DNA of 6,867 nucleotides from a virus. Lineage: Duplodnaviria; Heunggongvirae; Uroviricota; Caudoviricetes. The notes beneath the pieces were generated by a model, which saw only the letters and a program-made list of their open reading frames with translations, ran no database searches and was not told where the DNA came from. Positions within the stretch are counted from its first letter, which is position 1; every line of letters starts with the position of its first letter. Positions 1 through 6,867 of the stretch are shown one piece after another. The stretch lies in the IMG/VR virus record IMGVR_UViG_2690316345_000004. One strand, given 5' to 3'. The translations under genes were made by a program, and so were the position numbers.

Positions 1-57
1 CCTGGCACGGCTGGGACGGAAGTCGCTGTCGTTCTCAAAATCGGTGGAGCTGCATGA
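1..57 (+). CDS. 3' end of an upstream gene (partial, product unknown, probably a tail protein)
   Basis: Frame 1 is open from position 1 to TGA at 55-57 and 12 of 18 codons start with G (typical coding periodicity). Frames 2 and 3 also terminate within the first 100 nt (98-100, 78-80), so the frame assignment is tentative. Confidence 0.3.
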
Positions 58-303
58 CAAAGTCATCGGGCATTATCTGAACATAAAACACTATCAATAA
101 GTTGGAGTCATTACCGGCTTACAGATGGGTACTTTGACTTAGACTATAACGGATTTACCTATCTCGCTAGCGGTGACTTTCTTGATATTTCTTCCAACTC
201 CGAAGAAAAAGAAATCAACAACAACGGGATCACTGTTAACGTTTCGAACGTTCGAGAAGAATACATTACTCTCATTCGAAATAAGCAATTCGATAAATCA
301 GAT

Positions 304-597
304 GTGAAAATCGAAATGGTATTCCTTAACCCTAACACGGGCAAGGTTGAAACCACTTACCCTGTTTTCCGTGGTGTAGTCGATAACATCAATATTTCTA
401 TTGACTACAAGGATAAAGAATGTACCAACGAATCAGAGTTCCAGCTTAATAGTATCTGGGAAGTTCTCGATAAAAACGCTCGTAGTCATGCTTCTGATGG
501 TATTCACCGCTCATACCCAGGAAACGAGGACGATCTATTCTTCTCAAGGGCGGGTAAGTGGCAATCAGAAAGCCGCTGGCATTCTTCTAAGAAATAA
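304..597 (+). CDS. putative phage tail-tip/assembly protein, family unresolved; start uncertain
   Basis: Frame 1 ORF ending TAA 595-597. The first canonical start is GTG 304 (ATG 316 is the alternative), and neither has a good Shine-Dalgarno. The frame is actually open from 58 with protein-like sequence (DGYFDLDYNGFTYLASGDF...), so the true N-terminus probably lies upstream. Position immediately before the tail-fiber gene suggests a tail-tip protein. Confidence 0.5.
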   Translation: MKIEMVFLNPNTGKVETTYPVFRGVVDNINISIDYKDKECTNESEFQLNSIWEVLDKNARSHASDGIHRSYPGNEDDLFFSRAGKWQSESRWHSSKK

Positions 598-643
598 TCC
601 CTTCTCCCTAAGCCTAGTAAATAACAGCATGGAGGTATTCAAC

Positions 644-1072
644 ATGCTAAAAACTAGGCTTATCACTGATTACATCAATTCATTAGTAGGTCAGGAGTTC
701 GTTCAAGGCGAGAATGATTGCAATTTAATTGCATGTAAGATCATCGATATTCTCGCTGGCACTGACCTATATAATTCTCTTTATAAAAAATATTCAACGA
801 AAGAAGAAGGCTTGAAAGTCTGTAAAGAACTTAGTGGATATACCAATATCCTCCAGCCTATCAAAGAACATTTTAAATTAGTTACTGATGATTTACAGGA
901 CGGCGACCTATTGATCCGCGATCACAAATTAGGAAACCGTAAGTATTACTCCGTGACTCCTTATTATTCCGGCTATGGACTCGTTACCGAAGATGGAATC
1001 TGGACGACCAAGCCGATTTACGAAATTGATTATAACGATGCTTATCGCTTTGGGGGTGATTTATGGGCGTAG
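644..1072 (+). CDS. putative tail assembly protein with NlpC/P60-like Cys...His arrangement (lambda gpK-like C-terminal domain)
   Basis: ATG 644 is preceded by GGAGGT (631-636) at 7-nt spacing. The ORF-track start at TTG 401 would overlap the previous gene by about 200 nt and is rejected. The product has a Cys in a GENDCNLIAC context and a downstream GDLLIRDH segment, reminiscent of NlpC/P60 catalytic Cys/His motifs. Stop TAG 1070-1072 overlaps the next start (ATGGGCGTAG). Confidence 0.6.
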   Translation: MLKTRLITDYINSLVGQEFVQGENDCNLIACKIIDILAGTDLYNSLYKKYSTKEEGLKVCKELSGYTNILQPIKEHFKLVTDDLQDGDLLIRDHKLGNRKYYSVTPYYSGYGLVTEDGIWTTKPIYEIDYNDAYRFGGDLWA

Positions 1073-4000
1073 AAGTATTGGTCGGCGCGGTTATTGCTGG
1101 TGCGTCGGCTGGGATGGCTGCTGCTTCCGTGGCGGCAATTTCAACATTAGCGGCTGTTGCTATCGGTATTGGTGCTGGTGCATTGTCTTTGATTGCTTCC
1201 ACTGTAGGCGCACCGAAAACACCGAAGGTACAAAGCCCAGATAACGCGGTGACATTAGGAACATCAAACGATCCGAAAGCGGTGATACCAGTTATTTTCG
1301 GTGTTACTCGCACTGGTACAAACTGTGTTTACAAAGCAATTTCTAAGAAAGAAAACAATAAGTTAGTGCAAGTATTTTCTGTAGCCGAGGGTGAAATCGA
1401 CCATTACAAAGCACTCTTTATTGATAATAAAAATGTTCTTGTTGGTAAGAACATGACGATCCGTGATGGTATTCTCGATAAGGGCAACATTAAAGAAGAA
1501 TACCGTAAAGTGTTAGAAGTCGAGTTCCGCACGGGTAAGAATCCTAACACCGCATTGTCACTGGCAAAAACTCATTTAGGCTCAGACTGGACCGATGCTT
1601 ACAAGGGTAACGGCATTGCAACCATGTGTATTGTGTTACGTCGTGATGACAAATCTCTTGCTGCTGGTGTTGATATTCTCCAGCCAAATAGCCAGGTAGC
1701 AGTAGACGTTTGCGGCCTTAAAATCCGTAACCTTGAAACCAATGCTATTGAGGCTAGCACCAACGGCGTGGACCAGATTTTCCACTACCTAACAAATGAA
1801 AAATATGGTCTTAGTGTACCAATTGAAAACATCAACGTTGATTCATTCCTGAAAGTACGTTCTCAAGTTCGCCAGATGAATTTGCACTCTAACGGTGCAT
1901 GTGATCCGAACGCCAGCTTTAAAGAGAACTTGACCGGATTGATGCAGACTTTCGGCGGGGTGATGTTTGAATCCTTTGGACGTATTACTCTGAAACTGGA
2001 TGCTCCTGATATTGTTAAGCATACCTTCAATGAAGACAATATCATGATGGGTAAAGTTAACCTGAAAACAGGTGGCACTAACGGTTATTTCAATACCATT
2101 AACGCAATCTATCAGGAACCATCAATCGACTATTCAGAGCAAATGCTACGTTATCCGGCTGATGCTGAAAATGATGCTACTATCCGTCAAGATGGGCGCA
2201 TTATTGCTAAAGACGTAGAATATCGCTTTGTTAAAGATGAAAACCAGATTGACAAATTAGCGAGCATTGAACGAAATAAATCTCGTATTACTCAGGTTAT
2301 CAACTTCACTACTACCGATGCATTCAGCGCGGAAGTCTGGGACGTTATCAGCGTTACCCACGATGAATTGAAACTGAATAATTCACTTTGGCGTATTATC
2401 TCTATTGAGCGTAGCATTGATTCTGGTATTGCTGGTATTTTGTCTATCACCGCCACAGAATATAATTCTCAGATTTACACAGATCTGGATTATGCGGCTA
2501 AACCGGACAATAGACCAAGTGGTTTACCGGATTCAATGACAGTACAGAAGCCTACTAATTTCAGAATTAAGGCAACTGGCGAGACGATTTACGGTAAAAA
2601 TGTTACTTTGACATGGGATGCACCGGAAGATTTTAACCGCTACGGCTTCCAGATTGATTACCGTGTAAGCGGATCACCTAACTGGATTAAGCTCGGTCAG
2701 ACTTCACAGCAAATTTTCAATGTCAATGCACTGGCTAAAGATCGCTCCTACGATTACCGAGTTTGTGCTTTCGGTATCATCGCGCGATCCGATTGGGTAG
2801 AACTGATTAACCAGAATCCGACTGTTACCTATGAATTGCCGACTCCGGTTATTCGAATCAAAAATCAGGGTAGCACGCCAGGAACTTTCGAAGGTAATGA
2901 TCTGATTATCGAATGGGATAACCAGCAAGGCTTAGATGTTGAGATCAACGGTGAAACTAACAAGTTTAGTGACCTGTTTGAAGCATACATTATCAAGGTG
3001 ACTAACAAGGCTGGTAAGTCTATTCAGTACCGTACCCGCGATCCTGAATCATGGACTTATACGCTTGATATGAACCAGTTTAACGGCCTTTCGCGTCAAC
3101 TGACGGTAGAAGTATCAGCTAAGGGATATAACAACTCAGAGAGCGCCCCAGCGCGTTTAGTGGCTATCAACCCACAACATAAGCCAATGAAAGGTTTTAG
3201 TGCGCGTGGTGGCTTTAATACTGCGTTTGTTAGCTGGGCGGATGACGTAGAACATGACTATGCAGGGTCAATCATCCAGTATGCAACCGACAACACTTTC
3301 TCAGATGCAAGGGCAGTAAGCACGAATAGTGTTAGCCATACTTCCTTTGATATTGCTGACGGTGATTATTATATCCGTGGTGCTCACTACGATATTTTCG
3401 GTATGGATGATGCTGTTTGGTCTGAACCGTATTTCATGCAAATGAAATCTACCATTAGCTGGGACGATCAGGACAAAGAAGCACTGGAAGACCTGATTGG
3501 TTTACAAGATCGCTTAGATGAAACCATCGCTGATGCTATTGCTCAAGCTGGCGCTAATGCCGATGCTAAAATTGATGCAATGCATAAGCAAATCACTACC
3601 GAGACGGGTAAAACTGTTCAAGCCTCAGCCGATACCTTAAAGAGTCTGATTGCTTCTGGTGATAAGGCAAGTTCAACTAAGATTGATCAGGTTAAAGCTG
3701 AACTGAAAGGCGATATCACCAAAGAAGTTAGCGCATCTGCTACTACCCTGAAACAAGCAATTGCAACCAGTGAGGCAGCAAGCGCAAGTAAGATTGACCA
3801 AGTTCGGGTAGAAATGGATGGCAAGATTGCTGGTGTGAATCAGGAAGCAGATGTAAAAATCGATGCTTTGAAAGGAACCATTAACAGCAAATACAATCTG
3901 GCAGTTAATGCAGATGGTCGCGTGGCTGGCATTCACATGAGCGCAACCAACGATCCGGCACAACCGACTAAAATCATCTTTACGGCTGATAAAATTGCTG

Positions 4001-4815
4001 TAGCTCCGCAGAACGGGACCGATGTTTGCCCGTTTGGTATCGAAGGTAACAAGGTTTATCTCGATAATGCGATGATTCGTAATGCTGCAATTGGCACAGC
4101 CCAGATTAATGATGCGGCAATTACTACCGCTAAGATCGGAAATGCTGCAATTAACAGCGCGAAGATTCAGGACGGGGCGATCACCAATGCGAAGATCGTA
4201 AACGGCGCAATTGATAATGCTAAAATTGGTAACTATATCCAGTCTTCAAACTGGAACGGATCTACCGGATGGCATATCAACAAGAACGGGTCCGCTACGT
4301 TCATGAACGCTACCGTTAAAGGTAATATCACGGCTGATTCTGGTACTCTGAACAACGTCACGATTAACTCTAGCTGTGTTATTAAGGGTATGCTTGAAGC
4401 TACTCAGGTTAAGGGTGATTTCGTTAAGGTGATTGGTAAGAAATTCCCTCATCGTCAACAAAACTGGCCTGATGGCACTGTTACGGTAAGGGTGGAAGAT
4501 GATCATAAGTTTGATCGCCAAATTGTGATTCCAGCTATTCACCATAACGGGTCTGTTCGTCGTGGCGAAAGTAGTGATCATTGGGACACTTGCCGATTAA
4601 TCGTTAAGAAAAATGGCTCTGTTCTATATGATCGCACGGCTACTTCTGGCAGCATGTACACAGGCGTTATTGACATGCCAGCGGGTAAAGGTGCTGTAAC
4701 GTTAACATTCCAAGTTATTTGTGATGGTGTTAACAACTATAACCCAAGTGCATATATCAGCGATCTAACAGTAATGGTAACTAAAAAAGCCACTACTGGT
4801 ATTACTGTTTCTTAA
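1063..4815 (+). CDS. central tail fiber / host specificity protein, lambda gpJ-like, with a gpI-like N-terminal module
   Basis: 1250-codon ORF with ATG 1063 preceded by GGGGGTGA (1052-1059). The C-terminal ~160 aa (EDDHKFDRQIVIP, IDMPAGKGAVTLTF, DLTVMVTKKATTGITVS) closely resemble the recalled C-terminal receptor-binding region of lambda J (TDDHPFDRQIVV, VDMPAGRGNVILTF, DVQVMVIKKQALGISVV). The middle holds FN3-like beta-sandwich segments and an Ala/Lys/Asp-rich coiled-coil stretch. The first ~95 aa are a Gly/Ala-rich hydrophobic segment followed by APKTPKV...VIPVIFGVTRTG, resembling the C-terminal half of lambda gpI. Confidence 0.92.
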   Translation: MGVEVLVGAVIAGASAGMAAASVAAISTLAAVAIGIGAGALSLIASTVGAPKTPKVQSPDNAVTLGTSNDPKAVIPVIFGVTRTGTNCVYKAISKKENNKLVQVFSVAEGEIDHYKALFIDNKNVLVGKNMTIRDGILDKGNIKEEYRKVLEVEFRTGKNPNTALSLAKTHLGSDWTDAYKGNGIATMCIVLRRDDKSLAAGVDILQPNSQVAVDVCGLKIRNLETNAIEASTNGVDQIFHYLTNEKYGLSVPIENINVDSFLKVRSQVRQMNLHSNGACDPNASFKENLTGLMQTFGGVMFESFGRITLKLDAPDIVKHTFNEDNIMMGKVNLKTGGTNGYFNTINAIYQEPSIDYSEQMLRYPADAENDATIRQDGRIIAKDVEYRFVKDENQIDKLASIERNKSRITQVINFTTTDAFSAEVWDVISVTHDELKLNNSLWRIISIERSIDSGIAGILSITATEYNSQIYTDLDYAAKPDNRPSGLPDSMTVQKPTNFRIKATGETIYGKNVTLTWDAPEDFNRYGFQIDYRVSGSPNWIKLGQTSQQIFNVNALAKDRSYDYRVCAFGIIARSDWVELINQNPTVTYELPTPVIRIKNQGSTPGTFEGNDLIIEWDNQQGLDVEINGETNKFSDLFEAYIIKVTNKAGKSIQYRTRDPESWTYTLDMNQFNGLSRQLTVEVSAKGYNNSESAPARLVAINPQHKPMKGFSARGGFNTAFVSWADDVEHDYAGSIIQYATDNTFSDARAVSTNSVSHTSFDIADGDYYIRGAHYDIFGMDDAVWSEPYFMQMKSTISWDDQDKEALEDLIGLQDRLDETIADAIAQAGANADAKIDAMHKQITTETGKTVQASADTLKSLIASGDKASSTKIDQVKAELKGDITKEVSASATTLKQAIATSEAASASKIDQVRVEMDGKIAGVNQEADVKIDALKGTINSKYNLAVNADGRVAGIHMSATNDPAQPTKIIFTADKIAVAPQNGTDVCPFGIEGNKVYLDNAMIRNAAIGTAQINDAAITTAKIGNAAINSAKIQDGAITNAKIVNGAIDNAKIGNYIQSSNWNGSTGWHINKNGSATFMNATVKGNITADSGTLNNVTINSSCVIKGMLEATQVKGDFVKVIGKKFPHRQQNWPDGTVTVRVEDDHKFDRQIVIPAIHHNGSVRRGESSDHWDTCRLIVKKNGSVLYDRTATSGSMYTGVIDMPAGKGAVTLTFQVICDGVNNYNPSAYISDLTVMVTKKATTGITVS
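4078..4227 (+). repeat. five tandem 30-nt (10-codon) repeats inside the J-like CDS
   Basis: Directly visible: RNAAIGTAQI / NDAAITTAKI / GNAAINSAKI / QDGAITNAKI / VNGAIDNAKI, each encoded by a 30-nt unit (e.g. aatgctgcaatt...aagat[ct]) in head-to-tail register. Confidence 0.85.
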
Positions 4816-4833
4816 AATTTAATTTTAATAATT

Positions 4834-4875
4834 AATCCCGCTTAATTCTTTTGGGTTAGGCGGGATTATTTTTAT
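4834..4875 (+). terminator. putative rho-independent terminator after the tail-fiber gene
   Basis: Inverted repeat aatcccgctt (4834-4843) / aggcgggatt (4858-4867), a 10-bp stem with one G-U pair and a 14-nt loop, followed by ATTTTTAT (4868-4875). It lies 19 nt after the J stop. Confidence 0.55.
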
Positions 4876-4920
4876 CTAAATAATTCTGCCATTAAACTAT
4901 ATAAAAATATCGGGGGCGTA

Positions 4921-5199
4921 ATGACTGAAATTATATATGGCGGTATCGGTGTTATCGCCTTAATTTGTGGTGGATTATGGAGGCTTCACCGAAATCAATT
5001 AGCCACAGAAAATAGATTGTCGAAATTAGAATCCAGCGACGCATTGTTAAACCAGAAGTTTGAGACGATGCAGAATAACCATACTCAGATTGCTGAACGT
5101 GTTTACCAAATGGAACAAACACTACACGGTATAGAGAAGAAAGTGGTTGCGATGGACGCCAAATTTGACCAAGTTCTCGACATACTCAAACAAAAATAA
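4921..5199 (+). CDS. hypothetical membrane-anchored coiled-coil protein (92 aa)
   Basis: ATG 4921 preceded by GGGGG (4912-4916). One N-terminal hydrophobic segment (IIYGGIGVIALICGGLW), a basic flank (RLHRNQ), then a heptad-like helical region. Ends with three in-frame stops TAATAATAA (5197-5205). Confidence 0.7.
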   Translation: MTEIIYGGIGVIALICGGLWRLHRNQLATENRLSKLESSDALLNQKFETMQNNHTQIAERVYQMEQTLHGIEKKVVAMDAKFDQVLDILKQK

Positions 5200-5217
5200 T
5201 AATAAAGGGGTGAATAT

Positions 5218-5388
5218 ATGAAGAATAAACTTAAGAAATATTTTGGTTATCTCTTGATTGTCGCCCTCACTTATAACGTAGCAATTAGACCTCTGCTTAC
5301 GTCCTTTGGGCTTGAACTCCCGGCTATGACCGTGGATGAACAATTGCTCAGGACACTGGCGGGGGTCTTTTCGTTATTAGGGGGCTAA
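5218..5388 (+). CDS. hypothetical small hydrophobic protein (56 aa), absent from the supplied ORF track
   Basis: ATG 5218 preceded by AAAGGGG (5205-5211). Translation: MKNKLKKYFGYLLIVALTYNVAIRPLLTSFGLELPAMTVDEQLLRTLAGVFSLLGG. Lys-rich N-terminus followed by a hydrophobic stretch. Stop TAA 5386-5388 lies 1 nt before the next ATG (TAACATG), indicating translational coupling; it fills the gap between two well-supported genes. Confidence 0.5.
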   Translation: MKNKLKKYFGYLLIVALTYNVAIRPLLTSFGLELPAMTVDEQLLRTLAGVFSLLGG

Positions 5389-5389
5389 C

Positions 5390-5995
5390 ATGGCTAATCC
5401 AATAATCACATCCAATATTGATAAAGTAAAAAAAGATATCAAGAGTTGGAAACAGAAAGCTAGTAATAGCTTTCATAGGGATTTGGGTTTAGCGGTCATA
5501 GATGAGCGGGTAAAGTTGCAGAAGAAAGTCAATTCAAGGATAGATCGACCGACCAAGTTCACACAGAAAGCGGTCAATTCATACAACCGGATACGCTCAA
5601 GCGGTAAAACGTCTTACCATAGTGTTTTCATCATGAAGAATCAGGAAAAATACTTAAAATATTACTTTGAAGGTGGTAATAATATCGAGAAATTTGTTCC
5701 TGTAACTGATGACCGAACTAACCAGTTTGGTAACATTCCACAACTCAGAAACGGTAAGAAAATAGGGAAGTATGTAACCACAAAATCTAAGACTGGTAAA
5801 ATACTGCTTCTCGATCCATCCGTTAAAGCCGACATGAACAACAAGAAAAAGCTAGGGAAGCGACTTGTTGCAGTGTTGAAGAAAACAGACCGTAGTAACA
5901 TCATGGGTAGTTGGAAAGATAATGAGAAAACGATGAAGAAGAATATCCAGAAGAAGATGAAAAAGCACTTCATGGGTAAAATCAACTTCGTTTAA
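5390..5995 (+). CDS. hypothetical lysine-rich basic protein (201 aa)
   Basis: ATG 5390 preceded by AGGGGG (5378-5383). Very Lys-rich, especially at the C-terminus (KKNIQKKMKKHFMGKINFV), with no obvious hydrophobic segment. The antisense ORF 5662-5985 is a low-complexity mirror of the Lys codons and is rejected. Confidence 0.75.
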   Translation: MANPIITSNIDKVKKDIKSWKQKASNSFHRDLGLAVIDERVKLQKKVNSRIDRPTKFTQKAVNSYNRIRSSGKTSYHSVFIMKNQEKYLKYYFEGGNNIEKFVPVTDDRTNQFGNIPQLRNGKKIGKYVTTKSKTGKILLLDPSVKADMNNKKKLGKRLVAVLKKTDRSNIMGSWKDNEKTMKKNIQKKMKKHFMGKINFV

Positions 5996-6003
5996 TCCAT
6001 AAA

Positions 6004-6029
6004 TACCCTCATAGAATCTTATGGGGGTA
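6004..6029 (+). promoter_or_regulatory. hairpin sequestering the Shine-Dalgarno of the 6034 gene
   Basis: taccctcata (6004-6013) pairs with tatgggggta (6020-6029): a 10-bp stem with one G-U pair and a 6-nt loop. The GGGGG at 6023-6027 is the RBS for ATG 6034. No T-tract follows, so it is not a terminator. Confidence 0.35.
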
Positions 6030-6033
6030 TAAC

Positions 6034-6381
6034 ATGGCTAAAAATATTTTCACTGAATTTCCTACTTATCCGGTCGACCAGCTTTCCGGTATTTTTATCA
6101 ATGGCATTAGCCCTGAATCAATGACACTTGATTACGAGGCGAAGAGAGTAAAGCATAAACAATTCAAGCAAATGATCCGCGATGATGGTAACGGGTTAGT
6201 GTTTTGTGTTGCGACACTCGCTAAACGTCCTAAATACCGCTTCCGTGTAGGGCAGGAGATTGATGTAGTTAACCCTTACAACTTCAATTGTATTGGTGAT
6301 GCACGAGCGGTATGCATAGGCACAGCACCTTATTACATTAAGGGACTCAGATTTATTGGGTATCTTATGCAATACATCTAA
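6034..6381 (+). CDS. hypothetical protein (115 aa)
   Basis: ATG 6034 with GGGGG 7 nt upstream. Ends TAA 6379-6381, immediately followed by the RBS of the next gene. No family recognised from sequence. Confidence 0.7.
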   Translation: MAKNIFTEFPTYPVDQLSGIFINGISPESMTLDYEAKRVKHKQFKQMIRDDGNGLVFCVATLAKRPKYRFRVGQEIDVVNPYNFNCIGDARAVCIGTAPYYIKGLRFIGYLMQYI

Positions 6382-6391
6382 AGGGGGTAAT

Positions 6392-6745
6392 ATGTTAAGC
6401 AAGCATTTTTCTCGCAAGGAATTTAAATGTAAATGCGGAAAATGTGATTATGATACTATCGACGCTGAACTGCTGGTAATTCTTGAGGATGTACGCGAAC
6501 ACTTCGGGAAACCAGTAATTATTAACAGCGGGAACCGTTGTCCGACTCATAATAAGAATGTAGGCGGTGCAACCAATAGCTACCATGTTCGAGGCCGTGC
6601 GGTTGATATTGTAGTGAAAGGCGTCTCGCCTGATATTGTCCATGCTTATCTTGATGGGAAATATCCTACCAAGTATGGCTTAGGAAAGTATAAAACCTTC
6701 ACGCACATTGATAGTCGTTCAACGAAATCACGCTGGCATGGATAA
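6392..6745 (+). CDS. peptidase M15 family zinc metallopeptidase (Peptidase_M15_3 / YcbK-like fold), putative endolysin
   Basis: ATG 6392 preceded by AGGGGG (6382-6387); the TTG 6356 start in the ORF track is rejected. Motifs INSGNRCPTHNKNVGGATNSYHVRGRAVD and FTHID match the His-x6-Asp ... His zinc-binding signature of M15 peptidases. No signal peptide or SAR-like N-terminus. Confidence 0.85.
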   Translation: MLSKHFSRKEFKCKCGKCDYDTIDAELLVILEDVREHFGKPVIINSGNRCPTHNKNVGGATNSYHVRGRAVDIVVKGVSPDIVHAYLDGKYPTKYGLGKYKTFTHIDSRSTKSRWHG

Positions 6746-6816
6746 AATTAAAGCGCCTCTAGTGGGTAATGCCGATCAGTTAAGGATCAGTTGACCGATC
6801 CAGTGGCTGTGTAAGA

Positions 6817-6850
6817 ATCCGGAAACGCTCACTTGTTTCCGGATTTTTTT
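6817..6850 (+). terminator. rho-independent terminator
   Basis: Perfect 10-bp inverted repeat atccggaaac (6817-6826) / gtttccggat (6835-6844) with an 8-nt loop, followed by a run of seven T (6844-6850). Confidence 0.7.
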
Positions 6851-6867
6851 ATGCACATTGGACAGGC

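Follow-up and report, generated by a model that had tools for sequence, protein, structure and literature searches.

The tail tip protein gpI of phage lambda is a separate protein of 223 amino acids. Its N-terminal part, residues 14-97, is a ubiquitin-like domain (PF06805), and its partner, gpK, contains a JAB domain. gpI has been described as a plug that is formed by three copies and contains predicted transmembrane helices (PMC11101478, PMC10721106); the helices H1 and H2 were described, and the plug was defined as residues 159-175, in the first of these two studies (PMC11101478). The C-terminal half of gpI has been named TAPI-C by Iyer and colleagues (PMC1779556), and fusions of TAPI and TAPJ were noted as early as 2006 (Iyer, Burroughs and Aravind, PMC1779556). 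In RcGTA g15 and the R4C "megatron" an N-terminal iris or penetration domain closes the channel and has been proposed to enter the outer membrane; the iris was described to span residues 1-46 and to contain one ordered helix. The publications consulted on this domain do not equate the iris with gpI. In T5 pb3 the IPVVYG strand (around residue 262) directly follows the plug, and the membrane-inserting tip comprises residues 233-236. For the Aeromonas siphophage Avs-1, cryo-EM revealed that the N-terminus of gp23 forms a gpI-like tripod (PMC13612043).

The window, i.e., the whole stretch of 6,867 nucleotides that was analyzed, is a decayed E. coli prophage fragment with IS1/IS4 at its ends, and therefore its J-like protein may never enter a particle in this host. 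That protein is very probably a siphophage tail-tip hub or central-fibre protein, in which the first approximately 96 residues represent the C-terminal half of gpI in single-chain form (Table 1). Both the window module and the C-terminal half of lambda gpI (PDB 8IYK, 8XCG, 9E7M) consist of a hydrophobic, Gly/Ala-rich segment, a linker, and a strand in the same order, and both are encoded directly 5' of J-type hub sequence. However, the window module forms the N-terminal end of the J-like protein and has no ubiquitin-like domain, and the protein at the K position has no JAB domain. The TAPI-TAPJ fusions and the N-terminal columns of PHROG 31 likewise combine gpI-type and J-type sequence in one polypeptide, but the fusions were described as containing TAPI including the ubiquitin-like domain, in contrast to the window protein, which contains the TAPI-C part alone. 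RcGTA and R4C share with the window a DUF2163-type hub, a small gene at the peptidase position, and a large hub/fibre protein with a hydrophobic N-terminus. T5 pb3 (PDB 7ZHJ, 7ZQB) matches residues ~67-330 best in both sequence and fold, but its chain also includes an HDI domain equivalent to gpL, and its plug is a domain inside the chain that forms a beta-hairpin, whereas the plug candidate of the window protein is its N-terminal hydrophobic segment. Avs-1 gp23, going by its published description (PMC13612043), appears to represent the same single-chain solution as the window protein. The single-chain layout is already known from these published precedents, and no new mechanism is revealed by the locus.

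Table 1. Features of the window and the observations on which their assignment is based.
Feature	Position	Strand	Basis and remarks
DUF2163-type hub gene, 3' part (gpL / GTA g13 position)	116..597	+	phrog_2048; truncated by IS1
DUF6950 protein, 142 aa	644..1072	+	Pfam DUF6950, E=2e-11; lambda K / RcGTA g14 position
GGGGG, Shine-Dalgarno-like run	1052..1056	+	6 nt 5' of the ATG at 1063; read from the sequence
J-like tail-tip / baseplate hub protein, 1250 aa, including the gpI-like N-terminal module	1063..4815	+	Single ORF
Residues 1-49, nearly uncharged Gly/Ala/Val/Ile/Ser segment	1063..1209	+	Composition, hydropathy
Residues 50-72, polar linker APKTPKVQSPDNAVTLGTSNDPK	1210..1278	+	BLASTP, hhalign; counterpart of the gpI plug region APKARTPRIQTTDNGKQNTYF (gpI 155-175)
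Residues 73-96, strand motif AVIPVIFGVTRTGTNCVYKAISKK	1279..1350	+	Counterpart of gpI 188-211 (NVLPVLYGEMRVGSRVVSQEIS) and of T5 pb3 ~262-285
Residues 97-480, start of the J/pb3-type hub domains	1351..2502	+	LVQVFSVAEGEIDHY corresponds to lambda J LLSVIDAISEGPIEG

Neighbouring genes and the J-like hub

A gpL-like DUF2163 hub gene is followed by a small DUF6950 gene at the K/g14 position, and then by the gpI-C-like module, the J-like hub, the fibre, and a lambda-type receptor-binding domain. The same gene order was found in intact relatives (RefSeq annotation) and in one metagenomic relative. The product of the truncated first gene matches positions 214-362 of the 390 positions of phrog_2048 "tail protein" (E=1.5e-21), the score of PF09931 against the DUF2163-type hub is 25.9 bits, just under the cut-off of 26, and an intact counterpart of 217 amino acids, annotated as DUF2163, is encoded at 19825-20478 of the related locus L002. 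Lambda K contains Prok-JAB and NLPC_P60 (Pfam), in contrast to the upstream gene of the window, which encodes DUF6950 alone, without a JAB/MPN domain. Pairwise BLASTP detected no similarity between the DUF6950 protein and lambda K, and the NlpC/P60 region of lambda K matched DUF6950 weakly (E=0.067). BLASTP also detected no similarity between the tape-measure C-terminus of a relative and lambda gpH.

No separate gene lies between the K and the J positions, no JAB/NlpC/P60 partner is present at the K position, and a single ORF extends from 1063. The preliminary description had stated that the window lacks a separate gpI gene and that the ubiquitin-like N-domain of gpI is not evident, and both statements held when the search was extended. 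Pfam detected no PF06805-type ubiquitin-like domain, either in residues 1-110 alone or in the complete protein of 1250 residues, and a ubiquitin-like, gpI-type ORF was absent from all frames of the 36 loci examined (the window plus 35 related loci), with lambda as a positive control (E=4e-48). The joint absence of the ubiquitin-like and JAB domains fits the idea that they are a functional, accessory pair, which is specific to phages with the split arrangement and a separate plug protein.

In a profile search of the PDB the best match of the hub was T5 pb3 (258-568, E=1.7e-30), in which IPVVYG is internal to the chain, and gpJ was also found (E=3e-14). In the C-terminal part Pfam identified Phage_Tail_Tip and Ig_GpJ_C (PF09327, E=2e-22; PF12421, E=3e-35), and the C-terminal fibre/receptor-binding part matched the gpJ fragment PDB 9wca (E=1e-48) and lambda J 946-1131 (E=2e-36). 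PF13550 had no match in the window protein, though relatives carry it. An AlphaFold2 (AF2) model built from 11 close sequences was discarded (mean pLDDT 45), and a model of residues 1-330 based on an alignment of 16 diverse sequences was used, which is usable from residue ~70. Residues 70-330 have pLDDT values of 80-93, whereas the values are below 50 at residues 1-65, and thus no plug structure was obtained. With the model of residues 1-330, Foldseek retrieved T5 pb3 (E=1e-15), the RcGTA virion chain 6tba_8A (E=1e-7), and lambda tail-tip chains (E=3e-5). The link of the window protein to RcGTA is this fold match only; sequence similarity to RcGTA g15 was not detected, and no RcGTA chain was found at E<=1 in the PDB profile search or when the distant relative P0201 was compared with the PDB. 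Taken together, the sequence profiles and the predicted fold place the window protein among the J/pb3-type hubs of the Phage-tail_3 superfamily.

The model also bears on the possibility that the module is cleaved off after translation, e.g., by the adjacent DUF6950 protein, which is possibly a papain-like peptidase, so that a free gpI-like peptide and a shortened fibre would result. The lambda plug is a separate polypeptide, but T5 pb3 retains the equivalent strand in one chain, and the structures of RcGTA, R4C, and Avs-1 show the N-terminal segment attached to the hub protein. Processing of TAPI by K-type peptidases has been proposed (Iyer et al., PMC1779556), and the K-position gene of the window does encode DUF6950, with its weak match to the NlpC/P60 region of lambda K. 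A polar stretch, KKENNK (residues 95-100), is present at the junction of module and hub; however, neither a cleavage motif nor a conserved junction was identified, and a strand predicted at residues 81-93 (pLDDT 80-86) is linked by a short turn to a second strand predicted at residues 100-109. We therefore regard cleavage as improbable, and a module that remains covalently attached to the hub as the far better explanation.

Homology of the module to the C-terminal half of gpI

The first approximately 50 residues had been described as an almost purely hydrophobic stretch of Gly, Ala, Val, Ile, and Ser, which is correct for residues 1-49, with their single charged residue (15 Ala, 8 Gly, 7 Val, 5 Ile, 5 Ser, 4 Leu, 2 Met, 2 Thr, and 1 Glu) and Kyte-Doolittle means of 1.4-1.95 for 19-mers. 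This segment is the counterpart of gpI ~105-152, which contains the predicted transmembrane helices H1/H2, and the HMM alignments onto gpI begin at gpI 107-110. The hydrophobic part is of low complexity, and its alignment to H1/H2 carries little information. An interpretation as signal peptide was rejected, because the segment comprises 49 residues, has no basic n-region, and is common to a virion lumen protein.

The downstream part of the module contains two motifs in common with gpI, TP(K/R)(V/I)Q..DN and PV.(Y/F)G..R.G. The window linker reads TPKVQSPDN and the lambda plug motif TPRIQTTDN, and the strand of the window reads IPVIFG..R.G. The highest-scoring stretch of the HMM alignments is iPViYGerrvgG, and I75, P76, G80, and G85 show no variation in alignment A1. 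APKTPKVQSPDN represents residues 50-61, VIPVIFGVTRTGTNCVYKAIS residues 74-94, and LVQVFSVAEGEIDHY residues 101-115 of the window protein, and the lambda strings quoted in the preliminary description turned out to be correct (gpI 154-168, gpI 189-209, and J 23-37).

It has to be considered whether convergence or composition could account for the resemblance to gpI, i.e., whether a hydrophobic N-terminus and a generic beta-strand have arisen independently. Part of the data could be read in this way: residues 1-49 are of low complexity, pairwise BLASTP of the window protein with gpI yielded 32% identity over gpI 105-218 with a score of 24.6 bits (E=3e-4, for a single comparison), and a narrow HMM of lambda-like gpI proteins scored the window N-terminus with 11.0 bits (rank 3 of 2001), which does not separate it from its own shuffles. 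Because the narrow HMM fails on the window alone, the significance comes from family profiles, and mostly from residues ~47-97. A module HMM was built from 80 family members, and 2000 shuffled C-terminal halves of gpI were used as composition-matched decoys. With this HMM lambda gpI (gpI 110-211) scored 35.5 bits (E~5e-13 at Z=1) and the best decoy 11.7 bits, a difference of 24 bits. The alignment by hhalign had a probability of 96.4% (E=1e-9) and covers residues 47-97 of the window protein and gpI 153-211, that is, the non-hydrophobic part. Furthermore, a profile search retrieved gpI (119-213, E=2.2e-5) from 177,635 PDB sequences, and in the same search the I-like protein of the F2-pyocin was found with E=0.01. 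In PHROGs, phrog_31 "central tail fiber J" is matched in the same region by the window N-terminus (columns 181-294) and by gpI (columns 132-276, with residues 54-209 of gpI). On the family profile gpI occupies positions 6-112 and gpJ positions 114-437 (102 bits), and an artificial concatenation of gpI and gpJ is recognized as one domain over positions 6-437 with 136.9 bits. gpI and gpJ are thus strictly collinear with the single chain, with the same gene order and both motifs in common, and an independent origin is very unlikely.

The profile comparisons consequently indicate that residues 1-96 (window positions 1063-1350) are homologous to and collinear with gpI ~107-211, and that the alignment with J follows directly thereafter. 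This is in agreement with the preliminary description, which had likened the first residues to the C-terminal half of gpI and had placed the alignment with lambda J only after them; the former can now be said at the level of profiles. It had also suggested a comparison with the Lambda_tail_I family. No match was obtained with the Pfam model, while the alignment to gpI itself is significant by profile; that check could not have passed, because PF06805 models only the ubiquitin-like domain, gpI 14-97. More generally, scans of Pfam and NCBIfam yielded no meaningful match for the module, because neither collection contains a model of TAPI-C. A search with the C-terminal half of lambda gpI retrieved only relatives with at least 68% identity, and the narrow gpI HMM mentioned above was derived from these.

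Reading frame and distribution of the single-chain form

The ATG of the J-like gene is located at 1063-1065, and the TAG stop codon of the DUF6950 gene at 1070-1072, which gives an overlap of 10 nt between the two genes. Between the ATG and the nearest in-frame stop codon on its 5' side there is a single open codon (TGA TTT ATG in the window and TGA TCT ATG in L002), the start context of the related loci L004 and L005 is TAA TAA TGG, and the element GGGGGTGA is kept in L002, L004, and L005. A single open codon before the start was found in all of the 30 IMG/VR relatives (30/30), and the same start is annotated by PGAP in relatives. The assignment of the start, which had been based on the GGGGG run and the stop/start overlap, is thus strengthened by the fixed context and by the agreement of the 30 IMG/VR relatives. 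Codons 1-100 have pN/pS values of 0.23-0.34, and the module is under purifying selection. A true start of the fibre at codon ~95-102, with the upstream part being a separate small product or an annotation artefact, is extremely unlikely and was rejected, because the sole candidate for the internal Met near residue 95 that had been considered, an in-frame GTG at codon 102, is not preceded by a Shine-Dalgarno sequence, the next ATG is codon 131 and lies inside the conserved hub, no stop codon separates module and hub, selection keeps the module in frame, and the module is contiguous with the hub in more than 100 distant relatives.

Word-indexed searches retrieved only seven (residues 1-110) and eight (residues 1-500) close or partial relatives, and a single-protein locus scan found relatives with 87-98% identity only, so that an exhaustive search was needed. 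Exhaustive phmmer identified 1545 relatives, and the family thus comprises at least 1545 clusters at 50% identity. Among the best 150 matches, most align from residues 1-10 of both proteins, and a hydrophobic N-terminus, defined as a 19-mer with a Kyte-Doolittle value of at least 1.6 within the first 80 residues, is present in 119 of these 150 best representatives. About 10 of the 150 have neither the hydrophobic segment nor a separate gene for it, and therefore not every member of the family depends on the segment. Most members of this very large tail-tip protein family have the single-chain layout. The apparent fusion of I and J had been presented as unusual, which was an overestimation in view of these numbers and of the published structural and comparative precedents. 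A survey of related phages for fused versus separate genes had been proposed as well; the fused form is the usual one, and no separate ubiquitin-type gpI was found in the 36 loci.

Proposed function and evolution of the module

By analogy with the solved structures of lambda, T5, RcGTA, R4C, and Avs-1, the module most likely forms a trimeric plug, which would close the tail-tip lumen until receptor binding, when it would be set free in the direction of the outer membrane. In the trimer, the strand at residues ~75-95 would be an integral strand of the first beta-sheet of the hub; in lambda the equivalent contact would be formed between two chains, by beta-sheet augmentation in trans. Together, the linkers (residues ~50-72) and the hydrophobic segments (residues 1-49) of the three chains would occupy and seal the lumen below the tape measure C-terminus. 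Once the C-terminal domain binds the receptor, the hub would open, and the hydrophobic N-termini would move out to the outer membrane, and probably into it, before the tape measure protein and the DNA.

The sequence comparisons also allow a tentative proposal about evolution, which we consider possible but somewhat doubtful, namely that the single-chain form is ancestral and that gpI is a detached N-terminus of the hub, which later gained the ubiquitin-like domain, with a JAB domain arising in gpK to deal with it. If this were true, the E. coli prophage subfamily, which keeps a plug motif close to that of lambda, would be a natural, covalently linked control for the roles of the ubiquitin-like and JAB domains and of the split of I and J, and could be used to address their roles in tail-tip assembly and in channel opening.

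The statistics reported above identify the structural half of gpI, which in lambda plugs the lumen and has helices predicted to insert into the membrane, with the N-termini of a very large tail-tip family. This is of relevance for annotation, as these N-termini have no Pfam or NCBIfam model at present, and phages that have been described to have "no gpI analogue" probably carry the gpI part inside their J-like protein.

Similarity of the fiber N-terminus to lambda gpI

Residues 1-49 of the J-like protein contain a single charged residue, all others being Ala, Gly, Val, Ile, Ser, Leu, Met, or Thr, and the motifs named in the preliminary description are located at residues 50-61, 74-94, and 101-115. 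The lambda gpI and J strings quoted there agree with the actual protein sequences. In a single pairwise BLASTP comparison, residues 10-104 aligned with gpI 105-218 (32% identity, E = 3e-4). Pfam Lambda_tail_I spans only gpI 14-97, which is the ubiquitin-like domain, and NCBIfam contains no model of the module. Because these curated libraries were unable to decide the likeness to gpI, the family was gathered by exhaustive phmmer searches (query residues 1-480, E <= 1e-3), which yielded 1545 representatives. Most of the best 150 of these align from their own first residues.

A module HMM built from 80 family members and the window protein, with gpI left out, matched lambda gpI with 35.5 bits (covering gpI 110-211) and gpI relatives with 36-42 bits among the matches listed, in contrast to a top score of 11.7 bits for 2000 shuffled gpI C-halves. 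An hhalign comparison of the module alignment with the gpI C-half alignment aligned window residues 47-97 with gpI 153-211 (probability 96.4%, E = 1e-9). When a 16-sequence profile was searched against all PDB sequences, it retrieved gpI (E = 2.2e-5), the F2-pyocin I-like protein (E = 0.01), gpJ (E = 3e-14), and T5 pb3 (E = 1.7e-30), and in PHROGs the columns of phrog_31 ("central tail fiber J") matched by gpI overlap with those matched by the window N-terminus. With a narrow lambda-type gpI HMM, the window N-terminus could not be told apart from shuffled versions of itself, and therefore the case depends on the family profiles and on residues 47-97, which are not hydrophobic. On the profile of the first ~480 residues gpI occupies positions 6-112 and gpJ positions 114-437, and an artificial gpI+gpJ concatenation is matched as one domain (136.9 bits). 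Thus, the claims that the fiber begins with a gpI-like part, and that the similarity to J starts only behind it, are borne out. Judged by these comparisons, the window protein holds a homologue of the gpI half other than the ubiquitin-like (Ubl) domain, and the module represents an annotation gap, being without a curated model.

Gene start, missing gpI gene and distribution of the single-chain layout

The start codon ATG at 1063 is preceded by GGGGG (1052-1056), the gene overlaps the stop of the preceding gene by 10 nt, and there is a single open in-frame codon upstream, in the window as well as in 30 of 30 IMG/VR relatives, so that the proposed ORF start is well supported. The preceding context is TGA TTT ATG in the window, TGA TCT ATG in the related locus L002, and TAA TAA TGG in L004 and L005. 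Near residue 95, where an internal start had been considered, no credible start codon exists. In comparison with E. coli relatives pN/pS is 0.23-0.34 for codons 1-100 and ~0.15 for codons 101-480; therefore, the module is translated in this frame and under constraint.

No ORF matching the gpI Ubl domain was detected in any frame of the window and 35 related loci, while lambda itself, the positive control, was found with E = 4e-48; the description of a missing separate gpI gene and Ubl domain therefore holds. Unlike lambda K, the K-position protein of the window has no JAB domain. Because it lacks the Ubl domain and is not encoded by a separate gene, the window protein is not a member of the Pfam-defined gpI family. 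The gpI C-half has already been named TAPI-C, and TAPI-TAPJ fusions (TAPJ, J-type protein) have been noted in some prophages (Iyer et al., 2006; PMC1779556). In contrast to those, the window protein has TAPI-C alone. The added value is modest, namely, the statistical link between gpI-C and the N-termini of this family and the observation that the Ubl and JAB domains are missing together.

A strongly hydrophobic 19-mer is present within the first 80 residues in 119 of the 150 best representatives. In the ~80 representatives matching the pattern, the hydrophobic part is followed by P(V/I/L)x(Y/F)G, mostly at ~residue 45-100. About ten representatives without the hydrophobic segment, among them P0161, P0166, P0183, P0202, and P0212, begin at the PVxYG strand. 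One of these ten is encoded on a metagenome contig (L006, 1587-7066), where only 20 nt separate the DUF6950 and J-like genes, and therefore no gene at that position supplies the hydrophobic part. Distant family members contain Pfam Phage-tail_3. The single-chain state is the majority in the family and has structural precedents.

Predicted fold and possible role in the tail tip

In an AF2 model based on an alignment of 16 diverse sequences, residues 70-330 have pLDDT values of 80-93 and residues 1-65 values below 50. A gpI-like strand (81-93) is followed by a strand at the J-like start (100-109), and the order of secondary structure elements suggests that both might pair. Foldseek searches of the PDB retrieved T5 pb3 (E = 1e-15), a chain of the RcGTA virion (1e-7), and chains of the lambda tail tip (3e-5), and also DT57C, Chi, and JBD30. 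The J-like protein is a mosaic of a T5 pb3/GTA-like hub and, in its last ~180 residues, a lambda-J-type receptor-binding domain. The latter resembles PDB 9wca "A8 gpJ 713" (E = 1e-48) more closely than lambda J (E = 2e-36), and this may point to a porin-type receptor.

The part of lambda gpI that begins at residue 101 or 135 plugs the tip lumen as a trimer beneath the gpH C-terminal coiled coil, with beta-strands threaded through the gpJ hub domains; its two hydrophobic helices are predicted to be transmembrane and are gone from the lumen upon LamB binding (PMC11101478, PMC10721106). The N-terminus of Avs-1 gp23 is a gpI-like tripod (PMC13612043), the megatron proteins of RcGTA and R4C close the channel by an N-terminal hydrophobic iris/penetration domain, and phage Miki, which lacks gpI, has a J-like protein that opens with two helices. 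T5 pb3 has an internal plug, the tip of which (233-236) shortly precedes the strand aligned at ~262 by the family profile. By analogy to these structures, the gpI-like part very probably works like the gpI C-half: the N-termini would plug the tail-tip lumen and, once the lambda-type C-terminal domain has bound its receptor, would be set free towards the outer membrane.

Genomic setting and relatives

The window is a piece of an E. coli prophage, and two different insertion sequences lie at its ends, which therefore bracket a tail-tip and lysis fragment.

Features of the window
Feature	Position	Remark
IS1 end	1-115	3' end of insB and terminal inverted repeat ending at 115
DUF2163-type hub gene, 3' part	116-597	broken by IS1
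DUF6950 gene	644-1072	
J-like gene	1063-4815	1250 aa
Lambda-J-type receptor-binding domain	4267-4815	residues 1069-1250
Small ORF	4921-5199	92 aa; N-terminal hydrophobic segment, then weak coiled-coil-type Pfam matches
Small ORF	5218-5388	56 aa, hydrophobic
M15 endolysin gene	6392-6745	
IS4 end	6763-6867	begins 18 nt past the endolysin stop

Of 5426 complete E. coli genomes, 57 contain the region at 87-97% identity, as do 30 IMG/VR contigs with lengths of ~35 kb. Compared to the intact gene of the E. coli RMDEC332 prophage, the first ~59 codons of the hub gene are absent. In an intact relative, the tail tube and chaperone genes are followed by an 839-aa gene and then by the genes for a 186-aa protein, the DUF2163 hub, DUF6950, and the J-like protein; the 839-aa gene, annotated "hypothetical protein", sits at the tape-measure position, and the annotation lists no gpI gene. 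Four small ORFs also lie between the two IS ends of the window. The 92-aa and 56-aa ORFs, located between the J-like and endolysin genes and kept as annotated genes in relatives, look like candidates for holins or other lysis accessories.

In some relatives, among them E. coli PK8568 (L005, 1553-2323), the hub and DUF6950 genes are separated by an additional gene with a NUMOD3 domain, which may encode a homing endonuclease and is absent from the window. Escherichia phage DCP80 (PQ671644; L003, 8296-12609) encodes a homologue (41% identity) that shares the N-terminal module, and an unannotated DUF6950-like ORF lies in the gap upstream of it. This 141 kb record is classified as a T4-like Straboviridae phage, for which a siphophage-type tail-tip module is odd, and it may represent a chimeric assembly or a misclassification.

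Follow-up and report, generated by a model that had tools for sequence, protein, structure and literature searches.

A conserved four-gene block beyond the J-like gene of a siphovirus prophage: probable virion completion and lysis genes at the 3' end of the late operon

The DNA analysed here, called the window throughout, is a stretch of 6,867 nucleotides. It is a remnant of a siphovirus prophage of about 40 kb found in Escherichia coli, Shigella, and Salmonella, with IS1 at one end and IS4 at the other. The following features were mapped in it.

1-114, no strand assigned: end of an IS1 element (positions 1-130 have thousands of IS1 matches)
1063-4815, + strand: J-like tail tip/receptor-binding protein, 1250 aa (Pfam and PHROG matches)
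4833-4878, + strand: intrinsic-terminator-like hairpin between J and gene 1; its 16-bp stem precedes a T-run
4921-5199, + strand: gene 1 (g1), 92 aa, putative lysis accessory
5218-5388, + strand: gene 2 (g2), 56 aa, probable holin, phrog_2024
5390-5995, + strand: gene 3 (g3), 201 aa, supported as a tail completion type, phrog_1924 subfamily
6034-6381, + strand: gene 4 (g4), 115 aa, conserved partner of g3
6392-6745, + strand: endolysin, 117 aa, M15 zinc peptidase, last gene of the operon
6767-6867, no strand assigned: end of an IS4-family element, which cuts off the remaining prophage

Homology to the intact prophage begins at position 115 of the window (position 20001 of locus L006, within the gene at 19830-20483) and ends at 6766; IS4 annotations underlie the matches to the window ends. 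The first phage gene, which encodes a DUF2163-like tail hub, was truncated by IS1, and its surviving C-terminal part occupies positions 115-597. The intact prophage is inserted in hicB, and the window corresponds to the right end of its late operon. Its genes are ordered terminase, portal, capsid, tube, G/T, tape measure, distal tail protein, hub, DUF6950, J, the four genes of the block, and endolysin. The J-like protein matched Pfam Phage_Tail_Tip (1.9e-22) and Ig_GpJ_C (3.3e-35) as well as the PHROG family of the central tail fiber J.

The four open reading frames lie exactly where a preliminary description of the sequence had placed them, in one direction between the J terminator and the endolysin gene, with GGGG or GGGGG found 6 to 9 nt 5' of each start. 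Its characterization of the products also held: g1 is a membrane-anchored coiled-coil protein, g2 is hydrophobic, g3 is lysine rich and basic, and g4 is soluble. The spacers between g1 and g2, g2 and g3, and g3 and g4 measure 18, 1, and 38 nt, respectively, and 10 nt separate g4 from the endolysin gene. Compared with E. coli and Salmonella orthologues, all four genes are under purifying selection, with dN/dS values of 0.06 to 0.29 (0.09 for the endolysin gene). The four are real genes. The hairpin and T-run downstream of J (4833-4868) are kept in E. coli and Salmonella relatives, with a compensatory change from AATCCCGC..GCGGGATT to AAACCCGC..GCGGGTTT. No convincing promoter was found 3' of it.

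A comparison across relatives bore out the co-occurrence of the genes as a block. The four families and the endolysin occur after J in every relative examined, down to about 30% identity, except that no endolysin adjoins the block in Pantoea. Synteny is kept in E. coli, Shigella, Salmonella, and Pantoea, in the isolated phage DCP80, and in three further lineages. Three families occupy the endolysin slot across these relatives: M15_3, M15_4, and a GH24-type Phage_lysozyme. In Pantoea, tail chaperone and tape-measure genes, not an endolysin gene, come next after the block; the closest gene resembling a lysin (Amidase_2) is about 4.5 kb distant. An alternative order, g1, endolysin, homing endonuclease, g3, g4, and a long g2, was found in two loci (L021 and L023). 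There, the g1 orthologue adjoins the endolysin gene, and the g3-g4 pair is unbroken while the lysis genes shift around it; in L022 to L024, the endolysin gene was assigned to the opposite strand. A megablast search of the block against phage genomes returned no match. In about 50 complete E. coli genomes and in Shigella, Salmonella, Pantoea, Yersinia, and Serratia prophages, the block is annotated only as "hypothetical protein."

Since the four families are common to all relatives examined, they are core late genes, not morons. The preliminary description had favored an accessory cluster, acquired separately and possibly serving superinfection exclusion or anti-defence in the manner of cor, llp, or lom. 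The location suits such a module: the block directly follows a J-like receptor-binding gene, from which a terminator separates it. Two of the four products are membrane proteins, and a function has been assigned to neither g1 nor g4. The A/T richness taken as a sign of foreign origin is real but small, with a G+C content of 39.0% in the cluster and 43.5% in J. Third-position G+C is not lower than in J (0.40 to 0.49 in the cluster genes and 0.40 in J), so that the gap reflects a lysine-rich composition rather than separate acquisition. Core synteny down to about 30% identity, in an isolated phage as well, does not fit a moron, nor does the membership of g3 in a structural protein family (see below). 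The block also lacks a Cor-, Llp-, or Lom-type lipoprotein, lipobox, or signal peptide, none of the four proteins had a PADLOC match at an E value of ≤0.1, and no promoter for expression in a lysogen was found. We find a moron module of this kind barely credible.

When scanned directly against Pfam and PHROG, none of the four proteins had a match above threshold, and to this extent the earlier view that they belong to no recognisable family stood. For g3, however, a family was reached through its relatives. The protein itself, with 48 Lys and Arg among its 201 residues and a pI of 10.4, had phrog_1924 as its best match (0.0027). A profile search collected 330 relatives, nearly all of about 190 to 200 aa. 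Among the 66 that were aligned, 48 matched phrog_1924, "minor tail protein" (best, 3.8e-52), 22 matched phrog_27, "tail completion or Neck1" (best, 3.4e-11), and 13 matched Pfam Minor_tail_Z (PF06763; best, 4.6e-6). With lambda gpZ as the query, members of the g3 family in a 178-sequence set were matched at 1.8e-5 and 9.5e-5. An hhalign comparison of the g3 family alignment with the single lambda gpZ sequence was weak (probability, 7%). Two distant relatives of g3 (P0041 and P0072) are on contigs of about 1 kb.

In the AF2 model of g3 (pLDDT, 90.7), a beta domain lies between two long helices (residues 10-50 and 175-200). Its BFVD matches were annotated "tail component" and "HK97-gp10 tail-component" (best, 8.7e-8). 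The model agrees with the published fold of the tail completion family, which consists of two long helices and a small sheet, with an extra beta domain in gpZ (PMC11784142; PMC11661146). Neither a Foldseek search of the PDB with the model nor a search of PDB sequences with the g3-family profile gave a match. These nulls are expected if hardly any structure of the family has been solved; according to papers on that family, there was none before 80alpha gp51. The profile links and the predicted fold together support g3 as a distant member of the lambda gpZ/HK97 gp10 (Neck1) tail completion type, in the phrog_1924 subfamily. This ordinary structural homology speaks against the undescribed system that had been proposed for the block, and nothing here points to a new kind of system.

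The intact prophage itself has a vacancy for such a protein. Between its capsid and tube genes, the neck region contains just two small open reading frames, of 96 and 140 aa, and a tail completion protein would thus otherwise be missing. A tail terminator was sought among these two frames and was not identified. Members of phrog_1924 are often found at operon ends or beside lysis or terminase genes; in Pseudomonas phage Ostro, for example, the order is holin, endolysin, i-spanin, phrog_1924 protein, and TerS.

Gene 4 is always directly 3' of g3. The model of its soluble product is mostly beta and suggests a small barrel, at low to moderate confidence; it was built from a shallow alignment without the Pantoea and DCP80 sequences; its structural matches were generic barrels. 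Searches of phages by tblastn with g4 and with its L023 orthologue gave no match. We infer that g4 is probably another small virion or assembly protein. Two more specific assignments were rejected. A tail terminator of the lambda gpU type was dismissed for want of sequence or fold similarity to gpU, T5 p142, or SPP1 gp17, and hhalign comparisons of the family alignments with the single lambda gpU sequence were weak. A PilZ domain was discarded because the conserved RxxxR and D/NxSxxG motifs for c-di-GMP binding did not match.

The endolysin matched Pfam Peptidase_M15_3 (3.2e-28) and the PHROG endolysin family (3.2e-45). No signal or SAR segment was found in it; the N terminus (MLSKHFSRKEFKCK) is hydrophilic, and hydropathy over the whole protein reaches a maximum of 0.83. 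This M15 peptidase is soluble and therefore depends on a hole in the inner membrane. No spanin was found, either as an i-spanin/o-spanin pair or as a unimolecular protein, and the lysis set is thus incomplete by the canonical scheme. A six-frame search for lipobox-containing open reading frames, covering both the window and the entire prophage, turned up nothing plausible within the block or close to it, and g2 and its orthologues contain no Cys. A reading as Rz/Rz1 spanins was rejected, since no lipoprotein partner was found.

The missing spanin could be taken to mean that the whole block is a lysis cassette, in which g3 and g4 would be novel lysis factors (a spanin substitute, an outer-membrane disruptor, or lysis-timing regulators) rather than virion proteins. 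We regard this as very unlikely. The family of g3 is tied by profile and fold to gpZ and HK97 gp10, and neither g3 nor g4 has a signal sequence or a transmembrane helix with which to reach the outer membrane before lysis. The block does end in or contain an endolysin gene; in Pantoea, by contrast, tail genes take that place. Other points speak for a cassette: g3 is strongly basic, g3-like proteins are encoded within or beside lysis cassettes of other phages, and a LambdaSo preprint mentions spanin-less phages with cationic disruptor peptides.

The probable source of the inner-membrane hole is g2, a hydrophobic protein (pI 9.6; dN/dS, 0.16). One clear hydrophobic helix spans residues ~10 to 30, and a second, short helix is C terminal. 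Phrog_2024 was matched by g2 of the window at 0.0054, by the Pantoea and DCP80 orthologues at 5.8e-5 and 4e-4, and by the long form from L021 at 7e-14. The window protein had no Pfam match; it corresponds to the C-terminal membrane core of GTA_holin_3TM-like proteins of about 96 aa. Thirteen of 33 scanned members of the g2 family, 26 of which were long forms, matched PF11351, the best at 3.3e-5 and all below the gathering score of 24.8 bits (two long relatives reached 21.1 to 21.7 bits, with E values of 3e-4 to 5e-4). When a long form was compared with phages by tblastn, the best match was a protein annotated as "GTA-like holin." On these sequence grounds, g2 is a probable holin whose long relatives match GTA_holin_3TM just below threshold.

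A second candidate holin is present in the intact prophage: a 92-aa protein with three transmembrane domains (3-TMD) that is encoded after TerS. If this were the true holin, the whole block could serve virion or tail completion, with g1 and g2 as membrane-associated assembly or injection factors. The spacer between g2 and g3, 1 nt here and 0 to 8 nt in relatives, indicates translational coupling, and J directly precedes the block. Furthermore, a T5 protein annotated as a tail completion protein (p143) is located at the tail tip (PMC11784142). We nevertheless consider this reading distinctly unlikely. The g2 family resembles GTA-type holins, and elsewhere g1 and g2 part from g3-g4 and adjoin the endolysin gene or the operon end. 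In addition, the 3-TMD protein has no homologue in the phage collection, and no counterpart was seen near the terminase genes of DCP80.

The remaining protein, g1 (dN/dS, 0.10), begins with MTE and a glycine-rich transmembrane helix at residues 4-22, its sole hydrophobic segment (hydropathy, 1.77). A basic RLHR junction follows, and then a heptad-rich helical or coiled-coil domain of about 68 aa. By the positive-inside rule, from which alone the topology is drawn, the protein is predicted to be N-out/C-in, with a cytoplasmic helical domain. Orthologues with the same architecture open the block in eight lineages. Family matches were weak and nonspecific: phrog_12015 at 4e-5, an Rz-like spanin at 0.036, and, for the Pantoea orthologue, DUF2730 at 0.0034. 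Membership in DUF2730 was rejected, as only this one of eight orthologues matched, with 17.9 bits against a cutoff of 24.9 and amid coiled-coil noise. An hhalign comparison of g1 with the Mu releasin gp25 was not significant (probability, 9%). By analogy of architecture, we regard g1 as a putative lysis accessory, either releasin/Lcc6-like or a holin partner.

Non-canonical lysis control, also raised in the preliminary description, remains plausible for g1 because of this architecture and for g2 because of its link to GTA_holin_3TM; it does not extend to g3, which is assigned to virion assembly. In its strongest form, this idea would make g1 and g2, and possibly g4, a spanin-less device in which a releasin/Lcc6-like coiled coil gates a 56-aa GTA-type holin for the soluble endolysin, with translational coupling to the tail completion gene. 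Lysis competence would then be tied to the final step of virion assembly. A related option is that the displaced g3 works together with its partner at the tail tip instead of the neck, as has been reported for T5 p143. We hold these proposals to be unlikely.

The reading that we prefer, with a probability of roughly 65%, is that the block and the endolysin gene together make up the conserved 3' end of a late operon, that of one lineage of temperate Enterobacterales siphoviruses. They would be a mosaic of two ordinary functions, virion completion and lysis, and not one system. We infer the activities of its members from family, architecture, and position. Gene 3 would encode a gpZ/HK97-gp10-type tail completion protein displaced from its usual neck position, and g4, its fixed downstream partner, would probably be a small virion or assembly protein. 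The inner-membrane hole is most likely the work of g2, which is a minimal relative of GTA-type holins. The most likely role of g1 is to modulate or aid the action of the holin or the timing of lysis. For annotation, the gain is that g3 can be named as a tail completion protein and g2 as a probable holin. [quoted passage not shown]

Compared with the canonical holin-endolysin-spanin cassette of Gram-negative hosts, the block is alike in having an endolysin and small membrane proteins encoded at the end of the late operon. It differs in that two non-membrane genes, g3 and g4, interrupt the set and that a spanin is absent.

Gene 3 resembles lambda gpZ, HK97 gp10, SPP1 gp16.1, and 80alpha gp51 (PF06763, phrog_27, and phrog_1924) in size class (201 aa, and 192 aa for gpZ). 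Its predicted fold is likewise theirs, with a long helix at each terminus and a beta domain inserted between the two. Unlike gpZ-type proteins, g3 of the window taken alone has no direct above-threshold match. Its gene lies after the tail-tip gene J amid lysis genes, whereas gpZ-type genes are flanked by those for head closure and the tail terminator and precede the tube gene.

With GTA_holin_3TM proteins (PF11351; the RcGTA holin and ICP1 TeaA, which has been proposed as the ICP1 holin [10.1101/790493]), the g2 family (phrog_2024) can be aligned over the C-terminal membrane core, in which a W/Y-N ... P ... G ... L-P motif is conserved. It also shares an operon with an endolysin, as g2 lies about 1 kb upstream of the M15 gene and is placed likewise in relatives. 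In contrast to its relatives of about 96 aa, g2 has 56 aa and is devoid of the N-terminal amphipathic and hydrophilic half, and it has at most two membrane helices instead of three.

The closest architectural parallels of g1 are Mu gp25 releasin and LambdaSo Lcc6. Mu gp25 is a 99-aa N-out/C-in protein with 4 periplasmic residues and a basic junction, encoded within five genes of the endolysin (PMC9239132). The targets of releasin are SAR endolysins; the endolysin here is soluble, and the phage is not Mu-like. Common to g1 and both proteins are very few periplasmic residues, one N-terminal transmembrane helix, and a basic junction. Also shared are a helical domain of 40 to 70 aa, cytoplasmic by prediction in g1, and a gene located a few genes from the endolysin; g1 is four genes upstream. 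Like Lcc6, g1 is encoded in a cluster of small open reading frames beyond the tail genes. Releasin and Lcc6 belong to a class of lysis accessories, tethered to the membrane, that has been recognised only recently, and g1 may be a further example.

Four genes (g1-g4, together the block) lie between the gene for a J-like tail-tip protein (1250 aa; Pfam Phage_Tail_Tip and Ig_GpJ_C) and an endolysin gene.

Features of the window, with g1-g4 taken from the ORF list and the sequence
1 to ~114: IS1 end, left edge of the window
115-597: what is left of the tail-hub (DUF2163-like) gene
4833-4868: 16-bp hairpin with a T-run, between J and g1
4921-5199: g1, 92 aa
5218-5388: g2, 56 aa
5390-5995: g3, 201 aa
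6034-6381: g4, 115 aa
6392-6745: endolysin, M15 peptidase, 117 aa (Peptidase_M15_3, 3.2e-28; PHROG endolysin, 3.2e-45)
6767-6867: IS4 end, right edge of the window

The ORF list and the sequence confirmed that g1-g4 are co-directional and carry the G-rich Shine-Dalgarno sites ascribed to them in the preliminary description, with GGGG or GGGGG ahead of each start. The physical traits reported there also hold: g1 has a single hydrophobic helix (residues 4-22), g2 is hydrophobic, g3 has a pI of 10.4, and g4 is soluble. Because their dN/dS against orthologues is 0.06-0.29, similar to that of the endolysin, g1-g4 are real genes. The claim that they form a new system was mostly wrong. The block is best read as known functions in an unusual layout, a lysis cassette into which a displaced tail completion gene and its partner are set; the roles of the conserved g1 and g4 are putative. 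Readings in which the whole block serves lysis, or the whole block serves assembly, are possible and less economical.

Members of the g1-g4 families were found behind J in divergent prophages of E. coli, Shigella, and Salmonella, in Pantoea sp. MBLJ3, in Escherichia phage DCP80, in an enterobacterial lineage whose endolysin is of the M15_4 family, and in a very common lineage of E. coli, Serratia, and Yersinia whose lysozyme is of the GH24 type. Identities between lineages fall to about 30%. This conserved synteny, together with a third-position G+C no lower than that of J, rules out a recently acquired moron cluster; the lower overall G+C of the block (39.0% versus 43.5% in J) is due to its Lys-rich composition. 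The block being core synteny also argues against an exclusion or defence module, as do the absence of a signal or lipobox, of PADLOC matches to the block proteins, and of a promoter downstream of the post-J terminator. That terminator hairpin, compared between the window and the equivalent sites of L009, L017, L011, and L018, is kept in Salmonella relatives through a compensatory change, and Pantoea has another hairpin, GC-rich with a tetraloop, at the same place. The post-J hairpin suggests regulated read-through or transcript-end formation ahead of the block.

In the lineage with the GH24-type lysozyme, the order is g1-like, endolysin, homing endonuclease, g3-like, g4-like, and a long g2-like gene. 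Since g3 and g4 stay together there despite the shuffled g1, g2, and endolysin, the g3-g4 pair is invariant, whereas the endolysin and the membrane-protein genes change position relative to it. The two reading frames of the pair often share 4 nt. Homing endonuclease genes (Endonuclease VII-like with a SAP domain, SegE GIY-YIG, and NUMOD3) have insertion points in or near the block that vary by lineage.

Homing-endonuclease-type genes in loci of relatives
L007 (Pantoea): 9371-9853
L001 (DCP80): 5337-5804
L021 (alternative gene order): 6576-7001
L023 (alternative gene order): 3682-4131
L012: 4410-5183

In some relatives, two additional ORFs separate J from the block (90-98 aa and 210-218 aa, one with DUF8377; L019 6607-7511 and L023 1892-2846), and these are the truly variable post-J genes of the lineage. 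In Pantoea (L007 10884-13883), G/T-like tail assembly chaperone and tape-measure-like genes stand behind the block, without an endolysin there; the nearest amidase is ~4.5 kb off, and the tail gene order is rearranged or duplicated. The 141-kb DCP80 record (PQ671644.1) carries the classification T4-like Gaprivervirus. A siphovirus-type module for structure and lysis lies in its first ~30 kb, T4-like phages such as SP18 match another part, and the record may be a chimeric assembly.

The identical 201-aa g3 sequence occurs on 13 contigs of 5-10 kb each, including the window itself (CYCA01000094.1, GCA_001285045.1). The prophage in this genome is a defective remnant, because IS1 has taken away ~57 codons at the start of its tail-hub gene. 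At least 54 complete E. coli genomes carry intact relatives. In E. coli RMDEC332, the intact element is a ~40-kb prophage inside hicB; in other strains, the prophage lies beside the csg/DUF1097 region. Its late operon in RMDEC332 encodes the large terminase, head-tail joining protein, portal, capsid, two small ORFs, tube-like proteins, a long fibre, a gp38-like adhesin, G/T chaperones, tape measure, distal tail protein, hub, DUF6950, J, g1-g4, and the endolysin, past which UvsW-like helicase and serine recombinase genes lie on the other strand. T4-type recombination genes (UvsW-like helicase, UvsW-1, and UvsY) and a large serine recombinase are present in this lineage of temperate siphoviruses (L006 26663-31805; L009 11837-17170). 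Residues 1-50 of J (1063-1215 in the window) make up a long hydrophobic run rich in Gly and Ala (hydropathy 2.07), which is unusual in a tip protein and recurs in orthologues from Pantoea, DCP80, L019, and L021. At the left end of the intact prophage, a 190-aa lipoprotein with the lipobox LLSGC is encoded on the opposite strand (L015 27813-28385, reverse strand); it is a better moron or exclusion candidate than the block.

The soluble endolysin here needs a holin, which makes g2 the best candidate, and we slightly favor this assignment. A profile search returned 88 g2 relatives in 56-57-aa and ~96-aa forms, the short forms aligning to the membrane core in the C-terminal part of the long forms. 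The family matches phrog_2024, a PHROG family of unknown function (window, 0.0054; Pantoea, 5.8e-5; DCP80, 4e-4; long L021 form, 7e-14). Among 33 scanned g2-family proteins, 26 of them long forms, 13 match Pfam GTA_holin_3TM (best, 3.3e-5), none reaching the gathering score. The best tblastn match of a long form among phages is annotated "GTA-like holin." ICP1 TeaA, a PF11351 protein, has been proposed as the holin of ICP1 (10.1101/790493). The holin's identity is uncertain because the intact prophage has a second holin-like ORF right after the TerS gene (L015 29551-29829), coding for a class-I-holin-like protein of 92 aa that has three strongly hydrophobic segments and a charged C-terminal end; it had no homologue in the phage collection.

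In all g1 orthologues, a very short N-terminus leads into a Gly/Ala-rich transmembrane helix, followed by a basic junction and a helical domain of 65-130 aa, which is predicted to be cytoplasmic by the positive-inside rule. [quoted passage not shown] By hhalign, the g1 match to Mu gp25 had 9% probability, and a weak match to DUF2730 came from one orthologue only. We tentatively regard g1 as a putative lysis accessory. Its weak matches to Rz-like spanins look like coiled-coil noise, a lipobox scan in and near the block found no lipoprotein partner, and no spanin is apparent.

We place g3 in the gpZ/Neck1 tail completion family with a probability of roughly 80%. A profile built from the 10 relatives found by word-index search retrieved 330 proteins, nearly all of ~190-200 aa, from 1.84 billion representatives at E <= 1e-3. 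Scans of 66 aligned members gave phrog_1924 "minor tail protein" for 48 of them (best, 3.8e-52), phrog_27 "tail completion or Neck1 protein" for 22 (3.4e-11), and Pfam Minor_tail_Z for 13 (4.6e-6). Lambda gpZ as the query matched family members at 1.8e-5 and 9.5e-5 within a 178-sequence set. The confident AlphaFold model of g3 (pLDDT 90.7) places a central beta domain between an N-terminal helix of 41 residues and a C-terminal helix of 26 residues. These two terminal helices and beta domain reproduce the architecture described for the tail completion family, in which gpZ has an extra beta domain (PMC11784142; PMC11661146). Matches of the model in BFVD, a database of predicted viral structures, are "tail component" and "HK97-gp10 putative tail-component." The PDB gave nothing by family sequence profile or by structure search with the model, which fits the statement that almost no protein of the gpZ-type family has been resolved.

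The g3 gene is displaced: whereas tail completion genes usually occupy the neck position, upstream of the tube gene, g3 stands behind J, and the capsid-to-tube interval of the intact prophage holds only 96-aa and 140-aa ORFs. The phrog_1924 subfamily is repeatedly found outside the neck module in other phages.

phrog_1924 proteins in other phages
L028 3498-4241: Pseudomonas phage Ostro, after holin, endolysin, and i-spanin and before TerS
L029 5001-5600: RcRhea, last gene of the genome
L002 5968-6576: Ralstonia phages, directly upstream of the terminase

For g4, 17 close homologues and further syntenic ones were found, with no match in protein families (Pfam and PHROG), the PDB, or phages. It always stands right behind the tail completion gene, the place that gpU takes after gpZ, which suggests a putative role in virion assembly.

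What the first reader, a model, noticed from the sequence alone, without database searches (positions are those of the whole stretch)
4921..5199. 92-aa bitopic membrane protein with a coiled-coil domain encoded right after the receptor-binding fiber
It has one N-terminal hydrophobic helix (IIYGGIGVIALICGGLW) followed by a basic flank (RLHRNQ) and about 70 residues of heptad-like helix. By the positive-inside rule the coiled coil is probably cytoplasmic (N-out), which argues against an i-spanin. There is no lipobox, so it is not a Cor/Llp-type lipoprotein. A holin-like or superinfection-exclusion role at the inner membrane is possible. The gene has its own upstream terminator and an A/T-rich leader with TATATAAAAAT at 4898-4908, suggesting partly independent expression.
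Basis: partly seen in the sequence, partly recalled or inferred. Interest (0 to 1): 0.55.

Follow-up and report, generated by a model that had tools for sequence, protein, structure and literature searches.

The report
Membrane-tethered coiled-coil protein of a prophage lysis block
This is a real, strongly conserved 92-residue inner-membrane protein that opens the gene block ending in the cell-wall-degrading enzyme of an E. coli prophage; it most likely helps to breach the inner membrane at lysis, like the recently described phage Mu "releasin", and does not block incoming phages.

Summary
ORF 4921-5199 (+) encodes 92 aa with one N-terminal TM helix (residues 4-20), a basic juxtamembrane flank and an unbroken 8-heptad helix (AF2: one helix, residues 3-91). 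It is under strong purifying selection (dN/dS about 0.08).

The window is the tail-to-lysis junction of a roughly 40-kb, serine-recombinase E. coli prophage. The gene is the first of a five-gene block:
- TM-coiled-coil protein
- 56-aa membrane protein (phrog_2024)
- about 200-aa basic protein
- about 115-aa protein
- signal-less M15 endolysin

The block recurs in Salmonella, Providencia, Edwardsiella, Proteus, Klebsiella-type prophages and phage DCP80. Gene order is shuffled and three endolysin types are used. A metagenomic homologue sits in a compact holin-like/endolysin cassette with no tail-tip gene nearby.

All nine family members compared have no K/R before the TM helix and 2-5 K/R after it. 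That predicts N-out/C-in, the pattern of Mu gp25 and the reverse of a genuine i-spanin. No o-spanin partner gene exists.

The closest known proteins are Mu releasin gp25 (DUF2730) and LambdaSo Lcc6. Similarity to DUF2730 is specific but sub-threshold, so I do not claim membership.

Best reading: an inner-membrane lysis accessory factor or holin subunit. Superinfection exclusion and a spanin role are not supported. I rate it a new variant of a known kind, of moderate interest.

The parts
4921..5199 (+). gp92: 92-aa bitopic membrane protein (TM plus coiled coil), the finding itself
   Evidence: ORF; homologues; dN/dS 0.08; AF2 single helix residues 3-91
4930..4980 (+). Codons 4-20: transmembrane helix IIYGGIGVIALICGGLW. 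G17 and W20 are invariant across the family
   Evidence: KD17 = 2.02; invariant columns
4981..4998 (+). Codons 21-26: basic juxtamembrane motif R-L-H-R-N-Q, (K/R)LHRNQ across the family. Predicted to face the cytoplasm
   Evidence: The same GG-x-W-basic arrangement is seen in Mu gp25
4996..5196 (+). Codons 26-92: continuous heptad coiled coil ending in the conserved motif MDAKFDQVLDILK
   Evidence: 15 of 20 a/d positions hydrophobic in one register; AF2 helix
4833..4873 (+). Intrinsic-terminator hairpin plus T run between the tail-tip gene J and gp92
   Evidence: The position is conserved while the stem sequences differ in E. coli, Providencia, Edwardsiella and Proteus, and L030 carries a compensatory pair change
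4912..4916 (+). Shine-Dalgarno GGGGG for gp92
   Evidence: Sequence
5218..5388 (+). gp56: small membrane protein and the likely holin or holin partner. phrog_2024 family, with sub-threshold GTA_holin_3TM-like hits in longer relatives
5390..5995 (+). gp201: very basic conserved protein of the block. Its start lies 1 nt after the gp56 stop. Function unknown
6034..6381 (+). gp115: conserved protein of the block, function unknown
6392..6745 (+). Endolysin (Peptidase_M15_3, 117 aa from the ATG at 6392) with no signal or SAR segment
   Evidence: Pfam E = 3.7e-28, phrog_894 E = 2e-45; RefSeq start
1063..4815 (+). J-type central tail fibre / tail-tip protein with a lambda-J-like C-terminal receptor-binding domain. 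This is upstream context, not part of the block
   Evidence: Pfam Ig_GpJ_C 3.3e-35, Phage_Tail_Tip 1.9e-22

Best explanation
gp92 is a type-I (N-out, C-in) inner-membrane protein. About 3 residues face the periplasm, one TM helix crosses the membrane, and a rod of about 70 residues lies in the cytoplasm and oligomerises as a coiled coil.

It is the first gene of the prophage's late lysis block. It most likely acts at the inner-membrane step of lysis together with the small membrane protein gp56, either as an accessory or regulator of hole formation or as a holin subunit. The signal-less M15 endolysin could then reach the murein.

Functionally it resembles the membrane-tethered cytoplasmic lysis factors Mu gp25 ('releasin', DUF2730) and LambdaSo Lcc6.

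- Shown: the gene is real and constrained, its architecture, its synteny with endolysins, and the absence of a spanin partner.
- Inferred: its topology, its role in lysis, and partnership with gp56.
For: 1. **Architecture and constraint.**
2. **Conserved block.** The five genes (TM-CC, phrog_2024 protein, about 190-aa protein, about 110-aa protein, endolysin) recur in:
   - E. coli
   - Providencia
   - Edwardsiella and Proteus
   - L012, with an M15_4 endolysin and two extra genes between J and the TM-CC gene
   - L014 and L044, where the TM-CC gene lies directly next to a T4-type lysozyme and the phrog_2024 gene has moved to the end of the block
   - phage DCP80
3. **Homology of the distant members.** hhalign of the gp92 family against P0065/P0083/L044-90 gives 98.3% probability, E = 1.7e-14. 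Against P0075 it gives 96.7%, E = 3.3e-10.
4. **An independent cassette.** In the metagenomic contig L072 the homologue overlaps a 2-TM holin-like ORF. A 1-TM ORF and an M15_3 endolysin follow, and no tail-tip gene is nearby.
5. **Charge pattern.** 0 K/R before and 2-5 K/R after the TM helix in all 9 members, as in Mu gp25. The genuine i-spanin of L007 is reversed.
6. **Similarity to DUF2730.** hhalign of the family against a 7-sequence DUF2730 profile scores 25.9 over 73 columns (E = 3.4e-4). None of 200 column-shuffled controls reaches it (mean 11.8, sd 2.4, max 20.5). Four i-spanins, YhcB and FtsB score 12-17. Both share the motif GG-x-W-basic...TE-x-R...LE.
7. **Precedents.** Mu gp25 is a 99-aa N-out/C-in protein with 4 periplasmic residues and a 73-aa cytoplasmic domain, and it is required for lysis. 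DUF2730 proteins lie within 5 genes of endolysins, both with and without SAR domains (PMC9239132). Lcc6 has a TM helix plus a 43-aa cytoplasmic tail and is required at the holin step (bioRxiv 10.1101/2024.01.23.576932).
8. **The endolysin needs a hole.** It has no export signal (sequence).
Against: - No experiment bears on this family. The topology rests on the positive-inside rule alone, and one member (L044-90) has a net acidic C flank.
- gp92 itself has no Pfam DUF2730 hit, even at E <= 5. The sub-threshold DUF2730 hits of two relatives (E = 0.004 and 0.033) sit among many equally good generic coiled-coil hits.
- HHalign probability is only 20-40%. A reversed DUF2730 profile scores 19.9 and PspB 19.4.
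- DUF2730 proteins carry a central conserved 'LP..D.H.L' loop, whereas gp92 is one uninterrupted helix.
- Most of the synteny evidence comes from a single prophage lineage with the same tail module, so it is partly inherited gene order. L072 is the main independent case.
- Two unknown proteins (gp201, gp115) sit inside the block, so it is not proven to be purely a lysis cassette.
- The holin identity of gp56 is itself only presumptive. PF11351 hits are E = 0.002-0.05, below threshold, and there is no similarity to the bona fide PF11351 holin of phage HS6.
Confidence: 0.5

Rival explanations
1. gp92 is itself the holin, a single-TMD class with a charged cytoplasmic tail. gp56 would then be an antiholin or accessory protein.
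For: - It is small, has one TMD and a hydrophilic charged C-terminal domain.
- In L014 and L044 the homologue lies directly next to the soluble lysozyme, the canonical holin position.
- The relative P0083 has a weak Holin_LLH (PF09682) hit at E = 0.019, and P0065 a weak phrog_1296 holin hit at E = 0.041.
- No other recognisable holin sits next to the endolysin.
Against: - There is no significant similarity to any characterised holin family.
- A second, more holin-like small membrane protein (phrog_2024) is always present in the block.
- In L072 a 2-TM holin-like ORF follows the homologue.
- The prophage also carries a 3-TM 92-aa ORF after the small terminase gene.
- A single TMD attached to a long rigid coiled coil is unlike the experimentally studied holins (my own knowledge).
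Confidence: 0.15
2. gp92 is an i-spanin-like protein (N-in, C-out) whose periplasmic coiled coil takes part in outer-membrane disruption, with an unrecognised partner.
For: - The architecture (N-terminal TM plus coiled coil) is that of i-spanins.
- Weak hits to Rz-like spanin PHROGs, all to phrog_739: gp92 E = 0.036, P0083 E = 3.8e-6, the DCP80 153-aa protein E = 1e-3. P0083 also hits phrog_89 at 3.6e-5.
- Most prophages of this lineage have no identifiable spanin.
Against: - No embedded, overlapping or adjacent lipobox ORF exists.
- The charge pattern is the reverse of the genuine i-spanin in L007.
- L007 carries a complete i/o-spanin pair in addition to the gp92 homologue.
- Direct comparison with that i-spanin finds nothing: hhalign E = 0.14 over 10 columns, and BLASTP gives no alignment.
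- hhalign against Rz, T7 gp18.5 and Mu gp23 stays at background, scores 14-17.
- A single helix of about 10 nm is short for spanning the periplasm alone (inference).
Confidence: 0.1
3. gp92 is a lysogenic-conversion or superinfection-exclusion membrane protein placed after the receptor-binding protein. This would be comparable in position to cor or llp and in membrane location to HK97 gp15.
For: - It lies directly after J in the E. coli, Salmonella and Providencia prophages.
- A conserved terminator separates it from the tail operon.
- It is an inner-membrane protein.
- There are weak hits to PHROGs labelled 'moron' (phrog_1625, E = 0.009).
Against: - No sigma-70 promoter was detected, and no terminator follows the gene.
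- It is packed with four downstream genes ending in the endolysin.
- Adjacency to J is lost in L012, L014, L044 and L072, while linkage to an endolysin is kept.
- It has no PADLOC hit and no lipobox.
Confidence: 0.1
4. gp92 has some other late function unrelated to lysis. One example would be a membrane anchor for tail-fibre or virion assembly acting with gp201 and gp115.
For: - The gene always sits at the boundary between tail genes and lysis genes.
- gp201-type proteins weakly hit a PHROG labelled 'minor tail protein' (phrog_1924, E about 1e-3).
- In L072 the gene follows a tail-assembly-chaperone-like gene.
Against: - In a Ralstonia phage, phrog_1924 sits between the primase and the large terminase, so the 'tail' label is doubtful.
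- I know of no precedent for an inner-membrane coiled-coil protein in siphophage tail assembly (my own knowledge).
Confidence: 0.1

Closest known systems
Phage Mu gp25 'releasin' (DUF2730 / PF10805; Chamblee et al. 2022, mBio, PMC9239132)
   Same: - Size: 99 aa against 92 aa.
- An acidic N terminus with no K/R and only 3-4 periplasmic residues.
- One N-terminal TMD ending in GG-x-W, followed by a basic flank.
- A helical cytoplasmic domain of about 70 aa ending in an L-(D/E)-L-L motif.
- A gene within 5 genes of the endolysin.
- DUF2730 proteins are also paired with endolysins that lack SAR domains.
- Profile-profile score above all shuffled controls and above the other TM-coiled-coil proteins tested.
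   Different: - gp92 does not reach the Pfam threshold; it has no hit at all.
- HHalign probability is only 20-40%.
- gp92 is one uninterrupted coiled-coil helix, whereas DUF2730 has a conserved central LP..D.H.L loop.
- The gene lies upstream, not downstream, of the endolysin.
- The host element is a serine-recombinase, lambda-type-terminase siphophage prophage, not a transposable phage.
- The endolysin here is a cytoplasmic M15 peptidase, so the SAR-release mechanism shown for gp25 cannot apply as such.
Shewanella prophage LambdaSo Lcc6 (Thonebohn et al. 2024, bioRxiv 10.1101/2024.01.23.576932)
   Same: - A small protein with an N-terminal TM helix (aa 5-22) and a cytoplasmic tail.
- Not toxic on its own, but strictly required for lysis at the holin / inner-membrane step.
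- Found in a non-Mu, lambda-like prophage.
   Different: - Lcc6 is 65 aa with a 43-aa tail.
- Its gene lies far from the lysis genes, near int/xis.
- It works with a pinholin and a SAR endolysin.
- I had no Lcc6 sequence, so similarity was not tested.
Two-component spanin i-subunit (lambda Rz type; PHROG 739 and others)
   Same: N-terminal TM helix plus coiled coil, located in the lysis region, with weak PHROG hits.
   Different: Opposite predicted topology, no o-spanin partner gene, no direct similarity to the genuine i-spanin of a related prophage, and shorter.
Bacillus PBSX XhlA (PF10779), a membrane-anchored coiled-coil protein acting with the holin XhlB (my own knowledge of Krogh et al. 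1998)
   Same: A protein of about 90 aa that combines a cytoplasmic coiled coil with a single membrane anchor, encoded in a lysis cassette next to a holin. Two family members give weak XhlA hits, best E = 4.9e-4.
   Different: XhlA has its TM helix at the C terminus, comes from a Gram-positive host, and the hits are sub-threshold and confined to the coiled coil.

Membership tests
DUF2730 / Mu gp25 releasin | N-terminal TMD with predicted N-out, C-in topology (positive-inside rule) | tested here: met
   0 K/R in the N flank and 4 K/R in the 15 residues after the TM helix. The same holds in all 9 family members and in Mu gp25. This is a prediction only.
DUF2730 / Mu gp25 releasin | Protein of about 100 aa whose remainder is a cytoplasmic helical domain of about 70 aa | tested here: met
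   92 aa; helix over residues 3-91 in AF2; heptads.
DUF2730 / Mu gp25 releasin | Match to Pfam PF10805 at or above the gathering score (24.9 bits) | tested here: not met
   gp92 has no hit at E <= 5. The relatives P0083 (E = 0.0041) and L044-90 (E = 0.033) are below threshold.
DUF2730 / Mu gp25 releasin | Profile-profile similarity to DUF2730 members | tested here: inconclusive
   hhalign score 25.9, probability 38%, E = 3.4e-4 over 73 columns. 0 of 200 shuffled controls reach it, but a reversed profile scores 19.9 and PspB 19.4.
DUF2730 / Mu gp25 releasin | Gene within 5 genes of the endolysin gene | tested here: met
   Four genes upstream in the window and adjacent in L014 and L044. In Mu-like phages the gene is downstream of the endolysin.
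DUF2730 / Mu gp25 releasin | Carried by transposable (Mu-like) phages | tested here: not met
   The prophage has a large serine recombinase, a gpA-type terminase and an insertion in hicB. No transposase, Mor or GemA is annotated.
DUF2730 / Mu gp25 releasin | Required for release of a SAR endolysin from the membrane | not testable with these tools
   The endolysin here (6392-6745) has no N-terminal hydrophobic segment, so this precise activity is unlikely to apply.
Two-component spanin, i-spanin subunit | Type II topology (N-in, periplasmic C-terminal coiled coil) | tested here: not met
   The charge distribution predicts the opposite, and the genuine i-spanin of L007 shows the expected reverse pattern. 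This is a prediction only.
Two-component spanin, i-spanin subunit | Cognate o-spanin lipoprotein gene embedded in, overlapping or adjacent to the i-spanin gene | tested here: not met
   No + strand ORF of 20 aa or more with a lipobox lies in or after gp92. There is none in the roughly 40-kb prophage except an unrelated 190-aa lipoprotein at the far end, and none in the flanks of L005, L009, L012 or L014.
Two-component spanin, i-spanin subunit | Sequence similarity to known i-spanins | tested here: inconclusive
   Weak hits to phrog_739 (E = 0.036 for gp92, 3.8e-6 for P0083). Nothing is found against the phrog_739 i-spanin of L007 itself, and hhalign against Rz, T7 gp18.5 and Mu gp23 is at background.
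Holin | Small membrane protein with at least one TMD and a charged hydrophilic C terminus, encoded next to the endolysin | tested here: met
   with adjacency in L014 and L044. These criteria are permissive and do not prove holin function.
Holin | Homology to an experimentally characterised holin family | tested here: not met
   No Pfam, NCBIfam or PHROG holin family at a significant E-value. The best is Holin_LLH at E = 0.019, for a relative.
Holin | Timed lethal permeabilisation of the inner membrane that releases the endolysin | not testable with these tools
   This needs expression experiments.
Cor/Llp-type exclusion lipoprotein or stand-alone moron | Lipobox and signal peptide (Cor/Llp), or own promoter plus terminator flanking a single gene (moron) | tested here: not met
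   No lipobox. No promoter was found and no terminator lies downstream; the gene is followed after 18 nt by gp56.

The most novel reading that the evidence does not exclude
gp92 founds an unannotated family of membrane-tethered cytoplasmic coiled-coil lysis factors. The family is distantly related to, or convergent with, Mu releasin. It operates in non-transposable siphophage prophages with signal-less endolysins.

Together with gp56, gp201 and gp115 it would form a five-component lysis module without spanins. If so, a 'fourth component' at the inner-membrane step is general among phages of Gram-negative bacteria and not a peculiarity of Mu.
Probability: 0.3. Interest if true: 0.65.

Novelty: new variant of a known kind. 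Interest (0 to 1): 0.45.

Why it matters
Lysis by phages of Gram-negative bacteria is taught as three parts: holin, endolysin and spanin. Mu gp25 (2022) and LambdaSo Lcc6 (2024) showed that small N-out/C-in membrane proteins with cytoplasmic tails can be additional, essential players at the inner membrane.

The Mu paper found DUF2730 only in transposable phages among active phages. It left open what these proteins do when the endolysin is cytoplasmic.

The gp92 family offers such a case. It has a releasin-like architecture and a sub-threshold but specific similarity to DUF2730. It sits in widespread, inducible-looking E. coli and Salmonella prophages that are not transposable, carry a signal-less M15 endolysin and mostly have no recognisable spanin. 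That makes the question testable in E. coli.

Every database annotates the family as 'hypothetical', and in one deposited phage genome (DCP80) the gene is not annotated at all.

Tried and rejected
- **Isolated phages.** Megablast and tblastn of the region and of gp92 against 50,697 phage records found nothing. tblastn with the distant relative P0083 gave only chance hits.
- **Family libraries.** Pfam, NCBIfam and PADLOC scans of gp92 returned only generic coiled-coil noise or nothing.
- **Size of the family.** The profile search of 1.84 billion representatives gave only 5 clusters at E <= 1e-10. Beyond these, most hits are coiled-coil or 11-mer-repeat proteins that I treated as compositional. 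P0095 (L074) lay on a short contig with no informative context.
- **Degenerate-pattern search.** The search for related loci with the diverse alignment failed for lack of a conserved stretch. With the close alignment it returned only near-identical E. coli prophages.
- **Split-holin idea, rejected.** I considered that gp92 plus gp56 is a split GTA_holin_3TM holin. L014 and L044 carry both a full-length phrog_2024 protein and a TM-CC gene. hhalign of the phrog_2024 family against the bona fide PF11351 holin of phage HS6 is negative, E = 0.16.
- **gp201 as a tail protein, not supported.** The only strong phrog_1924 member examined lies between the primase and the large terminase of a Ralstonia phage.
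- **Repeated 11-mer, left at chance level.** TATCTAAATA(A/C) after the terminator also occurs about 40 nt upstream of the large terminase gene. About 2-3 such matches per 40 kb are expected.
- **RNA families.** Rfam found nothing in the window.
- **Fold search not run.** A single helix gives meaningless matches.
Full report
**1. The observation**

The ORF is exactly as described: 4921-5199 on the + strand, ATG start, 92 aa. A GGGGG ribosome-binding site lies 4 nt upstream of the start.

- The most hydrophobic 17-residue window is residues 4-20 (Kyte-Doolittle mean 2.02).
- The N flank (MTE) has no K/R. The next 15 residues have four.
- From about L33 to L89 the a/d heptad positions run without a break. 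15 of 20 a/d positions from residue 26 are hydrophobic in one register, against 4-9 of 19 in the others.
- AlphaFold2 with a 27-sequence alignment gives a single helix over residues 3-91, mean pLDDT 73.
- There is no lipobox. C16 follows L-I and is not conserved.
- The hairpin at 4833-4868 followed by TTTTT, and TATATAAAAAT at 4898-4908, are both present. The consensus scan finds no sigma-70 promoter between the hairpin and the start codon.

The gene is a real protein-coding gene under constraint. There are 50 protein clusters in E. coli, Salmonella and Providencia, with 82% mean column identity. Median dN/dS is 0.08 over 26 distinct alleles, and both the TM part (0.08) and the coiled coil (0.11) are constrained.

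**2. Where the window comes from**

The window is not in the phage collection. It is 97% identical to a prophage in E. coli RMDEC332 and occurs in 55 of 5,426 complete E. coli genomes.

The element is about 40 kb and is inserted in hicB. It has a large serine recombinase, a gpA-type large terminase, portal, capsid, a siphophage tail module (tape measure, DUF2163, DUF6950) and a J-type tail tip with a lambda-J-like receptor-binding domain.

The late operon ends in this order:
- J
- terminator hairpin
- gp92
- gp56 (5218-5388)
- gp201 (5390-5995)
- gp115 (6034-6381)
- an M15_3 endolysin (6392-6745) with no signal or SAR segment

**3. The gene travels with the endolysin block, not with the fibre**

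The same five genes follow J in other E. coli prophages, Providencia, Edwardsiella and Proteus.

The profile search of 1.84 billion representatives found few relatives. Three distant ones are confirmed as homologues by hhalign:
- P0065, P0083 and the L044 90-aa protein: 98.3% probability, E = 1.7e-14.
- P0075: 96.7%, E = 3.3e-10, 84 gapless columns.

Their contexts are informative.

| Locus | Context |
|---|---|
| L012 | Two extra genes separate J from the TM-coiled-coil gene. The small TM gene, the ~186-aa and ~105-aa genes and an M15_4 endolysin still follow. |
| L014, and the widespread Klebsiella/Serratia-type prophages (L044) | The TM-coiled-coil gene lies directly beside a soluble T4-type lysozyme. 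The phrog_2024 gene has moved to the end of the block. |
| Phage DCP80 | The block includes an unannotated 153-aa TM-coiled-coil ORF. |
| L072 (high-GC metagenomic contig) | The homologue overlaps a 2-TM holin-like ORF. A 1-TM ORF and an M15_3 endolysin follow, with no tail-tip gene nearby. |

Linkage to an endolysin therefore survives rearrangement and replacement of the endolysin type (three Pfam families). Adjacency to J does not survive.

Most of these cases belong to one prophage lineage, so part of the signal is inherited gene order. L072 is the best independent case.

**4. The terminator**

A hairpin followed by a T run sits between J and the gene in E. coli, Providencia, Edwardsiella and Proteus. 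The stem sequences are entirely different, and one E. coli variant (L030) carries a compensatory G-C to A-T change.

It is therefore a maintained structure. It most simply reads as an attenuator at the boundary between highly expressed tail genes and the lysis block. It does not show a separate transcription unit.

**5. Topology and the spanin question**

All nine family members compared have no K/R before the TM helix; seven of them have an acidic residue in that flank. All have 2-5 K/R in the 15 residues after the helix. Mu gp25 has the same pattern.

The Edwardsiella relative L007 carries a canonical spanin pair on the opposite strand. It consists of a 108-aa i-spanin (phrog_739, E = 3.3e-14) and an 83-aa o-spanin with an ISGC lipobox (PF26831). 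That i-spanin has the reverse charge pattern.

- Against it, the gp92 family shows no similarity.
- Against Rz, T7 gp18.5 and Mu gp23, hhalign stays at background.
- No lipobox ORF is embedded in, overlaps or adjoins gp92.
- There is none in the whole prophage apart from an unrelated 190-aa lipoprotein at the far end, and none in the flanks of four relatives.

I read the weak hits to 'Rz-like spanin' PHROGs as shared architecture.

**6. The closest known proteins**

A relative's weak DUF2730 hit led to phage Mu gp25, the 'releasin'. It is 99 aa, N-out/C-in, with four periplasmic residues and a 73-aa cytoplasmic domain, and it is required for lysis.

The whole of gp25 defines DUF2730. Among active phages DUF2730 was found only in transposable phages. 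It always lies within five genes downstream of the endolysin, and it is paired with nine endolysin families, of which only two have SAR domains (PMC9239132).

gp92 and gp25 align end to end with few gaps. They share G-G-x-W at the end of the TM helix, the basic flank, a TE-x-R...LE motif and an L-(D/E)-L-L ending.

Quantitatively:
- hhalign of a 16-sequence gp92-family profile against a 7-sequence DUF2730 profile scores 25.9 over 73 columns (E = 3.4e-4, probability 38%).
- None of 200 controls reached it. In these, the TM columns and the tail columns of the DUF2730 alignment were shuffled separately (mean 11.8, sd 2.4, max 20.5).
- Four i-spanins, YhcB and FtsB scored 12-17. PspB scored 19.4 and the reversed profile 19.9.

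gp92 itself has no Pfam DUF2730 hit at all. DUF2730 also has a conserved central LP..D.H.L loop that the uninterrupted gp92 helix lacks. I therefore do not file gp92 under DUF2730. It works like one on the evidence available, and it may be a very distant relative.

A second precedent is Lcc6 of the Shewanella prophage LambdaSo. It is 65 aa, with a TM helix at residues 5-22 and a 43-aa cytoplasmic tail. It is harmless alone but strictly required for lysis at the holin step, in a non-Mu phage.

**7. The partner**

gp56 belongs to phrog_2024 (E = 4e-11 for the L014 97-aa form; E = 4e-4 for DCP80). The 96-98-aa forms are very common in Enterobacterales prophages and are all 'hypothetical'.

They give sub-threshold hits to the GTA_holin_3TM family (E = 0.0021 and 0.052). 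The Mu-like phage HS6 pairs a bona fide PF11351 holin with a DUF2730 protein. However, the phrog_2024 profile does not match that HS6 holin. gp56 as the holin is therefore plausible but unproven.

The gp56 stop and the gp201 start are 1 nt apart. gp201 and gp115 have no informative homologues.

**8. Mechanism proposed**

gp92 inserts N-out, so that its 70-residue rod lies in the cytoplasm and oligomerises. With gp56 it controls or completes the inner-membrane lesion that lets the signal-less M15 peptidase reach the wall.

The precise SAR-release activity shown for Mu gp25 cannot apply, because the endolysin is soluble. The Lcc6-type action at the holin step is the nearer model.

- Shown: architecture, constraint, synteny, and the lack of a spanin partner.
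- Inferred: topology, involvement in lysis, and partnership with gp56.
- Confidence is about 0.5 for this reading, plus about 0.15 that gp92 is the holin itself.
- The spanin-like, exclusion and other readings each get about 0.1.

**9. Verdict**

The exclusion option and the idea of independent expression are not supported.

The finding is a new variant of a recently recognised kind: membrane-tethered cytoplasmic lysis factors. It occurs in non-transposable prophages with cytoplasmic endolysins. It is moderately interesting and directly testable in E. coli.

Noticed in passing
window 5218-6745; also L005, L007, L009, L012, L014, L044, L042: A five-gene block is conserved across Enterobacterales prophages: TM-coiled-coil protein, phrog_2024 small membrane protein, a very basic protein of about 190 aa, a protein of about 110 aa, and an endolysin. 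The positions of the endolysin and the phrog_2024 gene are swapped in some lineages, and three endolysin families are used. The two middle proteins have no known function. The gp56 stop and the gp201 start are 1 nt apart (5388/5390).
   Followed up: partly
prophage of NZ_CM177021.1 (L006 17400-29501 plus L001 1-29400): No o-spanin-like lipobox ORF and no u-spanin is found anywhere in the roughly 40-kb prophage. Among the relatives checked, only the Edwardsiella one (L007 9763-10337, minus strand) has a T4-type i/o-spanin pair. This lineage may lyse without canonical spanins. The strongly cationic gp201 is an untested candidate for an outer-membrane role.
   Followed up: partly
window 4833-4873 and the equivalent intergenic regions of L001-L009 and L016-L040: The intrinsic terminator between J and gp92 is kept at the same place in four genera with unrelated stem sequences, and one E. 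coli variant (L030) has a compensatory base-pair change. The motif TATCTAAATAA follows it. The motif recurs with one mismatch about 40 nt upstream of the large terminase gene, but that is within chance expectation.
   Followed up: partly
L042 5850-6311 and 6789-6962 (Escherichia phage DCP80, PQ671644.1): The deposited record leaves two ORFs unannotated: the 153-aa TM-coiled-coil ORF and the 57-aa phrog_2024 ORF. The record is labelled Straboviridae (141 kb, with motA) yet carries this siphophage-type J and lysis block, so it may be a chimeric assembly.
   Followed up: no
L014 6804-7235; L044 4670-5119; L042 6337-6804; L002 1234-2004: Homing-endonuclease-type genes are inserted within or beside the block or the tail genes in several relatives: SegE-like GIY-YIG, endonuclease VII and a NUMOD3 protein. 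In L044 the lysozyme gene next to the endonuclease is inverted relative to the block.
   Followed up: no
gp92 residues 78-90 (window 5152-5190); proteins P0056, P0060, P0062, P0067, P0080: The C-terminal motif (M/I/L)DAK(F/L)DQ(V/I)LD(L/I)LK of gp92 also ends many unrelated small bacterial proteins built from 11-residue 'xDxRFxx(I/V/M)' repeats. This explains most of the weak hits in the profile search. The meaning of the shared ending is unknown.
   Followed up: no
L006 19551-19829 (prophage, after the small terminase gene): A 92-aa ORF with three predicted TM helices (MTIFLTYLVIITALSM...) has no PHROG match. It is another possible holin or membrane moron in the same prophage.
   Followed up: no
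L043 5968-6576 (Ralstonia phage YO375_1): The only strong member of phrog_1924 examined (labelled 'minor tail protein', E = 9.6e-48) lies between a primase/helicase gene and the large terminase gene, where a small terminase or a DNA-binding protein would be expected. The PHROG label may be wrong. gp201 of the window hits this PHROG only weakly.
   Followed up: partly
window 6356-6745: The mechanical ORF for the endolysin starts at TTG 6356 (129 aa). RefSeq annotations of the relatives and the homologue alignment favour the ATG at 6392 (117 aa). On that reading the gp115 stop (6381) and the endolysin start do not overlap.
   Followed up: partly

Follow-up and report, generated by a model that had tools for sequence, protein, structure and literature searches.

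The prophage locus and its genes

The stretch of DNA analysed in this work (the window; 6,867 nucleotides) is the distal end of the late region of a prophage. Its last ~100 bases belong to IS4, which also gave the only match in a nucleotide search of cultured phages, and the rest of it corresponds to a prophage that 55 of 5,426 complete E. coli genomes carry. In E. coli RMDEC332 this prophage is ~40 kb long, splits hicB and has a large serine recombinase at its end. The genes and signals of the window that matter here are the following:

644-1072: gene of a DUF6950 protein
1063..4815, + strand: J-like gene (tail-tip / central fibre), always ahead of the gene block discussed below (Pfam Phage_Tail_Tip and Ig_GpJ_C; PHROG tail fibre families; synteny)
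4833..4877, + strand: predicted intrinsic terminator after J (4833-4868), with a 16-bp stem and a T-run, then a conserved TCTAAATAA motif (terminator scan)
4921..5199, + strand: p92 (92 aa), with a predicted N-terminal transmembrane helix and a coiled coil (ORF, hydropathy, synteny)
5204..5210, + strand: AAAGGGG, Shine-Dalgarno sequence of p56, the ATG lying 7 nt further on (read directly)
5218..5388, + strand: p56, gene of 56 codons for a predicted small membrane protein (ORF, PGAP annotation, homologues, purifying selection, PHROG 2024 matches, profile chain to T4-like ORFs)
5239..5304, + strand: codons 8-29 of p56, predicted hydrophobic transmembrane helix with the family-invariant Asn20 (Tyr19-Asn20) and the near-invariant Pro25 (hydropathy, AlphaFold2, superfamily alignment)
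5338..5379, + strand: codons 41-54 of p56, predicted short amphipathic/hydrophobic C-terminal helix (AlphaFold2; hydrophobic moment 0.54)
5380..5384, + strand: GGGGG run within the last two codons of p56, Shine-Dalgarno sequence of p201 (read directly)
5390..5995, + strand: p201 (201 aa), very basic (pI 10.4), coupled to p56, of the phrog_1924 family
6034..6381, + strand: p115 (115 aa), last member of the conserved block
6392..6745, + strand: Peptidase_M15_3 gene of endolysin type (PF08291 3.7e-28; phrog_894 endolysin 2e-45; PGAP start)

The gene at the centre of this work, p56, starts with the ATG at 5218, ends with the TAA at 5386-5388 and encodes the Cys-free product MKNKLKKYFGYLLIVALTYNVAIRPLLTSFGLELPAMTVDEQLLRTLAGVFSLLGG; in RMDEC332 (NZ_CM177021.1) it occupies 2384127-2384297. 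An 18-nt gap separates it from the end of p92 at 5199, and its stop codon is followed by one base and then by the ATG of p201 at 5390. The initial annotation had described this ribosome-binding site and an ORF that exactly fills the intergenic space, together with a Lys-rich N-terminus, a hydrophobic core and the absence of Cys, all of which proved correct on re-reading. It had also taken p56 to be coupled to the next gene. The stop-1nt-ATG junction is indeed kept in relatives (in loci L002, L031, L034, L036 and L039 as a GGGG run, stop, one base and ATG), and in L042-type loci the p201 start overlaps p56 or sits 2 nt away from it, a layout by which p56 is, as far as can be read from sequence, translationally coupled to p201. 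Extension of p56 by frameshifting or read-through was rejected, as the extension in the -1 frame is short and unconserved and the +1 frame enters p201 merely through the stop-1nt-ATG layout.

In p201 we see a mosaic between near-identical prophages, with 32% identity against 93-100% for the flanking genes. Its AlphaFold2 model is too poor for a fold search (pLDDT 54), and a lead towards lysozyme inhibitors (MliC), which concerned the same residues in NCBIfam (E=0.071) and in PDB 3f6z (E=0.24), is not significant. The conserved protein p115 belongs to no detectable family, and tblastn of p92 and p115 against phages returned nothing useful. The longest ORF of the M15 gene begins at a TTG at 6356, as opposed to the PGAP start at 6392.

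Conservation of p56

The length of p56 is in itself no evidence for a gene, since 53 ORFs reach 30 aa or more in the AT-rich window, the majority of them spurious, and a stop-free run of 56 codons is expected at ~3% of starts (our estimate from base composition). It could be argued that p56, being this short, is a chance ORF from which no protein is made, its sequence being kept for spacing or for ribosome binding at p201; the GGGGG run does double as the Shine-Dalgarno sequence of p201, and part of the C-terminal conservation could thus be at the level of nucleotides. The distribution and the mode of change of p56 make this explanation barely credible. Among 5.8 billion proteins searched, the same protein of 56 residues occurs in 19 clusters with 77-98% identity (four of them called from an upstream start, which gives 74-77 aa), and a profile search of 1.8 billion representatives found three further relatives, of 54-66 aa and 43-61% identity, all of them in the same slot between p92 and p201 homologues. 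The start, the stop, the Shine-Dalgarno sequence and the junction with p201 are retained in syntenic relatives down to 42% protein identity, with an AAAGGGG(G)-type motif at unchanged distance from the start, so that p56 has a conserved Shine-Dalgarno sequence of its own besides the one it holds for p201. Insertions and deletions among the relatives at 42-62% identity are of whole codons, and the frame is open between the same start and stop.

The differences themselves are distributed as in a translated sequence. Third codon positions take most of the changes among relatives (e.g., 15/15/29 and 25/12/35 differences at positions 1/2/3), and in the distant relatives second positions differ least, whereas in the close ones changes are mostly or exclusively synonymous, with dN/dS of 0-0.65. 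An ORF overlapping p56 on the minus strand is not preserved in relatives. Protein-level homologues are found, moreover, in unrelated genomic contexts in 693 records of T4-like phages (see below). Given the conservation of frame, length, ribosome-binding site and junction, the third-position bias and a dN/dS below 1, we conclude that p56 is a genuine conserved prophage gene.

One of the checks that the initial annotation had proposed, conservation of the frame with attention to synonymous sites, therefore came out in favour of the gene. Its description of p56 as unlisted holds for the ORF track from which it worked and not for RefSeq, where PGAP lists the product as hypothetical protein WP_001406248.1 or WP_157943108.1; p56 is not new to public annotation. 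Similarly, its remark that small genes like this one escape annotation is borne out by homologues of p56, which are unannotated in the T4 reference and in the record of phage DCP80, and not by p56 itself.

The PHROG 2024 family and its T4-like members

Nothing was found for p56 by searches of Pfam, NCBIfam and PDB sequences, nor was any relative of it found in a scan of genome contigs. Alone, p56 matches PHROG 2024 weakly (E 0.0054), but seven of the 12 members of the p56 family match this PHROG, and no other, with a best E of 4e-4. A further match (4e-4) comes from an unannotated 57-codon ORF located directly upstream of the p201 homologue in the record of phage DCP80. A scan of IMG/VR for relatives of p201 added twelve loci in which p201 has a p56-like ORF immediately ahead of it (HMM E-values of 3e-9 to 5e-4), and the match to PHROG 2024 reaches 4.4e-10 for the L043 homologue and 5.8e-5 for that of L042. 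The L043 homologue, used as query, led in turn to a 66-codon ORF of T4-like phages, conserved in 693 of their records. In T4 itself (NC_000866.4) this ORF lies on the + strand at 17738-17938, between dam/56 and 61, and is missing from the RefSeq annotation; it is preceded by a GATAAATA motif, which is a near-consensus late promoter, and by a strong GGAGG Shine-Dalgarno sequence, and is monocistronic and apparently expressed late. Comparison of alignments by hhalign puts a probability of 97.6% on the link between the E. coli and L042 types and of 96.4% on that between the L042 and T4 types. This chain of profile matches places p56, as a divergent new member, in PHROG 2024, which had already been catalogued but is uncharacterised. 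A literature search on phrog_2024 found no papers, and one on ribosome profiling of small ORFs in T4 found none of relevance.

The members of PHROG 2024, p56 included, have a common plan: 55-72 aa, basic residues at the N-terminus, a single transmembrane helix in which [YW]-N is invariant and a Pro follows, a loop with G-x-x-[LI]-P, an acidic residue, and a C-terminus that is short and hydrophobic and ends near a Gly. In the superfamily alignment (A7) the Asn in the transmembrane helix is the sole invariant column, a Lys, two Pro and the C-terminal Gly are nearly invariant, and the hydrophobic segment is the most conserved part of p56. Hydropathy of p56 is at its maximum over residues 8-27, and an AlphaFold2 model built with 14 sequences (mean pLDDT 78) gives a helix at residues 2-29, a loop at 30-40 and a second helix at 41-54, which in the model is too short to span the membrane alone. 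Hydropathy and the model hence agree in their prediction with the small membrane peptide, or signal-anchor, with Lys-rich N-terminus that was first proposed for this ORF. As p56 has four N-terminal lysines, the positive-inside rule would place its N-terminus in the cytoplasm, and p56 is therefore predicted to be an N-in protein of the inner membrane with one transmembrane helix. The helix would be kinked at a Pro, with Tyr-Asn forming a conserved polar face, and would lead into a short periplasmic loop (G-x-x-L-P ... D) and then into the short amphipathic C-terminal helix. An Asn buried in a membrane helix is a well-known driver of association between helices, and from its invariance in the helix we infer that p56 may oligomerise in the cytoplasmic membrane.

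Size and the possession of at least one transmembrane helix are general features of holins, and p56 fits both (56 aa; one helix as predicted by hydropathy and AlphaFold2). Its C-terminus (...LAGVFSLLGG), however, is without the hydrophilic, highly charged domain that is typical of holins. The only tblastn match of p56 in 50,697 phage records is the holin of Listeria phage LP-P111 (E=7, 96% query coverage), a clear member of Phage_holin_1 (PF04531 4.5e-25). With the E. coli-type alignment, hhalign gave a probability of 92.9% against this holin and of 93.7% against an alignment of 23 holins; the score of 38 is well outside that of column shuffles (150 per alignment, 300 in total; mean 10.7, SD 2.5, maximum 22.5), and the holin HMM ranked all p56 members at the top among 3009 ORFs. 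This template had been picked by its similarity to p56 in the tblastn search, a choice of which the T4-type and L042-type profiles are independent, and with these two the probability falls to 9.4% and 9.7%, respectively, with scores within the range of the shuffles; a pooled profile gave 66%. PF04531 itself has no match in p56 or its 12 relatives, even at E up to 10. Homology to Phage_holin_1 was rejected accordingly. The roles of toxin and holin modulator named in the initial annotation are suggestions, and the sole holin lead failed in the independent profile test (9%). One relative of p56 matches GTA_holin_3TM (PF11351) at E=0.24, which is not significant.

The block around p56 and what it may do

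In every siphophage lineage found, J, p92, p56, p201 and p115 occur together, p92 being upstream of p56 and either adjacent to it or separated from it by an endonuclease VII gene only (as in DCP80 and the L042 type), whilst the downstream neighbour of the block varies. It is an M15 endolysin in the E. coli type, L034 and L036, an unrelated lysozyme, past one minus-strand ORF, in DCP80, cargo genes in L039, a recombinase in L053, and tail chaperones G/T with the tape measure gene in the L042/L109 type. In the last of these the block is part of the tail operon itself, with the major tail protein on one side of it and the G/T chaperones and tape measure on the other. Where the endolysin follows, two genes lie between it and p56 in a co-oriented run, and the DCP80 lysozyme is three genes away; no endolysin is found near p56 in L039, L053 and the L042/L109 type.

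We tentatively favour the interpretation that p56 is a late membrane-acting protein, associated with lysis and working with p92. That p56 is co-oriented with the tail genes and immediately downstream of them points to late expression, as does the late-type promoter of the T4 copy. The stem of the terminator after J covaries in L034, L036 and L039, with its position and the TCTAAATAA motif behind it kept; because of this conserved and covarying terminator, the genes from p92 to the M15 peptidase read as a unit under separate control. Nowhere in the complete prophage is a canonical holin or spanin annotated, and members of the p92 family show weak matches to holin phrog_1296 (5.8e-6), to Rz-like spanin PHROGs and to XhlA-type hemolysin. 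It is on these three grounds (i.e., the missing annotated holin and spanin, the weak matches of the p92 family to lysis proteins and the unit bounded by a terminator) that a role in lysis is favoured, and the endolysin found as the last gene of this unit in the E. coli type, L034 and L036, with a similar arrangement around the unrelated lysozyme of DCP80, agrees with it. In such a scheme p56 and p92 would act together on the cytoplasmic membrane at the end of the late programme, and p56, as a holin-like or lysis-accessory protein, would help the signal-less M15 endolysin, encoded three genes downstream, to reach the cell wall. With an endolysin and no recognisable holin or spanins in this prophage family, p92 and p56 are the obvious lysis-membrane candidates for testing.

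Several observations pull in the other direction. A reading of the block as purely a lysis cassette is weakened by the lineages in which it has no adjacent endolysin. The lysis system of T4-like phages (t, e, rI, rIII, pseT.2/3) is regarded as complete, and that these phages carry a p56 homologue nonetheless counts against a role in lysis. In addition, p56 is without a charged C-terminal tail, two non-membrane genes stand between it and the endolysin, and the prophage encodes an alternative holin candidate in a 92-aa protein with three transmembrane helices. This protein (near terS) and a lipoprotein are the other membrane candidates of the prophage, neither of them with an informative match.

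In a different partnership between p92 and p56, p56 would be the non-lipoprotein periplasmic partner of an i-spanin-like p92, encoded in the gene position of a separated o-spanin and acting in the disruption of the outer membrane. The p92 family and its 153-aa equivalent in DCP80 do match Rz-like spanin PHROGs weakly (5e-4 to 1e-3), p56 is directly downstream of p92, and the complete prophage is without an annotated canonical spanin pair. However, the Cys of the o-spanin lipobox is absent from p56 and from nearly all of its relatives, the high conservation of the hydrophobic segment is unlike that of a cleaved signal peptide, the L034 relative has a T4-type spanin gene elsewhere, and in several lineages an endonuclease VII gene is inserted between p92 and p56. 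We therefore hold this partnership to be highly improbable.

The constancy of the block upstream, in the face of its changing neighbours downstream, raises the possibility, doubtful by itself and yet nearly as likely as the role in lysis, that p56 works with p92, p201 and p115 as an accessory of the J tail tip. It could assist, from the membrane, in the assembly or chaperoning of the hydrophobic N-terminus of J, which has two Gly/Ala-rich hydrophobic segments, or else be a protein that the virion carries or ejects and that helps to form the DNA conduit through the inner membrane. Besides the inseparability of the five genes in the siphophage lineages found, the location of the L042/L109-type block inside the tail operon speaks for such a role, as does the match of p201 to phrog_1924, labelled ‘minor tail protein’ (best E 8e-7). 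This label is doubtful, however, as the wider p201 family is found mostly directly upstream of Nu1-type terS and gpA-type terL rather than next to tail genes. Further points against it are the conserved terminator that stands between J and the block in lineages of the E. coli type, the T4-like homologue of p56, which is a lone gene far from the tail genes, and the lack of structural similarity to any known tail protein.

The vicinity of J also bears on the idea of the initial annotation that p56 might be an exclusion factor. A protein of superinfection exclusion or immunity, blocking the DNA entry of phages that use the same route, would be well placed beside the gene of the receptor-binding tail tip, and p56 is a predicted inner-membrane protein encoded directly after the receptor-binding J, behind a terminator and a conserved motif that could be a promoter. 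Small membrane proteins or lipoproteins for exclusion are in fact encoded beside or within the tail genes of HK97 (gp15), T5 (llp) and T1/phi80 (cor). Even so, no sigma-70-type promoter lies between the terminator and p92, and the GC content of p56 (0.44) is not shifted relative to the neighbouring genes (0.37-0.44). Identities among relatives are 42-62% in p56, 56-66% in J and 56-64% in the M15 peptidase, and p56 keeps pace with J, p92, p115 and M15 in its divergence. As it does so and has an unshifted GC content, p56 appears as a core gene and not as a moron: it changes slowly, belongs to a block of four genes that are tightly coupled in translation, and occurs in every lineage with the J block. 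Morons are known by a promoter and terminator of their own, odd composition and patchy distribution. Exclusion genes of T4 are early ones, whereas the promoter of the T4 homologue is of the late type. No evidence for an exclusion factor was found, and we consider this function unlikely.

It is also conceivable, though we would not put much weight on it, that PHROG 2024, with p56 in it, is a widespread and unstudied class of late single-pass phage membrane proteins, shared by T4-like myophages and temperate siphophages and possibly new in its role. Its members could form a two-component, non-canonical holin (p92 and p56), or hold tail-tip, baseplate or packaging complexes (p201, endonuclease VII) at the inner membrane, as an anchor, while these are being assembled.

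Among known systems, one that resembles in gene order the preferred reading, a lysis-associated p56 working with p92, is XhlA/XhlB of PBSX, a two-protein lysis membrane module encoded after the tail genes and before the endolysin. The order xhlA-xhlB-xlyA behind tail genes is mirrored here by a transmembrane/coiled-coil protein (p92), a small membrane protein with a hairpin (p56) and an endolysin. The differences are that no significant sequence relationship exists between the two systems, that two soluble genes separate p56 from the endolysin, and that several lineages have no endolysin in that place. With the Phage_holin_1 holins (phi LC3-type, of Firmicutes phages) p56 is collinear over their first ~59 residues, i.e., the basic N-terminus, the first transmembrane helix, the loop with FG-x-x-x-P and, with VF-LLG, the beginning of the second helix; the alignment covers holin residues 24-58 only and p56 ends inside the second helix, with the GVVNDPTT motif, the most conserved one of these holins, and the charged tail absent. 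On this comparison of sequences p56 is a protein resembling the first two-thirds of these holins, in a resemblance that amounts neither to homology nor to membership. The exclusion proteins of the HK97 gp15 type are similar to p56 as small inner-membrane proteins encoded among or just after tail genes, and differ from it in that p56 has no promoter or composition shift of its own, is deeply conserved and is translationally coupled.

In T4-like phages the homologue is a lone gene on the strand opposite to that of the surrounding replication genes, in contrast to the siphophage p56 with its place in the J block and its coupling to p201. The p56 family links a gene block of E. coli/Salmonella prophages to an ORF of T4, whose knockout could assign the function of the entire family. 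This link to an unannotated but highly conserved ORF, which makes the family experimentally tractable, is in our opinion the most useful outcome of this work.

Homologues of p56 in T4 and phage DCP80

The 56-aa product of p56, the window's gene for a predicted small membrane protein, belongs to the PHROG 2024 superfamily together with the product of an ORF that the T4 reference genome leaves without annotation:

T4 NC_000866.4 17738-17938 (L191, the T4 stretch compared, 3239-3439), plus strand: ORF of 66 codons, flanked by dam and gene 61

This ORF is preceded by a near-consensus late promoter, GATAAATA, has GGAGG as its SD, and is kept by 693 T4-like records, in which it is usually labelled ‘hypothetical protein’ or ‘putative membrane protein’. 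Another p56 homologue, of 57 aa, is found in a J block of Escherichia phage DCP80:

PQ671644.1 18623-29099 (L005, the DCP80 stretch): stretch carrying a siphovirus-type J block

It is one of two ORFs without annotation in this block, the other encoding a 153-aa transmembrane/coiled-coil protein. The classification given for the DCP80 record is T4-like Gaprivervirus, and the record has its own copy of the T4-type small ORF, elsewhere than the J block; it may be a chimeric assembly.

The p92-to-M15 unit and the slot behind it

The following features bound the unit running from p92 (transmembrane helix and coiled coil) to the M15 endolysin gene, or bear on lysis and cargo:

Window 4833-4877: strong intrinsic terminator, directly 3′ of the J tail-tip gene
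Window 6356-6745: M15 peptidase gene, longest ORF, TTG start at 6356
Window 6763-6867 (window end): IS4 copy, 99% identical to InsG-bearing IS4
L033 (locus of the window's prophage) 14551-14829: 92-aa protein, three transmembrane helices predicted, adjoining a gene annotated as terS
L036 (diverged relative) 7733-9375: Kiwa defence pair KwaA/KwaB, endolysin/serine recombinase slot
L034 (diverged relative) 7448-8022, minus strand: T4-type spanin-like gene, same slot

The terminator stem covaries among diverged relatives, and downstream of it lies a conserved motif, TCTAAATAA, which could be a promoter element of the unit. At the other end, the longest M15 ORF overlaps the 3′ end of p115, the PGAP start being ATG 6392 (117 aa). 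The slot between endolysin and serine recombinase holds variable cargo in L036 and L034; in the window IS4, inserted just 3′ of the endolysin gene, takes the place of cargo genes present there in other copies of the prophage. The three-helix protein, encoded by the same prophage as p56 and without a PHROG match, is an alternative holin candidate.

p201 and the order of the tail genes

Window 5390-5995: p201

The p201 protein is extremely basic (K+R = 48/201 residues, pI 10.4) and mosaic: compared with a prophage that matches at 93-100% identity in the flanking genes, p201 itself shows 32% identity. The label of the wider p201 family, phrog_1924, is ‘minor tail protein’, which looks doubtful, since most of these relatives lie directly 5′ of Nu1-type terS and terL.

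Tail gene order is rearranged in two IMG/VR relatives, 2627853687_000004 and 2767802166_000003: major tail protein, DUF6950, J, p92, endonuclease VII, p56, p201, p115, G, T, tape measure. Over the stretch covered by the analysis, neither the distal tail protein nor the DUF2163 hub had a recognised homologue, and in the second relative host-like genes follow soon downstream of the tape measure gene.

The N-terminus of the J-like protein

Window 1063-1200: two Gly/Ala-rich hydrophobic segments at the N-terminus of the J-like tail-tip protein

Both segments score as transmembrane-like, which is unusual for J proteins and recalls the hydrophobic segments of tape-measure proteins.

Follow-up and report, generated by a model that had tools for sequence, protein, structure and literature searches.

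The window, by which we mean the whole 6,867-nt stretch of DNA that was analyzed, forms the right end of the cluster of structural genes in an E. coli prophage and covers tail and lysis genes. The same region is present in approximately 54 complete E. coli genomes. Two insertion sequence ends bound it. The end of an IS1 copy, which matches IS1A in thousands of plasmids, occupies positions 1-114 and truncates a DUF2163 tail gene, the remnant of which extends to 597; intact prophages align with the window from position 115 onward only. At the other side, the end of an IS4 copy (6763-6867; 99% match to IS4 transposase regions) lies approximately 17 nt past the endolysin stop codon, and prophage homology ends at 6766. 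The window copy of orf201, the gene under study, belongs to this IS1/IS4-disrupted prophage and may no longer be used. In the intact copy of RMDEC332, genes for the terminase, portal, a protease-capsid fusion, fibre, tube, chaperone, and tape measure are located upstream, and genes for a UvsW-like helicase and then a serine recombinase are located downstream. All window genes and sequence elements described below are on the plus strand.

The DUF6950 tail protein gene (644-1072; Pfam PF22262, PGAP coordinates in RMDEC332) overlaps by 10 nt with the gene for a J-like central tail tip or host-specificity protein (1063-4815). The J-like protein has 1250 aa and a hydrophobic, Ala/Gly-rich N-terminus, and matched Pfam Phage_Tail_Tip and Ig_GpJ_C as well as phrog_31 and phrog_2148. 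A terminator-like hairpin found by scanning (4833-4877; 16-bp stem and T-run) lies between the J gene and the cluster that runs from orf92 to the endolysin gene. It folds at -27 kcal/mol, and a hairpin with a different stem sequence occurs at the equivalent site in Salmonella, Pantoea, and phage DCP80. No convincing sigma-70 promoter was found upstream of orf92, where promoter-like sites were no commoner than in shuffled sequence, and an Rfam scan of the window returned no RNA family.

The first gene of the cluster, orf92 (4921-5199), is an ORF whose product combines a transmembrane helix at the N-terminus with a coiled coil. It gave weak coiled-coil Pfam matches and a match to phrog_12015 at 4e-5, its homologs (92, 105, and 153 aa) come after J in all four lineages compared, and its dN/dS is approximately 0.1. 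The product could be a holin-like, i-spanin-like, or exclusion protein. The next ORF, orf56 (5218-5388), codes for a small membrane peptide of 56 aa. The N-terminus of the peptide is basic, a single clear hydrophobic helix is present (Kyte-Doolittle maximum 1.87), and only a weak phrog_2024 match was obtained for it. An o-spanin role of orf56 was rejected because Cys and lipobox are missing from all orthologs; in addition, no ORF with a lipobox was found within 4800-6800. orf56 and orf92 code for the only membrane proteins near the endolysin gene, and the simplest guess is that they act in lysis as candidate holin or antiholin. Downstream of orf201, orf115 (6034-6381) is an ORF coding for a conserved soluble protein that is always located 3' of the candidate tail completion protein (TCP) gene, with homologs in Salmonella, Providencia, Pantoea, and DCP80 and no match in PHROG, Pfam, NCBIfam, PADLOC, or PDB. 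A gpU-like tail terminator, suggested by analogy with the Z-U order of lambda, was rejected for orf115 (hhalign probability 0.1%; no PHROG or PDB match). After a spacing of 10 nt, orf115 is followed by the endolysin gene (6392-6745; Peptidase_M15_3, 117 aa from the PGAP ATG), which matched Pfam PF08291 at 3.7e-28 and phrog_894 at 2e-45. The Shine-Dalgarno (SD) sequence and ATG of the endolysin gene were read in the sequence, and the PGAP start was taken from RMDEC332.

The candidate TCP gene, orf201 (5390-5995), is an ORF of 201 aa. A lysine-rich, strongly basic product had been described for it in an earlier sequence-only reading of this DNA, and our calculations agree: the pI computed from the sequence is 10.37, the net charge is +32, and the GRAVY is -0.88, with lysine accounting for 18.9% of residues compared with 6.5-10.9% in the remaining genes of the window. 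The observation that no catalytic motif is recognizable also holds, since no catalytic or other domain was found directly in the product itself in Pfam (E ≤ 0.1), and NCBIfam and PADLOC gave no match to it. The product is without a transmembrane segment, signal peptide, or lipobox, and the Kyte-Doolittle maximum of its Pantoea ortholog is 0.42. The K-rich C-terminal tail is a correct description of composition, with seven Lys/Arg and no acidic residue among the last 20, but this segment is predicted to be a structured helix (175-197) within the fold.

The gene had also been called the most A/T-rich part of the window. It does have the lowest GC content among the window genes (0.370), but the minimum of the window is elsewhere: the 606-nt stretch at 4684 has a GC content of 0.348, and the 606-nt stretch of orf201 itself ranks approximately 165th of 6262 for low GC. 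The intergenic region between J and orf92, at 0.276, is also below the value of orf201. Leaving out its 38 AAA/AAG codons brings the gene to 42.3% GC, close to the 41.8% average of the window, and the GC3 of the gene, at 0.453, is not low. The low GC content is thus caused by the 38 lysine codons, so the lysine richness and the A/T richness of orf201 count as one observation. Foreign origin of the gene as the source of its low GC was rejected, because the lysine codons account for it.

A Shine-Dalgarno-like AGGGGG (5379-5384), read from the sequence, is located 5 nt before the ATG of orf201 and falls within the final codons of orf56. It is kept in the E. coli and Salmonella relatives, and GGGG and AAGGA are found in Pantoea and DCP80, respectively. 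The dN/dS was approximately 0.15 for orf201 and 0.16-0.29 for orf56, indicating that purifying selection acts on both. orf201 is a genuine gene.

Sequence family and predicted fold of the orf201 product

The direct match of the orf201 product to phrog_1924 had an E-value of 0.0027 (18.6 bits), and a word-indexed search returned only ten close relatives. An exhaustive search with a profile of those ten retrieved 330 cluster representatives at E ≤ 1e-3, nearly all of them 180-230 aa long, from which 103 were sampled and scanned individually. The great majority of the sample (84/103) matched phrog_1924, "minor tail protein", with a best E-value of 3.8e-52; phrog_27, "tail completion or Neck1", was matched by 38/103 (best 3.4e-11) and Pfam Minor_tail_Z by 14/103. 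The gathering threshold of PF06763 is 23.9 bits, and some distant relatives reach 24.1-24.3 bits, with the orf201 product falling below it. An intermediate sequence, P0024, was found by the profile of the window clade at 1.8e-13, and it matched phrog_1924 at 7e-51, phrog_27 at 6.6e-10 over its full length, and Minor_tail_Z with 24.3 bits (cut-off 23.9). Lambda gpZ itself matches both phrog_27 and phrog_1924. Among the closest relatives, the syntenic Pantoea ortholog matched phrog_1924 at 2.3e-7, and the 227-aa E. coli allele gave no match to it.

The link to gpZ was visible at the level of the whole family. When the family was aligned with a gpZ profile in hhalign, the probability was 74% (E 2.7e-5), and the alignment was collinear over 176 columns. 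The family HMM found 20/20 gpZ sequences (best 20.7 bits), compared with a maximum of 10.2 bits for 1000 shuffles. The shallow clade profile of orf201 failed to reach gpZ, and the comparison with the single lambda gpZ sequence, at 22% probability, was not significant. Sequence and profile searches of PDB returned nothing useful for orf201. A profile scan of genome contigs detected one weak locus, and in viral contigs five loci were detected, two of which are near-identical prophages. Strong basicity is a family trait, as all 103 sampled relatives have a pI of 9.2-11.9 (median pI 10.7, median net charge +28). Members of the family are annotated as "minor tail protein" in F10, MD8, R4C, and RcCronus. 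Remote homology, which the sequence-only reading had put forward as a check, links the family to phrog_1924, phrog_27, Minor_tail_Z, and gpZ.

Structure prediction, the second check put forward, yielded a confident AF2 model with a TCP-like fold. The model from the 103-sequence alignment had a pLDDT of 89.2 and a pTM of 0.79, and an earlier model from a 10-sequence alignment was unusable (pLDDT 51). It consists of a helix (10-50), a beta domain (62-168), and a second helix (175-197), which corresponds to the characteristic TCP fold, where a beta hairpin or domain lies between a long bent helix at the N-terminus and a long helix at the C-terminus. Published TCP models have the same layout, with an extra beta domain in lambda gpZ (PMC11661146). 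The best match of the orf201 model among solved structures was the TCP of 80alpha (PDB 9mu2 chain P). A Foldseek search of PDB with the model gave no match, and its matches in BFVD were tail components, HK97 gp10 family proteins, and type I neck proteins.

Because the orf201 product has no significant direct match, its assignment as a TCP depends on transitive family-level links and on the predicted structure. The sequence-only reading had regarded the protein as one of unknown function and had named a match to a tail completion protein as evidence to the contrary. Such a match was found in the family-level profiles and in the fold shared with the 80alpha TCP, so the unknown-function reading is overturned on its own terms.

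Gene position and allele co-variation

Textbook TCP genes are located between the head-completion and tail-terminator genes (PMC11784142). orf201 is not in this canonical slot; the J-like tip gene precedes it, and the endolysin gene comes further downstream. The canonical slot of the prophage contains only a 96-aa and a 140-aa ORF, neither of which has a TCP match. When the ORFs between the capsid and tail-tube genes were scanned against PHROG and Pfam, nothing resembling a TCP emerged; a PDB sequence search with the 96-aa and 140-aa neck ORFs gave no match, and no second TCP candidate was detected among the structural genes of the prophage. Similar positions are found in relatives. The family member of Pseudomonas phage F10 is the last gene, right after the holin, endolysin, and spanin genes, and those of roseophage R4C and Rhodobacter phage RcCronus are the last genes before the genome end. 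A metagenomic relative is encoded immediately upstream of a gene that was assigned, by position and size only, as a probable terminase. The F10, R4C, and RcCronus placements indicate that the PHROG 1924 branch is habitually located outside the neck cluster, and the non-canonical placement of orf201 is common in this branch.

The neighbourhood of orf201 might instead suggest a non-structural accessory role in the lysis cassette, such as regulating or partnering the two membrane proteins and the M15 endolysin, and the gene does lie amid the membrane-protein and endolysin genes, 3' of the hairpin that separates this cluster from J. We regard this as very unlikely. The F10 member, directly after holin, endolysin, and spanin, would fit such a role, but the R4C and RcCronus members have no adjacent lysis gene, and the Pantoea module leads into tail chaperone and tape-measure genes, with no endolysin there. 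Moreover, the fold and family of orf201 are those of a virion protein, and its hydrophilic product has none of the membrane or export signals that were looked for.

Additional evidence on the role of orf201 came from its alleles in a sample of 16 prophage copies. The TCP gene is an allelic hotspot with four types among these copies: type A (201 aa), type B (199 aa, approximately 60% identical to A), type C (187 aa, from Salmonella), and type D (227 aa, approximately 32% identical to the other types). TCP type D occurs with tape-measure/TAC-G (chaperone G) type C at 10/10 loci, and TCP types A-C occur with tape-measure type A or B at 6/6 loci. Every E. coli copy has the same type of each gene between them (Dit, DUF2163, DUF6950, J, orf92, and orf56), and these invariant genes separate TCP and tape measure by approximately 6.5 kb. 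The Mantel r between TCP and tape-measure distances was 0.92, and 0.90 when background divergence was controlled for, with few independent events behind these values; for the intervening genes against TCP it was 0.48-0.67. The MTP (tube) and endolysin alleles reassort independently of TCP and tape measure. The correspondence does not extend to a fine scale, since TCP types A and B are 60% identical and their tape-measure N-termini are 83-93% identical, and a reverse mismatch was also found, with tape-measure N-terminus types C and D 68% identical and the TCPs 96-99% identical. The co-variation is what would be expected if the TCP must fit the tape measure, with very few independent replacements contributing to it.

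These results also bear on the location of the protein in the virion. A TCP-family protein could work at the distal end of the tail, as T5 p143 does, maybe with J and the small membrane proteins in envelope penetration. This is an unlikely location for the orf201 product, and the evidence is divided. orf201 directly follows the tip gene J, away from the neck genes, and the module of J, the TM-coiled-coil protein, the TM peptide, TCP, and orf115 is kept in four lineages; F10, R4C, and RcCronus members, however, are not beside tip genes and precede the terminase at the end of the genome. Position in the tail is often reflected in tail gene order, and the nominal TCP of T5 is located at the tip, but the T5 authors set the p143 fold apart from other TCPs and doubt its membership (PMC11784142). 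The ejection of DNA outside the cell by TCP-less SPP1 (PMC11099176) would be compatible with a distal role, whereas the orf201 model matches the neck-lumen TCP of 80alpha. In addition, the TCP alleles track the tape measure and not J (Mantel r 0.48) or DUF6950 (partial r 0.03). Since the TCP of T5 is at the tip and lambda gpZ has not been seen, a distal location stays a live rival to the neck lumen.

The pairing of orf201 with orf56

The TAA of orf56 (5386-5388) is followed by a single C and then by the ATG of orf201 at 5390, so that the 1-nt distance between the two genes is as previously described. Translational coupling had been deduced from it, but the AGGGGG inside orf56 gives independent initiation of orf201 the same likelihood as obligatory coupling. 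Closely spaced genes with an SD inside the upstream one are commonplace in phage late operons.

The orf56-orf201 pair is present in four lineages, at a distance of 1 nt in E. coli and in Salmonella, 2 nt in Pantoea, and 8 nt in DCP80, and the orf56 homologs of Salmonella, Pantoea, and DCP80 are in the same place. The four lineages share the order J, hairpin, TM-coiled-coil protein, 56-57-aa TM peptide, gpZ-like protein, and a protein of approximately 100-115 aa; in 2/4 lineages, an endonuclease VII gene is inserted. The pair is thus conserved in this enterobacterial clade, and orf56 is a real gene. The pairing does not extend to the wider family, where an Rz-like spanin gene precedes the F10 member and other genes precede those of R4C and the metagenomic relatives; the conservation of the gene pair in related genomes is thus confined to the four enterobacterial lineages.

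The two products had been proposed to be made in a fixed ratio and to act together, and this was not supported. The same orf56 protein, WP_001406248.1, is encoded without any change beside TCP alleles of only approximately 32% mutual identity, which argues against a specific complex between peptide and TCP, and each peptide/TCP junction in the four lineages has its own SD. The partnership is doubtful because the pair is missing outside the clade, the junctions have their own SDs, the spacing is ordinary for this operon (a 10-nt overlap and a 10-nt gap occur elsewhere in it), and orf56 is invariant. orf56 is a conserved operon neighbour of orf201 in the enterobacterial clade and probably no specific partner of it.

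The proposed partnership was part of a broader view in which the orf201 product is a general nucleic-acid or membrane-surface binder, such as a histone-like or host-takeover protein, in a stoichiometric complex with orf56. The extreme basicity of the protein and the tight pairing kept in four enterobacterial lineages are the observations in its favor. However, the basicity is common to lambda gpZ, the pairing is lost outside the clade and combines one orf56 with divergent TCP alleles, and the family, fold, and annotated relatives all indicate a tail protein, with no match of the orf201 product to DNA-binding or defence families. Such a general binder is therefore highly improbable. What is retained from this view is a contact with nucleic acid, which is plausible by analogy, because the solved TCP directs its positive face toward the DNA end; no support was found for membrane-surface binding.

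Proposed role and comparison with known systems

Taken together, our results indicate that orf201 very probably encodes the TCP of the prophage, a minor virion protein of the lambda gpZ/HK97 gp10/SPP1 gp16.1/80alpha gp51 superfamily in the PHROG 1924 branch. It is a distant and previously unannotated relative of gpZ, an ordinary structural gene in an unusual place. Its product also agrees with the superfamily in being soluble, strongly basic, and small, as the members, from long-tailed phages, have approximately 110-255 aa. The lysine richness of its product is the charge requirement of the family met by Lys in place of Arg, and this makes the gene A-rich.

The counterparts in 80alpha, SPP1, and lambda suggest that the TCP would join the tail late, in one or a few copies, and would lie in the lumen of the head-tail junction, attached there to the trimeric tape measure through its N-termini. 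The positive surface of the protein would face the end of the packaged DNA, and possibly also the acidic tube wall; in the solved TCP, a positively charged face is turned to the end of the packaged DNA (PMC11661146). In this way the TCP would position and hold the DNA end, so that ejection is timed after tape-measure exit and channel formation. Particles without it would look normal and be largely non-infectious. Similarly, lambda particles without TCP look normal and are approximately 500-fold less infectious, and SPP1 particles without TCP eject their DNA outside the cell (PMC11099176). For TCPs in general, loss gives such particles or a defect in the joining of head and tail. Where lambda-type TCPs are located in the virion has never been observed, and lambda gpZ is not in any map. 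With the lambda TCP unseen and that of T5 at the tip, the neck-lumen mechanism is extrapolated from one Gram-positive phage.

A further view concerns the five-gene unit after J (orf92, orf56, the gpZ-like gene, orf115, and the endolysin gene), which is conserved from E. coli to Pantoea and in a large lytic-phage record. These genes could form a dedicated DNA-delivery set, in which the gpZ-like protein, matched to the tape measure, would exit the virion with it, and the small membrane proteins and orf115 would help to form or gate an inner-membrane conduit. We judge this to be quite improbable. If true, it would be the first link of a TCP to membrane components, and the neighbours of orf201 would be more than lysis or moron genes.

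TCPs are essential, yet they are the least understood components of long phage tails. The present assignment is chiefly useful for annotation: genomes of E. coli, Shigella, Salmonella, and Pantoea list orf201, the 227-aa allele, and their relatives as "hypothetical protein", and these proteins fall outside all Pfam and NCBIfam models. In addition, three to four deeply divergent TCP alleles in a near-identical tail module represent a natural experiment, and because the alleles are matched to the tape-measure type, the proposed contact between TCP and tape measure is testable by allele swaps. TCP genes can sit outside the neck cluster, which matters for phage classifiers that use neck gene order. 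The locus as a whole is of modest interest, for its non-canonical gene position, the correspondence between allele cassette and tape measure, the conservation of orf56, orf92, and orf115, and the IS1/IS4-disrupted copy.

Lambda gpZ (PF06763, PHROG 27) resembles the orf201 product in length (192 versus 201 aa), in its extreme basicity (pI 12.0 and net charge +37 versus pI 10.4 and +32), and in predicted layout, and both belong to siphophages with a J-type tip. The two proteins share no direct similarity (BLASTP E 0.83), and the charge of gpZ comes from Arg (14.6%), whereas that of the orf201 product comes from Lys. The Z gene is located between FII and U, and orf201 is located after J beside lysis genes and is preceded by orf56. 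Staphylococcus phage 80alpha gp51 (HK97 gp10 family; 9mu2_P) is the only TCP with a solved structure (PMC11661146). It is approximately half the size of the orf201 product, is without the large beta domain, and has approximately 10% identity to it; unlike the phage of orf201, 80alpha has a Gram-positive host, headful packaging, and a TCP gene at the canonical neck position.

T5 p143 has the same superfamily assignment as the orf201 product and is likewise a minor tail protein, and its position in the virion departs from the textbook expectation. As a monomer, it attaches laterally to the baseplate hub, from which it departs when the receptor is bound. The arrangement is the reverse of that of orf201: the p143 gene is in the canonical neck slot and its protein is at the tail tip, whereas the orf201 gene is at the tip end and the fold of its product is neck-lumen-like. 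The closest known systems also include the PHROG 1924 members of Pseudomonas phages F10 (gp63), MD8, and JBD68, Dinoroseobacter phage R4C (gp49), and Rhodobacter phage RcCronus (gp44), which belong to the same sequence family and were reached by the window-clade profile at E-values of approximately 1e-12, with 20-30% identity to orf201. Their genes are the last before the genome end and the terminase and lack the neighbouring 56-aa peptide and orf115, but their products are of approximately 200-250 aa and very basic and, like that of orf201, are encoded away from the neck genes.

Allelic exchange of the TCP gene

In the related loci L001 (an intact prophage copy in E. coli RMDEC332), L019-L029, and L004-L007, the TCP gene, which codes for the gpZ-like, probable tail completion protein (orf201; window 5390-5995), was found to be swapped as a precise cassette, with four allele types lying between near-identical flanks. 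In the same loci, the TCP type agrees with the type of the tape-measure and tail chaperone G (TAC-G) genes, which are located approximately 8 kb upstream, while the genes in between are invariant. The tube protein, the endolysin, and two neck ORFs each follow an independent allele pattern of their own.

Insertions and gene order in the tail module

The copy of the module in the window is bracketed by an IS1 end (1-114) at one edge and an IS4 end (6763-6867) at the other. The IS1 end cuts the DUF2163 tail gene, of which about 57 N-terminal codons are gone, and the IS4 end lies 17 nt downstream of the endolysin stop codon. No IS was present at either site in the intact relatives L001, L013, and L014. 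Because the module is bracketed by the two IS ends and the DUF2163 gene is cut, the prophage of the window is probably defective. All five genes of the cluster from orf92 to the endolysin are intact in the window.

Homing-type endonuclease genes of different kinds also interrupt the tail module, and their insertion point varies by relative. They were located in Pantoea sp. MBLJ3 (L003, 9371-9853), the Escherichia phage DCP80 record (L002, 7337-7804), L007 (4410-5183), L023 (12058-12828), L028 (12058-12831), and L027 (1484-2521). Among them, an endonuclease VII gene is inserted between the orf92-like and orf56-like genes, a NUMOD3 gene between DUF2163 and DUF6950, and a GIY-YIG gene upstream of the fibre gene. 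In addition, the gene order of the module is permuted in Pantoea sp. MBLJ3 (JSUT01000012.1, 4885-13883), in which the first block consists of DUF6950, J, the small ORFs, and the gpZ-like and orf115-like genes, and the genes for chaperones G and T and for the tape measure come after it. The tube gene is upstream of DUF6950.

Small genes between the tip gene and the endolysin

A stable hairpin directly follows the stop codon of the J-like tip gene in the window (4833-4877), L004 (9423-9527), L003 (9040-9078), and L002 (6816-6849). Its position is kept in five lineages with differing stem sequences, and a downstream T-run is found in E. coli and Salmonella only. The hairpin may mark off the orf92-to-endolysin cluster, acting either as a terminator or to stabilize RNA.

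The tip and TCP genes are separated by the genes for two conserved small membrane proteins. The orf92 product (4921-5199) has an N-terminal TM helix and a coiled coil, and its length is 92 aa in the window, 105 in Pantoea, and 153 in DCP80. The orf56 product (5218-5388) is a peptide of 56-57 aa across relatives. Neither contains a lipobox. They are the sole candidates for a holin-like role near the endolysin, but a role in exclusion or an association with the virion is just as possible.

An orf115-like gene (window 6034-6381; L003 10561-10878; L002 8536-8835), coding for a soluble protein of 99-119 aa, always comes after the gene for the gpZ-like protein; this holds for E. coli, Salmonella, Providencia, Pantoea, and DCP80. 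The orf115 protein had no matches in PHROGs, Pfam, NCBIfam, PADLOC, or PDB, and does not resemble lambda gpU. In Pantoea, the genes directly downstream of the orf115-like gene are those for the tail chaperones and the tape measure, and this arrangement hints at a tail role for orf115.

Relatives of mixed gene content and the J-like tip protein

In the prophage family represented by L001 and L019-L029, the recombinase is a large serine recombinase, and the prophage ends lie at one of two places in the chromosome, beside truncated hicB/ydcR or beside truncated ycdX/csg. The tail tip of this family is lambda-like, and it is combined with genes of T4 type (UvsW, UvsY, the gp38 adhesin, and a gp34-like fibre). 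DCP80 (PQ671644.1, 141 kb) is classed in Straboviridae/Tevenvirinae and carries motA, yet its genes for the tape measure, Dit, DUF2163, DUF6950, J, and a gpZ-like protein make up a module of the siphophage type. It is either an unusual mosaic or a chimeric or misclassified record.

The N-terminus of the J-like protein (window 1063-1220) is a hydrophobic Ala/Gly/Ile-rich stretch of approximately 50 residues, beginning MGVEVLVGAVIAGASAGMAAASVAAISTLAAVAIGIGAGALSLIAS, which is conserved in Pantoea (L003, 5302) and DCP80 (L002, 3057). This segment could serve to insert into a membrane or to fill the lumen, and it distinguishes the J-like protein of the window from lambda gpJ, which lacks it.

Follow-up and report, generated by a model that had tools for sequence, protein, structure and literature searches.

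The window analysed here is a 6867-nt stretch of Caudoviricetes DNA (IMG/VR record IMGVR_UViG_2690316345_000004). Its last phage gene, at 6392-6745, appears to encode a soluble M15 endolysin with no holin or spanin gene beside it. How would such an enzyme be released? The original prediction, made from the sequence alone, offered two options: a lysis cassette split across the genome, or two small membrane proteins of 92 and 56 aa, encoded upstream, acting as non-canonical holin or antiholin components.

A prophage fragment between IS1 and IS4

The window is a 6.65-kb prophage fragment, defective here, with an IS1 end on one side and an IS4 end on the other. This was overlooked in the original prediction.

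1..115, strand not assigned: terminal part of IS1, matched at 99-100% identity by the IS1 ends of many phage and E. coli records; left boundary.
~6767..6867 (+/- 3 nt), strand not assigned: terminal part of IS4, 99% identical to IS4 ends; right boundary.

These near-identical ends abut the points where homology to the intact prophage stops; on the IS1 side the homology begins at 116. The surviving phage piece extends from a truncated tail hub gene to the endolysin gene. Because the remnant is defective, there may be no lysis partner at all in the 'rest of the genome', and the absence of a partner inside an IS-bounded remnant is uninformative by itself. For genome annotation, the practical lesson is that the locus is an IS-bounded defective remnant. 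A plasmid search and an Rfam search gave nothing relevant. The junction between phage and IS4 sequence matched neither the GTDB representative genomes nor the complete E. coli genomes, and the source is probably a draft genome of Escherichia or Shigella.

The IS4 insertion has also damaged the end of the late operon.

6746..6766, +: left half of the native bidirectional late-operon terminator, from alignment with the prophage RMDEC332.

In the intact relative this terminator reads AAAGCGCC-tctagt-GGGCGCUUUUUU (dG -12.8). Insertion at ~6766/6767 splits it, and by folding the hairpin is intact in RMDEC332 and lost in the window. The original statement that a terminator follows the endolysin thus stands in part: a hairpin with a U-run is present at 6813-6850 (dG -18.8, z -5.5), but it lies inside the IS4 sequence and is not the phage's own.

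Intact relatives show what the remnant has lost. The family consists of temperate siphophages of Enterobacterales, which encode a large serine recombinase and use hicB or ycdX as the site of integration. Members occur in 54 of 5,426 complete E. coli genomes and also in Salmonella and Providencia; among cultured-phage records only DCP80 was found to have this module, and a literature search on the prophage family found no paper. The value of the locus lies in its context, a fairly widespread prophage family. Loci from other genera that were anchored on terL stop short of the lysis end of those prophages.

In the intact E. coli, Salmonella and Providencia relatives the late genes end with the M15 gene, behind which come only helicase and serine-recombinase genes on the opposite strand. 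No holin or spanin was found downstream of it. A holin-spanin pair in that position was the check set beforehand for the claim that the endolysin has no canonical holin or spanin next to it, and the claim holds in these genomes. Nor does the prophage family include a recognisable member of any holin or spanin family.

The endolysin gene

6392..6745, +: M15A (Peptidase_M15_3) zinc peptidase, 117 aa, predicted soluble endolysin; ATG start with a GGGGG Shine-Dalgarno sequence.

This gene is nucleotide-identical to its counterpart in the intact RMDEC332 prophage. Its identification as an M15 endolysin-type peptidase is agreed upon by Pfam, PHROG and motif evidence. The product matches PF08291 (Peptidase_M15_3; E 3.2e-28, 98.4 bits against a cut-off of 23.2), with residues 4-107 aligned to profile positions 1-108 of 108, and PHROG 894 'endolysin' (E 3e-45). 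The SxHxxGxAxD motif is S63-Y-H65-V-R-G-R-A-V-D72, aligned to the zinc ligands of 1LBU, and the zinc triad is H65/D72/H105, with H105 inside an FTHID motif. These three residues and R49, Y100 and D107 are invariant in an alignment with phage homologues. Over its full length the protein is 60-63% identical to annotated endolysins of Zindervirus, Vectrevirus and Acadevirus phages (SP6-like).

The SP6-like Autographiviridae endolysins and LysPM1 of Proteus phage Homer are likewise single domains of ~116 aa without an export signal, and share the SxHxxGxAxD motif, the H/D/H triad and the Arg, Tyr and Asp residues; by motif position H65/D72/H105 correspond to LysPM1 H63/D70/H104. LysPM1 was lytic and metal-dependent by experiment, and muralytic, metal-dependent activity was shown for the homologues LysPM1, ST79 and Spp64 (PMC13461873). 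The host elements differ: the SP6-like phages are lytic podophages in which the endolysin gene follows the terminase genes, whereas here a temperate siphophage with a serine recombinase has its M15 gene at the end of the tail operon.

The enzyme has no signal peptide or SAR segment. Its N-terminus (MLSKHFSRKEFKCK) is charged and hydrophilic, the maximum hydropathy over 17 residues is KD 1.02 in mid-protein, and an alternative TTG start upstream of the ORF contributes no hydrophobic stretch. From these features 6392-6745 is predicted to encode a soluble, cytoplasmic, Zn-dependent M15A peptidoglycan peptidase, which, lacking an export signal, would need a holin, as was originally proposed. In intact phages it would act as the endolysin, freed through holes made by a holin in the inner membrane. 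In two distant relatives, DCP80 and locus L091, a T4-type lysozyme (PF00959) occupies the M15 position; replacement of one enzyme by the other at a single position is the classical signature of an endolysin swap. The enzyme itself adds little that is new, since endolysins of the M15A type have been described before, among them a characterised close relative.

Tail genes and operon layout

Upstream of the endolysin lie the genes of a tail-tip module and a late operon that starts behind a strong terminator.

118..597, +: tail hub gene, 3' part (DUF2163 / phiJL001 Gp84-like); the first 58 codons were lost to the IS1 insertion.
644..1072, +: DUF6950 protein, 142 aa, tail-tip module gene (Pfam PF22262, E 5.7e-11; same annotation in relatives).
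1063..4815, +: J-like tail tip / host-specificity protein, 1250 aa (Pfam Ig_GpJ_C 3e-35, Phage_Tail_Tip 2e-22).
4833..4868, +: strong intrinsic terminator, a 16-bp stem followed by a T-run (dG -23.2, z -6.4), separating J from the 92-aa gene.
5390..5995, +: p201, basic protein of 201 aa, most likely a lambda gpZ-type tail-completion protein.
6034..6381, +: p115, soluble beta-barrel protein of 115 aa, whose position would fit a gpU-type partner of the gpZ-like gene.

The translation of 118..597 is identical to residues 59-217 of the hub protein in RMDEC332 (RefSeq name 'DUF2163 domain-containing protein'), and the PHROG match of 1063..4815 is tail fibre / central tail fibre J. Past the J terminator the gene order is p92, p56, p201, p115, endolysin.

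The link of p201 to tail completion goes through its homologues, for which an exhaustive phmmer search gave 49 clusters. Matches were to PHROG 1924 'minor tail protein' in 36 of 46 (best 7e-51), to PHROG 27 'tail completion or Neck1' in 16 of 46 and to Pfam Minor_tail_Z in 8 of 46. The p201 of the window itself reaches PHROG 1924 at E 0.003 only and is below the Pfam threshold, and its hhalign comparison with lambda Z is weak (probability 8%). It differs from lambda gpZ also in that its gene sits after J and not before the major tail gene. Taken with its homologues, p201 most likely serves tail completion in the manner of lambda gpZ, and not lysis. The earlier reading thus missed that at least one of the genes separating the membrane proteins from the endolysin is probably a virion gene of tail-completion type. 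It was correct that the 115-aa product encoded directly upstream of the endolysin is not obviously membrane-embedded; p115 has no hydrophobic segment.

The p92 and p56 membrane proteins

4921..5199, +: p92, 92 aa, with an N-terminal TMD and a helical, coiled-coil-like tail; candidate holin, antiholin or releasin-like protein.
5218..5388, +: p56, 56-aa membrane protein, Lys-rich at the N-terminus, with a single clear TMD and a C-terminal tail of weak hydrophobicity; candidate holin.

These are the sole membrane candidates, as had been proposed, and they lie further upstream with p201 and p115 in between. In p92 the TMD comprises residues 4-20 (KD 2.02) and is followed by a basic junction, WRLHRN, and a tail of ~70 aa; the predicted topology is N-out/C-in. 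The protein is under purifying selection (dN/dS 0.08) and is conserved across E. coli, Salmonella and Providencia, where the motif GGLW.LHRNQ..TE.R is invariant. A homologue is found in L091 (E 5e-8) and proteins of like architecture in DCP80 and in loci L092-94; against Pfam p92 gives coiled-coil noise only.

The hydrophobic segment of p56 is residues 12-28 (KD 1.63). Its conservation is 69-100% identity, again with purifying selection (dN/dS 0.13-0.16), and tblastn identity with the counterparts in L092-94 is 34-36%. Both p56 and its positional counterpart in DCP80 weakly match PHROG 2024, whose function is unassigned there. For p92, p56 and their distant counterparts, no holin family match was found in Pfam, PHROGs or NCBIfam. 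The wider IMG/VR relatives of p92, p56 and p201 come mostly from the same 26 contigs. The topologies of p92 and p56 are non-canonical for holins.

Several observations point to this pair. Both proteins are small, bear TMDs and share an operon with the endolysin, tightly packed with it in one transcription unit behind the strong terminator, but they are two genes (p201 and p115) apart from M15. No other membrane protein was found in all the lineages sampled (E. coli, Salmonella, Providencia, DCP80 and L091-L094), and the two persist in distant relatives where the T4-type lysozyme stands in for M15; neither of these partner enzymes has an export signal. With this conservation across a change of endolysin type, the option of a non-canonical holin/antiholin formed by the 92- and 56-aa proteins survives.

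The closest parallel in architecture is Mu gp25, the 'releasin' (DUF2730), a 99-aa N-out/C-in protein with four periplasmic residues, a basic junction and a function in lysis (PMC9239132). Shared with p92 (92 aa) are its size, a TMD at the extreme N-terminus, ~3-4 external residues, the basic junction, a predicted ~70-aa helical cytoplasmic domain, late expression and proximity to an endolysin. The endolysin on which Mu gp25 acts is of the SAR type, whereas that of the window would be soluble. Homology of p92 to gp25/DUF2730 was considered and rejected as not significant, leaving an analogy of architecture only. The p92 of the window has no match to Pfam DUF2730 at E <= 0.1, and its homologue in L092 reaches E 0.064, below threshold. 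Comparison with DUF2730 gave a BLASTP E of 0.006 and hhalign probabilities of 4-53%; the highest (53%, E 1.4e-4) came from a gp25-homologue profile and covers the C-terminal helix only, and the p92 profile against gp25 alone gave 4-5%.

We tentatively explain the locus as a soluble M15 endolysin with p56/p92 as its likeliest holin providers and lysis independent of a spanin. Encoded in the same operon as the endolysin, p56 and p92 would most likely provide its release: p56 would be the hole-former, p92 would be its membrane-tethered cytoplasmic partner, antiholin- or releasin-like, and disruption of the outer membrane would proceed without a spanin. For the holin role taken separately, p56/p92 is a plausible but tentative assignment, and a provider other than this pair or the protein encoded after terS (see below) is unlikely. 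We regard as rather doubtful the stronger proposition that p92 and p56 jointly form a previously undescribed holin system, exporting either an M15A peptidase or a T4-type lysozyme for spanin-free lysis. Such a system would combine a Mu-gp25-like tethered coiled coil (p92) with a PHROG 2024 protein (p56) in serine-recombinase temperate siphophages of Enterobacterales.

Against a holin role, the pair always accompanies J and the gpZ-like gene, and in L092-L094 it is found within the tail module with no endolysin nearby. Because of this company, p92 and p56 could instead be tail-related, entry-related or a superinfection-exclusion pair.

A possible holin gene behind terS

The other option, a split lysis cassette, survives as well, and intact E. 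coli relatives supply a concrete candidate: a small polytopic protein with two or three TMDs, encoded just after terS and outside the window. On this account p92 and p56 would be otherwise employed, and the M15 gene of the remnant would be an orphan without a partner in cis. On the circular genome, ~9 kb separates the gene from that of the endolysin. Its product is either a single protein of 92 or 94 aa with three TMDs or a pair of 56-59 aa and 57 aa. We consider that this protein may be the holin, although somewhat doubtfully.

The topology, with 2-3 TMDs, is like that of class I/II holins, the gene has late orientation on the strand of terS, and the C-terminal tails are short and partly basic (..SNKDTK, ..FKQTK, ..CCKKDTK). 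Of the 25 closest IMG/VR loci, 24 encode such proteins, in three allelic forms, and so do three complete genomes. Allelic diversity is typical of holins. The SP6-like phages, which have the closest M15 endolysins, also place the holin beside terS, with terminase genes between it and the endolysin. A holin encoded apart from its endolysin is not unusual: the lysis genes of T7 and the SP6-like phages are split. Where terminase genes intervene in the SP6-like phages, two putative virion genes separate the endolysin of the window from its nearest membrane proteins.

The post-terS family is narrow, however, with five protein clusters, all from E. coli, and most of the gene is shared at the DNA level by only 2 of 63 genomes. 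Among the more distant sequences covered, namely the terS relatives L125-L128, the Atlantibacter locus L063 and DCP80, the slot holds no such gene. A variable gene near the prophage end, behind a gap of 90-130 bp after terS, would also fit a moron, a small toxin or an exclusion gene, and the proteins match no holin HMM. The 3-TMD protein was set aside as a family-wide holin, the sequence family being narrow, although nearly all E. coli-type relatives have a gene in this slot.

Should p92/p56 or the post-terS protein be shown to be a holin, it would be a new holin family. This might also assign a function to gp25-like tethered proteins paired with cytoplasmic endolysins, a matter that the Mu releasin paper leaves open.

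A possible non-lytic role for the M15 peptidase

The peptidase might alternatively be virion- or tail-associated, or some other non-lytic wall peptidase, with lysis genes elsewhere or absent. Its gene ends the tail module, right behind the gpZ-like gene and p115, and the M15_3 domain is found also in larger phage peptidases that are not endolysins (PHROGs 17373 and 25247, 'peptidase'). The product is, however, a bare 117-aa catalytic domain with nothing for anchoring in a virion, and its full-length identity is to SP6-like endolysins, with a homologue that is lytic. Moreover, a free T4-type lysozyme takes its position in relatives, and the annotation of the intact prophage shows no second muralytic gene in all its 40 kb. 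These points make a non-lytic role very unlikely.

Disruption of the outer membrane

The original prediction reported no Cys-containing lipoprotein ORF in 4921-5400. This was borne out over a wider range: with every start codon in all frames of the + strand of 4701-6867 considered, no lipobox ORF of at least 25 aa was found. The late region of the intact prophage and the surroundings of the DCP80 counterpart likewise gave no convincing lipoprotein ORF, and there was no ORF with the N-terminal lipoprotein signal and C-terminal TMD of a unimolecular spanin.

That p92 is itself an i-spanin-like periplasmic coiled coil with an unrecognised outer-membrane partner is most improbable: it has the N-terminal TMD and coiled coil of such proteins, and its 153-aa counterpart in DCP80 weakly matches PHROG 739 'Rz-like spanin' (E 0.001), but that match is at the level of coiled-coil noise, all p92 homologues have an acidic or neutral N-terminus and basic residues after the TMD, so that by the positive-inside rule the coiled coil is predicted to be cytoplasmic (N-out/C-in), and neither the window nor the intact prophage nor DCP80 has a lipobox ORF within, overlapping or close to the gene.

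The favored explanation, a soluble M15 endolysin with p56/p92 as holin providers, would differ from the SP6-like systems in this step. The phages K1-5, K1E and SP6 are recorded as having a two-component spanin (PMC6139136), and the annotation of UAB_Phi78 places an 'Rz-like spanin' downstream of the endolysin; none was found here. Having no identifiable i/o-spanin or u-spanin, the window is like the spanin-less phage phiKT, whose gp28 'disruptin' is a small cationic amphipathic peptide; no comparable peptide was identified in the window, and its one strongly cationic protein, p201, is most likely of tail-completion type. As a cationic outer-membrane 'disruptin', p201 was rejected, since its homologues fall into families of tail-completion and minor tail proteins. 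Among phages that infect Gram-negative hosts, about 15% are likewise without an identifiable spanin (10.1101/515445).

An IS-bounded prophage remnant

The late phage genes in the window form a single co-oriented run. Those upstream of the endolysin-type gene (117 aa; M15 below) are named by product length in amino acids.

Late phage genes in the window
118-597, +, tail-hub gene, 3′ part
644-1072, +, DUF6950 gene
1063-4815, +, J-like tail-tip gene, 1250 aa (Ig_GpJ_C, 3e-35; Phage_Tail_Tip, 2e-22)
4921-5199, +, p92
5218-5388, +, p56
5390-5995, +, p201
6034-6381, +, p115
6392-6745, +, M15 gene

The last five genes are closely packed, each preceded by a GGGGG-type ribosome-binding site. Positions 1-115 match an IS1 end (99-100%) and the sequence from about 6764-6767 to 6867 matches an IS4 end (99%). 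Aligned with the closest intact relative, a prophage of Escherichia coli RMDEC332, homology begins at 116, within the hub gene, whose first 58 codons were removed by IS1, and ends at 6766, 21 nt past the M15 stop codon. The window is thus a 6.65-kb IS-bounded prophage remnant, and this truncation makes the fragment defective. Its phage/IS4 junction was not found in complete E. coli genomes or GTDB representative genomes.

The original prediction placed a terminator after the endolysin gene; a hairpin with a U-run is indeed present at 6813-6850 (dG -18.8), within IS4, and is not the phage's own. The native late-operon terminator, AAAGCGCC-tctagt-GGGCGCUUUUUU in the relative, is halved in the window by IS4, whose insertion point falls inside the stem-loop. 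A very strong intrinsic terminator occupies the J/p92 intergenic region at 4833-4868 (16-bp stem, dG -23.2, z -6.4). Downstream of it are p201 and p115, both putative virion genes, and the endolysin gene; its position therefore implies that transcription passes it by read-through or antitermination, or that these genes have a late promoter of their own. Such a promoter, if used, would lie in the ~50-nt gap between this terminator and p92, where no convincing sigma-70 promoter was found.

Intact relatives

The segment (at least 80% of its length, 85-97% identity) occurs in 54 of 5,426 complete E. coli genomes. The RMDEC332 copy, 97% identical overall with nucleotide-identical M15 and p56 genes, is part of a ~40-kb prophage in hicB; a sister prophage, in strain STEC1575, is located in ycdX. 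Late genes run in the order terL, portal, capsid, connectors, fibre, tube, chaperones, tape measure, distal tail protein, hub, DUF6950, J, p92, p56, p201, p115, M15. M15 is always the final late gene in intact relatives. A bidirectional terminator comes next, and beyond it the genes lie on the opposite strand; they include one for a UvsW-like helicase and end with one for a large serine recombinase. The five-gene end from p92 to M15 is also found in Salmonella and Providencia prophages, with identities to the window genes of 53-72% (p92), 69-84% (p56) and 65-76% (M15).

In this prophage family the recombinase is ~560 aa long and splits hicB (RMDEC332 and strain 14EC029) or ycdX (STEC1575). Recognisable early genes are very few (UvsW-like helicase, UvsY in Salmonella, Rha), and terS and terL are ~8 kb apart with other genes between. 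The left end carries variable opposite-strand accessory genes in all three strains; the lysozyme-inhibitor-like gene is a curious one to find within a prophage of this family.

Accessory genes at the left prophage end
L002 (RMDEC332) 27813-28385, -, lipoprotein, 190 aa
L102 (14EC029) 901-1680, -, annotated 'lysozyme inhibitor LprI family protein'
L101 (STEC1575) 9428-9991, -, 187-aa protein with a C-terminal TMD

The endolysin

The M15-family ORF at 6392-6745 is real: its product matches Peptidase_M15_3 at 98 bits (cut-off 23) and PHROG 894 'endolysin' at 3e-45, and an N-terminal hydrophobic stretch is absent, as claimed for an endolysin without signal or SAR segment. In alignment, its SxHxxGxAxD motif (S63..D72) coincides with the zinc-binding residues of 1LBU, the M15A type enzyme, and R49, Y100, H105 (in FTHID) and D107 are invariant in the alignment with phage homologues. 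Motif and invariant residues match by motif position those defined for LysPM1, an M15_3 endolysin (116 aa) from a Proteus phage; LysPM1 is lytic by experiment, is inactivated by EDTA and is partly rescued by Zn2+/Ca2+ (PMC13461873). The M15 gene is a further member of an already known endolysin family.

The endolysin slot classically shows muralytic enzymes exchanged at a fixed position, and such an exchange is seen in two distant relatives. In Escherichia phage DCP80, the J homologue (40% identity) is followed by an unannotated 153-aa protein with an N-terminal TMD and coiled coil, an endonuclease VII-like gene, an unannotated 57-aa membrane protein and homologues of p201 (33%) and p115 (32%, E 5e-10); a T4-type lysozyme (PF00959) lies one opposite-strand gene past the p115 homologue, with terS next. 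On the IMG/VR contig L091, genes for a p92 homologue (E 5e-8) and a membrane protein of 57 aa are accompanied by a gpZ-like gene and a homologue of p115 (E 8e-21). The stop codon of this p115 homologue is overlapped by a T4-type lysozyme gene, with an opposite-strand serine recombinase after it. Both T4-type lysozymes lack a hydrophobic N-terminus. The T4-type lysozyme in place of M15 at the same position argues strongly that the M15 gene encodes the lysis enzyme. Two further points count in support: the DUF6950 gene, which adjoins J, belongs to the tail module, and the annotations of the intact RMDEC332 and STEC1575 prophages show no second muralytic gene.

By its classification the DCP80 record (L060, PQ671644.1) is a T4-like Gaprivervirus, and motA is present in it, yet its first ~26 kb hold a siphophage-type tail tip, the lysis module described above and a terS like lambda Nu1; it may be a chimeric assembly. 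Its two small membrane-protein genes are unannotated in it.

Holin candidates

The 92-aa and 56-aa products were correctly named as membrane-protein candidates (one TMD each) and the 115-aa product is, as stated, not obviously membrane-embedded, p115 being not hydrophobic. For the holin role we place p92/p56 narrowly and tentatively first, though as less likely than not, on account of their family-wide presence: they are the only membrane proteins found in all lineages sampled. They are under purifying selection (dN/dS 0.08-0.16) and share a transcription unit with the endolysin gene, behind the J terminator. The TMD of p92 begins at residue 4 and leads, by way of an invariant basic junction (GGLW-R/K-LHRNQ), into a ~70-residue helical tail; all homologues have an acidic or neutral N-terminus and a basic post-TMD flank, a charge pattern that predicts an N-out/C-in topology. 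This predicted architecture of N-terminal TMD, basic junction and cytoplasmic helical domain resembles that of the Mu gp25 'releasin' (DUF2730), a 99-aa protein encoded near the endolysin, in which four residues are periplasmic and a basic junction precedes a cytoplasmic domain of 73 aa; DUF2730 members also accompany cytoplasmic endolysins, where their function is not known (PMC9239132). Comparison of p92 and its relatives with DUF2730/gp25 gave a BLASTP E of 0.006, hhalign probabilities of 4-53% and one sub-threshold Pfam match. p56 and its DCP80 counterpart weakly match PHROG 2024, a family without assigned function, and neither p92 nor p56 matches holin families. Whether p92/p56 are a new holin or releasin-like pair is the question of main interest here.

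Only slightly less likely as a candidate is the small membrane protein (or proteins) whose gene directly follows terS, in the same orientation, in intact relatives of the E. coli type. Surveyed also in loci L103-L131, this slot holds three alternative sets of small, very hydrophobic proteins with short, partly basic C-termini.

Forms of the post-terS slot
L002 (RMDEC332) 29551-29829, 92 aa, 3 TMDs
L101 (STEC1575) 11046-11330, 94 aa, 3 TMDs
L102 (14EC029) 2614-3020, ORFs of 56-59 aa (1 TMD) and 57 aa (2 TMDs), unannotated in RefSeq

Of the 25 closest IMG/VR loci, 24 carry one of the three forms; the topology of these proteins is class I/II-like and their allelic diversity holin-like. The layout resembles that of SP6-like phages, in which the holin abuts terS and the terminase genes stand between it and the closely related M15 endolysin. 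However, the protein family is narrow in sequence, more distant relatives have no gene in the slot, no holin HMM matches these proteins, and morons, too, are typically variable genes close to a prophage end.

The p92/p56 pair always accompanies J and the gpZ-like gene, which counts against a holin role. The distant IMG/VR contigs L092-L094 carry a permuted tail module with the order tube, DUF6950, J, p92-like, HNH, p56-like, gpZ-like, p115-like, G/T chaperones, tape measure. The block from J to p115 thus sits between tube and chaperone/tape-measure genes with no endolysin nearby, and together these associations make a tail-, entry- or exclusion-related function of p92/p56 possible. Genes for a distal tail protein, a hub and an endolysin were not seen in L092-L094, and in L093 and L094 the module directly adjoins a host gene for a ybiS-like L,D-transpeptidase; the three contigs probably represent elements that are rearranged and defective. 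In several distant relatives the junction of the p92-like and p56-like genes is occupied, precisely, by an endonuclease VII/HNH-like gene (151-165 aa), which looks like a homing endonuclease targeting that site.

Endonuclease VII/HNH-like inserts
L060 (DCP80) 6337-6804
L092 6341-6796
L093 6338-6835
L094 6320-6817

Whichever candidate holds, it is ordinary for a holin gene to lie apart from the endolysin gene. The holin of this unstudied phage family is not yet identifiable by homology.

Spanins

No lipobox ORF occurs on the + strand in 4701-6867 with all start codons considered, in agreement with the reported lack of a Cys-containing lipoprotein ORF in 4921-5400, and neither a two-component nor a unimolecular spanin was detectable in the window or the intact prophage. 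The sole lipoprotein of the RMDEC332 prophage is the 190-aa opposite-strand accessory protein at its end. The 153-aa DCP80 protein weakly matches PHROG 'Rz-like spanin' (E 0.001); the match is at coiled-coil noise level and the predicted topology is wrong for an i-spanin. [quoted passage not shown]

The original prediction, an M15 endolysin without adjacent canonical holin or spanin, was correct as an observation and right in part as interpretation. A holin-spanin pair directly downstream, named there as counter-evidence, is absent from every intact relative; the apparent want of lysis partners is partly a truncation artefact and partly a real property of the phage family. The interest of the locus is modest.

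p201, p115 and DUF6950

An exhaustive HMMER search gave 49 protein clusters of p201 relatives (about 180-227 aa). Among 46 aligned homologues, 36 match PHROG 1924 'minor tail protein' (best 7e-51), 16 match PHROG 27 'tail completion or Neck1 protein' and eight match Pfam Minor_tail_Z (lambda gpZ family), and p201 is therefore a probable gpZ-type tail-completion protein. The window p201 itself matches PHROG 1924 only marginally (E 0.003), and hhalign with lambda Z alone gives a weak result. The idea that the very basic p201 is an outer-membrane 'disruptin' was dropped, given these homologues. The gpZ-like gene is mosaic in the E. coli family (L067-L090 against window 5390-5995): most IMG/VR relatives sharing an identical p92 have a 227-aa allele (P0077), ~36-40% identical to the 201-aa allele of the window. 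p115 always follows the gpZ-like gene, and from this position we guess that it is a gpU-like partner of gpZ; BFVD and comparison with lambda U gave nothing.

The DUF6950 protein (644-1072), in which a 'GENDC' motif was spotted by eye at residues ~22-26, appears to take the place that belongs to an NlpC/P60 cell-wall peptidase in tail-tip modules of the GTA and lambda gpK types.
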